From assembly GCA_020137815.1 (NCBI GenBank), contig CM035361.1, positions 2,604,001 through 2,668,000 of the forward strand: DNA of 64,000 bases. Reading direction: 5' to 3'. A program made the position numbers and the translations under genes. Shown in pieces: positions 1-64,000 of the stretch (the first letter of the stretch is position 1; the number at the start of each line of letters is the position of its first letter). Source of the DNA: Hormiphora californensis. Lineage: Eukaryota > Animalia > Ctenophora. The notes under the pieces were generated by a model, which saw only the letters and a program-made list of their open reading frames with translations, was not told where the DNA came from and made no database searches.

Positions 1-637
1 GGGGACGATATGATTCAATAGGGGCCGAGGGGAGTAAGAGGGCCGAGGGGGATAAGAGGGGTGATGACTGAGGGGAGTCAACAGGGGGAAGGGGGCGTGG
101 AGTATGATCTCGCGACCGGAGGTGCCGCGAAGCGGCGCCATAGGGAGCAAAGTAGGCATGAGCCGGGGATCGGGATTGAGAGGAGTCAATAGAGTGTGAG
201 AGTTTTTTGTTCTTTTGCCTGGGCTCTCTAGTCTATATTATAAAGCAGAGAACCTTGCAAGACAAAATTTGGGGGAGGGGGTTTTAGGGTTTGCACGTGG
301 AAAATTGACGTGTTGTTAGGGATGGTTGGTGGGGGGTTTGGGGAGTTGCCATGATGGTGGGCAAGAGTTTAATACTGCACGTGCATGTTGTTGGGTGTTT
401 TATTGCGTGTTCCTGTCGTGTTTTGTGGTGCTTGGCCATCTACTGCTGCGGCCCCGATGAATGCCACAGCTTTTCTACCAATTCGTATCCCAGCTTTAAT
501 AACTCTACACAGCTCCAGTTCTACGGATCTTTATCACCTGATTCGGTATGTTCTTCAGCTGCAGTACTCTAAAGACTTCCCTGTACCAGCTTCCATTATA
601 TTCACCAGCCCGATATGAAGACGACGACAGAGAGAAA

Positions 638-731
<94 letters not shown>

Positions 732-2481
732 TGATATCTCCATATTTTGCGTCGGCTCTCCCACCGGCCCTCCCGGCCATCTCGTATTTCACGACTTAGT
801 GAAATTTTGAAAATTTCAACCTACCCCTACTACAACATGGAGACAGCCAAAAAGGAACAGCCAACTACAACTACTTCTTACATCCTCCAAACAGATAAGA
901 CCGTTCATTTTATTTATTCATTACCGTCCTCCCTGTCTTTGCCTGTGTAGAAAGAGAAGAAAGGGAGGACGGTAATGAGGCAATCAGGGTGTTTACAGTC
1001 AGTTTGTTGTCACGTACTGTTTGTTCTCTCGTATCAGGCCTCCCTGATCTCTCTTTCATGCTTACCTGCCCGGTTCTGGTAAGCGTTATAGTGGTCCCTC
1101 CCTTCCTGATCCTGTCATTGGGCCCTTCCTCCGGCCAGGCTATTCTCGGGGCAGCTTTTCTTATAGTGCTAGTTTGGTTTACAGTGTTCCCACTAGTTCG
1201 AGTCCTTTTTTAGCTTATAGGATTCACCCACTCACAAGCCCTTCCCTTGGATTTTAGTATTATACTTCTTTTCCTTTTCATCCAGAGTTGAGCTCTTTCT
1301 CTTTTCTTATTCAATATTATCAATCTTCCTGTGGTATAAGTATCCATATAACCGCCCTCCCCTCTTTTTTCGTTTTGTATAGAGTGAGTCTCCAGGTATT
1401 GCAAACCTGGGGTATTGCGGCCTCACATTAGTCCCAGGTCCCTGTTAGGAACTGTAGGATAGATAGGCCCCTGAGTGTAGAAGCTAGAGCTGAGCAGAGT
1501 AGTAGAGACCCGAGCAATACTCTTCTTTTTCAGGTCTCGGGCGCCCTGTAGCCCCGCCTTTCTGACTGACTCCGGTACAGCCCTCCCAGGCTGAACCAAC
1601 CCCCTCTGACTATTCTCGCAAAGGCAAAACGTTACCTATCCCGACTAGTCCCCAACCACAAACAGCAGTGCAACATCTCAAAGGAAAAACGCTACCTATC
1701 CAATCACCCCTGACGTGCTACAATCTCAAAGGAAAAACGCTACCTATCCAGCCATATCATCCCTGATGTGCTACAACCTCTGTCCCCACACCTTTCCAGT
1801 CAATCCTCCCGTTCGGAACTCCACCCACACACCTAATCCGTCCCATATACCTATAGTGTTCTCCCACCACTTCCCATTTTGCTACCACCTCTTCCACTTC
1901 CCCTTACTCCAACCCCCTTTCCTTCTCCAGCTCCTTGTACCCGCTCCTACCCAGCGAACCCTCCCGTTCGAACCACCACCCCCACATCCAACCCGTCCCT
2001 AAACAGTAAACTCATAGGGTGTATTTCCCCAATAGCCCCTTCCCCTGCCCATAATCTCTCATGCTCCAGCTCCCCATCTTTCTGTCATCCTTCCTTCCCC
2101 TGCCCTTCCCGCCTTTTCCCTCTACTAGTGGTTCTCCCCGGTCCAGGTTTCTCATTACCTCACCTCTTTTCAGGGTTTTTTATTTCAATACCCTTCTTTA
2201 GTATTTGGGCTCCTTTTGATTTCTTAATCTCTATTCTCTCTCTTCGCTCTCTCTCTCTTTCTCTCACTCTCTCTCTCTCCTCCGCGGTACGGTGTGAGTG
2301 TGCCCCCATGTCTTCTAATTAGTTGTCCCAATCATCCATCAGCCCAATTAGGGTCTGGTTTCCCCCGCTATCTTGTTTTGAATTATCACACTGCCATTCT
2401 AGCCGGTCTATTTGGAGGACTTCCTCCCTCGTGACCACCTGCGTGACCCCTCTCTGTCTCTTTCTTTCTCTCTCTCTCTCT

Positions 2482-2524
<43 letters not shown>

Positions 2525-2538
2525 GATATCATCCTAGA

Positions 2539-2995
2539 TATCATTGCACTAGTCACACCTAGTTCATTCTGCAGTTATCCTGCCTATCAATGCACTAGTC
2601 ACACCCAAATCATTCTGCAGTTATCCTGCCTATCAATGCACAAGTCACACCTAGTTCATTCTGCAGTTATCCTGCCTATCAATGCACTAGTCACACCCAG
2701 ATCATTCTGCAGTTATCCTGCCTATCATTGCACTAGTCACACCTAGTTTATTCTGCAGTTATCCTGCCTATCATAGCACTAGTCACACCTAGTTCACTCT
2801 GCAGTTATCCTGCCTATCAATGCACAAGTCACACCCAGATCATTCTGCAGTTATCCTGCCTATCATTGCACTAATAACCCCTAGTTCATTCTGCAGTTAT
2901 CCTGCCTATCACTGCACTAGTAACACCTAGTTCATTCTGCAGTTATCCTGCCTATCATTGCACTAGTCATGCACCTAGTTCATTCTGCAATTATC
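2539..2995. repeat. 46-bp minisatellite, ~10 copies
   Basis: Unit TATCATTGCACTAGTCACACCTAGTTCATTCTGCAGTTATCCTGCC. Confidence 0.95.
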
Positions 2996-2999
2996 CCTT

Positions 3000-3390
3000 C
3001 CCTCTCCTCCGCCCTCTCCCTATCCTCACCTCTCGATCACCCCCACCCTTTCCCGCTCCCAATCCTCCCCCTCTCCCGAATTCCCCGCCCTTAACCTATC
3101 TCACCCCATCAAATCCTAAAAGACAATCTCGCCATGAGCTTGAGAGTAAGATGGCTGGACCGCCCAGAGTCGCCCATACTCTAATAGAATGAGCACTCTC
3201 TGGCGGACCTGTTCATGACGACAGACATATGACAAAGCGTTGGGCCCCCCTATGCACAAGACTACCTCGTTTCCCTAATTGGACACTTTCGAGACTAGTT
3301 GTAAGGGGGATCCGGGTTATGCCGTCGCTACCCGGGTGGTAGAGGACTTGGTACACCCTAGCTTAGTGCCCCAAAAAAAAAAAAAAAAAA
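3000..3390 (+). mobile_element. Possible poly(A)-tailed retroelement 3' remnant
   Basis: Short ORF end (QILKDNLAMSLRVRWLDRPESPIL*), GC-rich UTR, then an A-run of about 19 nt at 3373-3391. Confidence 0.3.
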
Positions 3391-3434
3391 AGAGAGAGAG
3401 AGAGAGGGGGAGGGAATCGAATGATGGGGTGAGA

Positions 3435-4090
3435 TTGGTGACATAGACACCGTGCGCGACCATGAGATTGAGCTCACACACAGGTGTCTGCTCCGCCCCA
3501 AAAAGGGTCGTTTATTTCAAAGGATGTTGCACGCGATCCACTGGACCGATTTGCATCCGGTTTGTCGCAAAAGACTACAAATGATCCAAATATACTGGAA
3601 AATACCCGAGAAGTTTGTATGTCAACAGGAAGTGGGTCAAAATTGACACTGAAGTCAAACCTATAATCTGGCTTCCGAGAGTTTCTGCACTACGCCCATG
3701 CGATTTAGAAGATATTGGGAGATATGTTGATGCAATTAGCATCAGCTATTAATGCCGGGTATTTTCCAGTACTCACAAGAGTTCAACCTATCTTCTGATA
3801 CCCTCCGATTCATTCTAAACCGTCTGGGAGTGGTGCAAAAAGGCTCGGAAGCCAGATTATAGATTTGACTTCAGTGTCAATTTTGACCCACTTTCTGTTG
3901 ACAGACAAACTTCTCGGGTATTTTCCAGTAAACTAGGACCAATTTGTAGTCTTTTGCGACAAACCGGATACAAATCGGTCCAGTGGATCACGTGCAATTT
4001 GGCTTGAAAGACACGACCCTTTTTTAGGGGGCGGAGCGGACACCTATGTGCGAGCTCGATCTCGCACGCACTAGGTGTCAATGTCACCAA
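3435..4090. mobile_element. Non-autonomous TIR element with long imperfect inverted arms and 8-bp TSD (hAT-like)
   Basis: Arms ~3435-3710 and ~3810-4090 are reverse complements (TTGGTGACA...TGTCACCAA); GGGTGAGA directly repeated on both flanks. Confidence 0.8.
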
Positions 4091-4984
4091 GGGTGAGAGG
4101 GATAGAGAGAGAGGGGGATAGGGGATAGATGGAGACTATCCATTGGAGAGGGGACAGGGAAAGAGAGGGAGATGGAGAGGGGGAGAGAGAGAGACATGGA
4201 GACGGGGGGGGGGGGGGGGGGGGGGGGGGGTTGGGGTTGTTATAGGACTCCAACTGGCTGTAAGGGGGTTATGGGGTGAGTTGGTCAACATAGCGGGGGC
4301 GGGGGGAAGGAGGGTGTTGAGGAATGAGTATTCAATAATGTGGGGCGAGAGCAGTCAGTAGATATTGAGACTCTCAATGAGAGGATTCGATAGGGATGGG
4401 GGGAGTCAGTAGGGGGCGAGAGTAGTTTTGGGTCTTTTGCCTGGGCTCTCTAGTAGTAATAAAAGAACAAAGCAAATTGTTTAAACACAATATATTCGAT
4501 CCTTACTCATTGACCACTGTCATTTTATGCCTTTCTCTTTTGTTCAAATCTATCGTGATCGTGATATGTATCGAATGTACTAGATGGCGAAGAAGAAGCC
4601 GCGAAAGAAACTATTTAAAAAAAGTGATCACGTTACTCGTCAGAAATCAGAAATTGTACATTATTACTCCCCAGTAAACCTTAGTTAAGCTTAGTTAATT
4701 TAAGCAAAAACTAGGATGAGGTAAAAAGGGGAATGAGCAAGAAAGAAGGGACAAAATGCAAATGGTCTTAGTGTAACAAAATGAGAGTGAGAAATGGGGG
4801 AGAGATATGGGGGAGAGAGAGGGGGAGAGAGAAAGAAAGATAGAGCATGAAAAAGAGGGGGAGAGAGAAAGAAAGATAGAGCATGAAAAAGAAGGGAGGG
4901 AGAGAGTAAGTGAGAGAGATAGATAGAGAGAGTAAGGGAGTGAGAGATGGGGAGATAAAGATGGGAGAAAGATGGGCTAACTAT

Positions 4985-5047
<63 letters not shown>

Positions 5048-5058
5048 AAGAAAGAAGA

Positions 5059-5119
<61 letters not shown>

Positions 5120-5448
5120 TGAGGGATTTGCATGATATATGGAAACCTTGCAATGACCCAACTCCTGCAGGTGTAACATGTAACATGTGACATGTACATG
5201 ACAGCAAGAATATTATATTGACAAGTTCCGTAAATCACAGATACTCCAGAACAGTAAACAGGCTAGTGGAAAACTATATTATATACTTTTTGCTGATATG
5301 ATAATCACTATTTCATAGTTCATACATGTCAAGGTTTCGTTAAAAAAGGGGATTGGGAATGTCAACGTTTGCGCTTTCCAGCGTTTTGACAAACCAACCC
5401 TTTCAAAATTTAAGCAAAGTTATTTCCAGTTAAATTCAATTTCTAATA

Positions 5449-14301
<8,853 letters not shown>

Positions 14302-14652
14302 CCTAACAACACATTGTTCAATTATCATTATTGAATTATTATTTTACAATTTAGTGTTGATGTGAGTACACTGTACTGGGAAGCAGAGTCACCCCACGAG
14401 GGGAACCACCCAACTACTACTGCACTGTAAATAGTATTTCTTGCAAATTTATCTCAGGAATTAGCTTGCATCTATAAGATCTGAAGTAATAAGAATGCAT
14501 AGTACTGCTGTGATCTATCTCCAGCTTGAGCCCTCACGATGGCAGCTAACTCTGTGAGGAACAGGGGACTTTTCAGCAGTGACAATGGGCACCGCTGATA
14601 GGCTGTCAGTCTGGTAGTGTCTTGTAAATTAATCAAAAGCCAGGGACAACAG

Positions 14653-15968
14653 TATACTCCATTTTTTCAACTGTTCCCCCTCAATTTAGTGCACGGATTT
14701 GTTTTGTGCGCTTATCACATGTTATTTATTTATTTATTCAATCTAATTTGTATACATTGAATCACAATCAACATACACGCCCCTTCTTGCGGGCAAAATC
14801 GGATATTCAATAAATTCAGACCTCCTGATAGAAATTAAGGCTATTTAGATAAAGATTAGTCCGATAATTGTTTTCTCCCTACTCCTCCTACAGTTTTTGA
14901 GCTAGACCCCTGAAAATTTGTACACTGGTACTTTGGACCAAGGCGGGTGTAAGTACGGGCTCAGATTTTTGATCCGATCTTTACAACAGTGACGTCACGG
15001 GGTGACGTCATTGCGACAAAAATACTTACATTTTTCAAACGCTTCTAAGACCCTGAAAACGGCTCTAAATCAAAAAACTAACGCAATAGTGGGGAAAGAG
15101 AATCGTTTGAACTTCATTTTACATGATAGCGATTTCCCGTAACTCAATGTTTAAGGGTCGTAAATCGCGTCGGGAAAGTTAAAAATGCCAAAAATACGAT
15201 ATTTTTCACCGTAGCCACCCAAAATCTTATCCAATCGATACGAAACTTGGTCGTTATGTGAACTTTAATGTCCTTTGGCCAGGGGTTCCCGGAAAACGGA
15301 TTGGCAAGATGAGAACTGACCGGAGTTCTTATAATTCTAAATTCACGAATTTGGAATTTTTCGTCGACTTTTTTTGGCGACATAAAACGCTAGGAAATTT
15401 TCAATGAATTTTAAAATCTTACACTGCGCGCGTAATTCTAGGTTCCGCGCGCGGCGTAAAAAAGCAGCGCTTTTTTGGGAAAATTCGCGCGTTACAGTAA
15501 ATGATTTACCCGCCTCGCTAAAATTGTAATGGCCGTTTTTTCAAAAACCCAAGGTGTATGATATAGTAGCAGCGGTTAAAGTCCATTTTTATTCAACTGT
15601 TCACCCCTCAACTCGTGCGTGTGCGATATTTTAATTCACGCTGCGCGGGCTACACGTTAACATGTGATAAACGCGCAAAACAATTCCGCGCACGACTTTG
15701 GGGGGTGAACAGTTGAAAAAAAATGGAGTATAGATCACCACGTGGTTAAAGTCGCATGCCACCCCTTTTTGCGCATTGTCATAGCTCCTCGAGGTCGCAT
15801 CCAATCATTATCAAGAAATGTCCCTCAAGTTTTCGCTTCTCCTTGAGGAGATCTACAGGTTTGATGAAGGTCACTTTTGGATTGGATGCAAAATGAAGCC
15901 GTGAGAGTAACCTGAGATTAGGGTGGCGCGCGACTTTCTGCACGTGCTGATCTAACCGCTCCTACTAT
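14653..15968. mobile_element. Overlapping/nested non-autonomous TIR elements (Tc1/mariner-like, TA-flanked)
   Basis: TATACTCCATTTTTTCAACTGTTC at 14653 pairs with GAACAGTTGAAAAAAAATGGAGTATA ending 15732. A second TIR pair TAGTAG.AGCGGTTA / TAACCGCTCCTACTA spans ~15564-15968. Confidence 0.65.
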
Positions 15969-17994
15969 GAGACTCATTGCTCTAAGGAACAAACAAATTA
16001 TCTTTTAAAAATCAAACACAAATGTCACCGGTTATATGAGGATAAATTACCATTTACCAGGTCACGGGTTCCCAGCAAACGGGTACTCTAGTTTAGATAA
16101 AGATAGCAGTTATAAAATAGTTGATAATTAAAGTATAAAAGTATAAAAGTATAAAAGTTATTAATTAGATTAAGTTGAGTAATTGGATAATAAGGATAAT
16201 ATAGTAAGTAGATGATTAAATAATTAAGTGAGAATTAAGTGTAATAAATTAAATAAAAACTGTGGTAAAAAGATTAAAAAGCATGAGATGGCCGATGCAA
16301 TGAGGGAATGAGAACAATTAATAAAGCTAATAGCCTCGAGATTAACGGTTAATAGTAAACTAATAAAACTGTGATAATAATGATTAGACGGGAGACATGT
16401 TAACGTATGGTTCGTGCGTCAAAAATTACAAATTTCACTCTTTTTCGAGTTTGGGGGAACAGTTGAAAAAAAAGGACTTTGAAATTAGAATCCTTGAGGC
16501 TAGATCCATGTCCCATAGCGCCGCTTGCGATGGAGGCCAACTCCCGCTTTGTCGCAGATTGTTTTTGTCACTGAGGTTCGCTAGATCGATAACATTATTT
16601 CAAAATGAATTGCCAAATAATAATCGATCTATCAAACACGCGAACAATGATGAAACTACACACATACAATTTAAATACGACTGAGAGGCCACGGGGAACG
16701 ATAAAGTCAAAACTGAAAATTCTTTTTCATTTTCCAAAACTTAAAATTTGATCTCTCGAGAACATGTTGAAGTTCCTTGAATTTGTAGACTGCGCCGCGC
16801 AATTTAGTGCGCGGCTTTACACGGCAGAGTAATCTTAAAATAACCGTAGATTACTGCACAAGAAAATAAAATGTTTATTTCCGTGCTCTCTTCGTATTTA
16901 CGTAGCTGAATAATATTCGCCGTTGACCGTTTCATAGTAATTGATCCTCGGATCAGGCCGGCACCGCCATATTTCACACTAGACAGGACAGAAACAAGTC
17001 ATTTTTCAGTATTTTGTAAAAATTAGACAGCGTGAATCTGAAAGTGAAACTGAAAGATATTGGTAGTGGTACATTAGAATATTAGACGATATACTTAGTG
17101 GCTTAAAATCATCATCGCCTGACGACTGATCATGACTGTGTCCGTATGAAGTTGAACACCTCAGTTATTCTTTGGACACCAATCACCATGTCAGCCTCGT
17201 CAGCCTCTGACCCTTTCTTATTCTCGCACTCAGCTCAGCAGTGATGACGGCGTGAGCTTGAGCGGAGCAGAGTACTCAGTACGGTCACTGCATGTTACTA
17301 CATATTATATTAGCTGCATCGTGCTGATGCATTTTGGACATCAAAATGTCTTTAATTTGTTCATTCCTGACAAAATTAATCAGAAAATAATATAATTTAT
17401 CTCTCGATTTTACCATTTTGAGGTTGTTTTGTCATGAATCAACCCGTAAAGTCCACCTAATTTTTCAAAACAGATAGATCCACAAAAAACAGCTCTCTCT
17501 TTCTCACGCACAGATATATACGATACACAGTAGTACACAACAAACAAATTTTCCACATCGTAACTGCAACTTCAGAATTTGAAAGTTCGAGGCGGAATTG
17601 AGTCCGAATAATCTGAACAGATCGGAGTCCCCGCGGATCGAAAGCTCTGCCCCTATAACAGCTCTCTGATCAGTGTTCCATTCTGTTTGGAATCTAGTTG
17701 AAAGATCTGTATACCAACATGGTTACCATGGTTACAAACATGGTTCACATATGAGGGAAGACCCCTAACACACCCGGTCCCCCACCGCCGCCTCCCGGAG
17801 TCGATCCACCGAAATGCGACGTTGGATAAAACCCACCTCCACCTCCTTGAAACACATTCCCCTCCACCCTCTTCCTCTCCACCTCAGCCTGGTCCCTACC
17901 CGCTAAACTCAAGTTCGCCAGCTGCTGGAAATCTTCCTTACAATTACAATTATCCCTATCCTCATCCCCTTTACCACAAGTATGGGTGTTACAA

Positions 17995-20900
17995 TCACAA
18001 CCCCCTCCCTCGCCGGATCCCCGTGGACAGCCTGGTTCGTGAGGTACCCGCACCGGCAGCAGGACAAGATGGTTTGTGGTGTTCACTATTGTCACAGCAC
18101 TGGTGGTCTAGCTCTCCCTGCATGTATCTTACACACTTCTTCTTTCGTCTGAGGGGGAGAGGTGAAGTGTTACAGCCAGTTGGATAAAGTAAGGGATATA
18201 TTATATAGGGGGGTGAAGTTTTAAAGTAAGGGGGTTACCAGCATGTTGAGACCATGACAATCTTACTGACAACGTAACAAACCATCTGACATGGACAAAC
18301 TAAGTGCCAAACTGATACTGACAAACATGTCCTGCATCACGTACCTGCATGGTTTGCACCAACTACTCTGTTTGTCCAGTCCGTAGCGAGCCCGGCATTT
18401 CTTGGGACTTCCGGCATCTGAAAAACAGGTGTGTCAGCGACATATATTTTAGGTACACATGGTTGTGAGGCCCAGGAGAGGGAGTTGAGAGATAGTGTGT
18501 CAGCTTGAAACATAGGGGATTAACAAATTAGTTGATGTGCGCCGGGGGAGGGCTTGCGAGTATAATACAGAGTGCGAACACATTGGCAAGCGACTCAATG
18601 TTTCACTTGAGGATACTTGGGGGGGACTAGGGGGGTTGGTGGGGTGGAGGGGTGGAGGGGGTTGGTGGGTTCGGGGGGGGGGTGGAGGGGACGAGGGATT
18701 GGTAGACAAGGGGTGGGGGATGAGGGGTGGGGGCAGTGGGGTGGAGGGGGTGAGGGATTGGTGGGGGCTTGCAAACATGAACCGAGTAGTAGCATACTGA
18801 TTGGGGCACTTATCATTATCTGTATCTTTCTCTCACACACACGTGTTGAATATTGGCTCATTCTCACATATCAAAAACCCTGTTTTTCAGTCAAATGAAA
18901 ATAATATTTTTGCCAGGTTTAGAAAATTAATAATTATCTAATTAATTAGGGCTGTCTCACAACACTGACACACACTGCTCAGACACACTCCCTTCTTCCT
19001 AAAACAGCTGGTAGTGCAGGTACAATTTTGGACGCCATGAATTAGCCTGGTGAAATGGCTTTTTAACTTCCCCCGAGGATCCCGGTGCGACTGTACCAAC
19101 ACTCCCGTGACACTGACCTAGCTTGCTCTAAGTTTATAGGACTTCACATTTGTCCTGTATTTCAGCTAAACCATTTATATCAGCAAACAGATGTTTATAC
19201 TTTATCCCCTCAGCATCTATAATATCCTTTCTGGCAGCGCCGACCCGGTCTGAGTGCAGAAACGGGGTTTGGCGCCGCCAGGCAGTTAGTATAACAGTTG
19301 GACCCAGATATACCGGGCACTCAGATTTACCGGGTATAAAACCCTTTCCTACGAGCATCCCGGTAAATCGGGCTCCGGCTGTATTTAATACTAGCTGCTA
19401 CAATGATCCGTTCAAAACAAAAACTTGTTGCTGTGGTTGATAGTTTGCATAGTTCTTTATATATGGACACACTGATGATACACACATGATTATAATAGTG
19501 TGCTTCAAAATAATCGAACCACCTTCCCACTTTTCATGCTAGGGGAGACCAGCAAGCCCCCATCTTTTCAGTGTGCAGGGCCTAAACTAGGTTCAGGCCA
19601 GGAATTTCAGGGACGTGGTTCGATTATTATGGAGCACCCTGTATATTTATATAGCTACATGAAATGAGCTACATGTAGCTGCGGCCGATAAAAAGACGTG
19701 TTACCTGCGAAGACAGAGAGGAAACGGTGCACTCTAGAATGTAGGGATTATAATGTGGGTCAGATTACAATATGTGGGTCAGATTACAATATGTGGGTCA
19801 GATTACAATATGTGGGTCAGATTACAATATGTGGGTCAGATTACAATATGTGGGTCAGATTACAATATGTGGGTCAGATTACAATATTTGGCTCAGATTA
19901 CAATATGTGGGTCAGATTACAATATTTGGCTCAGATTACATTTGGGCCATGTCTGTCGGCGCCGATCCGATCTTAGTAGCCAAAACGGGGTCGGCGCCGC
20001 TATACACAGTTGGGTCACTTTACATGGGTCAGATAACAACATACAGATCTTGTGGTTGGATCACTTTACATGGCTCACAGAACAAACACACGGTTGAATT
20101 TCTAGAATAAGAGACAATAAATTGAGACATTACATATACCTTGTTCAGTTGTCTTGTCCCTTTTTCGTTTCTTTTTTCCTCCCGAAGCGTAGTTAGACCT
20201 GGCAGACCAATTGGGATACATCTGAAATTATCAATCAATTAGCTACCAATTTGCTACTGTAATTGCAGTCGGACCCGATTTACGGGGCCCCGATTTACTG
20301 GAACCCCGATTTACTGGGAGGATAAACTTCCTCCGATTTAGGAAATTAACCCTTTGGAGACGATTGGGTCACAGGTGACCCACAACTTTGAACCCATATA
20401 GCGTCTTTCTAGACCATATTTGAAAGTTTTAAATCGTTTCTAGGGTTGAACCATACATTTTTCTAGCATTTTGAGATCGTTTTGAGCCTCTGCAGTTGTC
20501 GTCTTCCGAAAACAGGGCTAAAACAGTGCATTTGGTAGGCAAAATGGGTAGTTTAATGGCCATACCTCAAAATTGGTACGAGTATACTTAAAATGGACTT
20601 GGAAAATGCAAGAAAAGTGTGTATTTTACCCCGGGGTAAAGTTTCAGGGTGATATTCCAAATTTTGTGCCTCTTAGAGGCCTTCAAAGTGCTGGGTCACC
20701 TGTGACCCAACCGTCCCCTAACGCTAAAACAGAAATTTGCATTTTACGAGCATTTCTAAAGGAATGGCCCCCGATAAAAGTCTAAAACGGCATTTTTTAA
20801 ACAGGTGCTAGCGACTAACCGACTCCATCATTGTTATCTCAACATCTTAGGGAGTCGATGAAAAATTTTTTGAGATCCGTGCTCCTTCAGAAAATTTTTC

Positions 20901-22001
20901 ATCTCGGCCAATTTTGAAATTCTAAAATCGGCTACAGATGAGATAGAGAGGCCCATATGGTGTGCAAACTGTGCAGAATGGCCGGGTTTATATAAGTGTT
21001 CTGAACAAACATAGGGTCTAAAATGAGCGGTTTTCGAGTTATCGGGCAAAATAGCGGCAAAATCTCAATTCCTATTTTAGCGTTAGGGGACGATTGGGTC
21101 ACAGGTGACCCAATAGAAATACAGGTGGTAGAACCAAAATTCCTTTTCATGCGTTCAAGTAGGTTCAAAGTGAGTGTCTCCAGAAAGTTTTAGAGAATTC
21201 TGTCGACAGGGGGCTTATCGTCCCCAAAGGGTTAACGGTATATTACCCCGATATACCAGGCAAAACCCTTTCCCCGAGCATCCCGGTAAATCGACCACCA
21301 ACCTGCATGTGAAGCTGCCGTTCCCTCCGGGCCATCTCATAGAACCGTTGCTGTTCACTTCGATCGAGGGCATGCCACCTCTTTCCCAGGATCTGGTTGA
21401 TGGCTGCACTCTCTTTCAGGGTATACTCCTGTACTACCTGTAATGTATTGTAATTGTGATGAAGGACAGCTGAATTACAAGTATAACTGCTGTATAAAGA
21501 TGGTGATAAGACACATTACGTGTAAGTAATGACTAATAATGAACCACACGGTACATGCTGGGGAGGGGGACGGTATGTCGCTAAATCCTTAACACGACCA
21601 TCTCAGTAACAGGTGTCCATGTCACCAAGGTAATTCTTACCTTAGCCCGCATCTCCTTCATATACAGCATGAACGCGTTGAGTGGTTTCTTGATATGCGT
21701 CGACTTCTTTTTCGCTGAAGGAAAGGGGGTTAGTTAGAGACAACATAATTATAAATACATAGTTGTAAACCTGGAATGAACTCGAAACTTTAAGATTCTC
21801 GACTGTTGACTAATGTTTGTTAGTCAGTAGGTTCTGCGTCAGTTAGGTGTGTCTAACTTTTAAAAAAACTGCTAAAAGCTTTACCATCGTGTAATTAAAC
21901 TTGAAATTTCTTTGAGAAAAAATCTCTTTGAAGCTGAGTTTTACTGACTGACAGTCGCGGGTCCTATCATACTTTCTCACAGCTCCAGATGCCATGAATT
22001 C

Positions 22002-22044
<43 letters not shown>

Positions 22045-22066
22045 TCTTTTTATCTCTCTCTCTCTC

Positions 22067-22118
<52 letters not shown>

Positions 22119-23510
22119 TCTATCCTTCAGAGGAAAAAAGGATAGAGAGAGGGAGATGGATTTTCTCTCCGACTCACCTTTTGAAGTCTTCTTCGTGGTG
22201 GTAGTCGTGGTTTCTGAGGGTGTCTGAGGATTGGATGAGGATGGTTGCTGTGTTAACAGTTGGGTGCCTGGTGTCTGACCTGAAAATGGGAAACAGTATT
22301 ACTTCAGAAACGTATTGCTATCTAAAGACGGAACCATTGAAGTACGATAACTAAACTAGAATTCGATCAGAGGAAAATAATCCGTAAAATTATAAAACTT
22401 CATAGCCCAAAAAGGCAACGGCCAAATGCGTGGCTGGAAAACTATTAACTAATTAACTAAGTAATTAACTAATTAATTAAAAGTATTTACCGAACGGTGT
22501 TGGCTGTGCGAAGGGGGGAATGTTGTAGTACATCTGTCGCTGTTGAGGGCTGAAATTAGCCATCGCTGCTGCAGCTGATGCGGGACTACTTGTACTCCTA
22601 CAAGGGGGGGGGGGTTACTCGATGATTCTATACCGTTCGTACTCAATCTGTGAAGTTGAATAACTGTATATGTGATAAGGGGGTGGTGAGGACATATCCA
22701 TTTAGTTTTTGGTATTCTACTAGAATTTCTAGGGCACGGGAAGCACCGGCTTAGAAATCGAAACTAAGAAAACTGAACAAGTCGATACAAATTACAAACC
22801 TATTGATATCGGCCAAGAGATAGTAACCTAGAACTATTGGGAGAACTGAACAAAATATAAACCTATTGATATCGGTCCCTAAACAATATAAACCTATTGA
22901 TATCGGTCCCTAGAACTATTGGGGTACTTGGCTGACAGTGTTGTGACCGATCGGTTTTTCCTGGTACATGAAAACAAAGTGGAAGTAAACAGAGAGACCT
23001 GTGTTTATCAACTGTTTAGCGGCGGGGTCAGACGGCAGTATATCATCTATTAAAATAGGGCCCTTTCTTCTTTTCTCACTCGTTCCTGCATGCACTCGTT
23101 CCTGCATGCACCTTCTTTCTCTGTTTTAATCTTCCCGTCGAGATCTGCAGCAGTTTTGCAGCTGACTCTCCTCCCCGGCTCCCTCCTTAACCTAATTATT
23201 TTCAGGACAGTGGCACGATACCATCTTATCTCAGTTCTCAAGGTCTCTCCCTAGTAATCCCCTAGTCTGTCCATTCCAGCATTGAACCCTTTTCTCAACT
23301 AATTTACCCATTGTCTCAGATTTATTGGTTCAACCAATTTGAGCCTAGAGGACTGTTTTCGTTTTCCCCCATCCTTACCTCTGCGGCCTCTCTCTCTCGC
23401 TCTCCCTCTTTCTCCCTCTTTCTCCCTCTCCCTCCCTTATCCTCCTCTCTTTTTATCCTTCCAGACCTTCTTCTCTCAGCACTATCTCTCTCTCCCTCGC
23501 TCTCTCGCTC

Positions 23511-23548
<38 letters not shown>

Positions 23549-24885
23549 CTCTCGCTGTTGTCATAATAATATTATAATAATAATATTATTAATATGTCAA
23601 TGGGAGCCAGCCAGGATCGGATCTTGTCCTTATACATTGTGTATATTGATTTTATCCTTTTCTTTCTATCTTTCTCTTCCCCCCTCTCTCTTTCTCTCTC
23701 TCTCCCTTACTTCTATCGTTTTACAACACCTGCTAGGGTGCAGTCCCGACCCACATTACCGTACGTAGCTCGTAAAATTTAGGCTCTTTCTGAAAAAAGA
23801 GAGTGGTCGGGACGGCCCTGGCAGGTTCACCCCGCGCTGGCCAAGCGCTGTATAAGGTTGTGCCGTCGGAACTAATGCCATCCCAAACTATGTTGTCTAG
23901 CTGTACAACCACGCTGCTCTCTCGTGCGACTCTTGATTGAAGAGCAACCATCAATGTTGATATTCAATTAGCAGTCTATACTCATGTGACGGAGAGAGCA
24001 GGGCTGTGCAGTGTTCGTGTCGAAAAGACAGAGGGCAAGATGGGGCGCGGTGAATTCATGTTTTGTAAGGCAGCCCTTGAGATACAGAAACAGAGGTTAA
24101 CTCCTTGCAAAACTATGGATGCGGAGAAGATAAGAAAAAAAAAAATAAAAAAAATTGGGCTGTGTCGAAGGTGTGCATGTATTAACTGATTAGTTGATCT
24201 ACCGAACCCTGATTACAGCGCGATGACGGTGTGTATCAAATGCTTAGCGGTGGGGTCAGCCGGTATATCATCTAGGACAAAATTTTGTCAGGGGTGTCTT
24301 ACCATGTGGGTTGAGGGAAGGGTTGTTGAAAGTTTGCAGCATTAACATTTGGGATGTAGGGCGTGCTGACAGACCTCCTCCCGCTGTCAATTGCACTGGT
24401 CGTCAACTGGGTTGGAACTGTCTTACTGCTGCTGGCGGGGGTCGTTACTGAAAGTACGGAAATTAATAAGACAGGAAAATTGATTATGATATTGCTGTTA
24501 TAGGTTCCTATCCGACTGGTAAGAATTAGAGATAGATTGGATTCGCGGACAATATATACTTGTTTGTTTGTCATCTCCATCCCCCGAATATCGAATGCTA
24601 GTATGTACTATCATGTTCTTTCCCAGTTTCCAGTAACATAATATTACAAATTCAAGTTAGTAAATTCTTTCAAAAAAGCCGACAATTCCTTTTATCCTAC
24701 TACCCAGCAGAGCTTTGCTTGTTCTCAACAAATAATATATCTAATTTAAGCTCTTTCAACTCTCTCTATCTCTCTCTCACTCTCTCTCTCTCTCTCCTCT
24801 CTCCTCTCTCCTCTCTCACTCTCTCTCCTCCTCTCTCTCCCTCTCTCTCCGCTCTCTCTCTCATACTCATCTCTCGTCTCTCCTC

Positions 24886-24943
<58 letters not shown>

Positions 24944-26513
24944 GTTTTGTTTGGCGGCCGCCCTGTGAACCGACAAAGGGGGCGCTGTTAGTTGTGTTTG
25001 AGAACACACACTAAGAAGATGTTGTAACAAGAACAATTTATATAAATTATATTCCACAATTTTTTGGATCCACATGCTCCGATAAAGTTATCAATTTCAA
25101 CGACCCCGACGAGAAAGGAGGTGTAATTGGTGTGTTCATGGTAATTTATTGCAAGTTATTGACATAGGGCTGCATATAAACAAACGCCAGCTCTTAGTGA
25201 GTTCTTCTGCACATCAATTCTACAGAATTTCTTCAGATTCAAATGTGCTTTATCGCATCTCACAGTTTATTCTATAATGCTGTACTTACTTGGGTTTGAG
25301 GAGGGAGAATAGTAAGGGTGAGAGTTGTGTTTCGATACTTGGTAGCTTCTGTTCTTCAGAAATTCTAAAAATAGAAGTGTGTTAGAAATAGGAAAAAGGT
25401 GAACTGCACATTCGATGGAAAAGGTAACTTAGAAAAGGTAACTAGAACTAGAGATAATTGATGAGATTCCAGCCCTAAATCATCAAGGACACGATATATG
25501 TAGAAGTTTTTAGGACCTTTCCCCCCGTTTCTCGCCGAGGTTATATTATAGGTCACCTTTGCGCTTGCCAGCGCAGTGATTGATGTTGGTTCACTCACGT
25601 TCATGTTTTATCCTGTTGGCAACCTCAATCACGACCGGAGAGATTCCAGCACTTTCCTTTATTTGTGATAGATACTGAAAAATAGTGGATGGAATTTAAA
25701 TTAGGTAGTAGGTACTGAAACAGTTGAATGGTTCATACTTTCATTTTATTCGGAGCACAGACAGGCGACTCAATGAAACAGTGGTGGATTAGGTACTGAA
25801 ACTTTGGGAGAATATATTGATTATTTTAAAGTCTATCTATCTATAAACTCAGATAAACCATCGTGTGAAATCTAACTCCCTGAGTGATATATGAATTTTC
25901 ATTTTGGAGAAAGGTCATATTATATTGAGTGGAGAGAGAGATAGATAAATGTGAATTAAAGTGACCTGAAAGCTTCTCTGTAGCTCACACCTTGTGTCTA
26001 ACTCTTTCAAACACCCCTTTAAACGGGGGGGGGGGGGGTGTTTTTAAAAGCTAATGCACATTAATGGATCAATTTTGAAGATCTAAACATTAAGCTATGT
26101 TTTGGGCCACGTGGCAACGTCTAAAATGCACACGTTTCAGGCACCCTCCCCCAATGATAATTGAAAAACAGGCCGTCAATCATGTATCACGAATCGAGAG
26201 TAAAGAAAGGGGGCTTTGGGAAAGGGTCATTACGAGATCAGAAACCGCACTCTCCAAACCGGGGGTGATTACAGTCATGCAGTATGACCAGGGCTGTGGT
26301 AGGGGATCATGAGGCAACAGACAATTATTAATTGGAATTGAGATGATAACAATTAACACTCACATCCAATGCAGCTATAAGTGGCGGCTTGTCGGCAGCT
26401 CTGACAAGCGCGTTCTTTATATCCAATAGAGCATCAGTGTGGGAATCCAATTCTCCCTCGTGCTTGAATTCCTTAATCTCATCCTGGGCACCACATTCCT
26501 CTTCGACTGCCAT
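17995..26513 (-). CDS. TCF: TCF/LEF (pangolin) transcription factor with beta-catenin-binding domain, HMG box, basic tail and C-clamp
   Basis: Ten phase-compatible exons. 26364-26513 [13 protein letters not shown]...LLDIKNALV; linker exons ~25600, ~24300, ~22500, ~22180; ~21642-21714 [19 protein letters not shown]; ~21303-21437 [24 protein letters not shown]...LHMQ; ~20140-20221 [23 protein letters not shown]; ~18345-18417 [20 protein letters not shown]; ~18148-17995 RKKKCVRY. C-terminal end uncertain. Confidence 0.96.
19294..19384. mobile_element. pogo/Tigger-like short MITE; relatives at ~11248-11325, ~20265-21295 (split by piggyBac), ~49620-49715
   Basis: CAGT...(A/G)CTG-TA ends with repeated CCCGATTTACCGGG / CCCGGTAAATCGGG subterminal motifs. 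Confidence 0.6.
19753..19941. repeat. 19-bp minisatellite, ~10 copies
   Basis: Unit ATGTGGGTCAGATTACAAT. Confidence 0.95.
20350..21231. mobile_element. Non-autonomous piggyBac-type element in a TCF intron
   Basis: TTAA|CCCTTTGG.GACGA...TCGTCCCCAAAGGG|TTAA; internal repeats of GACGATTGGGTCACAGGTGACCCA. Confidence 0.85.
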
Positions 26514-28949
26514 ATTGTGGAACTAGATCAGGAAGGGTTATTAGGGATTCAGGGTCTAGATATAGAGACTTCATTCTTCAAGAAAGGGTTATTACTATTA
26601 GGGATTTTGGTCTAGATAGAGATATCAAGAAAGGGAGTGGGTTATCAGAGAAAAGGTTCAGGGTCTACTAGAAAAGGTCTAGAATCTACAAAAGGGACAT
26701 AACCCAGACCATATCAAGGCATTTGCATTTGGGACTGTGTATCAAAGCTCTGCACTAGTGTGAGCTACCTGTTATTGCTGATGACAGCGAGACCTATAAT
26801 AACTCAGGTAACTGCTCAATTCTAGGGGGTTAGACCGCACCCTAATTCTGAAACTGGAATAGAAGTAGGGTTGCTATTAGTACATTCACACCTCATTGAA
26901 AGTGTGTGTGTTTGTCGACTGTACTCGGAACTCTCTATCTATCTCTACCTCTCTCCCCAGTTCGAATCCCCACTCAGCTCCCAAGTTCCAAACTCTCAAA
27001 TCTTGCTAAATGCTAATTGAACTACCAAAACGTTAATTTATGCCAAAGTGCATCAATCATCAAATAGTTAAACTACAAACAAAGCATGACATTGACACCC
27101 CAGCTAGCTCTGCTGCAGCTCGAGATGTTTTCTAAAAATTCAAGCATTGACACCCCAGAAGCCAGAGCTCTGTTTTCTAAAAGTTCTACAAAATTCAAGT
27201 GTTACTGACACTGCACCTTCTGTGCCTAAAAAAGTACAAAGGGAAAAATAATGTGGCTCTACGAGAAATTACGATACGCGAAAAGTTGTATTCTGCAATT
27301 CTTCCAGGTCATATTTATGTAATGACTTGGCAACTTTCGTGGTGGGACAGGGGTTGCCTTGGTAATGAAATTACCCCTCTGTTATTATTGCTCATGGAGG
27401 TATGGAATAAAAGGGGTGACTTCGTAACCAAGGGGTTGCCGTGGTGATATTTGGAGATACATTTGTCACCATGCGGAACCCCCACACTTTGCTGGGTCGA
27501 TACTCGCAAGTGGGCGATAAAAATGTTTAATTACTTCAACTAACAGACGATTGGATGACGCATTTTGGGACTTGGAACTGTTTACAAGCACGCTCTACTA
27601 CCAGCAGTAGCTGCATTCTGGCCTCTACACTCCCATTATCACATTAAATATACACATCAAATATATCAACAAGTGAGGTGAAATGACAAGTGGTAATTCA
27701 AAGCGAGAGAGAGAGAAGCGTGTGTGTAATTTGAGACCAGCTTAAGATCATGGCGCTGACAAGAGTAACTGGGTGCTCAGGGGAGGCACAGAACACTAAC
27801 AGTATTTGGTCCAGGATACCTCCTCTCTTTTCCAATTGCTCCGAGCAATGCTCGACCAGCTCTCTCAGGAGCATAACAACTCCTGATATCTATAGATATG
27901 AATTTGAAACTGAAAGTATAATATATCTGTTTCAGAATCTAAATTTAAGGGGCTCATGATAGTCACCCATCTTCCCTCTCTGCCGGCGGTGACTTCAAAG
28001 GGCCTCACCTGCAGTAACCAACAACAATTCATCTCTATCTTTCTCTATCTTTCTCTATCTTTATTTCTATTTCTTCCTGTGATTGAGTGTCCAGCGGCGC
28101 TTTCTTTCAGGAAGATGTGAGAGAGAGGGGGATTAGAGAGGAGAATGAGAGATTATCCGGAGTATAATGGCATCCCTCCTTCTCCTCCTATCTTCTCCCC
28201 TCTCTATCTCGAATTTCCCCTCCTCTCGATGTCCCTCCGCGGCGCGTTTATCTGAGTTTTTTTCTGGGAAAAACTTCTCTCTAGGAGTCGAGCCCTCTAG
28301 AGATAATTGTGAGCTTATACCGTGGGGATGTGAGATTAGAGAGGAATTATTGCCGAGTCATCGACTGAGAATTGCAGATGAGAGAAATTGTGTATGACTG
28401 AGAATGGATATTTCGTGAAAGTAGACTATATATATTAGTTATGATTCATTCGATTATTATGTAACCTACAATGCCGAGGAAAACTCGCATTAATAATATG
28501 ATTACTTGAACGGGGTAAACTTTGCCAAAGCTGATTCCCAACACAAGTCACAACCAACAAAGAAGAGTTTTACAGAAAAATTGGGCCAGAACGACTTGAA
28601 AATGTCAAGAGATAATGTGAACGACACATTCCCAAAACGCAGTACCGAGAAGGACTGAAAAGAAATCAGAGGGCTGGAGCTTAGCAACAAGCGGGTGAAA
28701 AGAGAACAGCTGTACCACGTTCAGATACAACACTCGATACGACTGCAGCAAGTACAAGTACAGTTTGTAGTACTGCAAAACAAAGTACATTCCTGACTCT
28801 TGAGAGAGTATAATAGAATCGTGTAGAAATAGGTCATCTGTCTCTCTCACATCAAGTACACACCAAATCAAGAGAGGGGGAGGGATAGAGAGCACACACT
28901 CCTGGACTAGAAGAGAAAAAACGAACCTGACACACACACACACTCTCTC

Positions 28950-29130
28950 AAAGATCAAAGAGCGCCGCCTTGCGTACCACGTGACTTCTCAAGGGGTATC
29001 ACGTGGGCTAGTAGCGCACGGGTTCTTATTGGACGCGCGCAATGGTAGCACGTGCACGTCACGTGGTTTTCTACACCACAACGTAATTGGTGATGATTCT
29101 CTGTAGAGAGCGGTATCCTCTTTGATCTCT
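28950..29130 (-). promoter_or_regulatory. Probable TCF core promoter: several CACGTG E-boxes and two CCAAT boxes, flanked by TCF sites
   Basis: CpG-rich patch with four CACGTG and two ATTGG; AGATCAAAG at 28952 and CTTTGATCT at 29120; upstream of the TCF ATG. Confidence 0.55.
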
Positions 29131-29507
29131 CTATCTCTCTGACTATACTCTATATTCTCTCTTGACTCTATTTTTTCTCTCTCTCTATCTCTCATCTCAC
29201 TCTCTCTCTCTTCTATCTCTCTCTCTTCTCATCATCTGTATCTCTCTCCCTCTCCCTCGCTCTTCTCCTATTACTTTCTCACTGTATCTCTCTCTCTCAC
29301 TGTCACTCTCTCACACTTTCTCACTCAATCTCTCTCTCACACTTTCTCCCTCACTCTCTCTCCCTCACTCTCCTTCCCTCTATCTCCCTCTCTCCCTCTC
29401 CCTCCCTATCACACAGACAGACACGCTTAGCGTTCCCCACACCCAAACAAACACCAACTTCCTCTTCCATCAAATACAGTATGCTCTACAATTGGGCTGC
29501 TCAGCTG

Positions 29508-29740
29508 AGCTCAGAAAACCACGTGACTCAATTGGACTGCTCAGAAAACTAAACCACGTGACTCAATTGGACTGCTCAGAAAACTAAACCACGTGACTCA
29601 ATTGGACTGCTCAGAAAACTAAACCACGTGACTCAATTGGACTGCTCAGAAAACTAAACCACGTGACTCAATTGAACTGCTCAGAAAACTGAACCAATTG
29701 GACTTCTCAGATTCAGATAAAAACACCAAACCACGTGACT
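29508..29740. repeat. 35-bp minisatellite, ~5 copies, each with CACGTG and ATTGG
   Basis: Unit AAACCACGTGACTCAATTGGACTGCTCAGAAAACT. Confidence 0.95.
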
Positions 29741-30573
29741 GTCCAAATATGATCACCCGTTTGGTTTGATTCGATCACTTGCATAGCTAGACTGTGTTTT
29801 ACAAATGTAAAGGAGGGTTAGAACATAACAATTAACAATCGATCACGATCACGTGGTTGGACGTGTAACTCACTACCCCCCCAAACTGAAACAACCCAAT
29901 TTCGAGTACAAATTGGGTTGTGTAATAAGTAGTGCTTGCCTAGCTCGGCTCCCTTTTCAGAAGCTCCAAAACCTTTGCAACCTTGTTTTGGAGCTTCTGA
30001 AGAGGGAGTCGCGTCGAGCTAGGCACAACCTTGGGCACGTCGCTGCAAAGACACAACCGGTTGTGCAGCAGTAACAATACACCTATCACTCTACAAAGTA
30101 CAAGTAGTGAACGGCACATCCATCAGAGATCGGTGAGAAACGACTCCTTTCCTTCCCCCTCCCCTCTTTCTCGGACCATCTGACCAAATAGTGATGGGGA
30201 GACAGAGAGGTTCTCTTCCCATCATAATTTGGTTTCTTTGATTGCACCAGTAAGTGGTGATCAAAGAAACCAAATTTGTGATTCTCGCACCTAAAAACAC
30301 CCCCATGTGACCACTAAAAAGACGGTCACGTGACCACTACACTGATTACGTGACCATTAGACCAACCACGTGACCACTACACTGATCACGTGACCCCTAT
30401 AGTTTCCTCGTTACCCCACGTGTCAAATAAATTCACTTTGATCCTCTCCATTTTGGTAAGTGTATAATGCAGTGAAAAACAAAGAAATTTGGGGGGTTGG
30501 TAGAAATGTAATGAGTGATATACTTAACAGCAATTTTGAGGTGCAGCAGTTCTATCTCTCTCTATCTCTCTAA

Positions 30574-30685
30574 CAGGAACGGACCGAAACAAGTAAAAAA
30601 AAACCAATCAGAACTCGTTATTTAGGTCACGTGACTGGTTATCAGCCAATCAGGGACCAGTGTTTCCTGATTCGGTCGGTTCCTG
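30574..30685 (+). mobile_element. hAT-type MITE, copy 2
   Basis: Same element; 8-bp TSD CTCTCTAA. Confidence 0.9.
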
Positions 30686-30926
30686 CTCTCTAATTTTCAC
30701 TACTTTCACTCTCAGTATTATAAATCGATTCAATATTCCGCCATCTAAAACCGACCCTATCTCACCGTATAAAATAAAAAAGGGTTTCAACTAACATATA
30801 TAACAGCTAACTAGACCGATATTTAATAAATAAGATCAAAAGAGATGACTGGGGAGCAAACAAAATTCAAACGTTTTCGTATCGGGCCAGTTGATAAAGA
30901 GCCCTTTGGTAGATAGATAGATAGAT

Positions 30927-30983
<57 letters not shown>

Positions 30984-31060
30984 GAAAGTGCAATAGGTGA
31001 TTGGAGCGGCATCCTTTCTGATCTCAGATCGGTTAACCTTTGTGGAAAGGAGGAGGAAAG

Positions 31061-31108
<48 letters not shown>

Positions 31109-31711
31109 TACAAAAACGTACCCGCATTTCGGCTCACACTTAAGATAGGCACAACAAAAACTACAAAATCACAACACACACACAAACAAACTATAAATAT
31201 AACTGAACACGACAAAAAACATAATTAGTTGCTGTCTGGCGCCGCCAAACCCCGTTTTGATTATCAAAGATCTTGCGACATTGCGCTCAGATCGGGTCGG
31301 GGCGCCGCCAGACACGTATTATTTGCTGACTCGCTGACTCAAAAAAAGAAGACACATCACGATAAGACTCTAAGAACAAAGCCGGACTATAAAGCTGTGA
31401 ATTACCCAGAAGATGAGGTAAATCCACAGCTGCATTCACTTTACTAATTGCTACTAATTAAATATTTATTCTAGTTGATTAAACTACTTTAAGAACTCTA
31501 TAAAATTAATGTAATGGGGGAGGGGGTGTAACTCAAAAACTGTTCATGATCGAGAGGGTATAGGATAGAAAACAAAGCTCTCCACTTCAAAATCATCGTC
31601 ATCATCATTGATACAATGCTCGCATCCAAAAAAGATAACCGGTATATTTTCCACACGCTCCCCACAACGTTAGAACACATCACAAGTGTTTACTGGGCCT
31701 TGTCTTTGGAT

Positions 31712-36996
<5,285 letters not shown>

Positions 36997-37529
36997 TGCC
37001 CCTAGAGACGATTAGGGGTGTTATAGTTTGGAATGGGCTGCGTTGTTTGTGCCAATTGAAAGAAAAGGATGGTATTCCAGATAGATCATAGTTTGCACCC
37101 AGAAGAAGAAAAAGAGTAACTTATAGAGTTGAAACAAAAGAATAGCACACGGTTTTCTGTGGTAACGTTTGACTTATATAAATCTCAACAACAACAAAAT
37201 GATCAGACAAACAGAAGTACAAAAAAAAGAAAACTTAAAATTGATAAAACCGATTCACAAAAAATCACACCCGACGCAAACGGTCTGTACCTGACAGCAA
37301 CCAGTATTGTACTAGAAATGCCGAAAGGCGAAAGTTGAATAATAATCCTGACCTACTTAATGCTTATTGCTTACACATGCATTATAATGCAATACATGTT
37401 TCAGTGCAGTGATCTTTATCCACACAAAATATATGAAACTCTAGTTAGAAGAAAGCTGTGTTTTTAGGATACATCTCCTTCTATGCCAACTTTCTTACAA
37501 TTTACAATACTGTCCAATTTTGTTCTTTA

Positions 37530-37720
37530 TTACGTTGCAAATTTCCAGTATAGCACTGCTCCCAAGATTCCCACTTCAAGGACAATTATTGCGATAAGTG
37601 CCACCCGATTTGTTACTGCCCTTCTCCCCATGTTTAGGAGAGTTCGTCGTGATGTGTTGAGGGTGTTATCCGTGTCATCCAGGACATCCCGTGTTCGGGT
37701 TAACTTCTCTCTTTGGTTAC
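37530..37720 (-). CDS. VTI1: Second copy of the Vti1 terminal (SNARE-end + TM) exon, protein-identical to 39863-40053
   Basis: Intact acceptor, same length, same stop, 10 synonymous differences. Part of a duplication ~37041-37908 vs ~39402-40254. Confidence 0.8.
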
Positions 37721-38241
37721 CTGACAGGATGTGTTAGGATTTACAATGGGGTGTACAAAATACTAGATTGATAAACATTCAATATTGTATCTCCGTGCAA
37801 GAGTACAAAATTACACTGTAAACTCTGTAATGTCGAAAACGTGTAAATATCACAACTCTGTACTGTGAAAAAGTACAAATATCACACCCTACCTAACTCT
37901 GTATTGATAATCATACTACTTACTATTCAAATTGTCAGTGCTACATCACCTAGCAACTACACCTGCACGTGCAATTATTAGAGCAACTTAGAAACCTCAC
38001 TTCCAGTTGCAGTTTTGGGTACTAAGAGGAAATTCAATTCTGCACGTGCATTCTTTTACTTTTGTCCTGATGTCTAACTCTTCAACCCCAAGCGCTATTC
38101 GGCAACGGTCATCTGGGTCCGGAAGATCTGCTGCTGTCAGGGAGCAGGCTAGAGAATTACGCCAACGTGTTCAAGCGAGCCAATCAACGACTACTGATAG
38201 CTTTGCCTTTACCCAACGTCGCCCAAGGGCGATTACTCCAA

Positions 38242-39182
38242 TTAGTAGAGGCAATAATTACAGTCACCTCCTCTGATTTCTATGAAACTTCTCCCATGCT
38301 AAGAGGTGGCAATAGAGGTTCAAATACCGCAGAGTTTAAGTCTGAACAATGTTCGGTTCGTTAATTATCGCTAATTGAAAAACGCAAAAATGGCCTAAAA
38401 TCGCCCTAAGTTCCGAATTGAAATTTTGGAGTTGAGACTCCAGACTTCGTAGAGATGTCCGCTAGGATGACAATATGCCCCAAAATCGGACGGAAGCCTA
38501 AATTCGTCCGAATTCGGTACGAAAAGCCGGGTAGACTGATTTTTGGTCACGTGACATGGGTCCAAAATCAGTTTTTTGCCATTTACGCCTTTCCTGTACG
38601 TCGGAGACAAAAAATATGGCCAATACTTGTCATTTCCATCGCTTTCTGCATCTTTTAAGCCCCCTATAAACATCCCTTACTTCAACGGTTCAGAAGTTAG
38701 AGTTTTTCAGGAGACTAAATGACGTCACTTCTGAACCGTTGGAGTAAGGGATGTTTATAGGGGGCTTAAAAGATGCAGAAAGCGATGGAAATGGCAAGTA
38801 TTGGCCATATTTTTTGTCTCCGACGTACAGGAAAGGCGTAAATGGCAAAAAACTGATTTTGGACCCATGTCACGTGACCAAAAATCAGTCTACCCGGCTT
38901 TTCGTACCGAATTCGGACGAATTTAGGCTTCCGTCCGATTTTGGTGCATATTGTCATCCTAGTGGACATCTCTACGAAGTCTGGAGTCTCAACTCCAAAA
39001 TTTCAATTCGGAACTTAGGGCGATTTTAGGCCATTTTTGCGTTTTTCAATTAGCGATAATTAACGAACCGAACATTGTTCAGACTTAAACTCTGCGGTAT
39101 TTGAACCTCTATTGCCACCTCTTAGCATGGGAGAAGTTTCATAGAAATCAGAGGAGGTGACTGTAATTATTGCCTCTACTAA
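38242..39182. mobile_element. Foldback element: 456-bp near-perfect inverted arms with a 29-bp spacer
   Basis: 38242-38697 is the reverse complement of 38727-39182 (mirror ORFs in the track); TSD readable as TA or AAT. Confidence 0.9.
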
Positions 39183-39862
39183 ATCGAATATAGAAATCTC
39201 TGAATGGCTACATAGCGGCCAAGTTTTCACGTGATAAGTTTCTGGAACAGCACTACACCTCCCTGACATTGATCTCTTAAATTCGCACCTTCACATTGTC
39301 AGGAAGCCCATAGCGTACAATAAAATGGGTAGTTTTAGGGGGGAAAGTGAAATAGGCGGACCGGATGGTGCGGGGATGTCAGCGTTCCCAATCCAGCTAA
39401 ACGTTGTTTGTGCAATGAAGGGGTCCAGAGTTTGCACCCAGAAGGCCCAGAAGAAGAAAAAGAGTAACTTATAGACTTGAAAACAAAAGAATAGCACACG
39501 GTTTTCTGTGGTAACGTTTGACTTATATAAATCTCAACAACAACAAAATGATCAGACAAACAGAAGTACAAAAAAAGAAAACTTAAAATTGATAAAACCG
39601 ATTCACAAAAAAATCACACCCGACGCAAACGGTCTGTACCTGACAGCAACCAGTATTGTACTAGAAATGCCGAAAGGCGAAAGTTGAATAATAACCCTGC
39701 TCAATGCTTACACATGCAATACATGTTTCAGTGATCTATATTCACACCCTGATATATAAAACTCTAGTCGGCTCTTGTTACAACAAAGCTGTGTTTTTAG
39801 AAAACATCTACTTCTATGCCAACTTTCTTACAATTTACAAAACTGTCCAATTTTGTTCTTTA

Positions 39863-41272
39863 TTACGTTGCAAATTTCCAGTATAGTACCGCTCCCAAGA
39901 TTCCCACTTCAAGGACAATTATGGCAATCAGCGCCACCCTATTTGTTACTGCCCTTCTCCCCATGTTTAGGAGAGTTCGTCGTGATGTGTTGAGGGTGTT
40001 ATCTGTGTCATCCAGCACGTCCCGTGTTCGGGTTAACTTCTCTCTTTGGTTACCTGACAAGATGTGTTTTGTGTTATGATACCGTTCGGATTTACAACTT
40101 GAATGGGGTGTACAAAATACTAGAATGATGAACATTCAAGATTGTATCTCCGTGCAAGAGTACACTGTAAACTCTGTAATCGGGAAAACGTGTAAATATT
40201 ACAACTCTGTACCTGTGAAAAAGTACAAATATCACACCCTACCTAACTCTGTATCACTGCGCTGGCAAGCGCAAAGGTGACCACCACCTCCCCCAGCCGC
40301 GCGTGCCAGAAAGCAGTAATAAGTTTTTTCAGTTTTTAGCCAAAAATGGCATTTTGCGAGGCCCATAGCGAGGCCCCCACTCAACCAATCGGTCTGGAAT
40401 TTGGTATACAGTGTCATGTAGACTAGATCTACTGGAGTTCAAAAGGGCAAGTCTCCATCTTTTTTAGTTTCATAGTTATGACATGGTGAAAAAAGCAATA
40501 AATGTCCGTGTCTATATATATATACATATATACATCCATAGACGCTTTTTTACACAATTTGCAGACAATTTTCTGGAAAAACTACAAGAGGTAGACACTT
40601 CTCGTTTGAATCATTCAAAAGATAATCGTTTGAATTGTGTTATTGGACGGTTTTCATGTTCTAGGTCCAACCAGAACGTCCTAAAAAACTGTCATAAAGT
40701 TAAGACATTTTCAAAATCAACCAAACTTCTTTGAGCTCAATTTACACCCTGAAGACGGCTTCTGATTGAAAAATGGAGACCACACTTATAAAAGATAATC
40801 GTCTAAACTTTCAGAAACTATATTGCGAATTTGTGAAACTCTATTTGCAAGGGTCTTAAATCGCGTCTGAAGTTTTAAAACTGTATAAAATAGATATGAC
40901 GATAGTGCGTTTTTCGCCATAGCGACCTCAAATTTTGTCCAATCGATCTCAAACTTGGTCAGCATCTTTATCTAGATAAGCCTGATAATAAGTTTTCACT
41001 AGCATGACGTTATAACTTCATGACGTCACGCTATGACGTCATAATGACGTCAAAATTGAAATTTTCGTACTTTATCGATTCCTGACGGTCTTTACAAGTT
41101 CTGCTACGTCCAGACATGTCTAACATCGTATTTCACATCAGAAAATACCAAAAATGAACCTAAATTATGCCAAAAACTAAAAGAAATTAGTTGGCTGGAA
41201 AGGTGACCACTTTTGTTGTCAAACTGACGCCTTTGCCCGGCCCGGGTTACGGAAAGAGAGAGAAAGAGAGAA

Positions 41273-41358
<86 letters not shown>

Positions 41359-44300
41359 TAGTGATCAGAGAGGGATATGATGATGAAAAAACCCGGAGAC
41401 GGCAAAGGTGTCAGTTTGACAACAAAAGTGGTCACCTTTCCAGCCAACTAATTTCTTTTAGTTTTTGGCATAATTGATAATATAATACTATGCACAATGC
41501 TATACAGGGACTAATCCAAATACGAAATATATCACACCCTACCTAACTCTGTATTGATTTCCGTCCCGAGGTTCTCTGTTTCAACTGCAATCTGTTCAGT
41601 TCGGTTTAATGCAGCTCTACTTCTCTCTGTAGCACCTTGATTGGAGAGCACCTGTCTCCTGAGATAGAGAGGGATGGGGTGAGATAGATAGGGATGGGGT
41701 GAGATAGATAGAGGGTGAGAGAGGGGATAGAGAAAGAGCGTGACACGATAAAGAATCAAAATTGTCAAGTCAGTTAGTTTAGTTAGTCTAACATTGTGAG
41801 ATCAGTAGAGGGCTGACAGAGGTCTGGGGAGGCCCTCCTAAGGAGAGAGATGGAATAAAGGGAGAGGGCTAGGGGGAGAGGTGAAGGGGACGATTGAAAC
41901 ACTCAGTATTTTTTAAACAGGAGAAATCGATTCATACAAAAAGATGCAAAACAATACAAATTTCCAAAAACACAATTCTCTCCTGTTTACACTTTTTCAT
42001 CTTATTAGCATCATAATTGCCGCAGTATAAAAAGTTTCCACTTCACAAACACACACACTAGGAACTACTCTTCATGGAAAGTCACAGAGGGAACACTTGG
42101 CATGCACTGCAGTCCCCCAGTGCACGCGTTTGTGATGGTCACTATAAAGGGGTCTGCAGCGTAGTCCAAAGTGAATTCTTGATTAGTGTGGTATGTTGCA
42201 CCAAAACAGTAGGGGACTGTGGTATGTGTGGACAGAAAAGCAGCGCTATCCCCCTGTATGTTGAACAGCCATACATACTACACACATGACCAAACATCCC
42301 AACATCAAGTGGATTTCCACTTCGAATCAGGAATTCTCGGTACGTGACTCTCCAATGAGAGGTGTGTGAGATGTGTAGTGGAGAGGTTAAAAACACAATA
42401 CATATAGAGTACCAGGCGCTGTACGTGCGAAGTGGAAACAGCATGTTACACTTGATAGTACTGGTGTTCGCCGATAGGACTCACAGTCTATTCAAGACCT
42501 AACCCCGGCTCGAAAATATTGTCAGATTGGCGAAAATTTCGAGCCGGGATCAAGACAAGGTTTTACCAGTGCAGAACAGTAAGGGGAATCAAATGACATG
42601 TTTCCCTCCCAGAGTTCACGTGTCTAACAGTTAGTGTCACTCTCTCCCACGCACAGTGCCTGATAATAATAATCTACCACTTATTAGTATAAAACCGTAA
42701 TATTATATGTATCCAGATCCAATATTATAGAGCACGTGTCATCAAAACATCTTGTGACGTCACGATCTCAGCACGTGAAAAACACCCTGTGACGTCACGA
42801 TCTCAGTACGTGCAAAACATCTTGTGACGTCACGTCAGAAACACCCTGTGACGTCACGTCAGAAACACTAACGATCCCTGTGACGCCCTCTTATTGTGGG
42901 AGAGCAAATTGGTAATCACAGCAGAACTGCAGTAGTGTTCTAGCTACTATTTTACTCAGCGGGACTTCTCCTTCTTCTCCTTCAAATGTGTGATCAACAC
43001 TATTGTTTAAAAAGTTCTAACCCATTACAAATCCTCTACTACAGATTTCTACCATTCAATAGTTCTACTGTGCAGTAGATGAATAACGTAGTAAATATCT
43101 ATCAACCACTCACTTTCTTTCGATCACTTCTTTCTCTTTCTTTCACTTTCTTCACTGCTCACTTTCTCTGGTAATCATCAACCAGAGCATCATCTTCCTC
43201 TTCCTCATACGCACTGAAGCGTGTCCTTCTTTTTAGCAAATAAATATCACTATATTTACGCACCAATTTCTTGAAACTTATACCGCCGTAAAATACGAGT
43301 TTCTGGAGAGAATCGCTAAACCCAGAGCCCCATTTGGCATACGCTGCAGGCCCCTCTGATAAAGGGGCCTGGAGCGATCCGCCAATTGCCCTATTAGTTA
43401 TTTTCCTAAAATCCGAAACCCCAATTCTTATCTCTCACTGTGTTGTCTCTTATTTCACGGCGGTCAAACTATAAATGTCATTTATGTCAAGAATTGTTTT
43501 CACCAACTTCGACAGCAGACACACGTGACGCTAAACTCGTTGCTAAGGCGAACAGGTTTTCAGGAATTGATGAGTTCTTTCTTGACATAAATGCCATAAA
43601 ATGTATAGAAAAGGTAAACCAAAACAAACACACAAACTATGGACCATGTTCAACATTTCAGGTCAAACACAGTTCACAAGGATCGATTTGTTTTGGTTTA
43701 CCTTGGATAAAATAATTATATATAGCGATACTTATATTAATTAATTAGTATTTATGAATATAATTAGAAGTATAGTAATCAACTGTAAAACAATTTAATG
43801 GAAATTTAAAAAGAGTACTTCTATATATCGTGTGAAAGTATAGATATTATTATTGCGAGACCTCTATCTCTCTCTTTCTCCCATTATTATATGTTACGAA
43901 ACACCATGGACACACTGCTCCTTCATAAAACTCGACACTCAGTATTCGGTAGACACTAGAGACTGGTGGGGGTGTTTCGGGTTAGAGACCGTTTTACTGG
44001 GAGTTAGGTTAAGCTTTCGCGGAAAAACAAGCATAAACCTACAGGAACACGATTCTCTTTCCCTCGCACCCACACCAACGACCCAAAAGTTCAGAATCAA
44101 TCATTTCCCAGGGGACTAACACATGGGGCACACGTACACACATATCGATCATACTGCTTACATACAGAAAAAATACCATGAAAAAAGGGTTTTAAAAAAG
44201 CGAAATTCAAATGGCACGAATAGATATATATATAAAGTTGGTAAAGGATCTCTTTACAATACAGCAGTATTCTCGATACATGACACATGACCACATTATG

Positions 44301-47300
44301 TAGGACTCAGGACTAAAGATGCAGCAAAATTTGGGCCATTTCTCTCACATTTTTGTGTCTCAGTGTAAATATGTGACTGGGTTCGGAGCATAATATATTG
44401 GTGTTCAGTGTGTCTCTCATATTACACTGTTCTCGTGTAAACCCTGTGAAGTTGCATTTTCTAGGAACTTTACCATGCAATAAATTCACGGGTATTCCAG
44501 CTCCATTGTAATCCAACAAAATCTGTTGTTTAGACAGAATTAAGATGGAATTCAGAAGGAGCTTCTAGGGATCGATTTCTCCAATCTTGTTCGGTTTTTT
44601 GGAGAGGACAGAAAACTTTACAATTTTCAATCATAAACATGTCCAAATTGATGAACAATTAATGTTAAAATAAGTCTCTACGAATTCTACTACCCTAAAC
44701 AAAATTATGCAAATATTCCCACTATGAAAAAATCAACCGAAGTAACCATCAGATTTTCTAAAAAATTCATTTTTTTTCTCATTTTTATCTCATTTTTTTA
44801 TGAACCCTTTCGCCACTCAACAGTTCTCTAACCGACATTCTTGAAGCTCTCCAACTCCCTCAGACTTGCCAGGATATCTTCTTCACTGTCTTCATCATCA
44901 TCGTCGTCGTCAACTACATTTCGCATCATTTGAATTCCCTGCTGCTCTGCATTTCTCATCATCATGGCCTGGTGTTGCTCCTTCATAAATTGCTGCTCCT
45001 TCATAAATTGGCCCATTCCTTGCTGCTCCTTCATAAATTGCCCCATTCCTTGTTGCTCCTTCATAATTTGTCCCATTCCTTGTTGCTCCATCATTTGCCC
45101 CATTCCACCCTGTTTCATGATCATACCACCCTGCTGCTGCTGCTGCGGGATGTTATCCTCAGATTTGTGGATTCCCAGCAACTTCAGTAACTCCGTGCTG
45201 GGATCCTCAGTATTTTGCTGTTGCTGTTGCTGTCGGTGAAACTGTTGCTGAATCTGCCGCTGGAACATCTGCTGGAACGCCGCGGGGAGCTGCTGTTGCT
45301 GTTGCGGGGTCATTGGTGAGATAGGACCATGTTGTTGCTGTTGCTGCATCATCGGTTTCTGCTGAGTCAGCTGTTTGATCTGTTGTTCCAGTTGCTTCTG
45401 CAGCTCTGCCGCCTGCTGCTTTTGTTGCATATCAGCCAGGTAGTCCGGAAGATTAGCCGGGAATCCTGTACTTGGGGTAGGAGGGGCTGATGAATTACTG
45501 CTTCCCGGCTGAGACATAATCTGGTCGGTGAAGGAGAGGATGGTCTGAGCAGCACTTCGGAGGTCGGCCAGCTTGTCAAAACCTCCACCACCCTGGTTAT
45601 TATTGGGCCTGGTGTTTGTATTACCCATGGCCTGTCGGGCATTTGCACTGAGGTGTTGAGGGAAAGTAGCCTGAAGGGGCAGAACAGGGGTCCTAACTTT
45701 TCCGGGTCCAATTGCTGTCCTCAGCATGGGGCAATACTTGAGAGTATGGGCGTAATCACCGGTCGCTTTGCAGACTTTACACTCGTAGGCATACAGGATT
45801 GGGCAAACGATCTTTCCCTCTGCCGACATGAGAGTGTGGGTGGTATAAACTGATTCGTCTTCTCGATTGTTCTTGCAGAACTTGCATATCAGCTGAAAGT
45901 AGATAGAACATGGGGTTAGTTTAAAAAAACATAATATGTATATTTTGACATGTTTCCGTCGGGTATGGGCGGTATACAAGCGCGGAATATTATTATTATT
46001 ATTATTATGTATTCGGGGTAGATAACATACATGAGAAAATTTCAAAAAAAAAATTATAAGTCACTGACCTGTTTCTTATGAGATCCCGAAGCAATAGCAT
46101 TTCCACCCCACCGTCCATCTCCGACCATTCCACCGGGTGCCCGGGGGAAACCCCACATGTTACTATCAGCTCCACCCCTTGGTTGGTTTTCAGGTTTTTT
46201 GATACACCTCCAATCTTCAACCTTCTCTTCTTCCTCATCCTCCTCATCTTCCTCAAGAACAGAAGCAGCAGCGAGCTCAAAGTTTTGGGCATCGTAATGG
46301 TCAGGAGCCGCCGCGGCTACAACTCCTCCAGCAGGTTCTTGGTCCTTTATTTGCAGTGCTTTGGTGAATGATGCGGCTATGAAGTTCTCTGAACTGTTGC
46401 TGGAACACTCGCTCTCCGAGTAGTATCCTGGATCTTTGTTTGTAGGAACGGGAGAGGGGACGGAGGAGGGGGAGGAGAGGGATGATGCGATTGCCTCTGC
46501 TGGTGGGGCCAGTGGAGCCCCTACAGCTGGTGCTGCTGCAACCTCACTGGCAGGATATGTCGTGTCAGGTGTCCCAATCGGCTGCTCCGACAGTTTCCGT
46601 GGGTTGAAAATCTGGGCCTCACGGATGACATTGTCTGGTTCGGTTGGTGTTTGTGCGCCGGAAGCCGGAACTTGTGATTCCATCATTACTGGAAGATTAT
46701 GCTGCAAGCCTGTGTTTCCAAGGTTGGGGAAGTAGTCAGGAGAGGAGATAGTTTTGGTGAAGCTAAGAGGATCGGGGGAATCACTGGAAAACCCGAAAGC
46801 GTCACGAGTGGGTCTTGTTGCGAGGGTGCTGGGTCGTCTGAAGCCAGACTCAACTGGGCGTTGGAAGCCAAATGCATCAGTACTTGGTTTCGATGACCGA
46901 TTTAACTCACTTTGGAAGACATCACTGGGTGCAGGTGGGAAGCCAAACGCATCAGACTTTGGCTGGAATCCCTCCATGGAAGAAGATTGATTTGAGAACC
47001 CATCAGGCCTTCTAAACCCAGCCCTTTCAGACGGAAATGTCTTGAATCCGAGCCTCTGAGTGTCTCCACCGAAAGTGTCACCCCCAAAATCAGATGATTT
47101 AAATCCACCTCCGCCAAAACCTTCCGTTTGGGGTTCATTACCAAATCCATCACTCTGCTGCCGGGTGAACCCTCGACCAAAACCACTTTTCCTAACCACA
47201 CCACCAACACCATTATTGGTGAAACCACTCCTCCCTCTCGGTGCACCAAACTCACCAGATTCACCTGCTTTCTGCTCGGACATTCTAAGGAACTCCCGGT

Positions 47301-50240
47301 ACTGGGCTGCTAGTTGAGCGGTAGAACTAGCCGGAACAACAGCAGGGGGATTTGGGGAAGTTATGGCCGTCGAACCGAGACCAGCTGTATTCCATATTGA
47401 ATTTGAGGCGGTGTTTTCTGTGGCCGCCCCACCTCCCCCACCTGCTGAGGGTAATTCAGGAACTTGACTTTCAGGATAAAACATAATGCTACAAAGGAAA
47501 ATAGGGGAGTTAGTAACAAACTTTTTGTTAGTAAAACAGATAATTCTATAGAGGGGGATAAGGAATAAGAGGTGTAAAAGTGGGGAGACCAAGGCACAGG
47601 AGTAATAACACAGAGGGAAATGGGGGGTTGGTTATACAGATGATTTTAAAGAGGGGAATAAGGGATGTATGAGGTTTAAAAGTGGGAATCGGGTAACATG
47701 GCACAGAAAAGAAACCGGGAAACAGATTGCACCAAATTACCGGGGTGTATTGGTGGCGGAGATCAGGTCTCCGATCTGACAATGTTAAACGTCTGTCAGT
47801 ATTTGAGTTTATCAGTATTTGAGTTTAACAGTATTTTGGTATGTCAGTTTTCAGTATGTTTTAGTAAATGGTAGTCTGGTAGTCTATTTATGAGAAGTGA
47901 AGTGATATAAGAGAAGCTCTGTTGTACCTTGTGGTATCTGCAGTTCCAGGTGGACTATCTGTTCCATATCTATGACTATCATCCTCCGCGGTGAAGGATC
48001 TCTTCAACTCAGCTAACTCTGCCTGGAACTCCCGTAACCGGTAGGAAAGCTTGGGTCGCGTCGATAAATCAGCTTTGTCGACCTGTAGCAAAGAGAAACA
48101 GCGGTGTTATCAAACGAAACGTGGGAAGAGGCGATGTAGGTGGAGATTTACAGAAAGGGAGATATAGGTGGAGAGGAAGATAGAAAGATATCGGCGGAGA
48201 AGATAGAAAGATAGAGCGGACGGTGAGCTACTTAGGCGATATTTAGCGTAACTGTCAGGGCACACACCCACACACATCCGCACACATGGTTACAGTTAGA
48301 TCACAATCCACAGTATGTATGTACTGAGTCCCAGTATGTATGTACAAAGACCAGAGTCCACTCTCTATTCTCACATTTTACCAAGTTCATAGTAAGCTCT
48401 ACTCTCATATTTTTGCAAGTTTTACAAAAAATGCAGCAAAAAAGTATTTAAAACTAACCTCGTTCTGCATGTCGTTGAGTGTGCACTGTGCTGCATCCAA
48501 TCTCCTGTGTATATCCTGCACTAGCATCTTTCGAGGTTCTCCTGCGGGGAGTTTTCAAATAACATAACAGGTATTCCCTTAGTGGGTCCGTCTCAGATAA
48601 ATTATTTTATTATTATTATTAAATCTGTTTACAATAATTTGACACTGTCAATATTGCCCTCCTATTTGCGAGGAAAATGGAACTCTCTAGGTCTCTTTCA
48701 CACTTTCTCAGCTGTCAGATCATACAAAAAAAATATAAAATGTCGATTAAAATACTGATTAGATAATGATTAAAATATATTGTAAATTGATTAAATAAGT
48801 TAGTTAAAAATTCACTCCGTGGAGTGCGATTCGTACACAGTGTGTACGTCTCGGGCTGGTCAGTTATACATTTACAATTGATTAGAATATAAACCCATTA
48901 CACAAGCAGTTGATCCCCAAATAAAGATTGTTCTATTACAGCTCTTACTAGCTTTCTAAAGTTCGATTTTACCTGCTTGTCTTTGGAGAAAATTAGTGGA
49001 AGATGGAAGTTCATTTCATAAGAAGATATCACCCTTAGTTCCTCACGGGGCCCTTCCACATCTTTTATCGCAGAACATTCAAACAACTTGTGGAATGTTG
49101 AATCTGGGAGTTGGCCACATTCAAGACAGTTGGGAACTGTAAGTGATCGCTCGTATCTCAGGTAACTGAAGCTGAAGTCTTGAAAACGTAAGGATCTGCC
49201 ATGTACAAAGTCTAAGACCTGAGATGAGTTCTGTCGGGACATGTTTCTTGGAATTATGGGGAAATCCAAAGTGGCCTCTGAGTTGATAAGGTTGGCGAGT
49301 TCTTCTTGAGAGTGAATAAATTATTAAACATTCGAGGAGACTTAGGGAAACAAATTTCATAGCAATAAATATAAAATGGTAATATTTTTGCATTTAGAGA
49401 AAACAGTTTTTCGTGAGGTGTACCCTTTGATCGATGTGGGTGTTGCGTGATATATTCTTCATTTGGCGGCAAAGCCCCCCTCCCGGCATAATTATAATAA
49501 TTGGGTGTTTTATTTCGTAATATAAGGGTTGTCTCTTTCGACGAATGTTCGCACGGGAAATAGTATAAAATTGATGTGTGTTTAGACATCCGATCCTTGT
49601 AATGGGATATTGTGTAAAATACAGTCGGTATTCATTTCGGGGTAAAATATTTCAAACTTATATCAGGGGAAATTTATCCGGTAAATCGGGGTTCTGATAA
49701 ATCAGGGTCTGACTGTTCTACTAGCTGCCCACACGCGGGAGAAATGATGAAAAAGGAGCAAAAAAAAGTGTGTCAAAAGACATTTACCGGAATGATAAAA
49801 AACCAGGTTACTCTATCTTTCTCTATTTCTCTCACTCTTTCTCTCTGCGTCGAAGGGTGCACACAATGTTTCCGGTATACACGCACATTTTCTCAGTTTT
49901 GAGCTCTCTCTCTCACACACTTTTATCACACTCGATATTACTCCTGTAATCTCACAATCACTCCCGTCTCAGTATATCGCTCTTTTTAAAACGCTGACAT
50001 CCTAGAAAATACCGTGAAAATCGGTAGCAAATAGTAAATTATGAGTACAGTATGCCGAAATGTTGTCAATAATGGTGTTAATAAAATAATTATCAAAATT
50101 ACGAGACAGAGGGAAAGTTTCCCTCTGGAAAACTTACGGGATGCATTTGGTAGTTTGTATCTGATTAGATTTCCAATAGCTTTAGAGAGTTCTGCAAAGT
50201 CCCCAGCAGCGTTATCAAACGCCGCTGTTGAGCGAGACAT
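39863..50240 (-). CDS. VTI1: Vti1 Qb-SNARE (VTI1A/B family), 5 exons, 215 aa
   Basis: Exons 50138-50240, 48459-48541, 47928-48082, 41543-41658, 39863-40053 join in phase (1,0,2,1). They encode a Habc region, a SNARE motif (LNRTEQIAVETENLGTEINTELGNQREKL...MGRRAVTNR) and a C-terminal TM anchor. Confidence 0.93.
40255..41475 (+). mobile_element. Helentron/HINE-like non-autonomous element; related end at ~25390-25580 on the minus strand
   Basis: Starts with hairpin TGCGCTGGCAAGCGCA + AAAGGTGACCAC, which recurs inverted near 41428. A ~75-bp inverted repeat (41164-41238 / 41401-41475) brackets a (GA)n run. Confidence 0.55.
44828..47484 (-). CDS. nanos: Nanos (two CCHC zinc knuckles), ~826 aa, two coding exons
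   Basis: Exons 46069-47484 and 44828-45892, phase-0 intron. CKFCKNNREDESVYTTHTLMSAEGKIVCPILYAYECKVCKATGDYAHTLKYCP is the canonical zf-nanos domain. Confidence 0.96.
48600..49290 (-). mobile_element. 5'-truncated non-LTR retrotransposon in Vti1 intron 1
   Basis: ORF end with CLECGQLPDSTFHKLFEC (CxxC-x8-H-x4-C LINE zinc knuckle), then a 3'UTR ending in (TAA)n at ~48600-48623. Confidence 0.7.
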
Positions 50241-50401
50241 TACTAGCTAGAAAATAGGGGTCATAATTAGGAATCAAAATTAATTTTTATTTAGGGAAAA
50301 CGAGAAAATCTGACAGTGATATTCCGGGTTTAGAACGTATGTAAAATGTTACGGTTAAATTCACACAACAACTATTAAAATACAATATCATACAATCCAG
50401 G

Positions 50402-50725
50402 CTAACTCTTTGTCACCATGTGACGCATCAACATACTGTTCAATTTTTCTAATTTTTTGGCATCCTGCCCCTGATCAGACATGAACTTGATGACAAGGGC
50501 GTTGTTGGTCACCTTTAACACCTGAAATAATAGAAGATATCGAAAAGGGGGAACTTTTAAGGTTTCAACAGTACATCAGGATTAAATGAAGTTGAGAAAA
50601 CCCACCATTTTCCCATCGCAGTGTCGGTATTTCATTGTATATTTGAATGCTGATGGTTCATCAAGGTACAACTGCTCTGAGGCAGCGTAAAAATCGTCCC
50701 AGTTATCAAAATAAGACTTTCGCAT
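50402..50725 (-). CDS. SRP9: Signal recognition particle 9 kDa protein, 79 aa, two exons
   Basis: 50606-50725 MRKSYFDNWDDFYAASEQLYLDEPSAFKYTMKYRHCDGKM + 50402-50521 VLKVTNNALVIKFMSDQGQDAKKLEKLNSMLMRHMVTKS*. Matches SRP9 motifs W(D/E)(D/E)F, KYRH.DG and DQAQD.KK.EK. Not in the ORF track. Confidence 0.95.
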
Positions 50726-51822
50726 GGTTGTGAGTGGCACAAAGCAAAAAAAGTAGCAAAAATTTTGGCTCGGATCTTAAAAAATTACCGAACGCGACCG
50801 CGATTTCAAGTTTCAAACTTTTTCTTTTGAAAAAGATGAGCCGCGCGGCTCAATGCAGCGAAGACTTTCTTAAATCGCGCGTTGCGTATTTTGCCGTGCA
50901 GTTATTTTGATAAATTCACACTTGGTGCGCGCTGAAGCTCGAATTCCAAAACACGAAATCCGAACTTTTTTGTAAAAAAGTAAAAATATATCCATTCTCC
51001 ACTCCCCTTGGTCCTCGGCCTGGGGTGCAATCTGCACCACCACTGAGCCCTTCGCTGCATCCTGGACCCTACTTCTTGAGAGTTAGACACCTGATGAAAA
51101 AGGCTGATGCCCTCCACCTGGCTAGCCCCGCAAGCGGTCCGTAGCGCCGGGCCCGGGAGCTTAGCTAATCGCTGATCACACAAACAGAATAATGTCGATA
51201 TAGTTTAGAAAGTGGTTAGTAGTGTGGGGAAGGAACTAATCAATGTTTTACAATTGTAATCCCTGTAACCAATGACCATAGTAAGTGCTGTTTGTAGTTT
51301 TTCTGTTTTCATTGGTTACGAGGAAAGCTTATCTCCAATAAAATATAAATGACAACCTTTGAGGGATTCAAATGAAAGTTTCTACCTCAGTTTACTCGAA
51401 AACAACCCAAACCCCCCTTTTTTTCAAATCATCACCCCATGATACTGAATACTCTACGACCTCAAGACTCGGGGTGGATAATTTGGTTAGTGGAAGGCAC
51501 TGTGTCTAGCAGACGACAGCCGATAGCGCTTCCTTGTTAGACTTGGCACTGTCTCAAATTCCATCCCACCTTCTTTTTTGACTGTGTAATTGGTCCCCGG
51601 TATGATTCCTAATCATGGTGTTTTAATCATTATATCTCAACTATCGATATGTCCAGCTTCATAATTGTTCAACTTTTTACCGCCTCCAACATCAATCGAA
51701 CAGCTGCTGCTCTGAGTGAGGGATGTTAGAAGTTGATGACAGGACACTACTATTGGTCCGGTGTCATGTCACGTGACCAGGCACATGTCTTGAAGGTGTA
51801 CATGTGTGTACATACCCTCTCA

Positions 51823-51902
<80 letters not shown>

Positions 51903-52079
51903 GTCTCCCTCTTATTTAGCATATATAACATCTATCGAGCTGTTCAAAACTTCCTTTTTACACGCGAGTCTGGCGTACCATCCTGATCCACACTGGGTTC
52001 AGTTAATTTGCATAGAGTGCATCTTATTTATCTCTCTCCCACTTCTATCCCTCTATCCCTCTACATGTGTGTACATACC

Positions 52080-52122
<43 letters not shown>

Positions 52123-53718
52123 TCTCTCACTCTCCCCCTCTCTCTCTCACTTCTCTCTCTTTGTCGCCTCTTACTTTCTCTTTCAGCTGTTAAAACTGGC
52201 GATGTCCTCGTCTTCTTTGAGGCCCTGGAGTGTGTTTAAAATATCTGACTTGATTTGGAGCCAATCGTGCACAAGTAGTATTGCGATTAAGAAACAGAGA
52301 TGAGAATGCAGAGAGAGAGAAAGAGAGAGATGAAGAGAGATAAAAGATAGAATTCTGGAGACAGTCTTGATGCATGATGGGTTAGTGTCCTGCATTAGTA
52401 TGTTCCAACTTTAATACTCCTCCCAGCTCGAAGCTACACTTCTTTTTCTGCAGATATAACTTGAATAACTTGTTTTATTTTGATACGTTTTTATACTACA
52501 CTGTATTAGTCATTGAAATTACCACTAAAATTAGTTTTACCATGGTAACATGAATAAAATTCCATTCCCGATTAGCGTGTGAGCGTGTGTATGATCTCAG
52601 TTGTACGGTTTGGAGCGTTATGGGTCACACCCACTTTATTCGGTAAGTTGAATGGATCACACACCCACTTTATTCGGTAAGTTGAATGGGTGACACCAAC
52701 TCTAGCTTGTAACTAAGAGTTGAACTGCTCAGAGGGTCTGAGAGAGTGGGTCGGTGTAACACGCTAAAGTAGGGCGTAGTCTTTTTACAATCTATCGCTA
52801 AATTCAATACTACTGCTTATAATTGTTAATTGTTAATTTCAATATTAATTGAGTGTCTTGCAGGTGTTGATAATTAAATCTGTATTATAATGGATCCTCA
52901 TCAATACATGCAAGGTATAGTATTTAACTTGTTGCCCTCCCCCATCTCTTACTTGACTTACTTGACTTAGGGCGGATTCCGAAGCCAGAGTCCTCCCAGC
53001 CAATTCCCCCATCTCCCCAGTCCTCCATTCCTATTAAGTACACATAACGTATACCGGCACGGGTTATAATGTGGTTTATAATCATGCGCTGACTAACCAC
53101 AAACCAAAACAAGCCCTCCCTAGAACTAGGTTACCCCACCCATTTTACACAATATGTCACCTAACGCTGGTGGTCGAATGTGTAAAATAGATGGAGTATA
53201 CCCTGTCCCCTTGTCTTTCCTACTCACTCACTGTTTTTGTTTTCATTTCATCCTATTTCACCCCTTCTAAAAACAACTGTCTGTCTGTAGAAGTTTCCTG
53301 TTATGTGTTCGCCCTTATGTCACAACACAGATCCTAATATACGTTCCAATGTTTTATAAGTTGTAGGTGAGTCTAAAAGTAAAACATATTCGTATCTCCC
53401 GTATATGACTTTATTGTCCTACAAAATGTGCATTTAAGTGGAATAAAATAACAGGATAGCTTTGTCGCTTTGTATCGTTGTTTATCTCTCCAAGTTATAT
53501 ACAGGCCTTTTACTGATAAAATGTCAGAGGCTGGATCTATATTTTATTTAGTGTACTGTACCAGGGGAGTGTACACAAAAACTTCCCTACACAGTGTAGG
53601 ACAGATCTTTAGTCTGTAATAAAAGTCCTCAGAGAAACTACATTTTCTGAAAACTAGAGGAGATATGTTTATTCGGGAAGGGCATTTGGATAGATTATTC
53701 CTGAGGATTGATCTGTTG

Positions 53719-53826
53719 CAGGAACCGACCGAAACAAGTAAACAACCAATCAGAACTCGTTATTTAGGTCACGTGACTGGTTATCAGCCAATCAGGGACC
53801 AGTATTTCCTAATTCGGTTGATTCTG
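53719..53826 (+). mobile_element. hAT-type MITE, copy 4
   Basis: Same element; degenerate right TIR. Confidence 0.85.
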
Positions 53827-56162
53827 CTATGCTGGAGAGTCTAAAATATAGTTTTGGGGTAAGGAAGAAGTTTTGGGTCCGTGAGTGTAAGGGGGTATCA
53901 TAATATTATGCTAATTTGATCGGTGATATATTATGTGAGAGATCATGGCAGCTCCTAAATGCCCCGATAATAACATTTTTTTTTTTTAAAAGGGGGGGGG
54001 TTCTTGTTGGTGTCAGACAGGAAATGGAGGGGGGGGTTCAGGGGCTCTTGTTGTGTAAGAAAAGGAATGGGGGGGGGGGGGGGTTATCATGATTCATGGG
54101 GTTTTAAAACCTTTTCGGCTCGGGGAGCCGGCCTTAGGAAAATCACCTCCATAATTACTGAATAAGCGAAAATGGAAAATTATGGTTTTTATATATTCAG
54201 GGGTTTTAAAGGGTAGATTTGTTTAAGTGCTCAAATGCTGGTAAAAATGAAGATGGTGTTGATAAAAATAATTTGCGGTTTTTTTAAACAAATCAGTGGG
54301 CCTTTTTGAAAAAATTTGCATTGGGATTTTTAAATTCCCACTCGGTTTGTAAATTATCTCCAAAATTCCCTTTCGCCTCATAAAATCAAAAAATCCGCAA
54401 TGAAACTCGTCTTCTAAATGTATAATCGGAGCAATATTTTGAATTCCATGCCCCCTTAGGGGGTAAACGAAATGGAAGTTCCAGGACTGGAAGCTCACTA
54501 TTTTTAGATCCGAAAACAAAATAACCTTAAAAAATTTGTGGTGTTCCCAAATGTGAGGTTTTTTTGGTAAAAAAAATCACAAAACCCCCTTTTGGGCCAA
54601 GTCCCAAAATGCGGGTGAGAGAGAAAGAGAGAGAAACAGGGAGAGAGAGAGAAAAGAGAGAGAATAATTGTGCAAGCACAAAACGGTATCCATCGGATAT
54701 CTATCTTCTTTTTACGGCCTCTTTCTCTATCAATACATCTTCTTTAAAACTGGCCTCAATTGTCCCCTTTAAACCTTTTTCCTCCCGAGCTCTGATTTAG
54801 CGACTATTATGTTGGACTCTAAGGTCTTGAAAAAATAATGGATTTTTTATTGCTGGCACGTGATCTGAAACGCTGTCACGTGCCTCCCACTATGTCACAG
54901 CTCAAAACAAAGAGAAAGGGGGAAAAAGAGAGGAGAGAAAAAGAGAAAAGGGGCCGGGCAAGGGGTAAGAGAAGAGGGGAAAAAAGGGGGTTTTTCCCTT
55001 TTCCAACTTCTCCCCCCCTTGCCAAAATTTTTGGGGGGGTTTTTAAAATTTTTTTTAATTTCTGGTTTTAAATTTCTGTTTTCAATTTTTTAAAAAATTT
55101 ATTAAAATTTTTCTTTTTTTTTTAGTTTTTTAAAAAAAAATTGAGTTTCTGATCTGTATCTCTGAAGCTTTAAAAAACATAAAATTTAAGGTACATTGAA
55201 TCCCTTTTTAATTTTTAAAACCGGTTTTTCTTAAATTTCCTTTTTTTGGTGTTTTTTCGGTTTCAACCCTGTCTCAAAAAGACCCTTTTTCAAAAAATGG
55301 TAAAAGGGGAGTTAGAAAAAGTTTTGGGTTGGTTTTTGTTTGTCTGTTAAAACAAATAGTTTTTTCAGTTTTACCGTAACCTAAATCTCTATGGAATTCA
55401 ATTTTAAAATTGACCGTTATCTACACATATTTTTGGGTGACAAGTCCCATGTTTAATAAAAATTGTAACTGTTAAAAAAAGTGTGTACATATTAAGGCGT
55501 CCCTATAGTATCATGTAAGTGTGAGAGTTGGTTAAATTCAATCCGGCTCGAGTCCTCGTCCCAGCTATAGTACAACACCTGCTTCGTTCAAAAGGGGGAA
55601 GAAAACCTCCTTTGTTTTTGATATGAGGGGAAAAAAATGGACACTATTTGACGTGGTGGATGGGGGGGGGAGAGAGAGGAAGAAAGAAAGAAGAAGATAA
55701 AGAAAGGAAAGAATCTCGAATTCCTTGTGATCGAAACCCCATGTTATTGTATAAAGGAGTTTGGTTGAAAGCAGATTTTTTTTAAAATTTTTTTTCTAAT
55801 CAAAGAGCCAGCAACTTTTGAACATTCAGCTGCAAAAAGTTAGAAGATAAGAAGCTGAAAGAATATATAATTATCTCCAGGGTTTTGTCATTATGTTCAA
55901 TTGTTGGTTTGTAAGTTCGGAATCTAAATTCTAAACATATATTTCTGGTTTTTGTCGGTTACGAAATAACCTCTGTGTGCTGGCAAGGGAGGGGTAACTT
56001 CGTAACCAACTGGTTTTGGTGATACTAAATTCTAACGGAGTCACAGTGACTCAGAAAAGACAGCACCTGTATGAGTAGCTGTTTTTGTCCATTCTAATTC
56101 TGAGCTCGTGCCGGTTGTCCGTAACTGGTTAGTATTTCAATCGCAAGTACCAAAGTGAACTC

Positions 56163-56308
<146 letters not shown>

Positions 56309-56407
56309 CTCTCTGCCTTTTCACCGTACGGTGTGTGTATTATTGGTGCCTAAATTACGACGTAAAAATAACTGACGGTGTATTTTGGTCAACCTCCATT
56401 TTCTCTC

Positions 56408-56484
<77 letters not shown>

Positions 56485-57034
56485 CTCTCTCAATCACTCT
56501 TTCAGTGTATTTCTATTCGTTTGTCCGCCCGGTTGCGTGTTACATCCAAATAATCTTGAAATTCATTGTTTTTTGTCTGAATAAAGAAAGAGATCTATAT
56601 CGGGGGAATAATATCATGTCAACATCACATGGAAACACAACAACTGTTGTGTCTTTTCACCTCGAAGCTCTGTTATATCAACAAATGTGTAGTGGTAAGT
56701 GAAGTTTGAGATCAAATAAAACAAATAATACTCCCCCGTACTCCCAAAAGATGCGTGATGTAAAATCTATTTAGAATTACACTGACAGTGGTCATCCGGC
56801 ATAATTGTCACAGCTCGACGTGGAATTCGACGTGCGCACTGCACATTCGGATGACCACTGTAAAAGGAACAACACAACCTTGCATGCACCAATGTTTGTA
56901 TTGCTCCGTTTTGCTAGGCGTGATGGGGGGTATTGGTGTACCATGTATTGTGTTTGCTTGCTGCATCTGCTGTGGTGTTATACATGGTATTGTTCCCCCG
57001 TTCAGGTTGATCCAAAATGAACTATTGTTTAGGA

Positions 57035-57167
57035 ATTATTGTATACCAGAAGAATAAAATTCGGCACTATCTATAGTGCCGAATTTTATTCTTCTGGTAT
57101 ACAATAATCGATGGATCGAGTATATACTAATAGCCACTATAGTGGCTATTAGTATATACTCGATCCA
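57035..57167. repeat. Two adjacent perfect palindromes (36-bp arms with 2-nt loop; 56-bp loopless)
   Basis: 57035-57070 pairs with 57073-57108; 57112-57167 is self-complementary. Confidence 0.95.
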
Positions 57168-57406
57168 GATTTCCACTTATCGGAATACGGGTTGTCTGAG
57201 CATTTCAAACCTGAAAAAAACTGGAAAACAAACGGACAAAAGTTTCAAAAACCAAGTTTTACATGACGTATTCAGTTTTATGCAACATTCCAGACACACT
57301 CTTGTCACATCAGAGTTGACACATATATTTTGCTAGCAGCACACGCACACTATCTCTCCTTGAAGCAACTGTAGCGGCTACATGGCTTCTCCAACACTCT
57401 TCTCGT

Positions 57407-57448
<42 letters not shown>

Positions 57449-57609
57449 GAGAGAGAGAGAAACTCTTTGAATTCCTAGCTCTATCTCTCTCTCTGCCTTG
57501 GAATTTCTCACTCTCTATCTGTATGCTTCGGGTTGTTGTGTACTATAACGTATAGCTCAGCACTGTATACGCGATGGTCCTGCTCTTCTTTCCTGGGTTC
57601 TGTTTTTAT

Positions 57610-57718
57610 CAGGAACCGACCGAAACAAGTAAACAACCAATCAAAACTCGTTATTTAGGTCACGTGACTGGTTATCAGCCAATCAGGGACCAGTATTTCC
57701 TGATTCGGTCGGTTCCTG
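57610..57718 (+). mobile_element. hAT-type MITE, copy 5
   Basis: Same element; 8-bp TSD GTTTTTAT. Confidence 0.9.
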
Positions 57719-58488
57719 GTTTTTATGAAGGCTTCTAATTCCAGAAATAGTTTGGCCTTTCGCAACCGCAATCTTTAATGCATCAGCAATTTTGACGCAC
57801 TTTATACCCGCCCCACTTCATTTTTTAAAGTGCATTTATATAGTGCATTTTTTCTTGCATTTATTCCTTTCATTTCGTAGAAAATTAATGCATTTATTAG
57901 ATATTAGTGCTTGAAACATAAAAGTAAAAGAATGTTCGAATTTAGGGTAAAATGTGTTTACTTTGGTCGGCCTTTCTGGTAGCATGCCTATCTACCGGTT
58001 TTTCTTCCTATAGAAGTTATTGTTTTGTTGGCCTGTCTTTATAGTTCCTCTCTGTAATATTTCCTCCCTTTCTCACTTTCACTCGGAGTCCAACTTTTGC
58101 ATAAAATACAAATTGAAGAACGAGGCACGTTCTCTCGAACTTGGTGTTTTGTCTCGAGCCGTTTATTGACACTATCTTGTCTGGTAGGTGCAGTATGAGT
58201 AGGTAAATACAGCTGTAGTGAGTAACTGATAAAGATCACTCGTTAGAAGAGATATATATATGAGTAATGAGTATGCTGTATGCAGTTCCTGAGACTTTTC
58301 TTCCTATGGTGTCTCTACTTGTATCTTGTCTGTGCTATAACAGGAGGACAAGAACTAAATAAAGCTAAAAGAGTTCATACGTCATCTTCGAATCTGGGTG
58401 GTCAATAAAAAAGGTGTTGGATGATACACTTGTGTTGTTCTGAGTGTCGCAAATGGTGGACATTGTGCTCTCTCTATCTCTCTATCTA

Positions 58489-58522
<34 letters not shown>

Positions 58523-58679
58523 CCCTCTCTCTCTCTCTTTCTCTCTCTCTATCTCTATCTCTCTCTATCTCTCTATCTCCCTCGTGCTAATCGGTCTCTT
58601 AATGATCCTTCTACTACTGGCTGTGCTGTGTCTGTAGGTACAGAATGGGAGAGAGAACGAAGGGAGAGATAGAGAGAAC

Positions 58680-58730
<51 letters not shown>

Positions 58731-58914
58731 GAGAGAGATGGATAAAATTAGGAAGGTGGGGAGGGAAAGATGGCCTCAATGGAGAGCAGCGTATTTTTGT
58801 CAACCGTTCCTAGTGGACTTTATTTTTAGGATCGCTCGTGCAGTGCAGCATGCTCTCTATCTAATATCTCTCTCCCTTTCTCTCTCACTCTCTCTCTCTC
58901 TCTCTCTATCTCTA

Positions 58915-59007
<93 letters not shown>

Positions 59008-59326
59008 GCTATATCCCTCTCTTCCTCTTCTGTCTATCTATTTTTCCTGTACCACAACTATCACTGCTAGCACACAGCGAGTTCTCACTTCTAGATAGAG
59101 TTGCCATATAATAACTTAGTGCTTGCTTCTTATAATTTGGTGCATGTTATATTTCATTTAATGGATTCATGAAATTGAAAAAGATTGAGGTATATACTTA
59201 CAGTAGTCAATAGTCATCCTACATATAATGCATACTAGCAGTATTTTTTGTTTTTCCAATTCATGTGTGTTTGGTCGTTTTGGTTTCCTAATTGTTCTTA
59301 TCTTTTGAAATCTCTTTTATTTTATC

Positions 59327-59380
<54 letters not shown>

Positions 59381-60225
59381 ATCTCTCTATCCACCTCTCT
59401 CTATCTCTCTCCATGAGATGATTACTTCCGGGGGGATCTATTTTTACCTCCGATATATAACTCACACGAGACATTAATATACATCCCACTGTAGTCAGCA
59501 GTACTCATCAATTTTAGTTCTTTATTTTTATCTCTTGTTTTATTCAAACCCGAGGCACGGGATGAGAGAGGTTCGAAGCAAGAAATCTCCACTAGTGCTG
59601 CACCCAGCAAAACAAGTTCGAGCTTTTGTCTGCATATCTTAGCTTCTATCAACTTTTCTGTGCTTTTACATTTAAATTAGAAGGACATCGTAAGACTATT
59701 TAAAAGTTAGGACCCCGTCTTTTTTTAAAAATTTTTGCATTTAGATTAGAAGTGAGTATGACACTTACTTAAGACTATCAAGGACCCCGTCTTGAATGAA
59801 TTGAGCCATATAATAAAGTTTGTCCCTACTCCCTTGTTTGCTTTTCGCACTTCAATTATAGCTTGATGCCTGATTTTACCGTGGTTCACTGATCTAGCTG
59901 GTTCCCAAAAGTGTTTCTCCCATGTATCTTATCCTTCTACTAAGCATCGAATGGTAAGTTGATTAAAATACAGACGTTTATTAGACATATAACAGCAGGC
60001 CAAATATTGAATTTATCTTTTACTGATTTGTTTGAATCATAGGATTTTTGGTAAAATGTTATGTCAAAGATTAGCAGAAGAGAATCTTTGGGAGCTCGGA
60101 AATTTAATGAACTTGAATGTAAAAATAATGGAAGCTTTGGAGTGTGTGTGTGCTGCACTGTGTATGTGAGTCGACAGTCATGTGACACAGAGGTGCTGAA
60201 AGATATGTGTCACATTACCTCGAAC

Positions 60226-60268
<43 letters not shown>

Positions 60269-60283
60269 TTCTCATTCTCCCTT

Positions 60284-60362
<79 letters not shown>

Positions 60363-61355
60363 TTCTCATTCTCCCTTTCGCACTCGTTCTCTCCACCGAA
60401 CACGCAAAGTACACATTTCATTCGTAAATTGTGCTTTACAATTTCTGGTAAAATGAACTCTTGGACATTTTGAAATACAACTTTCAAGTCTGAATAAAGT
60501 GAAAACTTCTTAAACTTGGCAAAAAAATGTAAAAAATGATTAAATTTGGCTTTGAGACGTGGTGGTGTTTTGGGTATGTTTTGTCAGTGTGTTTGTTTGT
60601 TTATTTTCAGTATTGCACCACCTCTCGAATTGACCACCTCTCGATACAATATAGCTAGTTGTCGAATTTTATTTTCGTCTGTGGTGAGCCAAAACAAATT
60701 TTAAAATGGACATCTTATTCTTTTCGTTGTTCTTTTCAAATCCCCATTATATTACATTTTGATTGAACACCTTCTGGGATGAATAGAAAATAGGGAACTC
60801 AAAGAAAATGATGGGGACGTTATATTGAGAATTAAAGAAAATGATGGGGATGTTATAGAGAAAAGTAAGGGATTCTAGAACTACAGAGAGATAAGCTTGT
60901 AATTTGAAGCAAGCTGCAGTTCCCTCGGGAGAACGCTATGATGAGTAATTTTAGATGAGAGAGAATAAGAGATAGAGAGAATAAGATAGAGAGAGAAATC
61001 ATACCTTATCATTATATTATTATCAAACACACTATGAGAACTAAAGCCCGCATTTTAAGTTTAGAGATTAGATTGCTATATAATGTACTTGATCTTTAAA
61101 AGACAACTAGTTGGATAACTTATCCCCCGACCCCTCCAATTTACTCGGCATCAGTCCACATTTTTTTTCTTTTTTCCTCCTCCAAGTTCAATGCTGCTCT
61201 GTTCCCTCTCGCTCTAGCAGCACGTCTCTATCTCCGTTATCCGTCCTGCGACCTGCAATCACGAAAGATGCATGCCAAGTTGTAGTGTGCAATTGCAATT
61301 TGAGCTCTCTCTCTTTCTCTTTCTATCTCTCTCTCTCTCTCGCTTTCTCTCTCTC

Positions 61356-61398
<43 letters not shown>

Positions 61399-61799
61399 GC
61401 ATGCCGGACACTCATTCCATTACGATTGAAGTGCACTTCTGACACAAACCAACAAACACACAAACACATTTCCTGAACCATTAATTGACATCTAATTTTG
61501 TTCATTGTTTTGGAGTTTAATACCACGTACTCTGACGTCACGTTTCTGTCTTTCTACTTTTTCTATCTACAATAATATCTTAATATTGCATTCCTCATTC
61601 TTTCTTTCTATATATCTCTCTCTCTCTCTCGCTTTCTCTCTCTCTTTCTCTCCCTCTCTCTCTTTCTATCTCTCCATGTCATCGGCAACGCGTTGTCGAA
61701 GCTGCCACCCGGCGGCAAGGGAGGGTGGTATAAAAATAGGATGCGAATTCGGCTGTGCTACATTTACCAACGCAGTGTCAGGCAGCTAAAAATACACGT

Positions 61800-61965
61800 A
61801 TGTGCGTGTCACATGACCACACACTTCATCCAGGCCCACTGGCCAATAGAAAACCACCATTTCCGTCACGTGACGGTGACCAACCAATCAGGGCTCCCCA
61901 TTTACCCCCACGTGACACACATACTCCTAATTGACTTGAGAGTGACAAAAATTAATGCAGTGTAG
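61800..61965 (+). promoter_or_regulatory. Probable promoter of the Smaug-like gene (CCAAT + E-box module)
   Basis: GTCACATGAC, CCAAT, GTCACGTGAC, CCAATCAG, CCACGTGAC within ~110 bp, ~750 bp before the first coding exon. Confidence 0.55.
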
Positions 61966-62682
61966 TGTGCGTCTTCTTGTTACAGCTAGTACACATGATG
62001 TTTTTCGTTGTAAATTTGTTACAAACTACCGCACTTGTTTCACTCTTAGCCACGGAAAAATGGTGCTCAAAGTTGTTGTTTGGATTGTTTGAAATGAAGT
62101 TGAAAGTGAAAGTAAATCTTCTGATATCTGATAGTGAAACTGAAACTTGTCATAGTGAAAGTGAAACTTATGTGTGTTTTCAGTTTTAGGAAGACATCAT
62201 AACCCTGGAGATATAACAGTTCAAAAAAGACCAGAAAAAGATAGAGAGAGCGAGTTTAGGAAAAGTAAACTAATTAGGTTTATATCTAGGTTTTTTAGGT
62301 GGGTCAAATAAATGTGTGTGTGTAACATTGATCTAAGTGTAACATCCTGTTAATTAGAACTGTTATTTCCCGTCACTGTGTGTGTGTGTCACCCCATATT
62401 AAATTCCCACTCTTCCTGTCACACTCACCTGTAAAACATATTCTGACAATCATATGTATGCAGACATGTCACTTTTAGCCCCCCCCCTTTTTGTTGAATG
62501 GACGTGACCTTTATTTTATATAGTACTAGCGAGTTTGAACCATTGTCGTTAATTAATGTCTCGCTATGACGTCACCCAAATTTAACCATTTCCTCGGTAC
62601 TTATATTTCTAGTTTTCTGTTTTCAAGAAACTCTTTTTACTAACGCACGTACTGTTTTTCTCTTTCAGGATTACGTGCTAGC

Positions 62683-63838
62683 ATGGAGGGCGGTCCTTCC
62701 TCTCCCTTGCAGCTAATTAACTTGATACACAGCAACCAACTTGTCCCAGGTATGATTTGAAATTCAGGATAGAAATTTTCCTTTAGAGTTACACTGTTAA
62801 ATATATTAAACACTATAATATAACTCTCTTCTACTCACAGGCAATCCGGTTTTAAATCACGTGTTTTTAACGTGGGTTGATACCACTCTTCGACAGTGTT
62901 ACTCTACCCAACGGAACCTTGAAGAGTGCAGGCGACTCATCTTACTGGTGAGTTAAAATGGGAAACATTTGCTAGACCCTCAAATGGGTTTGAACAAAAC
63001 AATGAAACAGCTTGCACTCTTGACTCGCCCCGATCTCTTTGGGTACCGCGGTGTCCCCTCTTTCCAGTACATTTTGAATCAGGAACCGACCGAAACAAGT
63101 AAACAACCAATCAGAACTCGTTATTTAGGTCACGTGACTGGTTATCAGCCAATCAGGGACCACTATTTCCTGATTCGGTCGGTTCCTGCTTTGAATTTTG
63201 TACGGGGGTTTACCAGATACTTAACACATCACCCTGACATTAAAGTTTGGAACCCTCTAACTAACAATTTTACTTTTCCTAGGTTTTTAAGACTCCTGGT
63301 TTCACTCCTCTCGAGCTTGCCAAGTTCCGTCACTGGAGGGATCTATTTGATAGTCTCTTCCCATATCTCCCCGCCTCCGATCAGGGATCTGCCGCTGAAT
63401 CCGGATATAGTTCGGGCGGTTCTGACAGGTCCGCAAAGTTATTTTAGAGCTTCTTCACTGTCTGCAAAAGGATATACTGTAGAACTTACCTTTAATGCTA
63501 TTAGAGATTAACATTCATTTAATATTCGGTGTATTATATTTCACTGCTCGACTAACCCCCTAATAGCTCTGCCCCTCTCTCCAGATCGTCCTCGTGTTCT
63601 CCGTCTCCGACACAAGACGGTATGTTCGTCTACAACCCCTCCACCGCCTTCCTCGTCCCATCCTTTCCACCCATGCCGATAGTACCGCCTCCCCCACCGC
63701 CCCCTCCTGCCCCCTCCAACCACCATCACCATCACGCGAGGCTGGTGAAAACTAGCAGTGAACCGGTCAACTACATGGGGACACGGTGTAAAGTGGCACC
63801 ACGGGAGCGGGCTATTGATGTTACCAATCATATCACAG
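62683..63838 (+). CDS. Smaug/SAMD4-like protein, 5' part (continues beyond window)
   Basis: Phase-compatible exons 62683-62749, 62841-62947, 63283-63428, 63585-63838. LVPGN...NLEECRRLILLVFKTPGFTPLELAKFRHW resembles the N-terminal Smaug-similarity region as I recall it from SAMD4 (LKPGN...HIEESRQLLSYALIHPA.S.EDR..L..W). SAM domain not in window. Confidence 0.6.
63080..63188 (+). mobile_element. hAT-type MITE, copy 6
   Basis: Same element; TSD TTTTGAAT/CTTTGAAT (7 of 8). Confidence 0.9.
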
Positions 63839-63949
63839 GTAGGAGGCAGGAGCATTATAATGGGATCGCAGTATGTATTGCTCTCTGACGCAGCCATGCA
63901 CTAACGTCATTTGACAACTTAGTTTCAAAAATTTTTATTTATTTCAAGC

Positions 63950-64000
63950 GTATTTTTTCCCTGCCCGGGTGAATGCCGAAGGCATTCACCCGGATGCCTT
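63950..64000 (+). mobile_element. Probable Helentron/HINE-like terminus
   Basis: T-run followed by the perfect hairpin CCGGGTGAATGCC-GAA-GGCATTCACCCGG; cut by the window edge. Confidence 0.45.

What the first reader, a model, noticed from the sequence alone, without database searches (positions are those of the whole stretch)
41659..47927. nanos nested on the same strand inside Vti1 intron 3, with little promoter space and an in-frame Vti1-Nanos splice option
Seen: the whole nanos gene lies in the 6.3-kb intron between Vti1 exon 3 (ends 47928) and exon 4 (starts 41658), in the same orientation. Only 439 nt separate the Vti1 donor from the acceptor 4 nt before the nanos ATG (tttgtag|CATTATG, 47488). 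Vti1 exon 3 ends ...ACA AG (phase 2), so splicing to that acceptor reads ACA AGC ATT ATG TTT, in frame: a 113-aa Vti1 Habc region fused to full-length Nanos. A 35-nt AG/GT mini-exon (47741-47775) also lies in between; it puts a stop in the Vti1 frame but is ATG-free as a 5'UTR. Inference: nanos is cut from the Vti1 pre-mRNA by alternative cis-splicing or SL trans-splicing, so use of the nanos poly(A) site would exclude full-length SNARE. Phase match has a 1-in-3 chance probability.
Basis: partly seen in the sequence, partly recalled or inferred. Interest (0 to 1): 0.85.

Follow-up and report, generated by a model that had tools for sequence, protein, structure and literature searches.

The report
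Comb-jelly nanos nested inside Vti1 intron
In this comb jelly the stem-cell gene nanos sits inside an intron of the membrane-traffic gene Vti1 on the same strand, a layout common in this family, and its message likely gets its 5' end from a trans-spliced leader rather than being fused to Vti1.

Summary
The anatomy is real. nanos (826 aa, zf-nanos) lies on the same strand inside the 6,269-nt intron 3 of Vti1, the coordinates check, and an exon 3 to nanos splice would read open (941 aa). DNA contigs of two species cover the interval, and a P. bachei gene model shows the same order, so misassembly is unlikely. The fusion has no support: two full-length orthologues start at the same Met without a Vti1 part. 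An acceptor just before the ATG is usual here (5 of 6 gene starts), and those five end in TAG while 7 of 7 checked internal acceptors end in CAG. Transcript contigs of a likely ctenophore nanos paralogue carry the spliced leader (SL) joined at such a TAG. So the site is most likely an SL trans-splice acceptor. Whether the pre-mRNA comes from its own intronic promoter (about 0.55) or from an SRP9-Vti1 polycistron (about 0.28) is open; this gene's own RNA was not seen. Parallel nested genes and SL trans-splicing are already described in Pleurobrachiidae. Verdict: new member of a known kind, with a testable operon lead.

The parts
50402..50725 (-). SRP9, two exons (50725-50591, 50521-50402); candidate first gene of a same-strand cluster; nearest AG is 43 nt before its ATG
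   Evidence: Pfam SRP9-21 25.2 bits, cut-off 21, on exon 1; weak hit on exon 2
50241..50401 (-). 161-nt SRP9-Vti1 spacer with AATAAA at 50291 and a TAG acceptor (exon start 50246) 6 nt before the Vti1 ATG; operon-like
   Evidence: function inferred
50138..50240 (-). Vti1 coding exon 1
   Evidence: open frame when joined; no Pfam hit alone
48459..48541 (-). Vti1 exon 2
   Evidence: no Pfam hit alone
47928..48082 (-). Vti1 exon 3, end of the N-terminal (Habc) domain, phase-2 donor
   Evidence: V-SNARE E 0.034, profile positions 60-89 of 92
41659..47927 (-). Vti1 intron 3 (6,269 nt), host of nanos
   Evidence: covered by DNA contigs
47718..47800 (-). block kept in another haplotype (X6) and, from 47718, in organism B (X11) while its flanks differ; contains the 35-nt AG/GT segment 47775-47741; candidate nanos promoter or 5' exon
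   Evidence: joint tables (single contigs; 30-78 letters on the short side); no stable fold, z -0.9; role inferred
47489..47533 (-). nanos 3' splice site: two TACTAAC branch motifs (47533, 47515), pyrimidine tract, TAG; likely SL trans-splice acceptor
   Evidence: the P. bachei model reads through the same site in the same phase
46069..47488 (-). nanos exon 1 (1,420 nt; ATG at 47484)
   Evidence: 81% identical to P0001; same start Met as P0011 and P0015
44828..45892 (-). nanos exon 2 coding part: CCHC zinc finger and Q-rich tail
   Evidence: zf-nanos E 6.5e-23
43794..43799 (-). only ATTAAA (no AATAAA) between the nanos stop and Vti1 exon 4; candidate weak poly(A) signal
   Evidence: absence of AATAAA is not significant (P 0.126 in 500 shuffles)
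41543..41658 (-). Vti1 exon 4 (SNARE motif, first half), CAG acceptor
39863..40053 (-). Vti1 last exon, copy a (SNARE end and transmembrane tail)
37530..37720 (-). Vti1 last exon, copy b (10 of 191 nt differ, 0 of 63 aa)
36996..37004 (-). TAG acceptor and ATG of the next same-strand gene (MBOAT family), 533 nt after the last Vti1 stop
   Evidence: MBOAT identity from a weak Pfam hit (E 0.019) on the matching P0001 tail; start codon picked by eye

Best explanation
nanos is a same-strand nested gene in Vti1 intron 3 that is likely transcribed from its own short intronic promoter and likely receives the ctenophore spliced leader by trans-splicing at the TAG acceptor 4 nt before its ATG, so it would make ordinary Nanos and not a Vti1 fusion. 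Shown: the nesting, the acceptor anatomy, the shared order in P. bachei, the common start Met of orthologues, and leader joining on a likely paralogue. Inferred: (1) a promoter near 47718-47800 yields a roughly 250-nt outron with no Vti1 donor upstream, which would favour trans-splicing; (2) Vti1 transcripts would pass over the 1.4-kb TAG-led exon and a weak poly(A) signal and join exon 3 to exon 4; (3) the two genes would then compete only through ordinary transcriptional overlap. Split of belief: SL at 47488 about 0.8; given that, own promoter about two to one over release from the Vti1 transcript.
For: Contigs L002 and L003 (2 of 4 loci) begin with a leader ending AATTTGAG, joined 30 and 15 nt before the ATG of a likely ctenophore nanos paralogue. 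L002 matches 20 of the last 25 letters of the published Hormiphora leader (by eye). L004 is 96.5% identical to L003 over 3,405 nt but keeps the genomic branch motif and TAG at that join, and L001 keeps one too. In the window 5 of 6 gene starts have a YAG within 10 nt of the ATG; 4 of 6 pass a pyrimidine filter that 54 of 943 minus-strand ATGs pass (P 1.5e-4). Those 5 are TAG, while 7 of 7 frame-checked internal acceptors are CAG (Fisher P 0.0013; background 135 TAG to 215 CAG). Orthologues P0011 (Bolinopsis RefSeq, 782 aa) and P0015 (Logan, spliced, 684 aa) start at the homologous Met and carry only zf-nanos. No AATAAA or ATTAAA lies between the exon 3 donor and the acceptor, which operon-type release would normally need. 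A block near 47718-47800 is kept while its flanks change. The Hormiphora paper reports 2,357 nested genes, many parallel, and the leader on at least 56% of Iso-Seq reads (PMC8527503, passages). Ctenophore loops mostly join promoters to enhancers (77% in Mnemiopsis; PMC12221973, passages), so little proximal space need not limit regulation.
Against: The leader was seen on the likely paralogue, not on this gene; the branch separating the two groups has support 86/89, below the starred level. No start site, chromatin mark or promoter motif was shown, and the conserved block rests on single contigs. The donor-acceptor gap is roughly 110 nt shorter in haplotype X6 (my arithmetic on the joints). Vti1 itself has almost no promoter room after SRP9 (161 nt; AATAAA about 40 nt before its acceptor), so polycistronic transcription through the locus is plausible. 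The TAG/CAG contrast is post hoc and small, three of the start codons were picked by eye, and one internal TAG acceptor was seen by eye in the kinectin-like gene (near 12271) outside the counted set. Splice-site strength was not scored.
Confidence: 0.55

Rival explanations
1. nanos has no promoter of its own. It is an intron-embedded cistron of an SRP9-Vti1(-MBOAT) polycistronic unit, released by SL trans-splicing at 47488, either at the cost of that Vti1 transcript or from the excised intron.
For: SRP9 has no start-proximal AG, ends 161 nt before the Vti1 ATG, and has AATAAA about 40 nt before the Vti1 TAG acceptor. [quoted passage not shown] The six genes I read in the window are on one strand. 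The gap is short and length-polymorphic.
Against: No AATAAA or ATTAAA between the exon 3 donor and the acceptor. An upstream donor on the same RNA usually diverts an acceptor to cis-splicing (C. elegans work, recalled, no call). A stem-cell regulator under a housekeeping promoter fits less well with the patterned expression of Mnemiopsis nanos1 (PMC4971632, passages; which paralogue that is was not determined). No dicistronic RNA was observed.
Confidence: 0.28
2. nanos has its own promoter and a short non-coding first exon (the 35-nt segment or an exon ending at 47741), cis-spliced to 47488; any leader would be added upstream at 47775.
For: The segment has AG/GT ends and no ATG and lies in the block kept in X6 and X11.
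Against: Its acceptor has only 50% pyrimidines and is one of 7 YAG and 10 AG sites in 439 nt. The 47488 acceptor is TAG like other start-proximal sites. The paralogue takes the leader directly at the start-proximal site. How often such a pair arises by chance was not computed.
Confidence: 0.12
3. Alternative cis-splicing from Vti1 exon 3 makes a functional Habc-Nanos fusion that would tether Nanos to membrane-traffic coats, at the expense of the full SNARE.
For: The joined frame is open for 941 aa, and a second TAG at 47545 is also in frame. The Pfam N-terminal domain is essentially complete at the end of exon 3. The 4-nt spacing appears kept in P. bachei.
Against: Phase match is 1 in 3, and the two species are close. 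Orthologues start at the nanos Met without V-SNARE. None of the 8 hit rows (7 distinct proteins) from the two 'longer' nanos searches lists a V-SNARE domain. Join-to-ATG distance varies freely in the paralogue (14, 15, 30 nt).
Confidence: 0.03
4. The nesting is an assembly artefact.
For: No listed contig spans the intron, and the Vti1 3' end is duplicated nearby.
Against: Seven DNA-like runs of two organisms cover 30 of 30 bins, and no listed joint links the two sides of the nanos region (21 joints not shown). The independent P. bachei model P0001 starts in Vti1 exon 3 sequence (16 of 20 aa), runs into nanos and ends in the downstream MBOAT exon.
Confidence: 0.02

Closest known systems
Nested intronic genes of Hormiphora californensis (PMC8527503; passages read; supplements not available)
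   Same: Same family of ctenophores; gene wholly inside one host intron; the paper states many are parallel and need separate processing
   Different: The paper passages name no nanos/Vti1 case and give no mechanism; its gene lists could not be seen and may include this locus
Ctenophore spliced-leader trans-splicing (PMC8527503 passages; Derelle et al. 2010 seen only as a citation, text not held)
   Same: Leader ending AATTTGAG found on likely nanos paralogue contigs, joined at a TAG just before the ATG
   Different: Leader not observed on this gene; a TAG-versus-CAG split of acceptors was not seen in the passages read
Nematode and tunicate SL-resolved operons (PMC7668243, PMC7986045; passages)
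   Same: Short same-strand spacing with a poly(A) signal just before an unpaired acceptor (SRP9-Vti1)
   Different: For nanos the upstream element is a splice donor inside a host gene, not a poly(A) site; no dicistronic RNA shown. C. elegans 'hybrid' and 'alternative' operons are recalled only (papers not held)
Mnemiopsis nanos1/nanos2 (PMC4971632; passages and section 12)
   Same: Two nanos paralogues in a ctenophore, matching the two groups
   Different: Genomic context not described in what I read; which of the two is this gene's orthologue was not determined

Membership tests
Nanos | Two CCHC zinc knuckles (zf-nanos, PF05741) | tested here: met
   81.2 bits, cut-off 27
Vti1 (Qb SNARE) | N-terminal V-SNARE domain, SNARE motif and C-terminal membrane anchor in one open frame | tested here: met
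   215-aa open frame; V-SNARE and V-SNARE_C hits on single exons, each below the curated cut-off; joined protein not scanned
Parallel nested intronic gene | Whole coding region inside one host intron, same strand | tested here: met
   47484-44828 inside 47927-41659
Parallel nested intronic gene | Host exons 3 and 4 joined in mRNA; both transcript ends of the guest inside the intron | not testable with these tools
   needs RNA of this locus; exon join inferred from the open frame
SL trans-spliced gene | Unpaired 3' splice site with branch motif just before the start codon | tested here: met
   (unpaired only if the transcript starts below the exon 3 donor)
SL trans-spliced gene | Leader on the 5' end of this mRNA | tested here: inconclusive
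   seen on likely paralogue contigs L002, L003; not on this gene
SL-resolved operon | Short spacing with an upstream poly(A) signal before the downstream acceptor | tested here: inconclusive
   met for SRP9-Vti1 (161 nt, AATAAA 50291); not met for the nanos acceptor
SL-resolved operon | Single promoter and polycistronic precursor | not testable with these tools
   needs CAGE or nascent RNA
Conserved read-through fusion gene | Fused protein found in relatives | tested here: not met
   P0011 and P0015 start at the nanos Met, zf-nanos only; searches are of limited sensitivity

The most novel reading that the evidence does not exclude
Ctenophores have true operons, and nanos is an intron-embedded cistron of an SRP9-Vti1-MBOAT unit. 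A TAG-versus-CAG acceptor code would let the leader machinery cut a stem-cell regulator out of a housekeeping gene's intron while cis-splicing ignores it, which would explain how this family tolerates so many parallel nested genes.
Probability: 0.2. Interest if true: 0.72.

Novelty: new member of a known kind. Interest (0 to 1): 0.4.

Why it matters
How ctenophores process a guest and a host gene on the same strand is named as unexplained in the Hormiphora genome paper. This locus is a compact test case with well-known genes: reads at one site (47488) separate leader, mini-exon and fusion, and one RT-PCR across the 161-nt SRP9-Vti1 spacer tests for a ctenophore operon. It also matters in practice: the P. 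bachei model of this nanos is a three-gene chimera, and perturbing Vti1 or nanos at this locus could affect both.

Tried and rejected
No whole genome is held. Run search: no RNA holder listed. X12, guessed to be RNA, covered 2 of 30 bins with short repeat-like matches. Neither blank is evidence on expression. Vti1 exon 3 as query: no hit among 45 candidates; 3 hits among 1.84 billion representatives, all MBG-domain proteins taken as chance. So no ctenophore Vti1 protein was recovered. Metagenome scan with the nanos N-terminus: 0 of 600 candidates. No Vti1 exon match in L001-L004. Exact look-up of 10 window ORFs: 0 of 10. No leader copy in the window (best matches 11 nt or 13 of 14 nt). The 35-nt segment folds no better than shuffles (37 of 200 as good). 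The sigma-70 scan does not apply to an animal and was ignored. Lack of AATAAA after nanos is not significant. In the acceptor count one of 8 internal rows (33189) was mis-set by one base and dropped, leaving 7. Splice-site strength and the chance rate of the mini-exon were not computed. Literature: no relevant title for nanos+vti1+nested (8 papers listed); Pleurobrachia+trans-splic+operon gave 1 review, listing only; two searches gave 0; some searches were seen as listings. Derelle 2010 and three look-ups for C. elegans operon papers were not held. The library lacks most subscription papers, so absence from print is not established.
Full report
Organism. The nearest named protein to the nested gene is a Pleurobrachia bachei model, P0001 (81% identical over exon 1; 64 of 64 over the zinc-finger region; name). 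The window is therefore from a pleurobrachiid ctenophore close to P. bachei (inference). No whole genome was available.

Observation. Vti1 has five coding exons that join to an open 215-aa frame, with weak V-SNARE and V-SNARE_C hits on single exons. Intron 3 is 6,269 nt and holds the two-exon, 826-aa nanos frame with a full zf-nanos domain. The exon 3 donor is 439 nt from the acceptor at 47488, which has two TACTAAC motifs and a pyrimidine tract. Joining exon 3 to it gives an open 941-aa frame, and a TAG at 47545 is in frame as well; the other 8 of 10 AG sites in the gap meet a stop by residue 195. The 35-nt AG/GT segment exists, but its acceptor is only 50% pyrimidine.

Assembly. Seven DNA-like runs (four of organism A in two studies, three of organism B in two studies) each cover 30 of 30 bins. 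No listed contig spans the intron. One X6 contig runs from beyond Vti1 exon 4 about 0.9 kb into the intron (41480-42569). P0001 is a chimeric model: its first 20 residues match an off-frame reading of Vti1 exon 3 (16 of 20), residues 51-822 match the two nanos exons, and residues 798-851 match an exon at 33189-33028 with a weak MBOAT hit. So the order Vti1 exon 3, nanos, MBOAT is shared with P. bachei.

Fusion. Two full-length orthologues, P0011 (Bolinopsis microptera RefSeq) and P0015 (a spliced Logan contig), align from the same first Met and carry only zf-nanos. The two 'longer' searches with nanos gave 1 and 7 hits, none listing a V-SNARE domain. These searches are of limited sensitivity, and whether those species nest nanos in Vti1 is unknown. 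The phase match stays at 1 in 3.

What the acceptor is. A scan of metagenome contigs with a nanos alignment gave 4 loci from 134 candidates. They share the DPGY motif of exon 1 with this gene but lack two motifs that follow the zinc finger in the window gene and in P0001-P0006, and they fall outside that group in a small tree (support 86/89, not starred). I read them as the second ctenophore nanos; Mnemiopsis has two (PMC4971632, section 12). L002 and L003 start with a leader ending AATTTGAG, the conserved end given for ctenophore leaders (PMC8527503, passages), and L003 ends in a poly(A) run. L004 is 96.5% identical to L003 but has a branch motif and TAG in place of the leader, 14 nt before the ATG; L001 has the same anatomy. 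This shows leader trans-splicing at a start-proximal TAG in a likely nanos paralogue. In the window, Vti1, nanos, MBOAT, a TCF-like gene and a kinectin-like gene (the last name from recall, no Pfam hit) have a YAG 1-9 nt before the ATG, and SRP9 does not. Four of these six pass a filter met by 54 of 943 ATGs. All five are TAG, against CAG in 7 of 7 frame-checked internal acceptors (P 0.0013; one further row mis-set and dropped). The sample is small and post hoc, and I saw one internal TAG by eye. Still, the nanos acceptor looks like every other gene-start acceptor here and not like a Vti1 internal one. That it takes the leader is inferred (about 0.8).

Where the pre-mRNA starts. This could not be tested. 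For an own promoter: no AATAAA or ATTAAA lies between donor and acceptor; a block near 47718-47800 is kept in haplotype X6 and in organism B while its flanks are deleted or diverged (single contigs); an upstream donor would tend to capture the acceptor in cis (recalled from nematode work); and ctenophore promoters use looped distal enhancers (PMC12221973, passages). For release from a longer transcript: SRP9 stops 161 nt before the Vti1 ATG with AATAAA about 40 nt before the Vti1 acceptor, within the range of nematode and tunicate operons (passages); the six genes read are on one strand; and the gap is roughly 110 nt shorter in X6. I put these at 0.55 and 0.28. The 3,169 nt after the nanos stop contain one ATTAAA and no AATAAA, which would suit read-through by Vti1 transcripts but is not significant (P 0.126).

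Comparison. Hormiphora has 2,357 nested genes in 1,654 hosts, many parallel, and the leader on at least 56% of long reads; a glass-sponge paper calls about 10% nested exonic bases normal across phyla (PMC10282587, passages). The Hormiphora gene lists could not be read and may already hold this locus. My searches found no paper on nanos in Vti1 or on Pleurobrachia operons, within an incomplete library. Earlier notes of this scan on the same genome mention a spliced leader and intronic copies of exon ends; they are unchecked leads, not support.

Verdict. A real, conserved parallel nested gene, most likely SL trans-spliced: a new member of a known kind, interest 0.4. The leads worth following are the operon-like SRP9-Vti1 junction and the TAG/CAG split, which together make the processing of parallel nested genes testable at this locus.

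Noticed in passing
window 50241-50401 (minus): SRP9 and Vti1 are 161 nt apart with AATAAA about 40 nt before a TAG acceptor; candidate ctenophore operon junction.
   Followed up: partly
window 50246, 47488, 37001, 26522, 14302; L001, L004: Start-proximal acceptors all end in TAG while frame-checked internal acceptors end in CAG; possible trans- versus cis-acceptor preference.
   Followed up: partly
window 37098-37904 and 39446-40254: The end of Vti1 exon 4, the last exon and the 3' UTR are duplicated at about 2.35 kb spacing; 10 of 191 nt differ, 0 of 63 aa. Real duplication or haplotype artefact not decided.
   Followed up: partly
window 38234-39190: 464-nt inverted repeat, 98% complementary, 29-nt loop, between the two last-exon copies.
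   Followed up: no
window 41163-41475: 86-nt inverted arms around a (CT)n tract in Vti1 intron 4; very high contig depth at its edge suggests a MITE-like repeat.
   Followed up: no
window 47558-47850 in run X6: Another haplotype replaces 106 nt by 17, inserts 28 nt and skips 47 nt in the donor-acceptor gap.
   Followed up: partly
P0001: The P. bachei nanos model is a chimera of Vti1 exon 3 (off frame), nanos and an MBOAT exon.
   Followed up: yes
window 46069-47484 and 44970-45120: This Nanos has a long FG/RG-rich N-terminal insert absent from P0011 and P0015 and 30-nt tandem repeats in its Q/M-rich tail.
   Followed up: no
window about 18000-26513 (minus): TCF/LEF-like gene: HMG box at 21246-21515 (E 2.2e-9), start at 26513 picked by eye; same strand as the cluster.
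   Followed up: no
window 48898-49320 (minus) and 35297-35800 (plus): Intronic ORFs of 140 and 168 aa with high contig depth at the first; they look like retroelement remnants (recalled), with no Pfam hit above cut-off.
   Followed up: no
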